The notes beneath the pieces are model-generated. The model saw only the letters and a list, made by a program, of their open reading frames with translations. It did no database searches and had not been told where the DNA came from. Positions 1 to 64,000 of a DNA stretch of 64,000 bases are shown here, piece after piece. The stretch's first letter is position 1, and each line of letters begins with the position of its first letter. Both the position numbers and the translations under genes were made by a program. This stretch comes from Eledone cirrhosa (lineage: Eukaryota). The stretch is taken from contig OZ024741.1 in NCBI GenBank assembly GCA_964016885.1, positions 180,916,001-180,980,000 of the forward strand. Reading direction: 5' to 3'.

Positions 1-499
1 ACACTCATACACACACACAGTCACACACATACATACACACACACTCACACATTCATATATATATATAAGAAGAGCATCCTGCTGTAGAAACAATGCCAAA
101 AATAGAACACTTGAGCAGACTGTGCCAACAAATGACAGCATGATGATGATGATGGTGGTAATGATAGATAGATAGACAGATGAAGGATGACGAACTGTAA
201 TGACGAGAATCCAGTTGTTTGATCTACTGAATGGATTAACGTGCAAAGTGACTAATATGTGACAATGCTGGACCTTTGAATGACCAGTAGAGTCCATTAG
301 AGCCTATACACATTCCCAGCACCTGAACACTGTACACAATAATTTCATTATTATTATTACAATTTCATTCACACAGTTGATCCCAGGCTATTGTAAAAGA
401 CATTTGACCCAAGATGCCACACAGTGGGACTGAACACAGGACCTAATGATTGTGAGGCAAATGTCTTAACTACTTAGACACACACACACATACATAGGT

Positions 500-980
500 G
501 CAGAGCACTAAAAGTTGATGGAAGCCGTGGAGTGGGGAGACCCAAGAAGACCTGGAGCGAGGTGATAAAAGCAGACCTTGCCCAATTGCACCTCTCAACG
601 GCGATGACACAGGACCATGACCTGTGGCGCCACGCAGCAATACAGAAGACCAGACTTCCCATGGGAACAAGCTGAAGCATATAAGCAATATGCCCCCATC
701 CCCTCCCACTGCAAAGTGGTCGTGGAGATGTCATGACAAAAAATCACCCAGATCTTACTGTAAAGTGGACATGTAGGCGCCATGGAAAAAAAGCACCCAG
801 CACTCACTGTAAATGAGGTTGGTGTTAGGAAGGGCATCCAGCTGTAGAAATCAAGCCAGAATCAGTTCCTGTATGAGCAAAACAAGGTCAGCCGACCAAA
901 CATTGCCCACAACAGGACAACCCGTCTAACCCATGCTAGCGTGGAAGAATCGACGTAAAACGGTGATGATGACGACGATG
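500..980 (+). mobile_element. RTE-type 3' end / RTE-tailed SINE family (also ~1960-2497, 21820-22017, 24730-25082; - strand ~2550-2730, 21335-21450, 23340-23900)
   Basis: GRPKKTWSEVIKADL (RTE C-terminus), shared GGTTGGTGTTAGGAAGGGCATCCAGCTGTAGAAA and (GAT)n tail. Confidence 0.7.
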
Positions 981-1288
981 CACATATAGACTTATGCAGA
1001 CACATACACATACACACACATATATATGTAGATACAGGCAGACGTTCCAAGGAACCGAAAGGGAAGAAACAAAGACAAGATTAAAAATATAATAAAATAA
1101 ACAGTGCCAACAACAACAGAAATAAGAACAAACAAAAATATCAGTTACATAATTTATCAAAATAAAATGAAAAGGGTCAAAATAATACAAGAAAAAGAAA
1201 ATTTTTTTTTTTGATTTTATGGAAAATGCTCAATTTATAGACAGTAAATGTTGCAAAATACATGTGTGCATATATGCATTACATGTAG

Positions 1289-1354
<66 letters not shown>

Positions 1355-1438
1355 TATATCCATGTATATATGCAAACTTGTAATATATGTATGTATATAT
1401 ATATATCCATGTATATATGCAAACACATGTAATATATG

Positions 1439-1492
<54 letters not shown>

Positions 1493-2494
1493 AGCAATGT
1501 CCATTCTATTCGACTTTCGTTTCCTAATTATAACTATATATGTGTGTGTGTGAAATATGTATACATACATTCATACATACACATTAAATACACCAGAGCA
1601 GTTGTTGTCCTTTAACCCTAGGTAAGCAGGCTAATGATTAAATGTATTGGTGCTGTGTTGATTCCATGATCATTCCAAATCTTTCTGCCTCTATTAACCA
1701 ATGTGTGAAATATAGTGGCTGTATCCTTCAGGTTGAGTGACGAATTAGTGGCATCCTCACTCACTCCAGAGAGTAGATATTCATATTGAGTAAGTAATAT
1801 AACTTGTTCATATGATTTATATAACTTTTCTCTAGATTGAACATTTTCTCCACTATTTACAGATGAAGAAATAACACAGACATCATCACCTTAATATTAG
1901 AAAAACTCTGTGTAGCAGTTGTTTCTACCCAATCCTTGTACTGCTTATATATATATATAGACGGTAGCCACGGAGTAGGCAGACCCAGAAAAACCTGGGG
2001 CGACTTGATAAATTCCGACCTCACACACTTACACCTCTCCAAGACAATGTCACTGGACCGAGATCTTTGGCGCTACACAGTAATACAGAAGACCCACCTT
2101 GCCTAAGTACAAAGCGAAACCTACAGTAGTCTGTAGGCACCTCTAACAAAATACCCCCCCCCCCCCCACTACCCCCACCTCATCCACACCATCCCCTTAA
2201 ATGTGAAGTTATGTTGGTACCACAACATCCAGGCCGAAACAAATGAGGTTGTGTAGGTGTCACGACAAAAAAACACTCAGTCCACACTGTAATGTGGCCG
2301 TGTAGGTAACACGGTAAAAACCTCCCAGTCCACACTGTAAACGTGGTTGGTGTTAGGAAGGGCATCCAGCTGTAGAAAACCCGCCAGACAGTCCTATGCG
2401 AGCAGGACAACAAATCTTGCCTCAAGTGGGAAACCTCCCGTCCAAACCCATGCAAGCGTGGAAGATGGACGTTAAACGATGATGATGATGATGA

Positions 2495-2551
<57 letters not shown>

Positions 2552-2800
2552 ATCATCCTCATCATCATCGTTTACCATATATTTCCATTCTTGCATGGGT
2601 TAGACAGGTCATCTACACTATGAGTCAAGTCTGGCCAGCTGGCCACTTCACACCTTGCTCAAACGGAACTGTATTTTGGCTGGGATTTTTACAATTGGAT
2701 GTCTTTCCTCATACAAACCACCTTTACAGTGTGGAACTGGGTGGTCCCATCATGAGGGAGGTCTGGCCATTATACATATATGTGTGTGTGTGCATGTGTG

Positions 2801-2840
<40 letters not shown>

Positions 2841-3033
2841 CATATATACATATATAAATAAATAAATATATATATATATATAAATGGAAGTTCAGCAGAA
2901 TCTGCAGCCATGTTAACGAATGCAATCGGAATGTGCAGCTAAGCACTAAATAAGGTATTTTACGCTTAGACCGCTTGACAGATTAAAGACTGCGACCGGT
3001 AAAGGACCAAAGCAACGAGAAAACCAACTCAGG

Positions 3034-3084
<51 letters not shown>

Positions 3085-3396
3085 AAAGCTTCATGGTTAG
3101 AGGATCGGATTCACAAATGTAAGGTTGCGATTTTGACTCCCAGACTGGGTGATGTGTTATGTCCTTGAACAAAACACTTTATTTCATGTTGCACTTTCTG
3201 GCAGTAGTTGTCACCAGTAGATAGTATCAGCAATAGAAAGACAAATGGAAACATTGTGTTCTTGGTCCAATTTTATGAGTTCTACCCTACTTAGTAAGCA
3301 AATGAGGTCTGGGATCTTGTTCATTGGTGTATATATATAGTAATAATAATAAATTTGAAGACTAAAATTGTGCTTAAACTTTAATCTGTTATTTTA

Positions 3397-3431
<35 letters not shown>

Positions 3432-4488
3432 GCAAAATTTTCTATAAGATTTTTTTTGTCTCTCGACTGCCAACATGTTAGCTAACTTGATTTTTTAAAC
3501 CTATGGTTGGTGTAGTAGTGATAACAAATTCTCCATTTCATTTGTTTGCCTTGGCCGTGTCAACCAAATATTTAATGTTCATTTCTAAACTTCATATCAA
3601 TGCTATTGGGGAAAATCGCTTTCCTCAGGGGAGAATTGCACCTTTCATTAGTGGCTTCATCAATCCACCAAGCATCACTGCTACAATAAATTTAACTCAC
3701 TGAGACACACTTCACTCACTTGCTATGGACTTGACCAACCACTCACTCACTTCATCAGTCAGTCACACACACACACACACATAACACACATATAAACATA
3801 TATATATACATATACACACCACACATATACACACATATGTATATGCGTGTGTGTGTGTGTGTGTGTGAATTATTACTATAACATATAATTATAATAGGTA
3901 TAACTTCACATTTGTAACACTGGTGTTAGAGTTAATCTTAGCTAATTTGTAGAAACATAAAAAAAAAAATTAAAATTGGTTACCTCCCTTAGTTATCTTC
4001 CCTTATATACCAATAATTGCAGCTATGCTCATAACTATTATTTTTTGTAGTGGAGATATGTATGGCCAAATGGTTAAGGTTGTGGGTTCACTTCCTGGAC
4101 TGGATGATGCCTTGTTATCGTTCACACTTCATTTCTTCTTACTCCAATCTACTAAGCTGAAAAAAATGCGTAACAGCAGTGGCTGGGTGTTAACCCTACC
4201 ATGGACTAGCATCATGTCCAAGGATTTTTTTGTACTCTCAGTCACCTTACAGCAACAAAACTGGAATAAGCAGTAATCTGATGATGCTTGAGACATGAAA
4301 TTTTAATCTCTACTGTTGAAAACAGGACTTCTGTGTTTGTACATTCCACCAGTCTACACTATAACAACAATCATCACCATCATCATTACGTATCATCTTC
4401 ATCAACATCATCTTCATCACCAGCATTGCAATATACATAGACAGAAGGACATACATATGCATGCAATTATGTATGTATGTGTGTGTTT

Positions 4489-4546
<58 letters not shown>

Positions 4547-4682
4547 AAACATACTTACATTTGTGTTGAAAGCCTAACTTAGAATTGCAATATTTAAAGT
4601 CTCATATAGATGCAAAGTACATGTCTGTTCATTTAGATGGTAAATAATTTGTATTTATGCATGTGTTTGGATATATATATAT

Positions 4683-5011
4683 GGAGGCGTATGGCTTAGT
4701 GGTTAGAGTGTTGGGTTTGTGATCGTGAGTTTGTTTCTCAGATTGGGTGATGTGTGTGCTTTGAGCAAAACACTTTATTTCATGTTGCTCCAGTTTACTC
4801 AGGTGTATAAATGAGTTGCAGCGTCACTGGTACTAAGCTGTGTTGGCCATTGCCTTTCCCTTGGACTACAATTGTGGTGTGGAGAGGGGAGACCGGTAAG
4901 CATGCTGATCTTCTGCAAACAACCTTGCCCATATTGTACCCCGGAGAAGAACTTTTTAGGTGCAAATCCCATGGTCATTCATGACTGAAGGTGGTCTTTA
5001 TGCATACCCTT

Positions 5012-5012
<1 letters not shown>
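4683..5012 (+). mobile_element. tRNA-derived SINE, second family (partial copy ~3085-3195)
   Basis: Head GGAGGCGTATGGCTTAGTGGTTAGAGTG and core TTGAGCAAAACACTTTATTTCATGTTGC, shared with 3165-3192. Confidence 0.65.
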
Positions 5013-5059
<47 letters not shown>

Positions 5060-5099
5060 TGTATATATATATATATATATATATATATGCATGTATATA

Positions 5100-5711
<612 letters not shown>

Positions 5712-5761
5712 CATGCATATATATATATATATATACATGCATATATATATATATATATACA

Positions 5762-5837
<76 letters not shown>

Positions 5838-5841
5838 TGTA

Positions 5842-5874
<33 letters not shown>

Positions 5875-5936
5875 GTATATATCTATATATATATATATAT
5901 TTATGTGTGTATATGTATATATTTATATATGTGTGC

Positions 5937-5970
<34 letters not shown>

Positions 5971-5973
5971 TTG

Positions 5974-6031
<58 letters not shown>

Positions 6032-6044
6032 CATACATACATAT

Positions 6045-6077
<33 letters not shown>

Positions 6078-6162
6078 CACATACATATAAATACATATAC
6101 ACATATATGTTTATATATATATATATATATACACAAACACACAGCACAAACACTCCGACACA

Positions 6163-6521
6163 TTGATTTCCATGTGTCTAACACACGTGGGCATGATCAC
6201 AAAGTCAGAAAACAGCACAGTGCCCCCATGACTTTTGGAAACATTTTTTCACGCTCAGAGTTGCTGAAGCATGTAACAAACTACCTGCATCGGTTGTTAG
6301 CTGTCGAGACACTGCATCCTTTGAAACCTCCCATGCTTCCCGAGATTCGCCAACACTACACCTAATGCCCCCCCCCCCCATACACATACACAGATGTATA
6401 TCATGACTCATACACTATTCACTTCCCTGACATTTGTATATTATTCTATGTACTATAAATGTACCTTTGACGAGTTGTAGTGCACCTGAGCACTTTACAC
6501 AATAATTTCATTATCATTATT
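6163..6521 (+). mobile_element. Dispersed 3' fragment of the same CR1-type LINE
   Basis: Closely similar to ~59397-59750 (GATTTCCATGTGTCTAACACACGTGGGCAT ... CACAATAATTTCATTAT). Confidence 0.85.
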
Positions 6522-6898
6522 TGGAAACTTCACTTTTATAATTCTCTGTTAAATTTATATTGCTTTGTACCATGCTTTTAAACCCCTTTTGGCAATTATT
6601 GACATGATCAATGTTGTACTGTTATTTCAGTATTATTATTCATTACTACTTATATTGTTATTCTTATTCACCAGCATCATCATCATTTTACGTCCTTTTT
6701 CCCCGCCGGTATAGGCTGGACGGTATTTTTATGTTTTAAAAATTATTATTACTAGTAATTACCATCATTAATTATTGTCAAAATGCCTCTCAGCTTTTTA
6801 TTAATATTCTTTTTCTTGTATATATATATATATATCCATATACATCCATATATTATACATACATATTTATATATATATATATATATGTATATATCTAT

Positions 6899-6932
<34 letters not shown>

Positions 6933-6934
6933 CT

Positions 6935-6972
<38 letters not shown>

Positions 6973-7066
6973 ATACATATATATATATATATATATATAC
7001 ATATATATACATATATATATGTATATACATATCTATACATATATATATATATATATATACATATCT

Positions 7067-7158
<92 letters not shown>

Positions 7159-7366
7159 CTATCTATACATATATATATATACATATCTATACATATATAT
7201 ACATATCTATACATATATATATATATATACATATCTATACATATATATATACATATATATATATATATCTATCTATACATATATATATATACATATCTAT
7301 ACATATATATACATATCTATACATATATATATATATATACATATCTATACATATATATACATATCT

Positions 7367-7482
<116 letters not shown>

Positions 7483-7506
7483 CTATACATATATATATAC
7501 ATATCT

Positions 7507-7537
<31 letters not shown>

Positions 7538-7562
7538 TCTATACATATATATATACATATCT

Positions 7563-7599
<37 letters not shown>

Positions 7600-7844
7600 T
7601 CTATACATATATATATATACATATCTATACATATATATATACATATCTATACATATATATATATATATATATACATATCTATACATATATATATATATAT
7701 ATACATATCTATACATATATATATATATATATATATACATATCTATACATATATATATATATCTATACATATCTATACATATATATATATATCTATACAT
7801 ATCTATACATATATATATATATATATACATATCTATACATATAT

Positions 7845-7964
<120 letters not shown>

Positions 7965-8389
7965 CATATTTATATATATATATGTATATATCTATACATA
8001 TTTATATATATATATGTATATATCTATACATATTTATATATACATATACATATATACATATTTATATATATATATGTATATATCTATACATATTTATATA
8101 TACATATACATATATACATATTTATATATATATATGTATATATCTATACATATTTATATATATATATACATATATACATATTTATATACATATATACATA
8201 TATATACATATATACATATTTATATACATATATACATATTTATATACATATATACATATATATACATATATACATATATATACATACATATTTATATACA
8301 TACATATATACATACATATATACATACATATACACATATATACATACATATATATATACATATATAAACACACACACACACGCACACAC

Positions 8390-8420
<31 letters not shown>

Positions 8421-8512
8421 CATACATATATAGATACATATACTCTTCATCTCATCATCTATGGAGTAATACCCTGACTTGTGGTTGTCCCAGTCCTCAC
8501 AACATAGACACT

Positions 8513-8621
<109 letters not shown>

Positions 8622-8644
8622 CATATATATATGTATATATAGAT

Positions 8645-9077
8645 ATGGGTAATTCTCCGGTGGTGAAGAGAGAGATGTAAGAGAATGTAGAATGAGATGT
8701 ATAGTGTGTAGAGGAACGTAGGAAATAGGGTAAAAAATAATAACACGAGATAGAGTTACCTTGGAGAGATTTAATTGTCCATATATTTCGGATTCGCATC
8801 CATCAACTGGGGGGTTTTCCGGGGGAAACAATGAACAGCAGAGGACACGTACCGTTCCTCTCCGACAGATAACCTTCCCCCCCCGGAAAACCCCCCAGTT
8901 GATGGATGCGTATCCGAAATATAGGGACAATTAAATCTCTCCCAAGGTAACTCTATCTCATGTTATTATTTTTTACGCTCTTTCCTACGTTCCTCTACAC
9001 ACTATACATCTCATTCTACATTCCCTTACATCTCTCTCTTCACCACTGGATCCTGTTACCCAGAGAATTACCCATCT
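8645..9077. mobile_element. Fold-back MITE-like element with ~180-bp inverted arms
   Basis: ATGGGTAATTCTC...GAGAATTACCCAT termini. Arms 8645-8826 and 8877-9077 are reverse complementary with few mismatches. Confidence 0.75.
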
Positions 9078-9496
9078 GCATTGTTGAGGCTTCCAAAACG
9101 ACCAAAATAAAATATATATATATATACACATATGAAATTTGTTTTAGCTGTTCAAAGATCCAAATTATAAAATACAAACAGTTTGTCTAATTCCACCTTA
9201 CTGAAGCCATCTTTGATCTCAATTTCTTAACTTTTATCCTCTTTTGCATTTATAAAGTCATGTCTTCCTATTTTTACATTTCATTTATGTATGCAGGTAT
9301 ATGCAGATACTTACAAGTATGTACACGTATACACGATATGTTAAATATTTGTATGTATGTTATATATATATACATACATACATACATACATACATACATA
9401 CATACATACATACATACATACATACATACATAAATATATATATATATATATGAACGTTTATGAAAGCACACATGCACTCATATACACACATATATC

Positions 9497-9562
<66 letters not shown>

Positions 9563-10078
9563 GATCATGGCTTAATGAATACACATGTATTTTTTCTCCA
9601 AAAAATCTTTTTCCATTCCTTCCCTTTCTCACTCTCTATCTTTCTATTTCATTCTATATTCTGATGAAGGACTAGTGTTCGAAACGTTAAGGCTCTTTTC
9701 TTACAATATCAAGCATTAAACTAATATATTTCTTCATTGTAATGTGTCATCTGCTTTCTATGTGTGAACATACATTTATATATTTATGTATATATACATA
9801 CATACCTATATATATATAACTATTTCTCAACTATAGCAATATTTCTATGATGTGTTGTATCCTACTAGGGAAGCTAGTAACTCAAACTAGACATAAAAGA
9901 CTAATATGAAAATATGCAGAATCAATAATAATAGTTAAGCTCAGACACAGTTGTCTTTAATCTAAGATGATTTAAAGAAAAGCTGTTCCTTAGTTTATAC
10001 ATACAGATACTCACACACACAAACACGCACCCACACACACAATCGCTCACACTCATATACACAATTACACACCCACAC

Positions 10079-10126
<48 letters not shown>

Positions 10127-10133
10127 TATATAC

Positions 10134-10181
<48 letters not shown>

Positions 10182-10686
10182 CTGCATTCCATGTATATAG
10201 GTTTATATATATGCACAAAAATTTATATATCTATTCTCCTCTATTCTATATAATATATATATATATATTTTCATGGATATACAGAAACACACACATATAT
10301 AGATTTACACACACGCACACACACATATATGCATATCTATATATATGTGTGTGTGTAAACCTGTGTATGCTTGTGTGTGTGTTTGTGTGCATGTGTGTGT
10401 TCACGCACACAAACACTAGTTCTTGGGCATAACACATGTCCTATATACACCAGTAATAGAGTAAATTCCTATGTTAGAGTTGTGTGAATTTGTCTGTATA
10501 TACTTCCTCTATAGACTGGCTGTGTAAGTGTTGATATAGATTATGTAGACAATTTACTATATATAATATACATTTATCTATGGAAATGTTTATTTGAATG
10601 TATCAACATAGTTTACATTTACATTAGGAACAGTTGAAATTTGGTATGTAATAATAACAATAATAATAATAATAATAAAAATAATG

Positions 10687-10735
<49 letters not shown>

Positions 10736-11137
10736 GAACAACAACAATAATAATAAAAATAATTAATAGGTGTAACAGCAAGAGTCATAATTAATAACAG
10801 TATCATGTTTTTAAATGTAAACATATATGTATGCATGTATATATACACATACACACATGTATATATTTTACATATATATATAATATATATATGTGTACAT
10901 ATATATGTATATACATATATATGTATATACATATATATCATATATATATACATACATATATATGTATATACATATATATATACATATGTATATATATATA
11001 TGTATATACATATATATGTATATACATTTATATGTATATACATATATATATATGTATGTACACACATATATATATGTACATACATACACACATATATATA
11101 TATATATATACATGTAAATATAAATATAGGCATATAC

Positions 11138-11182
<45 letters not shown>

Positions 11183-11193
11183 CATATACATAA

Positions 11194-11224
<31 letters not shown>

Positions 11225-11305
11225 TATGTGAATATACATATGCTTATATTTATTGACAAAATTGCATTCTTACACAGAGGTATAACTCTACTCTTACATG
11301 TGTAT

Positions 11306-11361
<56 letters not shown>

Positions 11362-11412
11362 AATATATATACACATGTATATATACATATATATATATAA
11401 ATATATATACAC

Positions 11413-11458
<46 letters not shown>

Positions 11459-11479
11459 TATTTATATATATTATGTATA

Positions 11480-11510
<31 letters not shown>

Positions 11511-11527
11511 GTATATATATATATATG

Positions 11528-11575
<48 letters not shown>

Positions 11576-11689
11576 CTGTATATATATATATATATACATG
11601 TATATATATATATATATATACATGTATATATATATATATATATACATGTATATATATATATATATATACATGTATATATATATATATAT

Positions 11690-11960
<271 letters not shown>

Positions 11961-11968
11961 ATATATAT

Positions 11969-12010
<42 letters not shown>

Positions 12011-12074
12011 ATATATATATACATGTATATATATATATATACATGTATATATATATATACATGTATATATATAT

Positions 12075-12357
<283 letters not shown>

Positions 12358-12391
12358 TGTATATATATGTATATATATATGTATATATATG

Positions 12392-12754
<363 letters not shown>

Positions 12755-12755
12755 G

Positions 12756-12802
<47 letters not shown>

Positions 12803-12819
12803 TTATATGTATATATATG

Positions 12820-12850
<31 letters not shown>

Positions 12851-12851
12851 G

Positions 12852-12882
<31 letters not shown>

Positions 12883-13005
12883 GTATATATGTATATATAT
12901 ATATATATGTATATATATGTATATATATATGTATATATATGTATATATATATATGTATATATATATATGTATATATATGTATATATATATATGTATATAT
13001 ATATG

Positions 13006-13054
<49 letters not shown>

Positions 13055-13111
13055 GTATATATATATATATATGTATATATATGTATATATATATATATAT
13101 GTATATATATG

Positions 13112-13174
<63 letters not shown>

Positions 13175-13387
13175 GTATATATATATGTATATATATATAT
13201 GTATATATATATATATGTATATATATGTATATATATATGTATATATATATATGTATATATATATGTATATGTATATATATATATGTATATATGTATATAT
13301 ATATGTATATATATATATGTATATATATATGTATATGTATATATATATATGTATATATATGTATATATATATGTATATATATATATG

Positions 13388-13434
<47 letters not shown>

Positions 13435-13610
13435 GTATATATATATACATATATATATACATACATATAAATATATATATATACATACACACATACACAC
13501 ACTCACATACATATATGTATGTATATATATATTTATATATATATATATATATATAAGTACAAATTTCAAAAGAGCAAAATACAGACAGGACACATATACA
13601 TACATACATA

Positions 13611-13655
<45 letters not shown>

Positions 13656-15049
13656 CATGTACATGTATGTATATATATATATGTATATATATGTATGTAT
13701 ATATGTATGTATATGTATGTATGTATATATATATATTTATATACAAATATATGTGTGTATGCATGTGTGTATGTGTGTGTGTGTAGATGAAATAATTATT
13801 ACGTGTATTAGCATAGAATCTTTGATTTCACCTTGGACACAGTCATAAACCTTTCAAAATATTGCATGCAAATATCATATTCAAAATAACTTAACTGATG
13901 TATGATAATCTGCCATAGAGCTTCACCTTCATCCATCAGACTGTTTAGATAGAATGGAATTGCATATCATTTGATGAGATGAAGAGAATCTGTCCATACA
14001 TACTTCTTAGCACAAACCCAGCAATTTGAAGGGAAGAGGAAAATTGAATAAATTGACCCTAGAGGTGTTTCTTTATCGACTCTTGTTAGGATGAATGACA
14101 AAGCTAACCTCAGTGGGATTTGAACTGAGAATGTAAAGGCCCATAACGTTGCCAATCATGTTGCTTGACACTCTACCAATACTGCCAATCCACTGCCCTA
14201 CATATAAAATAATAATTATGTTAATAATTGTTTCTACTTTAGGCACAAGGCCAGCAATTACCCAGTACATTACTGGTACTTTATTTTATCGACCCCGTAA
14301 GGATGACAGGCAAAGTTAACCTCGGCAGGATTTGAACTCAGAATGGCAAGAGCTGTAACTCTTTGCATCAAAGCATGGCGTCCGACCCTCTACTGATACT
14401 GCCAATCCACCACGATAGTAATAATAACATCAACAACAAAGATAATAATATTAATGACATCTTAGCATGAATCTGTTCACTGTTAACCCTAGAGACACCT
14501 GGCTTGTTGAAGGGGTAGTAACCTTACATTTATTTATCCACTATATTACTAGATAAGCATTATCTAGTGAATAGTTATTCTTATTTATTCTAGTGAATAG
14601 TTATTCTTATTTATTCAATTACATATAGAACTACCTTCATAACCATCTGTTGCCCTATTTGGTCATGTTGGATGGAGTTTTATTATGGATAAGATTGGGT
14701 GTGATGAATTAAAATATTTTGACAGTATTTTTGGTAAAGGTCTTATCACTTTTATGTTCTGAGAGGAAATGCTCTTGAATTAATGTGAGAAAAACAGTTG
14801 CTATATGTGAGATCACTTTCATATTATATGTGGATTATACCAAGTAACATGACAAGTTCCTACTCTACTCTCATGTTTAATGTAATCTATCACTAAATCC
14901 CTATGATCCAGAGCCTCATTATATTCTATTGCATGATCCTTAAACATTTTCCCATTGGCAGATAAATGAGATGTTTTAACCAGATTTTTGGTTATACTGG
15001 TGAGATGGTTAGAAGATTTACTGATGTAATTCAGAGTCTCAGTGAGATT

Positions 15050-15700
15050 TCTAAAAAAGATTAAAACGATGTAGGGTCATTTGTAGGAAATGCACCACTG
15101 ATAGGCTTGCATCTATTAGTCTAAAAAACTTGAAGCTTTTTAAAAAACAAACAGCTATTAACTGAATCTATCTGAATCTATCAAACTCAGTCTGTATATG
15201 GTCATAGTCAACAGACCTTCAACATGATACATACTACTGATTACATGCAATTTAGTGAAAGTATTGTACTATAATTACAAAGATAATTCTGGAAGTAGTT
15301 CTCAGTGTAATTGTCCTATAGCAAAGAAATGACTATCTAGCAATGTAGTGTATTAATGTAAGGTTAGTATATTTTCCACTAACAAGGTGTATCTTGGGTT
15401 AACAGCCAATAGTTTCAAGCTAAGATATCATATGCACAACCATTTGTTTCAATATCCAGTTAAAAGGAATATGGCTTCACTTTTGGCCTACATCTTGAAA
15501 GTCAGGAACATTCAATAAGAGTCATGTTAGGAGATCTTAGGAAACGTTGAATCTTATAATGGTCACAGAAAACCTTGTCATATCTGTGCCACAGAAACCC
15601 TCAAAATTCTCTATGCTCAGGAGAAGATTTTGAACTAAGTTTAAGAGCTGATTTCAGCTTGTTAGCATAGGATACACAACATCTTTCTACATTATAGTCC
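15050..15700 (+). mobile_element. Highly decayed Penelope-like GIY-YIG 3' fragment
   Basis: NVVY*CKV...VYLGLTANSFKLRYHMH, followed by CHICATE and ELISAC remnants. Confidence 0.55.
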
Positions 15701-17163
15701 TGCACTGTACTAAAACAGATGGTATTGATCTACAGACTATTAGCAAACAGATAGAGTATGTTTAGATATAGTGATTAATAATCAGTTAGAATTTGAATCA
15801 TTGGAATTCAAACTCTAAAGTGTGTTTTTCAATATTGTGAATCATATAGTTTAAACATATTTATATATGTACATATATATACATATGTATGTGCATATGC
15901 ATGTGTAAATCTGTGTGTTTATGCATGTATGCATATATGCATGCACATATGTAAGTGTTTACATGGGTATACATAAGTGTATGCACACATCTATGTCTGA
16001 ATATATGTATATAGCTATGAATATATGTCTGCATGCATATATGTATACTAGTGGATATAAGTCTACTCTTTGTTAATGTGTGAAAAGATAGAAATGTTGT
16101 AGAATTATAGATTTAATAATTGAAGTATAAGTTAGTAATGTTACTACGAGTTAAAACCGGTGAATTGGCAGTATTCGGTAGAGGGTCGGACGCCATGCTT
16201 TGACGCACAGAGTTACGGCCCTTGCCATTCTGAGTTCAAATCCCGCCGAGGTTAACTTTGCCTTTCATCCTTATGGGGTCGATAAAATAAAGTACCAGTA
16301 ATACACTGGGTAATTGCTGGCCTTGTGCCAAAAGTAGAAACAGTTATTAATACTACGAGTTGTGTTTTCTTATAAATCTTTTATCCTCAGTTTAATATTA
16401 TTGACTTTTATCATATTTATTGCATTTATTACTGTTCTTCTTTTTCTTCTTCTTCTTCTTCTTCTTATTATTATTTATAGGCTAGCTAACTTGAGGAGAG
16501 GGGTGCTCCCCCTGGGTGCCCTGGAAGCGCAGGGTGGTTCAGGATTGGTGGGGTACCTGAAGCACCCCAGGGTCGTACACCCCCTATCGGGGAATTTATT
16601 TTGTTATATTTATGTATAGTTTATTTTATATTTTTATATTTTCATTGTTAAATTAGTCTTGCCATTGTGCACTTTTACTCCACCTTATTGTAAATCCCCA
16701 CTGTCCCTGTCTTTGTATTGTCCCCTACATGTTGGCCCTGGTGGCTAACAAATGAAATCATTATTATTATTAGTAGTATTAGCAGTAACAGTGTTACCAT
16801 TATTAATATTACCATGATTATTATTTTATAAGTTTGAGCAATTATTAATTAATTTGAGTATTCGTTTGATTTAAACTATATACACAGTTAGCTTAGAAGT
16901 AAGTATACACTGATTCTCTTTATCTCGTCAAATGGTATAAAAGTCATTCTATCTAAACTATCTGTATGCATGAAGCTGAAATTCTATTGCAGATTCTCGC
17001 ATGTTTAAGTTAAGACCTTCTGTATTTTAAACATGATATTTGACTGTAATATTTTTAAACATTTATAATGTTTACATATCTGTGTCGACAGATTTTAGAA
17101 TATCTCCGTTTGTGAATGGTGAAAGTAGAGATTCTGGGCTAAACTTTATAATCTATTCAAATA

Positions 17164-17195
<32 letters not shown>

Positions 17196-17212
17196 ATGTA
17201 TGTGTGTATGTA

Positions 17213-17273
<61 letters not shown>

Positions 17274-17290
17274 ATGTGTGTGTGAATCCT

Positions 17291-17324
<34 letters not shown>

Positions 17325-17359
17325 TATTTTTGTATATATATATATATATATACATATAC

Positions 17360-17400
<41 letters not shown>

Positions 17401-17515
17401 CAAATGTGTATATATATCTATATATATATATACATATACAAATGTGTATATATATATATATATATATACATATACAAATATATACATATGTATATATATA
17501 TATATATATATACAT

Positions 17516-17546
<31 letters not shown>

Positions 17547-17575
17547 TATATATATATATATGTGTATATATATAC

Positions 17576-17754
<179 letters not shown>

Positions 17755-17831
17755 TACATACATATATAAACATTTATGATGAAGACAACATATCTAAACT
17801 AATCAGAAGACATATTTCAGACAATTGTGTG

Positions 17832-17951
17832 TCAGTCTCTTTCCCGTTGGTTTACAGATTCCGAACTGGAAGATCGACTTATGTTCTGGACTAGTTCTGC
17901 ATGCTCATCCAGCAGTTGTTCGAAATCTCGTTGTCGTTGTTCAGCATCCAC
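17832..17951 (-). CDS. Terminal coding exon ([39 protein letters not shown])
   Basis: Long CT tract + TAG acceptor; phase-0 frame of 39 codons with helical, charged composition, ending in TGA. Confidence 0.7.
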
Positions 17952-18249
17952 CTAGAAAGAGAGAGATAAAGAAAGAAAGAGAAGGACAGAGAGAGAGATA
18001 GAGAGGGAGAGAAAGTGAAAGTTAAATGGAAAGGAAAAAAGAAGGGGTAATAATATTAAAAGAAAAAAATATGTAAGTAAAGAATGTTTAAAAGGCAGAA
18101 AAAAAGTTAAAAAAACAATTAAAATAAAATACATGCTTGCCATTTATCTAGTGCTCCCACTGCCTGCAATGACAAGCTATAACATACTATTGTAACCTGT
18201 ATACAGCCATGAATTTAATTTTCAGATAAGTATTTGGAAGAATAATATT

Positions 18250-18915
18250 TTAACCTTTTTGTTACCAAGTCACCTGGAGCTCCCTGGATTTATGATACAA
18301 AACTACTCATTAAAATTTTTTTATCCCTTTATTAAAGCATTTCATCATAATTTTAGTTTAGAAATTTTAAACTAAGGTTTTAAATATCAGTTGCTATTAC
18401 AAAACTTAGTTATTTCATGAATTTCCTTCAAAATTTTGGTTATTTGCAAAATTAATTGAAACACAGACTGTCTTTCCTTAGAAGTACAGTAAAGAGAGGG
18501 TTAAGGAATATATAATTCATAGTTCTGTCATTCATCCATATTTTTACATATGCAAGTGTGTTTGTGACTAGTTATGTGAATATCTGTGAGAGTAAACTGG
18601 ATCTCTGTCAGTTTTGAAAATGTGTCTTCTAGTTGTTTGATCAATTAAGTTATTCATTGAATTAGAGAATGTTTTCCTTAGACACGTGTACCCTTAACCA
18701 TTTAGCATTAAGCCAGCTGTATCTGGCCAGAATTCTCTCACCTTCTGTTCAAACCTGCCATAACTGGCCACTCATACTGATGTTAAGGTAGTTCTCAAAA
18801 TAAATAATATCAAAATCTCATAGATTCAATATTATTTGAGATATATTGTGAGGTAAAGCATTTACCATAAAAATACAATAGTAAATATAGAGTAATGTAA
18901 ATTCTAAAGGGTTAA
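18250..18915. mobile_element. Two TTAA-bounded (piggyBac-type) MITE remnants, 18250-18504 and 18694-18915
   Basis: TTAACCTTTT...GAGAGGGTTAA and TTAACCATTTAG...CTAAAGGGTTAA. Confidence 0.5.
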
Positions 18916-20387
18916 TGTTGAAGAATTAGATTGTGGTAAAGACACAGTGGGATTGAACCTAGAACTGTAGGACTGTAAAGCAAACTTCAAAACCACTCAG
19001 CTATGACAACATCCATATCTATGATACAGCAAGAATAATGGTGTACCTACCTATTCTAAACTTGATATACATGTTATTTTAATATTTATCCTTCATAGTG
19101 ATCTTGCATTAGCTTATTGCTTCATGAATTTATACACAAGCAGGGGTATGATGCAATTATATTTGTTTGATGAGATAGAATTATTGCCATTGTTATATGT
19201 CTATCAGAATCTGCTCTTATATTCCTTGTTTCTACTTTTGGGTATATAAACTATGCAGGTTAAAATAGAGAGCAGTTTGCTTCAGAAATAATACACGTTT
19301 ATAGAATTTATCAGAGCTGGAGACTGAAAGACGGCCAAACCAACAAGAAATGCTTGTTGCAATCTTCTAAAAATATTTACCAGACCAATGTGTTATTAAC
19401 AGCTTCTGAACCAAACAATCAATAGTGTTCACGAAAGATAAATGGATACTCACTTACTAACACATAGACAAAACACATTCACACCACAACATACACACTC
19501 TCTTTCTCATACACATTCACACACACACACACATGTATACACAAACACACATTCACTAACACATAGACATTCATACTACAAAATACACACACACACATAT
19601 ACACAAACACACATTCACTTGCACAAATTCACACCCAAAAATACAAACATTCTCTTTCTCATACACACTCACACAGACACACATGTATACACACATACAC
19701 ATTCATACACAGAAGCACATTCATAGACACATGCATACACAGTAACATGCACATACGTACACTCACACACACAAACACACACTTATATGTCTAAAAATAC
19801 AAATTAATAGAAACATACTCATACACAAACACACATACACACAAGTGTACACACTTTCTCACACACACATGTTCTCATATACACATAAATACACAAACAT
19901 GAACATACACTTCTGCACATACTCACATATACATAAACACATTTACACACACATACAGAAAAAAGAAACATACATACATATGAAAACAAATGCATACTCA
20001 TTATTACACATACACCTATACACAAACACACACACACACACCCACCTATACACAAACACACACACACCCACCCACCCACCTATACACAAACACACACACA
20101 TATGTATATGTGTGTATGTAGTGTAAGCTATATATGTATGTAATGTATAATGAAATGTATGTATGTACGTATGTATGTATGTACACATGTATGTATGTAC
20201 ACATGTATGTACGCATGTAAGTATGTGTGTACGTATGTACGTATGTATGTATGTATGTATGGATGGACGGGTGTATATCTATGTATGTATGTATGTGAGA
20301 TAGATAGATAGATAGATAGATAGAGAGCTATAAATACATAGTAGATAAATCTTTAAAATAATCTCAATAATTCTTCCAAATACTTAC

Positions 20388-20396
20388 TTGAAAACT
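20388..20396 (-). CDS. Candidate 9-nt microexon (SFQ)
   Basis: Polypyrimidine tract CTTTTTCTATTTTCTGTTTCACTTAGACAG|AGTTTTCAA|GTAAGT; frame-compatible with both neighbouring exons. Confidence 0.5.
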
Positions 20397-20761
20397 CTGT
20401 CTAAGTGAAACAGAAAATAGAAAAAGTTTGTGATGCTGTATAACAATAAATACTGTAACAGTATTATATAGATCATGTATAATAATAGATACACCTAATA
20501 CCACTAGATGACCTTCAGTACGACCTGCATCTTTTGTAATCCTATTTATCCTTCCTCTCTCTCTAAGTCTAGGCCCTTTGGAATTGTGGCTATGTAAGAA
20601 ATTACTACCATACATATGTTTGTAATAAGTAGCTACACACACACACACACACAAAGATATACAAGGTATATTTGATTGATCAAACACATGATTTACATGT
20701 GTAGGAAACTCTGGAAGATGAATTAGTGAAGCAACAACTGTTTATATATATATAAGTGTGG

Positions 20762-20809
<48 letters not shown>

Positions 20810-21079
20810 ATATATATATATGTGTATATATATGTGTATATATATAATATATAAGATCAAAAGATGGTTAAAAGAGTTCCATGTATTTTATTATGCGCAT
20901 TTCAAAAACAAATATCATCATGCAATAACATTTGTGTTTTCATCAGATAAAATAGGAAGACATGATATGAAGGTTAAAAAACACTTGTGAATAGTGCAGT
21001 TTTAAATCAACATATATGATATGTTGATTTAAAACTGCACTATTCACAAGTGTTTTTTAACCTTCATATCATGTCTTCC

Positions 21080-21150
21080 TATTTTATCTGATGAAAACAC
21101 AAATGTTATTGCATGATGATATTTGTTTTTGAAATGCGCATAATAAAATA
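21080..21150 (+). ncRNA. Type I hammerhead (mirror copy on the - strand at 20884-20954)
   Basis: TATTTTAT-CTGATGA-long stem II (AAACACAAATGTTATT/GATGATATTTGTTTTT)-GAAA-TGCGCA-TA-ATAAAATA, with palindrome ATGCGCAT. Confidence 0.85.
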
Positions 21151-21276
21151 CATGGAACTCTTTTAACCATCTTTTGATCTTATATATTATGTATACTCCA
21201 GTCCTACAAACTGTAGAGTGCTTCTTATCCGATATCTGCATTGCTTTATTGTACTACAATAAAACTCACCTCCTAC

Positions 21277-21331
<55 letters not shown>

Positions 21332-23154
21332 TTATTTCAGTTTAGCATCAATTCTTCCATGCTTTCATGGGTTAGATGGGTTGTCCATGTCAGGAGGCAA
21401 GTGTGACCATGGTTGGCCAGGTATTTTACAGCTGGATGTCCTTCCTAGGCGGCCGACTGGACTAGAAACTGCTAAATGTGTGGCCGCCTTATTGTCTCTC
21501 TCTCTACCTTTTCAGCCCCATGGATTATATTCCTTTGTTAAATTTCGAATACCTGATGATGTCACCGGATTCATACTGAACCTGGTCATTGAAATTATCA
21601 TAGTATAATAAACCTTTAAGGAATTACACCAGTCCAGCCTCCTGATATTTTTTAATAATTAACTCCGTACTCGCACCACCAACAACACAAACAAAGACGG
21701 GTGAGTTGCATTACGTCGAGTGCTCTCCCTAATATTACATCGAGGTTGACCATATGGAATGACCAGTTCTATCCACTGGTGAACCAACAAACCTAAATGT
21801 ATATATATATATATAAATACACTGTAAAGTGGTCGTGTAGGCGCCACGGAAAGAAAGCACCCAGTTCTCACTGTAAATGAGGTTGGTGTTAGGAAGGACA
21901 TCCAGCTGTAGAACTCAAGCCAGAATCAGTTCCCGTATGAGCAAGACAAGGTCAGCCGACCGGGCACTGCCCACAACAGGACAACCTGTCTAACCCATGC
22001 TAAAATGGTGATGATGAAATACACACACTGGTGAGATGGGCATGTTTTGTCAAGGCTAATAAAATGAATTTACATAAATGCTATCAATTAGTTAATATAT
22101 CAATATTATCATGGTTCATTTCCTCTTTTGAAATGATCATAAAACAATGGATTATTTAAGCACTGAACCTTGTCATTTTTGTTTTTATTTTTCAACCCAT
22201 ATATATGAAAGTGTGCATGTGTATATTTATATATATATATAGTTTATTAGTGTGTTAAATTTTTTGTTTTTAGCTATTATTGTTTAACTAGTTTGAGCAC
22301 TCAATGCTAATATGGGTCTGGTTGCCGATGTGGTATTGTACATTTGGCATTATACCGTAGTCGGTATTCTTAAGAAGCAGAGTGTTAATAATAATTGTTT
22401 CTACTTTAGGCACAAGGCCAGCAATTATCCAGTACATTAGTGGTACTTTATTTTATCGACCCCGTAAGGATGAAAGGCAAAGTCAACCTCAGCGGGATTT
22501 GAACTCAGATCGTAAAGGGACGTAACTATGCTGGAAAGCATGGCGTCCGACCCTCTACCGATACTGCCAATCCACCTGTAATAATGATTCCTCCTATAGG
22601 CACAAGGCCAGCGATTTTGGGAGAGGGGGAAGTTAATTAGATCGACCCTAGTGCATTACTGGTGCTTTATTTTATCGATCTCGTAAGGACGAAAGGCAAA
22701 GTTAAACTCGGCGAGATTCGAAGTCAGACCATAAAGGGCTATAACTCTATGCACGTAAATGACCATACAACAATAAAATAACAATAATGGTTTCTGATTT
22801 AGGCACAAAGTCACCAATTTTAGGGGAGGTGAAAGTCGATTAAATCGACCCCAGTATATTACTGGTGCTTTATTTTATCAACCCAGTGTGGATGAGAGGT
22901 AAAGCTAACCACGGCGCAATTTTTAACTCAGACCATAAAGGGTCGTAAGTCTCTGCTGCAAAGCATGGTGTCCAATGCTCTATCGATACTGCCAATCTAC
23001 CACAGGAACAGGACTGCAGTATCAATATAGTATCACTGTTTATTCACATGTGATGTGTGTTTCACGATTGATCAGCTCCAGGTATGATCGGTATCGATTG
23101 GGCTCAACTCTGGAATCAATAGCTCATCAGATTTGTGGATTTCTTAATTAAGGA

Positions 23155-23224
<70 letters not shown>

Positions 23225-23298
23225 CACTACTGTTTTGTATATAACCTTACTTCCCTTTTCAAATATATATATATATATATATAATATAATGATAACGC

Positions 23299-23338
<40 letters not shown>

Positions 23339-24169
23339 GAGTCATCATTTAATATCCGTTTTCCATGCTCTTGAATTGGGAGGGTCTTTCTAGAGCAAGT
23401 CAGTACTCAAGCAGGACTACTGACCTGTCAGATGGGCGGGAGCTTGCATTGCACTTACATAAAGTTGCTTTCTCTGCCTTGTGCATTTTATTATGTCACC
23501 AGCACTAGGATGGTTATCATGTCGTTGACACACTTGAAGAGTCCTCCTAACCTTATTTTTGGCAAGCTTTCTATGGTTGGATGTCCTTCCTATCACCAAC
23601 CACTTTAATGCACATACTGGGTGCATCTGTCATGCTGATCTCCAACATTAGGAAGGTGTCTTTCACACAACTGAAGCACACTCCCAGCCCCATGTTTGGC
23701 AAGCTGTTTATGGCTAGATGCCCTTCCTATCACCAACCACCTTACTGTGTGTACAGGGTGCATTTATCATGTAGATTAACACTACAGAGGTTGCTGTACC
23801 GTTGATATAACTGAAGGGTTCTCTTGACTCTTTTTGGCATTGCATTTTTCAGTGAGATGCTCTTTCTATCACCAACCACTTTACAGGATGTACTGGATGC
23901 CTTTTCCTGGTACCATATTAGAAAGGTTGTTGGTTATATTCCCAACTGAAGATAAGTATGGTGTTATAGATGTATGGCAAGTGTAGTGTTATTTGACAGG
24001 GTCATGTGTAGGAGGGAAGGTGTGACCACCAATAGCATAGAGGGAGTAGTCAGAGATATATCAGGATTTGTAGAGGAGAGGATGTATTGATGATGAGAAT
24101 AGCTAAGAGGTTATAGTGTTGGATAGGGTGGTTGATAGCAGAGGGAGTGGTATTCACCAGAGTGTCAGG

Positions 24170-24690
24170 ACTTAGTAATCTTTTAAGCTTTTCGACTATA
24201 GTTTTTTTTCTATGCTTGGAATTTTGCCTCTACCTCTCCTACAGATTCAGCTATGAGGACTAAGTGATCAGCATACTGGAGTTTACATGGAATGCCAGAT
24301 TTAAAATCCTCAGTGATGATCTGCAGCATAATAATTAACTGCAGTGGACTGAGGAATGTAGTCTGATGGATCTTTACCTGCACTTCAAAGTCATCACTGT
24401 ACCTCTTGCCAACTCTCTCCTTGCTGGTTTCACCTTTATACATGGCTTGCACGTCTATGTATAAAGCCATTTATCTGCACCTAGCTTCCTATGTGCCCAC
24501 CAGATCACAGAGCGTGAGATCCTGTCAAAAACCTTCTCTAGATCTACAAATGCCAGGTACAGTGGCTTACTCTTAATTATATAACTTTCCTGCAGTTGTC
24601 TCACAAGAAAGAGGGCATTGGTAATACTCCTACCTGTCATAAAGCCGAATTGTATCTTGTCAAACTTGATTTTGTCCCTCATCAATTGAG
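24170..24690 (-). mobile_element. RTE-clade LINE reverse transcriptase fragment
   Basis: QFGFMTGRSITNALFLVRQLQE, LYLAFVDLEKVFDRI, LSPL and LQYADHLVL; frameshifted. Confidence 0.88.
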
Positions 24691-25079
24691 CTATAACGCC
24701 CCCCCCCCATAATACACTCATATATATGTAAAGTGGTCGTGTAGGTGTCATGACAAAAAGGACCCAGTCCACACTGTAAAGTGTTCATGTAGGAGGCATG
24801 GCAAAAAGCACCCAGCACACTCTGTAAAGTGGTCATGTAGGAGTTACAACAAAAAGCACCCAGTCCATGCTGTAAAGTCTTTGAGTAGGTGACATTGTAA
24901 AAAGCACCCAGCACACTCTGTAAATGTGGTTTGTTTTAAGAAGGGCATCTAGCCATAGAAACCAAGCCAAGATCAGATCTGTGTGAGCGAATCATGGTCC
25001 TCCGACCTGATCCCTCACAAAGGGACAGCCCGTCCTACCCATGCTAGCGTGGAAGATGGACGTTAAATGATGATGATTA

Positions 25080-25147
<68 letters not shown>

Positions 25148-26354
25148 GTATGTATGAATATATGTATGTACGTATGCGCGTGTGTTTATGTATTTCAATG
25201 AACTATGGGGATTCATAAATCCAGTACTTAACCTAGCCTTGGATCCTGTGGCATATTAATTTCCCCTCCTCTAAGCAAGCATGCATGGTATTCTGTCTAG
25301 ATGATTATTATGTTTGTGTTTAAGTCTGTTGTTTCTAAGTAGTTATAATTTCTAGATGCATCTTTTCCAACTGTGCACAAAGAGAAACGTAATTAATGAG
25401 ATTACTATAAATCAGGTTTATATAGCAGCTCCTGCGGTCTGCATGTGATTTCATTGGACTCCCCTTGTAGCCCATGATGAACATGGTTTACCATTAAATT
25501 ATTAGATAATGAAGGGATAAACCAACACAGCTGCCATATAACAGGAGGAAGGAGATTCTAAATAAAACTGGTACTGGATCAAAACTCATCTCATACAATC
25601 CTCTTTAATTTGTTTGAAGCAATAGCTTCTGTTAATTTCCTTTCATGTTTTCATACAGCTATAGATAGATTTTGTTGAACATTAAGACATTGCAAAGGAA
25701 CAGTAGCAGAATTCTCAATCTATTTACAGACAAAAATAGTGTGTGTGTGGGGGTGGGGGGAGATTGCTAGTTGGCATGGGCATATGATTCTGAAAAGGCA
25801 TACACCCCTTAAGTCTAGTTATCACATACCCACACATACACACATATACACACACATTTGTAGCACATTTATAAATTATCAATGCAACATTGATTACTAA
25901 AATACTTAATGAGTAGTTTTAAATGGAACTTATGTTTTACATCTGACCTAGGTTTATTACCAGCCTCGGGGCCCTATATTTCCTTTCATTACCTAATAAT
26001 TTCACATCTTGTCTGGACCTATTATGTGCTTGAAATGGAGGCCTACATTTCACATCTGATCTATAAACAGCCAGGGAGGCCTACATTTAATATACGGTCT
26101 TGACCTATTTCCGAATTTACATGAGCCATCCTACATAGTTGATATTTGAAATAGAAATACCTAAAGCTTGACAAATTTAGTTTACCAAATAGAGTTTTCC
26201 TTAAAACGATGTGTCCAGTTATTTTAAACTTATTTATTTGAACATCTATAAAGACCAGTAGAATGTTTTAAATCAAACATGCGTTGCTTGTATGAAACAA
26301 TGTTTGAGGTGACCACATGCATAAATAAACTGGCGTGTCTTGCAGCTGTCTTAC

Positions 26355-26440
26355 CTTCATCTCGGCAACTTTAGCTTCTGACTCCCTACTTTTGTTTAGT
26401 TTGTCCGTTATTGAACTTCTTCGTACATTACCAGTGATAT
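26355..26440 (-). CDS. Internal coding exon of an unidentified gene (DITGNVRRSSITDKLNKSRESEAKVAEMK)
   Basis: Acceptor TTTTTTTATCTTCAG, donor AAG|GTAAGA, open frame, ends in phase 0. Confidence 0.7.
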
Positions 26441-27329
26441 CTGAAGATAAAAAAAACAAGGTTTAAATGGTTTAAATACAGTATAAAGTTCAGGCTGTAC
26501 ATAAGTGGCATAACGTTACATAACGTACATAAAGGGCATAATATCGCTTAATATTAAAAAAGAAAAAGGAAACAAAAACAAAACATTTCTGTCTGCATAA
26601 TTTGTTTGCAAGCTTGTGCTTCTCTTGAAACAGTGCCACCATTTCTCAAAGAATCTTATCACGGAGCTGCAGATCCATCTCAGAAAAAAAAAATACCCTG
26701 GGGCATAATAGGGAATATTCTAGAAAGGAAATGGAGTGAAAGAAAGAAGGAACCCTGGCAGAACAGAATGGATTTTCTAAAATACATCATTTTCATTTTG
26801 TGACGTCAAATCCTGCGTTTTTCTTTCAATCACTCTTAAATCTTTCTTTGTCTTTTCACCCCCCCCCCCATTCTCCATCTGTCTCACTCCATTTCGTTCT
26901 CAATCTTTTCCCCATTTCCTTCTCCATCATTCCCCCCTCTCTCTCTCTCACACACACACGATTCTTCTCATTTATATTTCTGCGTTTCTATAGATATGCA
27001 TGTGCACCTGTATTTATAAATCCATACATATGTATTGCATGTTTGTATAGGAATATATATATATACTCCTTATGGGTTTATATGACATACACACACATAC
27101 CCCCCCCCTAACTCACACACATGGCTTCTTGTTTAGTGTTAGGATCTATCCAATAAGGATTTTGACATTGCAGGGTAAAAAATCCATGATGTAAAACTGA
27201 GTGAATCTGGCCCTGTTGATGGTGTTAAGCGTGGTAAATCAATTGATGACAGTTTCAATATTGTTCCACTCTAGTAGATCAGTTTTTTTCTAACGATGGT
27301 AATAATTTTTCTAAGGGTACTTTTTACTA

Positions 27330-28260
27330 ACTAGACTTAGATGGCTCTTAGAATTCGTTAGTAGATGCGCAGACATAGACAATAATGACCTTCAAATTAT
27401 ATTCCCCCACCCACGAGAAAGTACGTCCTTAATAACGGAGCGATATGGGAAAAAAAATCGGATGCCATGGAATTCTTAGATGCATCCATGGAGTTATCTG
27501 TGAGTTGGCGGGGTTTATACACTTTAGACACATTACAATGTAAGTTCCCAGATTTTAGTACAAGTCTATAACTCGACGAAGGTCTGATCCTAATGAGCTA
27601 CAAAAGCAACCATGACATTGATACTTCAATAGCCTAGGGTTAGAAATCACTGTAATTACAATCTCATGAGTGTTAATTTTCTAGACGTCGCCTTCGACCT
27701 AAACTCACATACACATGAACCATGTGACAAACTAAATGAGTAATATAGATACAACAGAAGCTCATGTGACCCACTCATAGTCTTCAGGGATTTAGCAGCT
27801 AACAAGGATATCTGTGATAGAGCAGCCTCCTATTACAATAACGCCTTGGGCAATAGTGACATTAAAGATAAGGTCTTGAACTCCCCTGACAAGTATATTA
27901 CGCACACTACTACTAGCAATAGATCGTGAGAAATGGCTTACATCCCATTTCTCCCTAAATGTTGACCAATGTAGGAAAGAGATCCTTAGCTCTTATAGAC
28001 ACATATTTCTCTGTAGGCTATAAATATAGAAATATGTTTAGCAGACAAACGATTAAAATTGGCTATTTCTGTTCGAGAAACGCTATGCCTACCAGACCAA
28101 GCATGCAAAGCAGCGTCCGCAATATACGAAGCTAGGGACAGCTCGACCAACCAGACCAACGATAGGAAGTCTGGAGATACGTGGGAATGTCAGAAGACCG
28201 ATTTAAAAACAGCTTCCTAAACTACATAGCGACCTTCATGTATACTGACAAAGATCCAAC
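27330..28260 (+). mobile_element. Highly decayed Penelope-like RT fragment
   Basis: Remnants ICELAGLY, VNFLDVAFDLN, TNVGK and TIKIGYFCSRN, with many stops. Confidence 0.6.
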
Positions 28261-28546
28261 ATTAAACTCGTTAGTCACGCTTGGGATCTTTAAGAGAGCG
28301 GCACAAATTTCTCCACCAAAGAGAGATCCCTAAACTATTCCCACACGTGTGTGTATGTGTGTGTGTGTATCGATATGTGTGTGTGTGTCTGGTGGGTTGG
28401 TTTATTGGTTTGTATGTGCAAAACTGTGAATGCACGTGCGTTAGACCGTAACAGAGCTGGCTGCTGTGAGAGTGTAGCGGTGTGAATGTGCACGCGCATG
28501 AGCTGACCAACGTAGGAAGGTATACCTATGTATGTGAAATCCTGCG

Positions 28547-28593
<47 letters not shown>

Positions 28594-29081
28594 GTAGAAA
28601 CAGCCACAAGGGGTTGCGGTGAAAGGGAGGCTGTAGTGAACAAGATCGTAGCCCCGTCATATTTTGAGGGTATGGCCGGAAGAGGAACAACTTGGCTTTG
28701 GGTACGACGATATGCAGACGATAACATGTTTTTTTTTTGCCACTGGTCAATTACTTTTTTTATCCCGTTGTTCACAATTGGTTGAACAATGAAAACACAC
28801 GAATTTTAAACCTAGAAATTATATATTCAAAAACAAAATGTTCATAATGTACAACTTTACCGATGGAGACAATCGGGTTTTAGATGTATGGATTGGCAGT
28901 ATCGGTAGAGGGTCGGACGCCATGCTTTTCAGCATAGTTACGTCCCTTTACGATCTGAGTTCAAATTTCGCCGAGGTTGACTTTGCCTTTCATCCTTACG
29001 GGGTCGATAAAATAAAGTACCAGTAATGCACTGGGTAATTGCTGGCCTTGTGCCTAACGTAGAAACAATTATTATGTATTA

Positions 29082-29280
29082 ATCAGACCTGCCAGCCTCT
29101 AAAATCCCAAACGGGGAGTAACACGAAAAAAAGTGACCCAAAACGGGGAGAATTGAGGCAAAATGGGGAGATTTTCCATAATGAAAGTTATACCAATTTT
29201 CACAAGAGAAGACATCTCTCAACCTCCCCAAAGTGTGTGGGAGATCTCCCCGTTGAGCAGGGAGAGTTAACAGGTCTGAT
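29082..29280. mobile_element. Short MITE-like element
   Basis: Terminal inverted repeats ATCAGACCTG/CAGGTCTGAT with internal GGGGAGA/TCTCCCC motifs; no TSD found. Confidence 0.5.
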
Positions 29281-29373
29281 AAACTAAATTGTCTCTCCAT
29301 GAATTGCACGAAACACTGCTAGAGCTCGATATTCCACGGCCTACCATTACTTCTATAAACATTATATTTATTA

Positions 29374-29562
29374 GGGCGGTGAATTGGCAGTATCGGTAGA
29401 GGGTTGGACGCCATGCTTTCTAGCATAGTTACGTCCCTTTATAGTCTGAGTTCAAATCCCGCCGAGGTTAACTTTGCCTTCCATCCTTACGGGGTCGATA
29501 AAATAAAGTACCAGTAATGTACTGAGCAATTGCTGGCCTTGTGCCTAAAGTACAAACAATTA
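29374..29562 (+). mobile_element. tRNA-derived SINE with Nin/Deu-like core (also 16160-16350, 28890-29072; - strand 14020-14195, 14225-14412, 22392-22580, 22585-22750, 22790-23003)
   Basis: A-box-like TGGCAGTATCGG, B-box GAGTTCAAATCC and conserved GCCTT(T/C)CATCCTTACGGGGTCGATAAAATAAAGTACCAG in about 8 dispersed copies. Confidence 0.8.
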
Positions 29563-30748
29563 TATTTATTATCAACAATAAGTGAAAAAACAAGGACAAA
29601 ACGACAATATTGTTCGATTAATGGACACATTCACTCAGCTTAACAGACACCTACTTTAAGGTGCACTTAATTACATACACGGCACAAGGCTTCACAAATG
29701 TGTCTTGGGAAGTGTATGTTTTCTCGGTAGGCGTTATGCAATGATTTATTTTGTAAGAAGCTTCGATTTCATTTTCAGTTGTAATTCCAGTGAGACATGT
29801 TTTCTTTAAAAACAATAAAAAAAGCAACACCTTTGTCTCCCTTTTTTTTCCTTCTCCTCTCTCTCTCCCTCTGTCCCCCCCTCTTTTTCCTCCTCCCCTC
29901 TCTCTCCCTCTGCCCCCCTCTCTCTCTCTCTATATATATATATAGAAAGAGAGAGAGAGAGTGCGTTCCAAAAGTGTATACATACTTCAACAGCATTCTA
30001 ATAAATATTGTCTGTACAGGTAATCAAATGATGATGATGATGTGTACATTTTTGGGGTACACCATGAATATATGTATATATATATATATATGAGTGTGTG
30101 TGGGGTGTGTGTGTGTGTGTGTGGGGGGGGGGGGTGTATTCAGCACGCTTGGTCAATGGGAATACGCTTTTCTTTGTGCTACAAAATGCAGTGGGGCAAC
30201 AGAACAAGCTTTATTTTCAGCCCACACAAATCTAAAGGATGAATATAGTTATCTCTATTTCTCCTATTTCAGGCTGTTCTCTTATCTTTTAGCTGAGTCA
30301 TTGTTAACAATAGAATTTTCAGGTGGCTTTGTTAGTAATAGAGTTTTGAGGAAAAAAATCAGAGGCATGCTTTGTTTAATCATATTTTCAACTTCCCTTG
30401 GTTTCTACATCACAAACATTTGCCTTTGTTTTTTTTTTATTGTTTTTATTTGTTGTATTCTGTTCCCTTTTTTTTAAACTTTGAAACTGAAGTGTCGAAC
30501 GAAAAAGAACTTGATAACAGGCTTGATAGTTTACCGAGTCGAGTGCAGAGATCGAATCCTTTCGTACAAGAGAAATAGAGACAAAAAAAAAAAAAGAGAG
30601 AAATGAGGACACTTCTATATTTGTTCTTATCTATGACGTCAGCAATCGCTCTTTAGACAGCATGCTCTTTCTCAAACAAAACTGATAAATATGTTTCAGA
30701 GATAAAGTGTGTGTGTGTGTGTGTGTGAGTATATACACACACACACAC

Positions 30749-30804
<56 letters not shown>

Positions 30805-30806
30805 TG

Positions 30807-30838
<32 letters not shown>

Positions 30839-30855
30839 TATATGCATGTATCATC

Positions 30856-30940
<85 letters not shown>

Positions 30941-31223
30941 GAAGTTATATTTAATTTGTTGGGATACAACAAGCAAATATTTTTATAACTGATATAAAGC
31001 ACTCAACAAATTATTGGAGTAAAAATACAATATATTAACAAATGGAAACTATATTTATAAAACCATATTTATTTCATTATACATATTTCAAGGACACCAA
31101 GGCAAATTATGGTGCGCTTTCATCAGATAAAATATATCCGGGAGCTTCCAACTGAAATGGTCGCATTCCTTTAAGGGTATGTCAATATTTATTTATATTT
31201 ATTTATAAAACTGATCTATATTA

Positions 31224-31289
31224 TATTTTATCTGATGAAAGCGCACCATAATTTGCCTTGGTGGCCCTTGAAATATGTATAATGAAATA
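31224..31289 (+). ncRNA. Type I hammerhead (inverted copy on the - strand at 31070-31134)
   Basis: TATTTTAT-CTGATGA-AAGCGCACCA..TGGTGGCCCTT-GAAA-TATGTA-TA-ATGAAATA, with distal helix TATTTATAAAAC/GTTTTATAAATA. Confidence 0.78.
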
Positions 31290-31330
31290 AATATGGTTTT
31301 ATAAATATAGTTTCCATTTGTTAATATATC

Positions 31331-31423
<93 letters not shown>

Positions 31424-31482
31424 TACGCACATATATGTATGTATCATCGTATATATATATATATATATATATGAATAAATAG

Positions 31483-31773
31483 TGTTGTCTCTGATCGAGA
31501 CGAAGCGAGAGTGTATTTGAATATACATAAAAATGGGAAAAATTCTCACTAGAACAGCCGTTAAAACCACCAAATGCCGTCAAATACAGCGATGGGCAAA
31601 AATGCCTCAGAGAACTGAGACCAGCGGCCAATGGTCGACAGAGAGACAATCCATGAGGGGGGTGACAGGCAGATGAAATATAGAAAAGATTGAAAGAGAA
31701 AGAGGACAAGAAGAAGTGTGTTGGCGCATAGAAGTGAGTGGAAGAAGGAAATAAAGAAAGGTAATGTACAACA
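31483..31773 (-). mobile_element. Probable 3' LTR of the Gypsy element
   Basis: Bounded by TGTTGT...ACAACA inverted termini. A purine-rich tract precedes it on the - strand, and it lies downstream of the integrase. Confidence 0.65.
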
Positions 31774-31779
31774 TAATTT

Positions 31780-33720
31780 CCCACATACCCATCTTCACCC
31801 TCATCAGCTCTCAAACGAGCAGTCAGGTCTAAATCTCCAGGATAACCGGAGACCAAGCAGGACTAGTGGTAGCTCATCACACCAAAGTGAAACTTGTAGC
31901 TCTGGCTTTGATTGCAGCTTTTAGTTGGCGGTAGAAACATTCTATCATCCCATTTGCCTGTGGGCAATAGCTTGAGTCGCATGTCTAGAGATGCCAAGGA
32001 GTTTGTGGAGCTCTGATCAAAGTGTTGATGTCAATTGTAGACCTCTATTTGATGTTATATCTTCTCGAACGCCAATGCGAGATATCCAATGATGAAAAAG
32101 TGATGAGGTACATATTTCAGAGTGAGCTTTTTGAAGGGGGATAGCTTCTGGCCATCTTGTAAATTTATCAATGATTGTAAAAATGAGTGTCATTCCATTA
32201 CTGGATGGTAGAGGAAAAACAAGATCCACATGTAGACTTTGAAACCTTGCTGTGTATTTTTGACGTTCTCTTAATGGGGTTCTGGTATGTATGAGTATTT
32301 TTGAAGATTGCCAAGCGTGGTATTTTTTGCACCACTTTCTAATGTCTATCCGCATTCCTGACTACACAAAATGTTTGTAGATTGCACGAGAAAGGTTGTG
32401 AAATAGTCAAATATCTTGCTCGTCCACAGAGTAGGAGTTATTAGTCTTGGAGAGACAGTAGATACGTCACACATTAAAGAGATATTTCATAAGTTGTTTC
32501 TTTGGTTGAATTATAGTGTTATTCACATAAAAATCCCATTTCCTCTATCTAATCCTTGGCTAGCTGTTCAAAGTTGATTGAAGGCAGAGGCTGTTGAGAT
32601 TGTTGAAATTCACATTAGCTTCTTAATTTATCAATCAATCTCCCGTATGTATGGATCCTACACGTGAAAGTGTGTCTGCTACAATGTTTAATTTACCCAT
32701 AACATGTTGAATGTAATTTGTGAATTCAGCAATGAATGAAAAATGTCTTGTTTGTCATGGAGACTTTCACTTTTGCTTTGCAAACTTGAGTAGAGCGAAC
32801 GCTTGCATGAGAAAAGTTGCGAAAACAGCAACAAATTTTGCGTTTCCATACATTAGGGATTATTGGTCTTGGAGAGCCAGTAGATAGTGCCGCAATAGCT
32901 GTGTTTGAAGCATCAACAGTAAGACTAGTTGGTAAGTCTGGAAAATGATGATGTAGAAGTATAGCGCTGCTCAGTAAATCCTTGACTGTATCAAACGCCT
33001 CTTGGCAATCTGACGATCATTCTATTTTCTGTCCCTCACCATGAGCTTGTTGATGTAGTAAAGCAAGTATTTCTGCAACACTGGGCAGAAATCTATAATA
33101 ATAATTGACCATTCCCAAGAAACGTTGTAGTGCAGCGCGAGAATCTGGTGTGGGATATTCACGAAGTGAAATAACACGCATAGGAAGAGGTTGAATGCTT
33201 TGATCTGTGATGAGATGAATTAAGAATTCGAGGTGTTTTACTTCGAAAACACATTTGTTGATAAAAGAATGAAACATTCTTTGACATAATCAAAATGTTC
33301 ACTTTTTGAATGCGATGCAACTAAAACATCATCAATATACACAAACGAGAAAGGAATATCACGAGGAATACTATCCATGAGTTTTTGGAAAGTTTGTGCA
33401 GCACTTTTCAAACCAAAAGGCATCCGTAAAACTTCCCACAATCCAAATAGAGTAGTGACTGCTGTTTTAGGTATTGATTCCGTTGCCATTGGTATTTTGT
33501 TGTATCCTCCGATTAAATCAACTTTTGAGGAAATAGTACCTCCAGCCAGGTGACTATCTAAGCCTTGAATATATGGTAATGGGTAGTGGTCATCAGTTGA
33601 GTTGGCATTGATGAAAGGAAAATTTCCATAGGGCCCCCAGCTGTCATTTTATTTAGGGACCATGTGCAGTGGTGAAGACCAAGCTGCGTTTGAGCGTCTT
33701 ACTATTCCCATTCCATCTTA
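31780..33720 (-). mobile_element. Decayed Ty3/Gypsy pol (RT, RNase H, integrase)
   Basis: KTAVTTLFGLWEVLRMPFGLKSAAQTFQ, YIDD, LQRFLGMVNYY, VDAS and HVDLVFPLPSSNG..IDKFTRWPEAIPL in RT-RH-INT order, with stops and deletions. Confidence 0.93.
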
Positions 33721-34955
33721 GACTATAAGAACCCTTGTATACAAAACATAGCTTATGGCACCATTGTAATGTTTCCAAGGAAACAACATCGTCTCTATAG
33801 AAAAGATAGTCAGGTATAAATATATAGAATATTCAAATTTGATTTGTATAAAGGTGTAAAATCCGACCCCACTTCAATGATTCTACCCTATATATTGATT
33901 GAACGATTTTAATCGCCTGGAAAAGCCAGCTTCAATAAAATATGACATAATGAATAGAATAGTTGAACCATCTAGAACGTCTCTCAACGAGATCAGCTAA
34001 ATAATCACACCCATTCTTTCTCTACAAACAGTGCCAGCGTTACCATTAGACTAACTTGGCAGCTGCATAGGGCATAGGACATTAGAGAAGCGCATTACTG
34101 AAGTTTTATATAAATTTGCATAATTAACTTGACTATGTAATAATTTCTTGCGATCAACAGATAAATCGTGAAACATATTTGCCGTGTAGTGGTTCTCTGG
34201 AAATATCCAAAGCAGTGGAGAGGATCGTATGGTGCTATGGCCTCTCACATGATTTAGTGGTGGTGATTGTGGCCTGTGTAGTGGAAAAGGTAGGCTTAGT
34301 AATTGTCTTAATGTTGTCAGAGTAAGAAGAGTATGTATGTACATATGTATAACAAAACATATAGAATAACGTCCACTCTGATTAAAACGAAGAAACAAGA
34401 ATGAATAAAAACTGTGAGGACATTTTCAATAAAAACGAAATCAATAAAACAAAAGCCTAGTTTAAATCAGGGCTTCTCAAAGTGGTCGATAGAGACCTCT
34501 AGAAGTAAATAACATTTCGGCAGTGGTTAACAAAATATAGCGGCCTACTAAGAGAGAATTTACTAGTTTGTATTTACTAGCTTTTTCAAGTTCGTGTATG
34601 GGGAAATCTAGGTTTAACTGTATACGTTACTTATGAAACAAGCAGTTTGAACATAAAAGATGGTAATTTGTAGCTCAAATTCACAAACATACAATCGAAT
34701 ATATTTCATTTACCCGTGTCCACCAATCCCATTACAAAATATCATTCATTATTCATATCAGTTGTATTAAACAGTGGTAAATTACTCGTTTGGAAATTTC
34801 ATATGGATTAATTGTTTGGGGTGAATAGAAATTAGATTTCGTTCCAAATAAAATGTTTGAGAAATCCTGGTTTAAATATTTAAATCAAACCAAACACAAC
34901 TGTGTTGAGATGTATTTTTACTATAAGGCAAGGTGGTACGCCACTTTTATCTTGA

Positions 34956-35068
<113 letters not shown>

Positions 35069-35520
35069 AATTTTGTTTATACCCTTTAATAGCTATTCTA
35101 GCCTCCTATCGCGGTTTGATACCATGCTTAAGGTGAGTTGTCTTTTCTTTCCTCTTCCTCTGTTCCCCGTTCTTTCATTCTTTCTTTCTCTCCCTCCCAC
35201 TTTTGCTTTCTTTATAGATAATAGATACACACACACACACACACACATTTATATATATATACATCCTTGTTCTCTGTTTCAACCTTTTCTATTTTTGATC
35301 TGCTTGTCACCCACCTTGTGGATTATCTCTCTCTTGACCACTGTGTGTGTTTCTTATACATACATACGCACTCACATGCACACACACATACATATCAGTG
35401 GCGAAGGGTAACCTGGAAAGCAGGGCATGCAGCCATGGCAGAAAGTGGGGCTGTGCAACCTTACCCCGCCCCCAATTCCCTCTAAATGACCCTCCCGGTA
35501 AAAGCCGCATGTAGTGTTAT

Positions 35521-35570
<50 letters not shown>

Positions 35571-36014
35571 CTTTTTATGTGTCTACAATTTAGTAAGCAG
35601 CCAAAATTCTGCTTGCTTCAACCGACGCAATTGATCAACTCAAGATTCTATAACGCGTGCACTGCATGCGTTGCATGCACGGACCCTTCTCCCCTGATAC
35701 ATATATATGTGTGTATGTATGTATTAGATCGACATATATATATATACATATATATATATATACATATATATATACATATATATATATACATATATATATA
35801 CATATATATACATATATACATATATATACATATATACATATATATACATACATATAAATACATATATATATATACATATTTATATACATATATATATATA
35901 TACATATATATACATACATATAAATACATATATATAAATACATATAAATCCATATATATAAATACATATAAATACATATAAATACATATAAATACATATA
36001 TATAAATACATATA

Positions 36015-36046
<32 letters not shown>

Positions 36047-36320
36047 CATATAAATCCATATATATAAATACATATAAATACATATATATAAATACATATA
36101 TATATACATATATATATATATACATATATATATATACATATATACATATATAAAGAATTAGTATATCTACCAACATATATATACAGATGCATACCTATGC
36201 TAACAAATATATAGGTTTTGTCTTAGTAACTTTGTGGTTCAATGCAAGGGGATGCAGAACAATTATATGAAAGACGTAAAATAAGAAAATTATAAAAATT
36301 AACTTACTTACTAAAATTTC

Positions 36321-36403
36321 ACTCCAACTAATTAGTTTCTGAAAGGGAATAAACATGGTTTCTGAATGGAAGACATGGAGAATGCCTTTCGTCATCAGGA
36401 AGT
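36321..36403 (-). ncRNA. Type I hammerhead-like motif upstream of a Penelope-like ORF
   Basis: Minus strand reads ACTTC-CTGATGA-CGAAAGG...CCTTTCA-GAAA-CTAATTAG-TT-GGAGT, with palindrome ACTAATTAGT. Confidence 0.68.
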
Positions 36404-36726
36404 CAATTCTCAGCTAAGTTCCCATGCGATGCGTGGACACAGGGAACTTATACAAAAATAATTAGGTGGATGGAAAAAAGCAAGTGTGGACTAAATTCCA
36501 AGATATTGAAAAAAATCACTGCCTACTTGGTCGGTGGCAAATTCAAAAGAATCAATCACGTGACATCGAGGTTAATCAGTGAGGAGTGGGTGTTAAGAAG
36601 ACAGTAGCCGAACTATTACTATGAACTATAGTAGCAGTTTTTGCAAATTTTTGCTTAACAAAATAATTTGGAGATAATTATAAAGAATTAGTATATCTAC
36701 CAACATATATATACAGATGCATACCT

Positions 36727-38467
36727 GGTGACGTTGCCAACCTATTTATGGTATGGTGGGAAAGGAGACTTAAAGATCTCCTTGATGAGATCTCCATAGA
36801 CCTCATCATGTACTCTCGTTACGTAGACGATATCAATATAGAACATCCCCACAAGAGAGCACTAACAAGTTTGATTTAGAACGTAGCACAATGGACAGCA
36901 TCCAGAAGATAGCTAATTCCATACACCAGAGTATAACTGTAACTATCGACTACCCTTCCAAACACCCTAACAATAGAGACTACCTGTATTAGACACGGAA
37001 CTCTGGATTAATACTATAGACGAGAGAGCCCAAATTCTCCACTCACACTATGCTAAACTCATGGCCTCCAAATACCTGATACTCAAAAACTCAGCAATGT
37101 CCAGTAGTGCTAAGTTTAATATTCTGATCGCAGACTTGGTACGAGTGATGAAGAACGTGTCCCGCATGTGCGATCCAACAGAAATGGAAAGACACATCCA
37201 ACACTTCATCAACTGCATGCAGTTCTCTGGCTACACCAAAGAGACAGAATCAGAGTATACGAAGGAGCCACGGAGAAGTATAAGACCCTCATAGAACTGG
37301 ACATGAAATAAATTTTCCCATTATACAGGAGCAAATCATGGAATAGCTTAGATAGGGCTAGACATAAGATAGGGAAAGCCACCTCATCGTACGACAACCA
37401 GAGATACCAGAGTGTCATGTTTGTGGACGCTACCCCTGGTGGGAAATTAGCTAACTAGTGTAGAAAGGCCCTGAGAAAGACCCACTTAAAGATTAAGGTG
37501 GTAGAAAAGCCAGGAACCACCATAAAATCCCTGATCAGCAAAACCTACCCTTTTAAGAAAACCCACTGTACTAATAGGAAATGTATCATATGTAAGGTAA
37601 ACCCCCGGATAAACTGTAAAACTAGAAACGTAGTCTATAGCATAAGATGTACAGAGGGTACTTGCAGAAACATGACAACAACATACATAGGCTAGACAGC
37701 TCGTAGCATAGGTGAAAGTATAGACCAACACTGGGGGGAACTAAAAGGACGAAAAAACGGTTCAGTACTATACGAACATGCCAGACAACAACACGACGGT
37801 AACATAGACAACATAGAAATTAGAATAATATCTAAACATAGAAATGACCCAGCAGATAGGCAAATCAGAGAGGCCAGTGAAATAGAATTTAGAAGGCCAA
37901 GGCTAAACAGAAAAAATGAATGGAATAACAAAAACACCCAAACAAACAACACTGACCTAACAGAAGTATAAATAAATAAAAAAATACATACACAAGCGCA
38001 ATAACAACAAACACATATAAACACACACTAGTAAAGATAGAATACATTAACCAATACACAGTCACCCAATCACGAACACACATCAAACAAAACACTATAC
38101 ACACACGCAAACGCATGCGCAAAGAAAAAAACAACAAAAAAAACAACAAATAAATAAATATATAAACAGACTAAATAAAGATGGCGTAGAAAATACAATG
38201 CAACGGGAGGAAACAATAGCACCACTGACGATGTTGCAGATGTGCAACGAAAGAACTTTGATAAACTATATATATGTGTTTGTGTCTATATTATATCTGT
38301 ATTTTTGACCGTTGGTCAGGCAATGGCAACATTGAGGACCGAATGAATTAAATTAACCGATATAAAAGACACAGAAGCGAAAAGCGAAAACCAACCAAAC
38401 AGTGTGTGTTCTGTTATTAATTCTGGCAATATTACACAAATATGACCCTCCCGAAGTATAACAATAA
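36727..38467 (+). mobile_element. Decayed Penelope-like retroelement (RT C-terminal half + GIY-YIG + 3' region)
   Basis: VANLFMVWWE, YSRYVDDI, LPVLDTELW, CTNRKCIIC and NVVYSIRC...TYIG; multiple stops and frameshifts. Confidence 0.88.
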
Positions 38468-38498
<31 letters not shown>

Positions 38499-38539
38499 CA
38501 TATATACACATATATACATATTTACATATATATATATAC

Positions 38540-38602
<63 letters not shown>

Positions 38603-38605
38603 GAC

Positions 38606-41600
38606 ATATTCACATATATATCGCTATTTCAGAGCATTTATTCCAATTTCTAATTTCTGCCGGACCGGCAACCGCTCTTTCAAACCAGTTCCTGTACACA
38701 GCTAAGTATTCTATAAGTCTCTAGCTGTGTCATTCTCGATAAAAGCACTGGATATGTAGTCCTGATGAATTCTAACAAGAATGAAACGCGTAGATTACTT
38801 CCCTTGCTTTTATCGAGAATCTAATTGTAATACGTGACGTATTCTATTCTATAGCGATTAGGTCTTCAAAATGTTTATTATAAACATACAGAATATTTTC
38901 GAATATTCTATGTCTATATTCACATATATATCGCTATTTCAGAGCATTTATCCCAATTTCTAATTTCTGCCGGACCGGCAACCGCTCTTTCAAACCAGTT
39001 CCTGTACACAGCTAAGTATTCTATAAGTCTCTAGCTGTGTCATTCTCGATAAAAGCACTGGATATGTAGTCCTGATGAATTCTAACAAGAATGAAACGCG
39101 TAGATTACTTCCCTTGCTTTTATCGAGAATCTAATTGTAATACGTGACGTATTCTATTCTATAGCGATTAGGTCTTCAAAATGTTTATTATAAACATACA
39201 GAATATTTTCGAATATTCTATGTCTATATTCACATATATATCGCTATTTCAGAGCATTTATTCCAATTTCTAATTTCTGCCGGACCGGCAACCGCTCTTT
39301 CAAACCAGTTCCTGTACACAGCTAAGTATTCTATAAGTCTCTAGCTGTGTCATTCTCGATAAAAGCACTGGATATGTAGTCCTGATGAATTCTAACAAGA
39401 ATGAAACGCGTAGATTACTTCCCTTGCTTTTATCGAGAATCTAATTGTAATACGTGACGTATTCTATTCTATAGCGATTAGGTCTTCAAAATGTTTATTA
39501 TAAACATACAGAATATTTTCGAATATTCTATGTCTATATTCACATATATATCGCTATTTCAGAGCATTTATTCCAATTTCTAATTTCTGCCGGACCGGCA
39601 ACCGCTCTTTCAAACCAGTTCCTGTACACAGCTAAGTATTCTATAAGTCTCTAGCTGTGTCATTCTCGATAAAAGCACTGGATATGTAGTCCTGATGAAT
39701 TCTAACAAGAATGAAACGCGTAGATTACTTCCCTTGCTTTTATCGAGAATCTAATTGTAATACGTGACGTATTCTATTCTATAGCGATTAGGTCTTCAAA
39801 ATGTTTATTATAAACATACAGAATATTTTCGAATATTCTATGTCTATATTCACATATATATCGCTATTTCAGAGCATTTATTCCAATTTCTAATTTCTGC
39901 CGGACCGGCAACCGCTCTTTCAAACCAGTTCCTGTACACAGCTAAGTATTCTATAAGTCTCTAGCTGTGTCATTCTCGATAAAAGCACTGGATATGTAGT
40001 CCTGATGAATTCTAACAAGAATGAAACGCGTAGATTACTTCCCTTGCTTTTATCGAGAATCTAATTGTAATACGTGACGTATTCTATTCTATAGCGATTA
40101 GGTCTTCAAAATGTTTGAATATTCTATGTCTATATTCACATATATATCGCTATTTCAGAGCATTTATTCCAATTTCTAATTTCTGCCGGACCGGCAACCG
40201 CTCTTTCAAACCAGTTCCTGTACACAGCTAAGTATTCTATAAGTCTCTAGCTGTGTCATTCTCGATAAAAGCACTGGATATGTAGTCCTGATGAATTCTA
40301 ACAAGAATGAAACGCGTAGATTACTTCCCTTGCTTTTATCGAGAATCTAATTGTAATACGTGACGTATTCTATTCTATAGCGATTAGGTCTTCAAAATGT
40401 TTATTATAAACATACAGAATATTTTCGAATATTCTATGTCTATATTCACATATATATCGCTATTTCAGAGCATTTATTCCAATTTCTAATTTCTGCCGGA
40501 CCGGCAACCGCTCTTTCAAACCAGTTCCTGTACACAGCTAAGTATTCTATAAGTCTCTAGCTGTGTCATTCTCGATAAAAGCACTGGATATGTAGTCCTG
40601 ATGAATTCTAACAAGAATGAAACGCGTAGATTACTTCCCTTGCTTTTATCGAGAATCTAATTGTAATACGTGACGTATTCTATTCTATAGCGATTAGGTC
40701 TTCAAAATGTTTATTATAAACATACAGAATATTTTCGAATATTCTATGTCTATATTCACATATATATCGCTATTTCAGAGCATTTATTCCAATTTCTAAT
40801 TTCTGCCGGACCGGCAACCGCTCTTTCAAACCAGTTCCTGTACACAGCTAAGTATTCTATAAGTCTCTAGCTGTGTCATTCTCGATAAAAGCACTGGATA
40901 TGTAGTCCTGATGAATTCTAACAAGAATGAAACGCGTAGATTACTTCCCTTGCTTTTATCGAGAATCTAATTGTAATACGTGACGTATTCTATTCTATAG
41001 CGATTAGGTCTTCAAAATGTTTATTATAAACATACAGAATATTTTCGAATATTCTATGTCTATATTCACATATATATCGCTATTTCAGAGCATTTATTCC
41101 AATTTCTAATTTCTGCCGGACCGGCAACCGCTCTTTCAAACCAGTTCCTGTACACAGCTAAGTATTCTATAAGTCTCTAGCTGTGTCATTCTCGATAAAA
41201 GCACTGGATATGTAGTCCTGATGAATTCTAACAAGAATGAAACGCGTAGATTACTTCCCTTGCTTTTATCGAGAATCTAATTGTAATACGTGACGTATTC
41301 TATTCTATAGCGATTAGGTCTTCAAAATGTTTATTATAAACATACAGAATATTTTCGAATATTCTATGTCTATATTCACATATATATCGCTATTTCAGAG
41401 CATTTATTCCAATTTCTAATTTCTGCCGGACCGGCAACCGCTCTTTCAAACCAGTTCCTGTACACAGCTAAGTATTCTATAAGTCTCTAGCTGTGTCATT
41501 CTCGATAAAAGCACTGGATATGTAGTCCTGATGAATTCTAACAAGAATGAAACGCGTAGATTACTTCCCTTGCTTTTATCGAGAATCTAATTGTAATACG

Positions 41601-41722
41601 TGACGTATTCTATTCTATAGCGATTAGGTCTTCAAAATGTTTATTATAAACATACAGAATATTTTCGAATATTCTATGTCTATATTCACATATATATCGC
41701 TATTTCAGAGCATTTATTCCAA

Positions 41723-41723
<1 letters not shown>
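38606..41723 (+). repeat. Tandem array of 310-bp hammerhead-containing units (10 copies); retrozyme/pLTR-like
   Basis: CTGATGA cores at 38762, 39072, 39382, 39692, 40002, 40288, 40598, 40908, 41218 and 41528. One unit has a 24-bp deletion near 40116. Confidence 0.96.
38756..38798 (+). ncRNA. Minimal type I hammerhead ribozyme (first of 10 identical copies)
   Basis: GTAGTC-CTGATGA-ATTCT(AACA)AGAAT-GAAA-CGCG-TA-GATTAC. Stem I is GTAGTC/GATTAC, stem II is 5 bp, stem III is the palindrome ACGCGT, and the GUA cleavage site follows 38792. Confidence 0.92.
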
Positions 41724-41772
<49 letters not shown>

Positions 41773-42283
41773 CATATATACATATATATATACATATATA
41801 TATATATACATATATAGATATATATACATATATATACACATATATATAGATATATATACATATATATACATATATATACATAAATATATACATATATATA
41901 TACATATATATATACATATATATATATATATATGCATATACATACATGTATATATATACATATACATACATGTATATATATACATATACATACATGTATA
42001 TATATACATATATATACATATATATACATACATATATATACATATATATATATACACATATATATATACACATATATATATATACATATATATATATACA
42101 TATATATATATACATATATATATATACATATATATATATACATATATATATATACATATATATATATACATATATATATATACATATATATATACATATA
42201 TATATATATATACATATATATATACATATATATATACATATATATATACATATATATATACATATATATACATATATATATAC

Positions 42284-42357
<74 letters not shown>

Positions 42358-42394
42358 TATATACATATATATATATAGATATATATATATAGCA

Positions 42395-42785
42395 CCACCT
42401 GGCGAAATCTTACAAATCAGTGTTTGGGCACCATGGCCCACTCGAGCAGAGAGTTATTGTTTACAGAGGTATATCCGGGTGTAGGAGGCTTATCCGGGAT
42501 TTCTTGAAGTAATTTATCTAAAGACTTCTTGAACTTGATGGGGTCTGTCTCTGCTTTGATGTGTCTTGATGCAATGTTAAAGAGTGCAGGGCTAATTGAG
42601 GTGAAATAATTGTGCCGTATTGTTATGTGATGCGAGTGAGATTTTTATCGTGGGCGGATAGCACGGGGTCCAAGCCTTGGGTGTACACTAAAGGTGATAC
42701 CAACATCATTTGGGCAAAGCTGATGGAATATTTTCTACATCATACAGATAATGTAGCGCTCACAGCGACGTTGGAGAGAAAATTA
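42395..42785 (-). mobile_element. L2/CR1-group LINE 3' fragment
   Basis: Minus strand SLQRRCERY ... LFNIASRHIKAETDPIKFKKSLDKLLQEIPDKPP. Confidence 0.65.
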
Positions 42786-42941
42786 AGTATATATATATAT
42801 ATATATATATACAAAAGTTTTATTTAAAATTGTTGGGTTACAACAAGTAAATATTTTATAACTGATATAAAGCACTCGACAAGTTTTTGGAGTAGATATA
42901 CGATATTAAACAAATGGAAACTATATTTATAAAACCATATT

Positions 42942-43007
42942 TATTTCATTATACATATTTCAGGGATACCATATTAAAAATATGGCATGCCTTCGTCAGA
43001 TAAAATA
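42942..43007 (-). ncRNA. Type I hammerhead, same family as 31224
   Basis: Minus strand reads TATTTTAT-CTGACGA-AGGCATGCCATATT(TTT)AATATGGTATCCCT-GAAA-TATGTA-TA-ATGAAATA. Confidence 0.82.
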
Positions 43008-43274
43008 CAATATATAACCAGTTTTATAAATAATTTTGACGTACCATAAATATAGCGACCATTAATGTATATGTATATATATCTATATATATATATACAT
43101 ATATATATATACATATATATATATACATATATATATATACATATATATATATACATATATATATATACATATATATATATACATATATATATATACATAT
43201 ATATATATATACATATATATATACATATATATACATATATATATATATACATATATATACATATATATATATAC

Positions 43275-43305
<31 letters not shown>

Positions 43306-43330
43306 CATATATATACATATATATATATAC

Positions 43331-43503
<173 letters not shown>

Positions 43504-43528
43504 CATATATATACATATATATATATAC

Positions 43529-43559
<31 letters not shown>

Positions 43560-43560
43560 C

Positions 43561-43605
<45 letters not shown>

Positions 43606-43854
43606 CATATATATATATATACATATATATACATATATATATATACATATATATACATATATATATATACATATATATATATATACATATATATATATAC
43701 ATATATATACATATATATATATACATATATATACATATATATACATATACATATATACATATATATACATATACATATATATACATATATATACATATAT
43801 ATACATATATATACATATATATACATATATATACATATATATACATATATATAC

Positions 43855-43901
<47 letters not shown>

Positions 43902-43964
43902 CATATATATACATATATATACATATATATACATATACATATATATACATATATATATATATAA

Positions 43965-45630
43965 CAAATTTTGAATACGAAACCAGCAACCTTTACGGAC
44001 TTCCGAAGATCCACAAATGTAAAATAATCAACGATGCCTGTAAACAATCCACCTCAGCCTGCGTGAACACACAATACCCCACAGACCTTAAATTAAGAGC
44101 AATCGTAGCGGGCCCACAATGTGAAACACACAGATTGAGCAACTTTATAGACATACTACTGAAACCAATACTGAAACACATACCAAGCCTTGTAAGAGAC
44201 GATCTGCACCTCTTAAACCACCTCCCCAAACATGTCAACAACGACACTATTATTGTGTCTTTCGATGTAGTGAATCTCTACACAACGATCCCACACCAAT
44301 ACGGAATAGAAGCAATATGATTCTGGCTAGAGAAATATCCCAATGAGATACCTGACAGAATAGAAAAAAGCTTCATCACCGAGGGATTAAAATTCATCCT
44401 ACAGAACAACTTTTTTGATTTCGATGGCAATACTTACAAGCAAATATCGGGGACTGCGATGGGCACAAAAGCCGCTCCAACTTATGCCAACTTAGTCATG
44501 GCATACTTAGAAGTCCAGATATATGAACAGTCCAAATCAAAATACGGATTGAACTTCCACAAATATTTATCAGAGAATTGGAAACGCTACTTGGATGATT
44601 GCCTCATTCTTTGGTCCCACACACTCGACCAACTGAAGGATTTCAAAAACTTAATAAACGGCATCAATAAGCACATCCAATTCACAATGGAATACAGCCA
44701 AGATCAACTCCCATTTCTGGACATCTTAATCACAAAAAAAGACACAAATATCGAAACTGACATACACTACAAACCAACAGATTCCAAACAATATCTGCTA
44801 TTCACCTCCAACCATCCAAAGCACACGAAGACGAACATTCCTTTTAACCTAGCAAGAAGAATTTGCACAATTGTCTCCAATTATGAAACGCGAAATAAAA
44901 GACTTCAAGAATTAAAGGAAATTCTACTTGAGAGAGAGTACCCACTATTACTAATAAATAATGGAATAGAAAGGGCTAAAGCAATAAGCATTGATGAATT
45001 ACGGAAACAGAAACAAATTCAAGGTACGTCCAATATTCTACCATATATCTCAACACACAACCCAAGAAATGCGGAAGCTTACAACACTATTCACAATAAC
45101 ATCCCACTACTAAAACAAAACCCAAGAATGAAAAAAGCCCTTGAAACACACAAAATAATCAAAAGCAAAAGACAACCAAAATCACTGAAAACATTACTCA
45201 CCAATGCCAAATTACCTACCCACAACCAAGTATCAAAAAATGTGGTCGCTCTAATTGTGGAACCTGCACTCACCTCATTGAAGGCAACACGTATACATTT
45301 AAATCAGGACAAAATTTTACTGTAAAAAATCACTTCACTTGCTCATCAAAAATCTAATTTATGCCATTAAATGTAAAGGATGCAATGAAGATTATATAGG
45401 ACAAACTAAACTCACACTCAGAAACAGAATGACAGTTCATCGCCAACAATTACGAGATCCAACCACGAGACAGATACCACTAAGTGCACATCTAGACATT
45501 TGCGCAAGTAATAAGACACCCAAATTCCAAGTCTTCCCATTTTACCTTTGCGCTAACAATACAACAGAACAAATGCGAATAAATAGGAAAATATGTTTAT
45601 TCAAAAATATAGACCAACATTAAATAAGGT
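43965..45630 (+). mobile_element. Penelope-like retroelement (RT + C-terminal GIY-YIG), 5'-truncated and disrupted
   Basis: [43 protein letters not shown], Cys linker CGRSNCGTC, and LIYAIKCKGCNEDYIGQT. Stop at 44318 and frameshifts. Confidence 0.95.
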
Positions 45631-47398
45631 TTAATATACATTATGTCAACACCACAATATGACATACACACACACACACATAACACCTTCTACTTTAGAA
45701 ATAAAAACCCGAACTAAATAAACCTTAACATACGTTTGCACTGGCAATACAACAGCAAACACGAAAAAGTCAGGAAAATATGTTCATTCAAAAATATTCC
45801 TACTAAAGGAATCACTTTCCTACACACACACATATACACACACACACAATATATATATATATATCTCTTCATCTTAACATGTTAACCATACTCCCACACA
45901 CATAACACCCATACACACACATAACAACCCCCACACCTACAACACCCTCCCCATTTCTACTAATAGAACCACTTTCCTACACACATATATATATACACAC
46001 ACACAAAATATATATTCTCTCCATCTTAACATACTCGCACACACACACATAACACCCATATACACACACACACAACTCCCTCCCCCATCTCTACTAATAG
46101 AATCATCTTCCAATACACACATACACACACACACACACATACACACACACAAGCACACAAATAAACACATATCTTCAGTCTCAATAGAAAATCTGAACTC
46201 TGACACCTGAACTCTGACAGCTGGCCATATTCACTGAACCAGAACATTTCTCCCAATCCCTTTTCCCTTGACCACTATCTCTCCATTGTCATAACATTCA
46301 CTATAAAGACTACAGAATAGTTTTCCAAATAAGGGCGCAAAAATGTAATGAAAACTTGTTCACGTGACAGCCAAATTTCATTTATAACCAACCAAAAAAA
46401 AGCCTTCGTGAGCCTCCTTTTTTCAAGTAAAAGAAATTCAAACACTCATATATGAAAAAACAACCTGTGACAACCCCCCACTCTCTCTTATTTGAAGAAC
46501 TATTGTAACGCGAACAGGCGCGAAATTTATTATAATTATTGACAAACCAATCAAATTACTTCTCGAAAAACCTGGCTTTCGAGCCACTTTTTCCATATAA
46601 AACAAGTAACATTCAGAGACCAACCAGATGTGAGAAAAACCACAGACCCTCCATCTCAACTCACCTTTTGAAAAGCAGAAGAACTGCGAAACCGGTAAAG
46701 GAACCAAATAAATATATATATTTATAAAAAAATAAGACTTCAGTTGCATTTTCGATTTCATCTCTTTTTCTTTATACTTCCACTCGTGTAGGACACCTCG
46801 GTTATTTTTCATTTTGTAAAAAAAACCTCACTTTCTAATATACATATATATATATATATATATGTAGATAAATCTACCAAGAGTTTACGGTAGTGTCCAA
46901 TCCGTATGAAGAACTCAATGTATTCCGGATATCATGGAAAGAAGAGATGTAATGAAAATCCACTTTCGGTGAAAAATAAACGGTATACAGAGTCAAGATA
47001 AAATATTAAACAAATAATGAATAAACAATTCCTTATATTAAACAAAAAAAGTTCATTATTTAACGATCGTTTCTAGGGTATATATGTGTTATAATTGGTA
47101 TGCATATTCAACAGATCTATGTACAAAATTATACAAAATTATACAAATTATCAAGATTAAATATACATACCTAACACATATATACGCCGTCTTCAGAAAT
47201 AATTATTTCTGAAGACGGCGTATATATGTGTTAGGTATGTATATTTAATCTTGATAATTTGTATAATTTTGTATAATTTTGTACATAGATCTGTTGAATA
47301 TGCATACCAATTATAACACATATATACCCTAGAAACGATCGTTAAATAATGAACTTTTTTTGTTTAATATAAGGAATTGTTTATTCATTATTTGTTTA

Positions 47399-47452
<54 letters not shown>

Positions 47453-47888
47453 CATATACACATATATATATATACATATATATATATATACATATATATA
47501 CATATATATATATATATATACATATATATATACATATATATTGTTATACTTTGGGAGGTTCATGTTGCCAATAAGAAACACACGCACCAGTTGCTTTCAC
47601 TTCAATTTATTATATATTTATAAATTTATAAATTTATAAATTTCTGGTTGGTTGGTTGGCTCCACAATCAGATAGTTGTTTATATATAGTCATTATAAAT
47701 TTATAAATATATAATAAATTGAAGTGAAAGCAACTGGTGCGTGTGTTTCTTATTGGCAACACGACCCTCCCAAGGTATAACAATATCGGTTTCAACACAC
47801 GATTTCAGATAAAGAATCTTGTTAAACAAATTCAGAAACGAAATATATATATATATACATATATGTATATACATATACATATATATAC

Positions 47889-47920
<32 letters not shown>

Positions 47921-47922
47921 AC

Positions 47923-47971
<49 letters not shown>

Positions 47972-48016
47972 CATATACATATATATACATATATATATAT
48001 ATATACATATATATAC

Positions 48017-48050
<34 letters not shown>

Positions 48051-48064
48051 ATACATATATATAC

Positions 48065-48142
<78 letters not shown>

Positions 48143-48211
48143 ATATACACATATGACATATATATATATACACATATACATATATATATATACACATATA
48201 CATATATATAC

Positions 48212-48280
<69 letters not shown>

Positions 48281-48665
48281 CATATATATATACATATACA
48301 TATATATATATACATATACATATATATACATACATATACATATATATACATATACATATATATATATACATATACATATATATATATACATATACATATA
48401 TATACATATACATATATATACATATATATATATTATACATATACATATACATATATATATATATATATACATATATATATACATATACATATATATACAT
48501 ACATATACATATATATACATATATATATATATACATACATATACATATATATACATATATATATATTATACATATACATATACATATACATATATATATA
48601 TATATATACATATATATACATATATATATATACATGTATATATATATATATACATATATATATAC

Positions 48666-48752
<87 letters not shown>

Positions 48753-48809
48753 TATACATATATATATATACATATATATATATACATATATATACATATA
48801 TATATATAC

Positions 48810-48844
<35 letters not shown>

Positions 48845-48917
48845 CATATATATATACATATATATATATATATACATATATACATATATATACATATATA
48901 TATATACATATATATAC

Positions 48918-48950
<33 letters not shown>

Positions 48951-49258
48951 CATATACATATATTATACATATATATATACATATACATATATATATACAT
49001 ATATATATACATATACATATATATATATATACATATATACACATATATATACATATATATATATACATATACATATATATATATATACATATATACACAT
49101 ATATATACATATATATATACATATACATATATATATATATACATATATACACAAATATATATATATACATATATATATATATACATACACATATATATAT
49201 ATACATATATACACACATATATATATATATACATATATATATATACATATATACACAC

Positions 49259-49289
<31 letters not shown>

Positions 49290-49296
49290 CATATAT

Positions 49297-49373
<77 letters not shown>

Positions 49374-49418
49374 CATATATACACATATATATATACATAT
49401 ATATATAAATACATATAT

Positions 49419-49455
<37 letters not shown>

Positions 49456-49791
49456 GATAAATCTACCAAGAGTTTACGGTAGTGTCCAATCCGTATGAAG
49501 AACTCAATGTATTCCGGATATCATGGAAAGAAGAGATGTAATGAAAAATCACTTTCGGTGAAAGATAAACGGTATACAGAGTCAAGATAAAATATTAAAC
49601 AAATAATGAATAAAACAATGAAACAGTTCCTTATATTAAACAAAAAAAGTTCATTATTTAACGATCGAAAATATATATGTGTATGTGTGTTTTTTGTGTG
49701 TGTGTATATATATGTATGTATATATGTGTGTATGTGTGTGTTTGTATGTGTGTTTATGGTTGTATGTGTGTGTGGGTGTATATATATAAAT

Positions 49792-49825
<34 letters not shown>

Positions 49826-50066
49826 TTGTGTATATGTATCTCTATTAATGTGTGTATATATGTATATGTATATACCTTTTTCTTTGTATGTCTGAGTTGT
49901 GTGAGAGTGTAGTGGTGTTTGTATGTATATACGCATATATGGATGCGTATGTATTTGTATATATGAGTATATGTAAGTGCGTATGTATGTATGAATATAT
50001 ATCTATATCTATGTATGAGTATATATGTGTGTGTATGTATGTTGTGTGTGTATGTATGTATGTGTC

Positions 50067-50097
<31 letters not shown>

Positions 50098-50383
50098 GTG
50101 TGTATATGTATGTATGTGTATGTATGTACATATATGTCTGTGTATATGTGTATGTATATATATATATATGTATAAATATATATATATATATCTTTATTTT
50201 ATATATATGTGTGTGTGTGTATGTGTGTGTGTGTATATATATATTTATATATGTGTATGTGTATGTTCGTGTAGGTGTATGTGTGTGTATGACTATATAT
50301 GTATGTGTGTATGTGTGTATGTATGTATATGTATGTGTGTGTACATGTATGTATGTGGATGTATATATATGTGTGTATATGTG

Positions 50384-50420
<37 letters not shown>

Positions 50421-50849
50421 ATATATATATATATATCTATATGTATCTCTATTTGTATATGTATAGGTGTATAGGTATATACCTTTTTCTTTGTATGTCT
50501 GAGTTGTGTGAGAGTGTAGTGGTGTTTGTATGTATATACCGATATATGGATGCGTAAGTATTTGTGTGTATGTATGTATGTATGTCTGTATGTATTTGTG
50601 TGTATATATAGGTATGTATGTGTATATCTGTATGTATATAAGTATGTATGTGTATGTATATGTGCGTGTATGTGTATATATATATGTGTGTCTATATATG
50701 TATGAGTGATTATATGTATATATATGTGTGTATATATATGTATATATATATATATTTATATGTATGTGTGTATATGTGTGTATGTGTGTATATGTATATG
50801 TTTATATATGTGTGTGTATGTATGTTCTAAGTGTAGATGTGTGTATGTG

Positions 50850-50906
<57 letters not shown>

Positions 50907-51554
50907 ATATATATATATGTATATATATATATTTTCTTGATATACTTCTTTTTTCTTTTTTCTTTTTCTTTTCTTTCCTTTTTAATTTTTATTTTTTATT
51001 TCTTAGTTTATAGATACATCTATAAATAAGCAGTCTGCCCAAACCGTTGAATACTGACCTCTCCCCCCCCCTCCCACCTAATTTCTGTATCTTGATCTAA
51101 ATGTGTGTGGCAGTGTTTATGTGAGTGAATTAATATCCATGTGCTTATGATAATATTATATCCACATATATATATGTGTGTGGGGGTGTGTGTGTGTATG
51201 TATGTTCGTAATTATGTGTATGTTTATGCATATACGCGCGCGTGTGTGTGATTGTACGGATATGTGTGAGTATGAGAATATGTGTATACACTTATTTCAT
51301 ATTTATGTGTCTATACGCATCTTATCTGTGCATTATAAACTTACAGAGACATTAACCTTGAAATTTTGTATTTGCATGCATCTTTTTGATATGCGTATGC
51401 ATGTTGAGCATACATTTTTGTATAGATATGTGTACGGGGAGTTACATGTATATACACACACCGAATTGCATAAAACCTTTTGTATTTTCATTGGTCAATT
51501 TTGTTCCCAAACGGACCTGAAATTTTGAATTGTTGTTATTATCAATAAATATAT

Positions 51555-51708
51555 TTCATTATTTCTGAAGACGGCGTATATATGTGTTGGTATGTATATT
51601 TAATATTGATAGTTTGTATAATTTTGTATAATTTTGTACATAGATCTGTTGAATATGCATGCCAATTCTAACACATATATATCCTAGAAACGATCGTTAA
51701 ATAATGAA
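51555..51708 (+). ncRNA. Type I hammerhead with ~115-nt stem II (related copies at 47203-47350 on + and mirrored on -)
   Basis: TTCATTATTT-CTGAAGA-...-GAAA-CGATCG-TT-AAATAATGAA, giving a perfect 10-bp stem I and palindrome AACGATCGTT. Confidence 0.75.
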
Positions 51709-52117
51709 CTTTTTTTGTTTAATATAAGGAACTGTTTCATTGTTTTATTCATTATTTGTTTAATATTTTATATATATATATACATATATACATATATATA
51801 TATATACATATATACATATATATATATATATACATATATACATATATATATATATATACATATATACACACATATATATATGTATACATATATACACACA
51901 TATATATATACATATATACATATATATATATATACATATATACACATATATATATATACATATATACACATATATATATATACATATATACACACATATA
52001 TATATATATACATATATACACATATATATATACATATACATATATATATATATACATATATACACACATATATATATATATACATATATACACACATATA
52101 TATATATATACATATAT

Positions 52118-52158
<41 letters not shown>

Positions 52159-52193
52159 TACACACATATATATATATATACATATATACACAC

Positions 52194-52226
<33 letters not shown>

Positions 52227-52231
52227 CACAC

Positions 52232-52306
<75 letters not shown>

Positions 52307-52395
52307 TACATATATACACACATATATATATATATATATACATATATATATACATATACACATATATATATATACATATATATATATACATATAT

Positions 52396-52456
<61 letters not shown>

Positions 52457-52539
52457 CATATATACACATATATATATATACATATATATATATATACATA
52501 TATACATATATATACATATATACACATATATACATATAT

Positions 52540-52602
<63 letters not shown>

Positions 52603-52622
52603 TACATATATATATACTACAC

Positions 52623-52763
<141 letters not shown>

Positions 52764-52788
52764 TACACATATATATATATATATACAC

Positions 52789-52823
<35 letters not shown>

Positions 52824-53006
52824 CACATATATATATATATATACACATATATATATATATATACACATATATATATATATATATACATATATATACATAT
52901 ATACACATATATATATATATATACATATATACATATATATATACATATATATATGTATATACATATATACATATATACACATATATACATATATACACAC
53001 ATATAT

Positions 53007-53039
<33 letters not shown>

Positions 53040-53051
53040 TATATATATACA

Positions 53052-53099
<48 letters not shown>

Positions 53100-53104
53100 T
53101 ACAC

Positions 53105-53135
<31 letters not shown>

Positions 53136-53146
53136 CATATATACAC

Positions 53147-53179
<33 letters not shown>

Positions 53180-53508
53180 CATACATATATATATATATAC
53201 ATACATATATATACATATATATATATACATATATACACATATATATATATACATATATATATATACATATATACACATATATATATATACATATATATAT
53301 ATACATATATATATATACATATATATATATACATATATACACATATATATATATACATATATATATATACATATATACACATATATATATACATATATAC
53401 ACATATATATATATACATATATACACATATATATATATACATATATATATATACATACACATATATATATACATATATACACATATATATATATACATAT
53501 ATACACAC

Positions 53509-53579
<71 letters not shown>

Positions 53580-53582
53580 CAC

Positions 53583-53635
<53 letters not shown>

Positions 53636-53638
53636 CAC

Positions 53639-53677
<39 letters not shown>

Positions 53678-53754
53678 CACATATATATATATATATACAT
53701 ATATATACATATATACACATATATATATATATACATATATACATATATATATAC

Positions 53755-53789
<35 letters not shown>

Positions 53790-53930
53790 CATATATACGT
53801 ATATATATACATATATACATATATATATACATATATATATATATATACATATATACATATATACATATATATACATATATATATATATATACATATATAC
53901 ATATATACACATATATACATATATACACAC

Positions 53931-53965
<35 letters not shown>

Positions 53966-53986
53966 CATATATACATATATACACAC

Positions 53987-54021
<35 letters not shown>

Positions 54022-54084
54022 CATACATATATACACATATATATATATACATATATACACATATATATATATACATATATACAC

Positions 54085-54147
<63 letters not shown>

Positions 54148-54258
54148 CATATATATATATACATATATATATATACATATATATATATACATATATACAC
54201 ATATATATATATACATATATACACATATATATATATACATATATATATATACATATAT

Positions 54259-54372
<114 letters not shown>

Positions 54373-54399
54373 CATATAGATATATATATATATATACAC

Positions 54400-54516
<117 letters not shown>

Positions 54517-54783
54517 TATATATATATACATATATATACATATATACACATATATATATATATATACATATATACATATATATATACACATATATATATA
54601 TATATACATATATACATATATACATATATATACATATATATATATATATACATATATACATATATATACATATATATATATATACATATATATACATATA
54701 TATATATATATATACATATATACATATATATACATATATACATATATATACATATATACATATATATACATATATATATATAT

Positions 54784-54864
<81 letters not shown>

Positions 54865-54977
54865 CATATATATACATATATATATACACATATATATACA
54901 TATATATACATATATATATACACATATATATACATATATATACATATATATATACACATATATATACATATATATAC

Positions 54978-55008
<31 letters not shown>

Positions 55009-55129
55009 CATATATATATACATATATATATATACATATATATATACATATATATACATATATATATACATATATATATACATATATATATACATATATA
55101 TATACATATATATATACATATATATATAC

Positions 55130-55180
<51 letters not shown>

Positions 55181-55187
55181 CATATAT

Positions 55188-55222
<35 letters not shown>

Positions 55223-55315
55223 CATACATATATATATATATATACATACATATATATATATATATACATACATATATATATATATATACATACATATATA
55301 TATATATACATACAT

Positions 55316-55351
<36 letters not shown>

Positions 55352-55853
55352 ATTAAGTTAAAAGTGTACATCCACATATGTATACTGAAATACTAGTATG
55401 CATATAAATACACACACGTATACATATGTACATGGACACTTTACTCTGGAGAATAGAGGAAAGGTGTTTCCTCGAAAACCAGTATGACTCTAAAAACCGG
55501 TTTGTCTGTGTGTTTACATACGGACTAGCTGAACACTCACAGTAAAGTGTCCAGTGAAAAGCTCGGTACATGTACATATGTATACGTGTGTGTATTTATA
55601 TGCATACTAGTATTTCAGTATACATATGTGGATGTACACTTTTTACTTAATTGTTTAAGCGTCAGTCATACAAAAGTGAGTTACAAACGAAACGAAATTT
55701 AATTTCGTTTCGTTATTTGTTTTTATCGTTTCCGCTGATCCGGTACGTACTCACGCTCTATGCAAATTAGTCTGCCCACTACTAATTTTCATAGAAAAAG
55801 CATATAACGATATGTGCTTTTAGGATTCTCTAGAGAGGCCGGAGGATGGGTAT

Positions 55854-55896
55854 ATATTGCTGATGAGATGTAATAACATCGAAACTAGTCCAATAT
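55854..55896 (+). ncRNA. Minimal type I hammerhead ribozyme
   Basis: ATATTG-CTGATGA-GATGT(AATA)ACATC-GAAA-CTAG-TC-CAATAT, with palindromic ACTAGT stem III and a GUC site. Confidence 0.92.
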
Positions 55897-56318
55897 TCCT
55901 GTCTGGCTCTCTGGAGAATAGAGGAAAGGTGTTTCCTCGAAAACCAGTATGACTCTAAAAACCGGTTTGTCTGTGTGTTTACATACGGACTAGCTGAACA
56001 CTCACAGTAAAGTGTCCAGTGAAAAGCTCGGTACATGTACATATGTATACGTGTGTGTATTTATATGCATACTAGTATTTCAGTATACATATGTGGATGT
56101 ACACTTTTAACTTAATTGTTTAAGCGTCAGTCATACAAAAGTGAGTTACAAACGAAACGAAATTTAATTTCGTTTCGTTATTTGTTTTTATCGTTTCCGC
56201 TGATCCGGTACGTACTCACGCTCTATGCAAATTAGTCTGCCCACTACTAATTTTCATAGAAAAAGCATATAACGATATGTGCTTTTAGGATTCTCTAGAG
56301 AGGCCGGAGGATGGGTAT

Positions 56319-56361
56319 ATATTGCTGATGAGATGTAATAACATCGAAACTAGTCCAATAT
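56319..56361 (+). ncRNA. Minimal type I hammerhead ribozyme, second copy
   Basis: Same sequence as 55854-55896, +465 bp. Confidence 0.92.
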
Positions 56362-56672
56362 TCCTGTCTGGCTCTCTGGAGAATAGAGGAAAGGTGTTTC
56401 CTCGAAAACCAGTATGACTCTAAAAACCGGTTTGTCTGTGTGTTTACATACGGACTAGCTGAACACTCATAGTAAAGTGTCCAGTGAAAAGCTCGGTACA
56501 TGTACATATGTATACGTGTGTGTATTTATATGCATACTAGTATTTCAGTATACATATGTGGATGTACACTTTTAACTTAATTGTTTAAGCGTCAGTCATA
56601 CAAAAGTGAGTTACAAACGAAACGAAATTTAATTTCGTTTCGTTATTTGTTTTTATATATATATATATATAT

Positions 56673-56872
56673 NNNNNNNNNNNNNNNNNNNNNNNNNNNN
56701 NNNNNNNNNNNNNNNNNNNNNNNNNNNNNNNNNNNNNNNNNNNNNNNNNNNNNNNNNNNNNNNNNNNNNNNNNNNNNNNNNNNNNNNNNNNNNNNNNNNN
56801 NNNNNNNNNNNNNNNNNNNNNNNNNNNNNNNNNNNNNNNNNNNNNNNNNNNNNNNNNNNNNNNNNNNNNNNN
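56673..56872. other. Assembly gap (200 N)
   Basis: Run of N. Confidence 1.
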
Positions 56873-57064
56873 CATCCTTTAAGGCCTCCATGCTTCCCGA
56901 GATTCGCCAACACTACACCTAATGTCGCCCCCTCCCTGCCTCATACACACATATATATCATGACTCATACACTATTCACTTCCCTGACATTTGTGTTTTA
57001 TTCTATGTACTATACATGCACCTTTGACGAGTTGTAGTGCACCTGAGCACTTTACACAATAATT

Positions 57065-57098
<34 letters not shown>

Positions 57099-57543
57099 AA
57101 TTAACCGTGAGAGACACTAAAGACACACACACAAATCTCAATTTGCGTTATTCATCGATCTGCTGGAAACAACGTTGATATTTGTCTCAACTAACAGCCT
57201 CTCTCCTGGAAGAAGGAAAAAACGGTGATAAATACTTTTCTGCAAGTTTGTGTTAGTAGTTAATGCTAACACCAAATGTTGAATTATTTCCCTTGATTAA
57301 TACAAGATAGTAGATTTGAAGGCGTAAGTAAAGATAGTTTAGTTGTTAAATTGATAAAGTTTGTATAAAGAAGAATAACTTTGAAAGTAAAGAGTAGTGA
57401 ATAAGTGTATAAATAAAATAATTTGCAAGTTGTATTGTTTTTTGTATTGTGGAATTAAATTTTCAGTAGTTGCTGATGGTATAAAGTCAGTAGATCTTTT
57501 GTAAGTATAATGTTATATGAAGAAAGTGATTATGGTGTCTAGC

Positions 57544-57706
57544 ATACTTACCTGGCACAGGGGTTAACCATGATCCGCTAGGTGGTTCTCCCAGAGTGAG
57601 GCTCTTCCATTGCACTGCGGTTGGGTTGACCTTTGCGATCGCCCCAAATGTGGGCGACTCGGGTGCGCTATTTCTAAGTGTGGGGTCTGCGTTCGCGCTC
57701 ACCCCG
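57544..57706 (+). ncRNA. U1: U1 snRNA gene (variant), copy 1
   Basis: Starts ATACTTACCTGG (5' splice-site recognition end). Loop II is ATTGCAC (U1A site), loop III is CAAATGT, and SL IV is GGGGTCTGCGTTCGCGCTCACCCC. 163 nt long, and the helices pair (GCAC/GTGC, AACCAT/GTGGTT, TCGCCC/GGGCGA). Confidence 0.96.
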
Positions 57707-57710
57707 TAAA

Positions 57711-57727
57711 ATAATCAAAAAGACAGA
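57711..57727 (+). terminator. Putative snRNA 3' box (also at the same offset after copies 2 and 3)
   Basis: AAAGACAGA 12 nt after the U1 3' end matches the AAARNNAGA half of the metazoan 3'-box consensus; the GTTT half is absent. Confidence 0.5.
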
Positions 57728-58915
57728 CTTTTTACCATTATTAAATTATAATTATCTTTCTCTATTCTTTCACACAATCAACTTTACACATTCTCTCATA
57801 CAACCTAACTTTTCAGATTTATTTCTTTTACAAACTCCCTCATACAACCTTTTCCTATTCATGCAATCCTCACCTAACTCTTCTCTGCACTCTCAACTCT
57901 TGCCCACGCCGGCATATCATATACTAGCACACCATTTCACCGGCTCTTGCCTACCTCTTCCAACACACATGCATCGTCCCTTCTATTTTCAATTAACAAC
58001 AACTACCTTCATTCTATTTCAATTCAGCCGCAATCACTCTTACCTTTCACACTTCTCTTCCAACATACACCCAACCGTCTATCGTGTATCTGAGTAATTA
58101 ACCTCATAGAAACAACACTTAAATTTACCTCCTCTCACACATAACCTACATTATATGGAGAAAGATATCTGCCATTTTCACTCTTAGTATATCTTTCATC
58201 ATACCACTGGCCAGCTAAATCATAACTTCCATCTTCCGACGGAGAAGACGCTCCTATCAGAAGAAATCATCAGGCTAGATCCAGAAACGATCTTATCTTA
58301 TTTGTCGTCTAACCTTCGGTCTCACGCCAGTTGGATTTACCCGTATTATCTCTCTAGTCATTCTTTTCTTATACATTCTAAACACACCTTCCTACTACCA
58401 GAGTGGTGATCTTCCGATTCAGAAAATTCGCTGCTCTACCTGTACCCACTCCCTCATCTCCAAGCTACACATCCAATCGACCAAGCTTATTCCAAACGCT
58501 TGTAAATCTACATTTACAAATCAATACAACAAACAATTTACTTCAGCGAACACACACAGACATATATTACTAGCAAATCACTTATATATGGAACTTGTGA
58601 GCATGTGATATCTCTAAAAGGTCGCATCTTGAACTCAATCAAACAATCTAGCCTATACTAATATGGAAAGAGGACGTGCAATGATGATATGGATTTTTAG
58701 GCTTTTCTTAAGCACAGAGATTGTTTTAGTGTCACTTGCATTTAAAATTTAATTATCTTTATTATCCACTTCTCAGTAGTGAGAACTTGATAAATATTTA
58801 TTACAACAGTTAAACCAACTTCATTAAAGTATTATGTTGCTGTAGGTGTGTGTATAACATGCAACTAGATAAACTCTGATATAGTAGATAGATTCTTGTG
58901 AAATATCTATATACA

Positions 58916-59737
58916 AGTGCACCACCATGCATTTTGGGAGTAAAAACCCAGCGTCCACATACTCCCTCCACAGCACTAATATCAAGAAGTCTTCTTGTGA
59001 ACGTGACCTGGACATTGCGGTCAGCAGCGATTTGCGTTGGACGAAGCACGTCTCTAAAATTGTCAAGAGGGCCGAGGGTGTCTTAACATCACTCAGTAAG
59101 ACCTTTGTCAGCCGCTCTCCTGCTATCTATTTAAGGCTGTACATGGCTATGGTGCGGCCACACTTAGAATTTGCATCACCAGTCTGGGACCCCTAGCTTG
59201 CTCAGAACATTGACCGCCTGGAAACTGTTCAGAGACGTGCAACCAAGCGAATACCCTCCATCAGGCATCTACCATACTCTGAGCGCCTTGCTTCCCTGGG
59301 CATGGATACATTGAAGCTCCGACGCCTGGCAACTGACTTGGTAAACACCGACAAAATTGTTAACCATCTTGCCAACAACAACCCTGAGTAGCTTTTTGAT
59401 TTCCATGTGTCTAACACACGTGGGCATGCCCACAAAGTCTGAAAACAGTACAGTTCCCATGACTTTCGGAAACATTTTTTCACGCTCAGAGTTGCTGAAG
59501 CATGTAAAAAACTACCTGCATCGGTTGTTAGCTGTCGAGACACTGCATCCTTTAAGGCCTCCATGCTTCCCGAGATTCGCCAACACTACACCTAATGTCG
59601 CCCCCTCCCTGCCTCATACACACATATATATCATGACTCATACACTATTCACTTCCCTGACATTTGTGTTTTATTCTATGTACTATACATGCACCTTTGA
59701 CGAGTTGTAGTGCACCTGAGCACTTTACACAATAATT

Positions 59738-59768
<31 letters not shown>
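58916..59768 (+). mobile_element. 5'-truncated CR1/L2-group LINE 3' end inside the U1 unit
   Basis: KCTTMHFG...ERDLDIAVSSDLRW...LYMAMVRPHLEFASPVWDP*LAQNIDRLETVQRRATK is the CR1-type ORF2 C-terminus. It has in-frame stops and ends in an (ATT)n tail. Confidence 0.88.
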
Positions 59769-59771
<3 letters not shown>

Positions 59772-60217
59772 AATTAACCGTGAGAGACACTAAAGACACA
59801 CACACAAATCTCAATTTGCGTTATTCATCGATCTGCTGGAAACAACGTTGATATTTGTCTCAACTAACAGCCTCTCTCCTGGAAGAAGGAAAAAAACGGT
59901 GATAAATACTTTTCTGCAAGTTTGTGTTAGTAGTTAATGCTAACACCAAATGTTGAATTATTTCCCTTGATTAATACAAGATAGTAGATTTGAAGGCGTA
60001 AGTAAAGATAGTTTAGTTGTTAAATTGATAAAGTTTGTATAAAGAAGAATAACTTTGAAAGTAAAGAGTAGTGAATAAGTGTATAAATAAAATAATTTGC
60101 AAGTTGTATTGTTTTTTGTATTGTGGAATTAAATTTTCAGTAGTTGCTGATGGTATAAAGTCAGTAGATCTTTTGTAAGTATAATGTTATATGAAGAAAG
60201 TGATTATGGTGTCTAGC

Positions 60218-60380
60218 ATACTTACCTGGCACAGGGGTTAACCATGATCCGCTAGGTGGTTCTCCCAGAGTGAGGCTCTTCCATTGCACTGCGGTTGGGT
60301 TGACCTTTGCGATCGCCCCAAATGTGGGCGACTCGGGTGCGCTATTTCTAAGTGTGGGGTCTGCGTTCGCGCTCACCCCG
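60218..60380 (+). ncRNA. U1: U1 snRNA gene (variant), copy 2
   Basis: Same sequence as copy 1, 2674 bp downstream. Confidence 0.96.
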
Positions 60381-61589
60381 TAAAATAATCAAAAAGACAG
60401 ACTTTTTACCATTATTAAATTATAATTATCTTTCTCTATTCTTTCACACAATCAACTTTACACATTCTCTCATACAACCTAACTTTTCAGATTTATTTCT
60501 TTTACAAACTCCCTCATACAACCTTTTCCTATTCATGCAATCCTCACCTAACTCTTCTCTGCACTCTCAACTCTTGCCCACGCCGGCATATCATACACTA
60601 GCACACCATTTCACCGGCTCTTGCCTACCTCTTCCAACACACATGCATCGTCCCTTCTATTTTCAATTAACAACAACTACCTTCATTCTATTTCAATTCA
60701 GCCGCAATCACTCTTACCTTTCACACTTCTCTTCCAACATACACCCAACCGTCTATCGTGTATCTGAGTAATTAACCTCATAGAAACAACACTTAAATTT
60801 ACCTCCTCTCACACATAACCTACATTATATGGAGAAAGATATCTGCCATTTTCACTCTTAGTATATCTTTCATCATACCACTGGCCAGCTAAATCATAAC
60901 TTCCATCTTCCGACGGAGAAGACGCTCCTATCAGAAGAAATCATCAGGCTAGATCCAGAAACGATCTTATCTTATTTGTCGTCTAACCTTCGGTCTCACG
61001 CCAGTTGGATTTACCCGTATTATCTCTCTAGTCATTCTTTTCTTATACATTCTAAACACACCTTCCTACTACCAGAGTGGTGATCTTCCGATTCAGAAAA
61101 TTCGCTGCTCTACCTGTACCCACTCCCTCATCTCCAAGCTACACATCCAATCGACCAAGCTTATTCCAAACGCTTGTAAATCTACATTTACAAATCAATA
61201 CAACAAACAATTTACTTCAGCGAACACACACAGACATATATTACTAGCAAATCACTTATATATGGAACTTGTGAGCATGTGATATCTCTAAAAGGTCGCA
61301 TCTTGAACTCAATCAAACAATCTAGCCTATACTAATATGGAAAGAGGACGTGCAATGATGATATGGATTTTTAGGCTTTTCTTAAGCACAGAGATTGTTT
61401 TAGTGTCACTTGCATTTAAAATTTAATTATCTTTATTATCCACTTCTCAGTAGTGAGAACTTGATAAATATTTATTACAACAGTTAAACCAACTTCATTA
61501 AAGTATTATGTTGCTGTAGGTGTGTGTATAACATGCAACTAGATAAACTCTGATATAGTAGATAGATTCTTGTGAAATATCTATATACA

Positions 61590-62411
61590 AGTGCACCACC
61601 ATGCATTTTGGGAGTAAAAACCCAGCGTCCACATACTCCCTCCACAGCACTAATATCAAGAAGTCTTCTTGTGAACGTGACCTGGACATTGCGGTCAGCA
61701 GCGATTTGCGTTGGACGAAGCACGTCTCTAAAATTGTCAAGAGGGCCGAGGGTGTCTTAACATCACTCAGTAAGACCTTTGTCAGCCGCTCTCCTGCTAT
61801 CTATTTAAGGCTGTACATGGCTATGGTGCGGCCACACTTAGAATTTGCATCACCAGTCTGGGACCCCTAGCTTGCTCAGAACATTGACCGCCTGGAAACT
61901 GTTCAGAGACGTGCAACCAAGCGAATACCCTCCATCAGGCATCTACCATACTCTGAGCGCCTTGCTTCCCTGGGCATGGATACATTGAAGCTCCGACGCC
62001 TGGCAACTGACTTGGTAAACACCGACAAAATTGTTAACCATCTTGCCAACAACAACCCTGAGTAGCTTTTTGATTTCCATGTGTCTAACACACGTGGGCA
62101 TGCCCACAAAGTCTGAAAACAGTACAGTTCCCATGACTTTCGGAAACATTTTTTCACGCTCAGAGTTGCTGAAGCATGTAAAAAACTACCTGCATCGGTT
62201 GTTAGCTGTCGAGACACTGCATCCTTTAAGGCCTCCATGCTTCCCGAGATTCGCCAACACTACACCTAATGTCGCCCCCTCCCTGCCTCATACACACATA
62301 TATATCATGACTCATACACTATTCACTTCCCTGACATTTGTGTTTTATTCTATGTACTATACATGCACCTTTGACGAGTTGTAGTGCACCTGAGCACTTT
62401 ACACAATAATT

Positions 62412-62442
<31 letters not shown>
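61590..62442 (+). mobile_element. CR1/L2-group LINE 3' end, second unit copy
   Basis: Same sequence as 58916-59768. The tail portion is also present at 56873-57095. Confidence 0.88.
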
Positions 62443-62445
<3 letters not shown>

Positions 62446-62891
62446 AATTAACCGTGAGAGACACTAAAGACACACACACAAATCTCAATTTGCGTTATTC
62501 ATCGATCTGCTGGAAACAACGTTGATATTTGTCTCAACTAACAGCCTCTCTCCTGGAAGAAGGAAAAAAACGGTGATAAATACTTTTCTGCAAGTTTGTG
62601 TTAGTAGTTAATGCTAACACCAAATGTTGAATTATTTCCCTTGATTAATACAAGATAGTAGATTTGAAGGCGTAAGTAAAGATAGTTTAGTTGTTAAATT
62701 GATAAAGTTTGTATAAAGAAGAATAACTTTGAAAGTAAAGAGTAGTGAATAAGTGTATAAATAAAATAATTTGCAAGTTGTATTGTTTTTTGTATTGTGG
62801 AATTAAATTTTCAGTAGTTGCTGATGGTATAAAGTCAGTAGATCTTTTGTAAGTATAATGTTATATGAAGAAAGTGATTATGGTGTCTAGC

Positions 62892-63054
62892 ATACTTACC
62901 TGGCACAGGGGTTAACCATGATCCGCTAGGTGGTTCTCCCAGAGTGAGGCTCTTCCATTGCACTGCGGTTGGGTTGACCTTTGCGATCGCCCCAAATGTG
63001 GGCGACTCGGGTGCGCTATTTCTAAGTGTGGGGTCTGCGTTCGCGCTCACCCCG
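62892..63054 (+). ncRNA. U1: U1 snRNA gene (variant), copy 3
   Basis: Same sequence as copy 1, a further 2674 bp downstream. Confidence 0.96.
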
Positions 63055-64000
63055 TAAAATAATCAAAAAGACAGACTTTTTACCATTATTAAATTATAAT
63101 TATCTTTCTCTATTCTTTCACACAATCAACTTTACACATTCTCTCATACAACCTAACTTTTCAGATTTATTTCTTTTACAAACTCCCTCATACAACCTTT
63201 TCCTATTCATGCAATCCTCACCTAACTCTTCTCTGCACTCTCAACTCTTGCCCACGCCGGCATATCATATACTAGCACACCATTTCACCGGCTCTTGCCT
63301 ACCTCTTCCAACACACATGCATCGTCCCTTCTATTTTCAATTAACAACAACTACCTTCATTCTATTTCAATTCAGCCGCAATCACTCTTACCTTTCACAC
63401 TTCTCTTCCAACATACACCCAACCGTCTATCGTGTATCTGAGTAATTAACCTCATAGAAACAACACTTAAATTTACCTCCTCTCACACATAACCTACATT
63501 ATATGGAGAAAGATATCTGCCATTTTCACTCTTAGTATATCTTTCATCATACCACTGGCCAGCTAAATCATAACTTCCATCTTCCGACGGAGAAGACGCT
63601 CCTATCAGAAGAAATCATCAGGCTAGATCCAGAAACGATCTTATCTTATTTGTCGTCTAACCTTCGGTCTCACGCCAGTTGGATTTACCCGTATTATCTC
63701 TCTAGTCATTCTTTTCTTATACATTCTAAACACACCTTCCTACTACCAGAGTGGTGATCTTCCGATTCAGAAAATTCGCTGCTCTACCTGTACCCACTCC
63801 CTCATCTCCAAGCTACACATCCAATCGACCAAGCTTATTCCAAACGCTTGTAAATCTACATTTACAAATCAATACAACAAACAATTTACTTCAGCGAACA
63901 CACACAGACATATATTACTAGCAAATCACTTATATATGGAACTTGTGAGCATGTGATATCTCTAAAAGGTCGCATCTTGAACTCAATCAAACAATCTAGC

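What the first reader, a model, noticed from the sequence alone, without database searches (positions are those of the whole stretch)
38606..41723. Ten-copy 310-nt hammerhead ribozyme array: candidate retrozyme / circular RNA element
Seen: each non-coding 310-bp unit has an exact hammerhead core (CUGAUGA...GAAA, GUA site), a 6-bp stem I extended by a perfect 16-bp distal helix (ATTCTCGATAAAAGCA/TGCTTTTATCGAGAAT), and a stem III reduced to the palindrome ACGCGU. Units are almost identical and sit between (TA)n tracts. Known: minimal type I hammerheads with palindromic stem III occur in Penelope pLTRs and in metazoan non-LTR retrozymes, which cleave as dimers and yield monomeric circRNAs. Inference: read-through transcripts would self-process into 310-nt monomers or circles mobilised by a Penelope RT. 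I do not know of this family being described.
Basis: partly seen in the sequence, partly recalled or inferred. Interest (0 to 1): 0.92.

Follow-up and report, generated by a model that had tools for sequence, protein, structure and literature searches.

The report
Young mobile self-cutting RNA repeat
This is one of more than a thousand recent insertions of a 310-base non-coding repeat that carries a self-cutting RNA motif; it belongs to a known class of animal mobile elements, but the ends of its insertions show unusually clearly which kind of enzyme copies it into the genome.

Summary
Confirmed: ten head-to-tail units (nine of 310 nt, one of 286), each with an intact type I hammerhead whose helix III is the palindrome ACGCGU; predicted cut after 38792. 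The array is one member of a young family in G000 (at least 17,191 units; 1,100 arrays with the same exact 3' end). New here is the insertion anatomy: 63 of 77 complete arrays consist of two 5'-truncated multimer arms in opposite orientation, inside (TA)n, ending at two fixed positions of the unit about 26 nt apart. That is the Penelope-like-element (PLE) 'tail' signature of internal RT initiation at two sites. Arrays are nearly clonal (0.30 differences within, 2.84 between; 33 haplotypes in 66 arrays), and array-fixed changes keep the ribozyme's pairing (5 of 5) while minor changes break it (11 of 11). Best reading: a non-LTR retrozyme whose ribozyme-cut monomer, probably a circle, is copied round and round by a borrowed PLE RT/endonuclease. 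Not shown: transcription, cleavage, a circle, or the helper family; no PLE terminal repeat homologous to the unit was found. Known class, new family, unusually good test material.

The parts
38606..41723 (+). Direct arm: 10.1 head-to-tail units (unit starts 38606, 38916, 39226, 39536, 39846, 40132, 40442, 40752, 41062, 41372, partial 41682); phase 1 = 38606
38756..38798 (+). Type I hammerhead of unit 1: helix I 38756-38761/38793-38798, CUGAUGA 38762-38768, helix II 38769-38782, GAAA 38783-38786, palindrome ACGCGU 38786-38791, predicted cut after A 38792; repeated with A17 at 39102, 39412, 39722, 40032, 40318, 40628, 40938, 41248, 41558
   Evidence: cut site inferred from the hammerhead consensus
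38732..38820 (+). 16-bp distal helix (38732-38747 with 38805-38820) plus 3-bp helix and bulge extending helix I; repeated in every unit
   Evidence: fold; covariation with the sister family
41698..41723 (+). 26-nt 'tail' (unit phase 17-42); its end is the outer RT start site (phase 40-42, ambiguous by AT microhomology)
   Evidence: tail concept PMC8557442, PMC11167929
41689..41697 (+). Internal CATATATAT run (phase 8-16 of every unit): inner RT start site, where inverted arms end genome-wide
38598..38608 (-). Probable 11-nt remnant of an inverted arm (phases 304-310 and 1-4), same outer end as in L039; only three or four letters are informative beyond TA, so probable, not proven
   Evidence: inference
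40116..40117 (+). Junction of the 24-nt deletion in unit 5 (phases 272-295 missing)
38464..38601 (.). Left (TA)n target tract
41724..42391 (.). Right (TA)n target tract

Best explanation
A young non-autonomous retroelement of the non-LTR retrozyme class, moved by the RT/GIY-YIG endonuclease of a Penelope-like element. Steps: (1) an array is transcribed as a multimer (inferred; promoter unknown); (2) two hammerheads pair through ACGCGU and cut out a 310-nt monomer (structure and selection shown, cleavage inferred); (3) a host ligase closes it (inferred from PMC7229834); (4) a PLE protein nicks both strands of a (TA)n tract and starts reverse transcription at two internal sites of the RNA, phase about 16 and about 42 (fixed ends, inversion and target shown; enzyme inferred from PMC11167929 and from identical anatomy of ORF-bearing PLEs in this genome); (5) each RT runs round the template for 0.2 to 20 laps and the two cDNAs are joined, giving two opposed arms of one haplotype (arm lengths and clonality shown; circular template inferred). 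Confidence 0.9 for 'retrozyme moved by PLE machinery', 0.7 for the whole path through a monomeric circle.
For: Family size: 8,288+8,903 exact 29-mer hits; 1,100 exact phase-42 ends against 78 at phase 49; 624 inner ends on one strand. Anatomy: 63 of 77 complete arrays two-armed, 11 inner-only, 3 outer-only; TA on both sides in 63 of 77; median 7.6, maximum 31.7 units. Free of selection bias: 8 of 9 arrays picked by the ribozyme core alone are two-armed; 33 of 34 complete arrays picked by the outer end have an inverted arm ending at phase 2-16. Target duplications with non-TA letters in L034 (12 nt) and L058 (44 nt), weaker in about five more of 48 examined. Clonality: 504 units in 66 arrays, 0.30 differences within, 2.84 between, 33 haplotypes; same modal haplotype in both arms in 35 of 41 (chance of identity between arrays 8%); a private variant fixed in both arms in 11 of 41. 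Selection: in helices and core, array-fixed substitutions keep pairing 5 of 5, minor ones break it 11 of 11, Fisher p 2.3e-4; the only core position that varies between arrays is N7 (14 of 66). With 14 sister-family copies: 92.6% of cells paired, 11 of 19 pairs with changes on both sides, slid controls 36-51%, C3-G8 read as U-A in 6 of 15. Dimer fold with intermolecular ACGCGU -71.5 against 2 x -31.8 kcal/mol. Only 2 of 146 5' ends lie near the cut site (5.2 expected), so linear cut monomers are not the template. ORF-bearing PLEs of two families show the same two-arm, tail, TA anatomy. One chimeric insertion joins a sister-family arm to a PLE arm (L105).
Against: No RNA evidence of any kind. 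The helper is not identified: no homology between the unit and the terminal repeats of the PLE families compared, their tails are longer (about 60 and 75 nt against 26), and their copies are more diverged (85-91% aa to P0001; 77-97% DNA) than this family. Most arrays have U.U instead of A-U at the base of helix II (A form modal in 14 of 66; 78% T in run X1), and none has the usual G10.1-C11.1, so cleavage may be slow. Hammerhead mutants did not affect insertion by the anole PLE in vitro (PMC11167929), and 8 of 9 Xenopus retrozyme dimers did not cleave in vitro (10.64898/2026.07.22.740005). Six of 41 two-arm arrays differ between arms by one site, and L053, L065, L070 and L077 carry recurring minor variants, which one clean circle does not explain. 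5' ends are not quite uniform (chi-square p 0.03, excess at phase 187-248). Outer ends spread over phase 31-49, and 37 of the 81 arrays were picked by the phase-42 end. Both start sites have AT microhomology to the target, unlike the non-homologous starts reported for the anole PLE.
Confidence: 0.7

Rival explanations
1. Same element and same PLE machinery, but the template is an uncut linear multimer; the hammerhead acts at another step (or late), and no circle is needed.
For: Unprocessed RNA was the main substrate for the anole PLE (PMC11167929); weak helix II and III; recurring minor variants inside L053, L065, L070, L077; a homogeneous parent array also gives homogeneous daughters.
Against: 33 haplotypes in 66 arrays, each nearly pure, need a single-unit bottleneck for a new mutation to fill a whole array and both arms; selection on pairing and core; arms up to 20 units and above 22 units.
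Confidence: 0.17
2. The unit is the terminal repeat (pLTR) of an autonomous PLE that I did not find, and the arrays are its tandem, ORF-less by-products.
For: Anatomy is that of PLE insertions; 24 of 57 Xenopus retrozyme families match known elements, nearly all PLE ends (10.64898/2026.07.22.740005); pattern searches list only the first 100 places.
Against: None of 81 arrays and none of 30 sister-family loci has an ORF running into the unit as its terminal repeat; the two direct junctions with PLE sequence (L060, L105) are to families with their own, different terminal repeats; the ribozyme is not of the minimal PLE type (PMC4209133).
Confidence: 0.08
3. A satellite DNA spread at the DNA level (unequal exchange, extrachromosomal DNA circles); the hammerhead is a passenger.
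For: Tandem, nearly identical units; recurring minor variants suggest some local exchange after insertion; such a route is proposed for local amplification in the 2026 preprint.
Against: Two fixed ends in the unit, free 5' ends, opposed arms, TA targeting and target duplications; selection on RNA pairing.
Confidence: 0.04
4. Assembly artefact (collapsed or fold-back reads).
For: Inverted junctions and near-identical units can arise from fold-back reads.
Against: Arms differ in length and phase, flanks differ on the two sides, target duplications exist; run X1 holds the unit in 750 contigs with the same two common variants.
Confidence: 0.01

Closest known systems
Metazoan non-LTR retrozymes (coral, mussel, axolotl; PMC7229834, PMC7761336)
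   Same: Tandem 150-450-nt units, low GC, no ORF, type I hammerhead in each unit; single-pair helix III with palindromic tetraloop like axolotl HHR_Amex1 (needs a dimer); U.U at the base of helix II like HHR_Amex2; long target duplications.
   Different: In the parts read, no fixed ends, opposed arms, tail or TA targeting are described; the 2020 review says animal retrozymes show no conserved motif pointing to their helper. Circles are shown there, not here.
Vertebrate non-LTR retrozymes as PLE derivatives (bioRxiv 10.64898/2026.07.22.740005)
   Same: Proposes PLE machinery as helper; co-occurrence with PLEs.
   Different: Its evidence is co-distribution and homology to pLTRs; here there is no detectable pLTR homology, and the evidence is insertion anatomy and within-array clonality. 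No mollusc-type or other non-insect, non-coral invertebrate genome in its set of 35.
Penelope-like elements, C-terminal GIY-YIG clades (PMC8557442; anole Poseidon PAc, PMC11167929)
   Same: 5' truncation, partial tandems, inverted 5' copy, tail at one end only, (TA)n or AT-rich targets, two adjacent internal RT start sites.
   Different: No ORF; whole-unit multimers up to 30 copies; tail 26 nt (up to 35 when the inner end is at phase 7) against 30-40; canonical rather than minimal hammerhead; AT microhomology at both start sites.
Non-autonomous Chlamys elements such as MRC1 (PMC8557442)
   Same: ORF-less PLE passengers with multicopy head-to-tail insertions.
   Different: Green algae; similar to their helpers at the 3' end; the N-terminal-EN clades lack canonical hammerheads.
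Rfam Hammerhead_HH9 (RF02275)
   Same: Full-length alignment, core, helices I and II, bulge in helix I, six-base loop 2.
   Different: 23 bits, far below the cut-off of 52; helix III reduced.

Membership tests
Non-LTR retrozyme | Tandem units of about 150-450 nt, GC under 50%, no ORF | tested here: met
Non-LTR retrozyme | Complete type I hammerhead in at least two consecutive units | tested here: met
   10 of 10 units; fold
Non-LTR retrozyme | Dispersed arrays with signs of retrotransposition (target duplication, truncation) | tested here: met
Non-LTR retrozyme | Not the terminal repeat of an ORF-bearing element; no LTR, PBS or PPT | tested here: met
   0 of 81 arrays attached to an ORF as its terminal repeat; sample of well over 1,000 arrays; PBS and PPT not searched separately
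Non-LTR retrozyme | Self-cleavage in vitro (monomer or dimer) | not testable with these tools
   indirect only: selection, covariation, dimer fold
Non-LTR retrozyme | Expressed as linear and circular monomeric RNA | tested here: inconclusive
   contigs cannot tell tandem DNA from a circle
PLE-mobilised element | Inverted 5'-truncated copy plus tail at one end | tested here: met
   63 of 77 complete arrays; 8 of 9 among those picked without regard to ends
PLE-mobilised element | (TA)n or AT-rich target | tested here: met
   63 of 77 with TA on both sides
PLE-mobilised element | Sequence similarity to the pLTR or 3' end of a helper PLE | tested here: not met
   no hit against PLE loci L143-L164 (only a sister-family copy in L157), 35 loci of a second family, or window and array flanks; other PLE families not covered
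Autonomous PLE | RT and GIY-YIG ORF between terminal repeats | tested here: not met
   the PLE remnants at 36150-38460 and 43960-45650 have their own ends and are separated by TA tracts
Minimal PLE hammerhead (PMC4209133) | Helix II 7-8 bp, helix I 4-5 bp, unpaired base between 9 and 10.1, no tertiary loops | tested here: not met
   helix I 6 bp with bulge and extension, helix II 4-5 bp; the U.U form leaves one unpaired base on each side
Rfam hammerhead families | Score at or above gathering threshold | tested here: not met

The most novel reading that the evidence does not exclude
Each array is the direct record of a Penelope-type RT pair copying one small ribozyme-made RNA circle round and round from two internal start sites set a fixed distance apart, and the circle is an independent, viroid-like passenger with no sequence debt to the helper's terminal repeat. 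The distance appears to be measured rather than read: this family has a 6-nt insertion in the tail relative to its sister family, yet both end 26 nt past the internal TA run. At the far edge, the identical 310-nt cycle in runs labelled with three other organisms would mean very recent spread between hosts (that part alone: about 0.05).
Probability: 0.35. Interest if true: 0.8.

Novelty: new member of a known kind. Interest (0 to 1): 0.55.

Why it matters
Which enzyme moves animal retrozymes, and whether the RNA circle is the template, are stated as open in PMC7761336 and in the 2026 preprint. This family is young, abundant (about 5.3 Mb, 0.18% of G000) and keeps its junctions intact, so it gives exact predictions: two RT start positions on a 310-nt RNA, a (TA)n target, one haplotype per insertion, and a dimer-dependent cut. 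It also links retrozyme biology to the in vitro PLE mechanism published in 2024. A natural rolling-circle, site-preferring RNA-to-DNA writer that accepts a small non-coding circle would be of interest as a tool. The element class itself is not new.

Tried and rejected
DNA search of G000 with the whole unit found nothing, not even the window (very common words are skipped), so exact patterns were used. Rfam gathering search: no hammerhead. Sequencing runs: no RNA holder listed. Earlier findings of the scan: none by place, sequence or words. The PLE remnant just upstream (36150-38460) as owner of the array: rejected; it ends in its own terminal repeat and hammerhead-like motif before the TA tract, has no similarity to the unit, and the same family sits next to other arrays across TA tracts, which shared targeting explains. 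Search for the helper: family of P0001 (35,408 candidates, 150 scored, longest open frame 1,257 aa in L162) and the family of window 42820-43060 (1,582 exact hits, broken frames in the 6 loci read) show the same anatomy but no homology to the unit; a short ATATCG near the inner start of three families is too weak to count. Pfam finds nothing for the L162 frame and GIY-YIG for P0001; clade names were not tested by a tree. Linear cut monomers as template: rejected (2 of 146 5' ends near the cut). Dimeric circles: no alternating unit pattern in the 17 mixed arrays listed. One search was distorted by the internal inverted repeat and was replaced. Helix I and III were left out because the alignment put the two families out of register there. 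No source was found for activity of the U3-A8 core; PMC5785218 is not held. Promoter not investigated.

Full report
Observation. The array is as described: period 310, 10.1 copies, 38606-41723, ten hammerhead cores, one unit shortened by 24 nt and one substitution in unit 2. Positions below are given as unit phase, 38606 = phase 1. The ribozyme has helix I (151-156 with 188-193), CUGAUGA (157-163), helix II (164-177), GAAA, ACGCGU and a GUA triplet ending at phase 187 (window 38792). Helix I continues through a bulge, three pairs and a 16-bp helix; these pairs dominate the fold of the circular unit. Two copies fold together through ACGCGU with a gain of about 8 kcal/mol over two monomers. Rfam's best match is HH9, below its cut-off. 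By the definitions in PMC4209133 (passages) this is the canonical metazoan type I form with a weak palindromic helix III, not the minimal PLE form.

Family. The window lies in G000, a 3.0-Gb animal genome (the group was not established). The exact 43-nt core occurs 2,528 times, control 0; a 29-mer elsewhere in the unit 17,191 times. A pattern for an array ending at phase 42 occurs 1,100 times (a few may be internal variants), one for phase 49 only 78 times, and one for an end at the unit's own TA run 624 times on one strand (the other strand is double-counted). All are lower bounds. Run X1 holds the unit in 750 contigs with the two commonest variants at 78% and 31%.

Anatomy. I mapped 81 arrays, all from contig C1 except the window: 9 picked by the ribozyme core, 37 by the phase-42 end, 3 exceptions, 31 by the inner end and chosen because they were absent from the list, and the window. 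Four were cut by gaps or by the stretch fetched and were dropped. Of 77, 63 have two arms in opposite orientation, 11 only the inner-ended arm and 3 (the window among them) only the outer-ended arm; 63 have TA on both sides. Inner ends lie at phase 2-16, outer ends at 31-49 with the mode at 42; the inner 5' ends are free. Unbiased subsets agree: 8 of 9 core-picked arrays are two-armed, and 33 of 34 complete outer-picked arrays have an inverted arm ending at phase 2-16. Where the target is not pure TA a duplication is visible (L034, L058). PMC8557442 (passages) describes this as typical of PLEs: truncated tandems, an inverted 5' copy, a 30-40-bp tail at one end, (TA)n targets. PMC11167929 (parts 1-2 of 4) shows in vitro that a PLE protein cuts both strands of AT-rich DNA and starts RT at two adjacent internal RNA sites, the tail being the sequence between them. 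ORF-bearing PLEs of two families in G000 have the same anatomy with tails of about 60 and 75 nt. The window's array probably keeps an 11-nt stub of the inverted arm (38598-38608).

Template. Among 504 full units in 66 arrays, units differ by 0.30 sites within an array and modal units by 2.84 between arrays; there are 33 haplotypes. The two arms share the modal haplotype in 35 of 41 cases, and 11 of 41 carry a variant seen in no other sampled array in every unit of both arms. A new mutation can fill a whole array only through a single-unit bottleneck followed by re-multiplication. The 5' ends avoid the cut site (2 of 146, 5.2 expected), so RT does not stop at a ribozyme-made 5' end. A circle copied for several laps explains all three facts. 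Against this: six arrays differ between arms by one site, four carry recurring minor variants, and the 5' ends are not quite uniform (p 0.03).

Selection on the ribozyme. In arrays of three or more units, substitutions fixed in an array that fall in helices or invariant core keep pairing (5 of 5); minor, presumably post-insertion ones break it (11 of 11); p 2.3e-4 (indels and loop sites left out, helix II base pair 164-177 counted as loop). Between arrays the core varies only at N7. A sister family (4,777 hits; about 69% identical to the unit in L157) keeps the layout with other helix sequences: 11 of 19 pairs change on both sides, including C3-G8 to U-A in 6 of 15 sequences (14 of 18 sister sequences were used). 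The C3-G8 pair is supported by the rescue cited in PMC11167929; that U3-A8 is active is recalled, not found in print. The window carries a minority form with A-U at the base of helix II; most arrays have U.U.

Tail length. The sister family lacks six bases that this family has in the tail. Of 20 sister copies scored as ending, 16 end 4-7 bases after CCAAT and none at it, whereas this family ends at CCAAT 1,100 times and at the homologous later site 78 times. Both give 26 nt from the internal TA run, which suggests a measured distance; ends at phase 44 and 47 (14 of the sampled arrays) show it is loose.

Helper. Not identified. No similarity was found between the unit and the terminal repeats compared. 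One insertion, L105, joins an inverted sister-family arm through a fold-back piece and a short microhomology to the GIY-YIG frame of the PLE family that also lies upstream of the window's array; both ends carry tails, so a later deletion between two insertions is not excluded. L060 joins this family directly to the terminal repeat of a second PLE family.

Literature. Non-LTR retrozymes are described, with circles shown in coral, mussel and axolotl (PMC7229834: passages and sections 14 and 17). PMC7761336 (passages) states that no motif points to their helper. The preprint 10.64898/2026.07.22.740005 (parts 1-3 of 5) argues for PLE origin from co-occurrence and pLTR homology and found cleavage in 1 of 9 dimers. 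PMC6962438 (passages) only counts hammerhead hits in a squid. Searches showed no paper describing this family or opposed arms and tails in retrozymes; the library lacks most subscription journals, repeat databases were not available, and I saw no supplements (those of PMC7229834 and of the preprint may show insertion ends).

Verdict. A real, young non-LTR retrozyme family, new member of a known kind. Interest 0.55: the class is known, but the junctions make the helper and circle questions directly testable.

Noticed in passing
window 55352-56656: A second, unrelated hammerhead tandem family (period 465, cores at 55860 and 56325, palindrome ACUAGU, GUC site) with an inverted 5' piece and a tail of about 70 nt before TA; 709+704 exact hits in G000, many in opposed arms.
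   Followed up: partly
L059:4373-4724, L079:7018-7501, L081-L110: Older sister family of the 310-nt unit, mostly monomers and short arms, with several ribozyme forms (longer palindromic helix III; U3-A8 core in some).
   Followed up: partly
L105:330-1845 (G000:C1:22609045-22612064): Chimeric insertion: sister-family arm joined to a PLE GIY-YIG frame and terminal repeat.
   Followed up: partly
runs X4, X5, X6: Three runs labelled with three other organisms each hold the unit as one 340-letter contig that closes on itself (depth 26, 34, 12); X4 and X5 match the window's minority haplotype exactly, X6 has the common one; no flanks. Tandem DNA and a circle look the same here; X4 may be related to this DNA's source. 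Unexplained.
   Followed up: no
window 36150-38460: Broken C-terminal GIY-YIG PLE with a CX4CxxC-type linker, ending at its inner site before the TA tract; very large family in G000, longest open frame seen 1,257 aa (L162).
   Followed up: partly
window 43960-45650: Broken PLE of another family (RT and GIY-YIG, 27% identical to the L162 frame over 172 aa).
   Followed up: no
window 20946(-)/21088(+), 31126(-)/31232(+), 42999(-): Inverted pairs of PLE-type terminal repeats with long-helix-II hammerhead motifs inside TA tracts; the 42999 family belongs to short PLEs with an RDD RT motif, Hydra-like by recall and PMC8557442 passages, not tested by tree.
   Followed up: partly
window 57544-57707, 60218-60381, 62892-63055: Three U1 snRNA genes at 2,674-nt spacing, a tandem U1 array.
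   Followed up: no
L114:1399-1670: A 272-nt GC-richer foreign piece captured between the two arms of one array; source unknown.
   Followed up: partly
window 46860-47760: Two perfect fold-back pairs (around 47190-47220 and 47650) of PLE terminal sequence between TA tracts.
   Followed up: no

Follow-up and report, generated by a model that had tools for sequence, protein, structure and literature searches.

A tandem array of identical U1 snRNA genes with a rare base in loop I in the octopod Eledone cirrhosa

Introduction

The structure of the human U1 particle sets out how the two protein-binding sites of the RNA are read. According to the available part of its description (PMC4383343), G28 of loop I flips out, A29 pairs with A36, and hydrogen bonds or stacking hold U30 and C31; A32 lies stacked on a phenylalanine of the RRM, the phosphates of C33 and G34 are clamped, and A35 stacks inside the RNA. 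The U1-70K residues in contact with loop I are Phe106, Tyr112, Lys138, Phe148, Arg172, Asp177, Arg191 and Arg200. The pockets of the Sm ring hold A125 to U131, with weak density for A125, and G130 is given as outside the ring; in U4, the last position of the Sm nonamer (133) is an A. Human variant U1 (vU1) RNAs have changes in both the U1-70K and the Sm sites, and in the accessible part of one study (PMC8457000) they jointly account for less than 0.1% of the U1 in 293T cells, with variants altered in the Sm or 70K site loading Sm at less than 10% of the level of canonical U1.

Among the closest described relatives of the gene reported here are those in the supplementary alignment and sequence file of a 2008 publication (PMC2396436), which served as our yardstick; the animal rows were counted by eye, and all statements on these files concern the portions that were available. 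Lottia gigantea has a U1 with loop I reading GAUCAGCAAG and the Sm site reading AAUUUUUUA. Amongst the entries for Aplysia californica, a loop of the form GAUCACGACG is present in 32 of 37 consecutive entries, in most of which the U run of the Sm site is followed immediately by an A, and in a file holding 276 Aplysia entries it occurs 219 times against 29 for the near-canonical GAUCAUUAAG, although these entries are trace reads and such counts track copy number only roughly. Another mollusc hence already has an abundant U1 family that combines an odd loop I with A132. This most frequent Aplysia family alters even A36, the partner of A29 in the human structure.

The sponge Reniera sp. has a U1 paralogue with the loop GAUCCCGAAG (4 of the 15 entries listed, from a total of 23), and also carries A32 paralogues beside it. 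The Reniera row of the alignment is identical to a Lottia entry (02939 and 01349) and is probably a mislabelled trace read, such that the 44 animal rows represent 43 independent ones. No description of a cephalopod or mollusc U1 was found in the literature searched, a collection that lacks most subscription journals, and there was no U1 paper among the listed matches to the variant motifs as text.

Results

The window, a 64-kb stretch of contig OZ024741.1 from Eledone cirrhosa, contains exactly three matches to the Rfam U1 model RF00003 above the gathering score, all of them full-length and scoring 124.8 bits (gathering score 69.5; E = 4e-31 for the first copy). The initial annotation had described a tandem U1 ending at position 57706; the covariance model supports this arrangement and extends the gene by one base. 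The three copies are identical letter for letter, including the variant positions, and lie within a 2.67-kb repeat, the units of which are 99.9% alike, with a single substitution and a single homopolymer base as the differences between them (Table 1). The array is directly preceded by a gap of 200 Ns (56673-56872) and runs past the end of the window, hence three copies is a minimum. Within the 64 kb there is no further U1 copy, including any canonical A32 paralogue, no other Rfam family above its gathering score and no tRNA gene; the U1 spacer has no linked 5S or other snRNA gene, and no Pfam domain was detected in the five spacer frames searched (5 of 14 proteins).

Table 1. Features of the U1 array; positions are those of the 64-kb window
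Feature	Position	Strand	Remarks
Tandem array	56873..64000	+	units 56873-59545 (2673 bp), 59546-62219 (2674 bp) and 62220-64000 (cut by window end)
U1 snRNA gene, copy 1	57544..57707	+	Rfam RF00003, model positions 1-166 of 166
U1 snRNA gene, copy 2	60218..60381	+	Rfam; identical to copy 1
U1 snRNA gene, copy 3	62892..63055	+	Rfam; identical to copy 1
5' splice-site recognition arm	57544..57554	+	first 11 nt match Rfam consensus
Loop I (U1-70K site)	57572..57581	+	GATCCGCTAG, read from sequence
Loop II (U1A site)	57609..57615	+	ATTGCAC, intact; Rfam alignment
Sm-site nonamer	57669..57677	+	TATTTCTAA; human numbering U125, A126, UUU, C130, U131, A132, A133
Stem-loop IV	57682..57705	+	UUCG loop, intact; Rfam alignment, fold
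Possible 3'-box core	57719..57727	+	AAAGACAGA; begins 12 nt after gene; weak match, vertebrate consensus
GC-skew flip	57294..57957	.	centred on gene; C-poor upstream, G-poor downstream; measured on copy 2, same in each unit
Decayed LINE 3' end	58888..59751	+	jockey-like reverse transcriptase, one in each spacer; homology to O. sinensis, O. vulgaris

The gene shares with the Rfam family its full length, the four-way junction, the 5' arm, loop II and stem IV, but departs from it at three of the nine upper-case consensus letters of loop I and, in the Sm site, at two further such letters, A125 and G132. The 5' end and the U1A loop, reported as intact from the sequence, both agree with the Rfam consensus, and a comparison by eye with the human entry likewise upholds the compensatory changes first noted in the helices. 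All four pairs form in helix H (GCAC/GTGC), and TCGCCC/GGGCGA and GGGGT/ACCCC pair in a constrained fold. These changes are not unique to this gene: Aplysia has the same helix H, and Lottia the same stem III stretch CGATCGCCCCAAATGTGGGCGACTCG. When the gene was aligned with two unrelated U1 genes, L102 and L101 (described below), both partners were found to change in 10 of 43 pairs, and 95.8% of cells to pair, with neither value reached in any of 500 shuffles, though only three sequences are involved and it was the window copy that supplied the structure.

Constrained folding gave a structure of -52.2 kcal/mol with the four-way junction, the terminal stem-loop and all helices, whilst without constraints the minimum, at -64.0 kcal/mol, takes another fold. 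The fold that leaves the binding motifs open lies 12.0 kcal/mol above the ensemble, as against 3.7 and 4.8 kcal/mol in the two control U1s (L102 and L101), and the Sm region is predicted to pair over 7 bp with the 5' end of the same RNA (-5.2 kcal/mol, compared with -2.8 and -2.6 in the controls). The predictions are for RNA free of protein, and of the two controls, which also misfold, one is cut at its 3' end.

The altered letters of loop I are present as first read. G28, A29, U30, C31, A36 and G37 are kept, and the letters at positions 33 to 35 all recur in the 44 animal rows available (G33 in eight, C34 in seven and U35 in three). Nine of the ten loop positions carry letters found in these rows; the tenth, C32 (position 57576), is found in none of them. 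Position 32 is an A in all 44 animal rows and in 114 of the 115 alignable eukaryote rows (117 in total), the exception being a G in Eimeria, and no alignable eukaryote row of the available alignment (PMC2396436) has a C. In the accompanying sequence file, a C follows GATC in 22 of 1955 matches over three stem contexts; among the 11 of these listed, three represent a consistent sponge paralogue and the others look like poor or divergent reads. The only clear precedent for C32 in the available supplements is thus the Reniera paralogue, which differs from the E. cirrhosa gene in its canonical Sm site, its changed 5' arm and the canonical letters at its other loop positions. On this comparison, the case for altered binding of U1-70K would come down to the replacement of A32 by C. 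Folding predicts that C32 permits the pairs C31-G38 and C32-G37, which would half-close loop I into a GCUA tetraloop; the predicted probability that the ten-base loop is fully open is 0.51, against 0.91 for L102 and 0.88 for L101. Fisher tests of whether the changes concentrate in loop I and at the Sm site (p between 0.0008 and 0.019) were set aside, as they were post hoc and those positions vary naturally.

The Sm site also has the non-canonical letters initially read, to which a further change can be added: the base preceding the Sm A, A125 in human U1, is a T, which had been missed. A126, U127 to U129 and U131 are kept. Every letter of this site has a precedent amongst animal U1 genes. In the 44 animal rows, U125 is found in one, C130 in 13 and A133 in four; G132, absent here, is present in 41, and the three rows without it are Aplysia, Lottia and the Reniera row that duplicates Lottia. 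The E. cirrhosa gene resembles Lottia further in G33 and C34, in the stretch GUGUGGGG after the Sm site and in stem III, and it has the A132 of the commonest Aplysia family in addition to its helix H. Both molluscs, however, keep A32, A125 and U130, where the octopod gene has C32, U125 and C130. Its combination of Sm letters is seen in none of the 44 rows, and the full combination of its changes in no row of the available alignment. A-to-I editing, which would make A132 and A133 G-like, was rejected as unnecessary, other molluscs being without G132 in their genomes.

A general U1 motif scan of GTDB returned at least 123 loci, among which, of those listed, 118 were dropped as chance matches and five are real U1 genes. 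These five, L102-L105 (contig CBDHDT010000127.1) and L101 (JALVNE010000069.1), are eukaryotic U1 genes inside bacterial bins, that is, contamination. L102-L105 constitute an unrelated array, with four identical tandem copies 2141-2144 bp apart that are 81% identical to the E. cirrhosa gene. Their Sm site (AAUUUAUUA) likewise lacks G132 and G133, and position 35 of their loop (GAUCAUGCAG) is changed, but they retain A32 and A125. The exact variant loop motif of E. cirrhosa has no match in the GTDB genome contigs; as this database is prokaryotic, its absence there says little.

The nonamer AAAGACAGA downstream of the gene is a weak match to a vertebrate 3'-box core, and the motif is present in 15 of 1400 40-nt windows elsewhere, giving a chance of around 1% per window. 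Using a vertebrate PSE consensus, no match within three mismatches was found near any copy. snRNA promoters differ between lineages, hence a vertebrate consensus provides a weak test; a molluscan snRNA promoter consensus was not among the matches listed in our search of the literature. Matches to the octamer are about as frequent as chance would give (7 against an expected 6.8), and no upstream element common to the window gene, L101 and L102 was found.

The flanks have a marked strand asymmetry. On copy 2, the 250 nt upstream (59968-60217) contain 54 G and 10 C, and the 250 nt downstream (60382-60631) contain 13 G and 77 C, a flip reached at none of 4215 positions elsewhere in the window; the G-poor zone downstream of U1 continues for several hundred bases. 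This pattern may reflect a strand bias in mutation that has long been centred on the gene, as could arise from exposure of single-stranded DNA at an active or fragile locus. A hidden inverted duplication was considered as another cause and rejected, the signal being weak (4 of 200 shuffles) and without colinear arms.

The LINE fragment in the spacer is repeated at 61562-62425, with its 3' part also at 56873-57078; its best matches, out of six, are in O. sinensis (78%) and O. vulgaris (76%), and a DNA copy with 92% identity lies at 6163-6521. The variant Sm region (60341-60357) is complementary at 15 of 17 positions to a stretch of this fragment in the same repeat unit (61832-61848), and likewise in unit 1. 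As such a match was obtained in 4 of 1000 shuffles of the Sm segment and 17 of 300 of the whole gene, in a post hoc comparison, it could represent chance or a templated change.

The remainder of the window is AT-rich, rich in microsatellites and full of retroelement debris. A 465-bp tandem repeat (55444-56656; 2.6 copies, 99% alike) contains a hammerhead-like motif in each full unit (55842-55912 and 56307-56377, forward strand), scoring 33.2 bits against Rfam HH9, below the gathering score of 52 (E = 1.6e-5), with a fold z-score of only -1.2. Animal non-LTR retrozymes are described as repeats of 150-450 bp in the available part of PMC7229834, and the 465-bp repeat resembles these. A 310-bp satellite at 38606-41723 has 10 copies that are 98% alike. 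A Penelope-like element on the forward strand (44321-45620) encodes a reverse transcriptase and a GIY-YIG endonuclease; the best named homologues of the former (44321-45322), among the best 120 of 453 matches, belong to Octopus bimaculoides (75%) and Argonauta hians (64%). Taken with the matches of the LINE fragment, these homologues point to an octopod. A second, more decayed Penelope-like element at 36353-37968 on the same strand was judged by eye from its reading frames, two of which gave no match to Pfam. Decayed pieces of an LTR-retrotransposon pol, comprising reverse transcriptase and integrase core, are found at 32020-33648 on the reverse strand.

Discussion

We consider it probable that these genes are a functional, mollusc-type U1 paralogue family of the octopod, recently homogenised by concerted evolution within a 2.67-kb tandem array, in which the binding of U1-70K is perhaps weaker. 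This reading builds on direct observations, namely the sequence, the structure of the array, the intact stems and the precedents in other animals. What we infer beyond them for this RNA, from transcription and Sm loading to 70K binding and splicing activity, follows a working cycle drawn from established U1 biology. RNA polymerase II would transcribe each unit, with cleavage of the RNA before the 3'-box-like element; assembly of the Sm ring could then take place on UAUUUCU, where the pocket bases A126, U127-129 and U131 are kept. Loop II, being intact, would bind U1A, and the 5' arm, likewise intact, would pair with 5' splice sites. U1-70K would still bind loop I via G28, U30, C31 and the pairing of A29 with A36. 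Its binding would probably be weaker, as the A that stacks on the RRM at position 32 has given way to a pyrimidine, and this C32 makes a tetraloop fold available in competition.

The initial annotation had proposed either a lineage-specific variant with altered protein binding or an amplified, partly defective copy. The former is right as regards lineage, but its supposed peculiarities are reduced by the animal precedents for the Sm changes and for loop positions 33 to 35, the loss of G132 being common to both molluscs; that the motifs are simply the standard U1 of the taxon is largely true at the level of the phylum, with C32 staying rare. A defective copy is disfavoured by the intact, covarying stems, 5' end, loop II and stem IV. 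Unlike the scarce human vU1 RNAs, this variant is tandemly amplified. The poor Sm loading of human variants altered in the 70K or Sm site means that other readings have to be kept. U1-70K helps to load the Sm ring on U1 (available parts of PMC12390936 and PMC8457000), and a real loss of 70K binding would hence compound a weak Sm site.

One alternative, which we think unlikely, is that the array encodes a specialised expressed variant, probably embryonic or tissue-restricted, forming a U1-70K-poor particle whilst a canonical A32 paralogue resides elsewhere in the genome. The rarity of C32 and the predicted alternative loop would suit such a role, as would the stage-specific U1 isoforms of fly, mouse, Xenopus and sea urchin (PMC4291461, in part), the existence of human vU1 particles without U1-70K and U1A (PMC5786027, in part) and the several loop I families of Aplysia and of the sponge in the available entries. 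Against this, the window holds only the three C32 copies with no canonical paralogue, and such variants usually retain the Sm motif according to the available part of PMC5786027.

It is improbable that the copies are silent or unstable members of an amplified segment, in effect a pseudogene array. The lack of a recognised promoter element, the mere 10 C in the upstream 250 nt, the predicted misfolding with its 7-bp pairing of the Sm region and 5' end, and the decayed LINE amplified along with U1 all point in that direction, yet the promoter search relied on a vertebrate consensus, and protein-free folding is unreliable for U1, control U1s misfolding too. Nor is there a sign of random decay: the helices, the 5' arm, loop II and the UUCG loop are all preserved, the changes are paired, and the gene has a GC content of 57% with 11 CpG amid AT-rich flanks. 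Very improbable indeed is a U1-headed SINE or an assembly artefact such as a duplicated contig end, which the scaffold gap at the start of the array, the 99.9% likeness of its units and the very high copy numbers of some snRNA-derived loci in giant squid (PMC6962438, in part) might suggest, because the U1 is complete with no attached tail, within the window it occurs in tandem only and its flanks have no second homologue, and the LINE piece begins about 1.2 kb downstream, whilst two sites distinguish the units, all copies share the variant letters and an artefact would alter copy number rather than sequence.

A functional mollusc-type paralogue family, the reading preferred here, would in itself matter little, as tandem U1 arrays and altered-loop U1 paralogues are known, and G-less molluscan Sm sites were already present in the 2008 supplement (PMC2396436, available part). 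The single notable feature of this U1 is C32. A more far-reaching proposal, which we regard as distinctly doubtful, is that octopods have replaced the near-invariant A32 in a major, amplified U1 family, such that either the RRM of U1-70K has co-evolved a new RNA code or the particle is poor in U1-70K. In the latter version, loop I would flip to the C-G-closed GCUA tetraloop and the Sm region could fold back on the 5' arm. If true, and viewed alongside Aplysia and Lottia with their odd loops and their Sm sites lacking the G, it would imply that molluscs have rewired the coupled U1-70K/Sm assembly route.

The human consensus for the Sm site and loop I is the wrong yardstick for molluscs. Octopods belong to a lineage noted for unusual RNA processing; should C32 be their expressed norm, it would offer a natural experiment on the way U1-70K recognises loop I and assists in loading the Sm ring.
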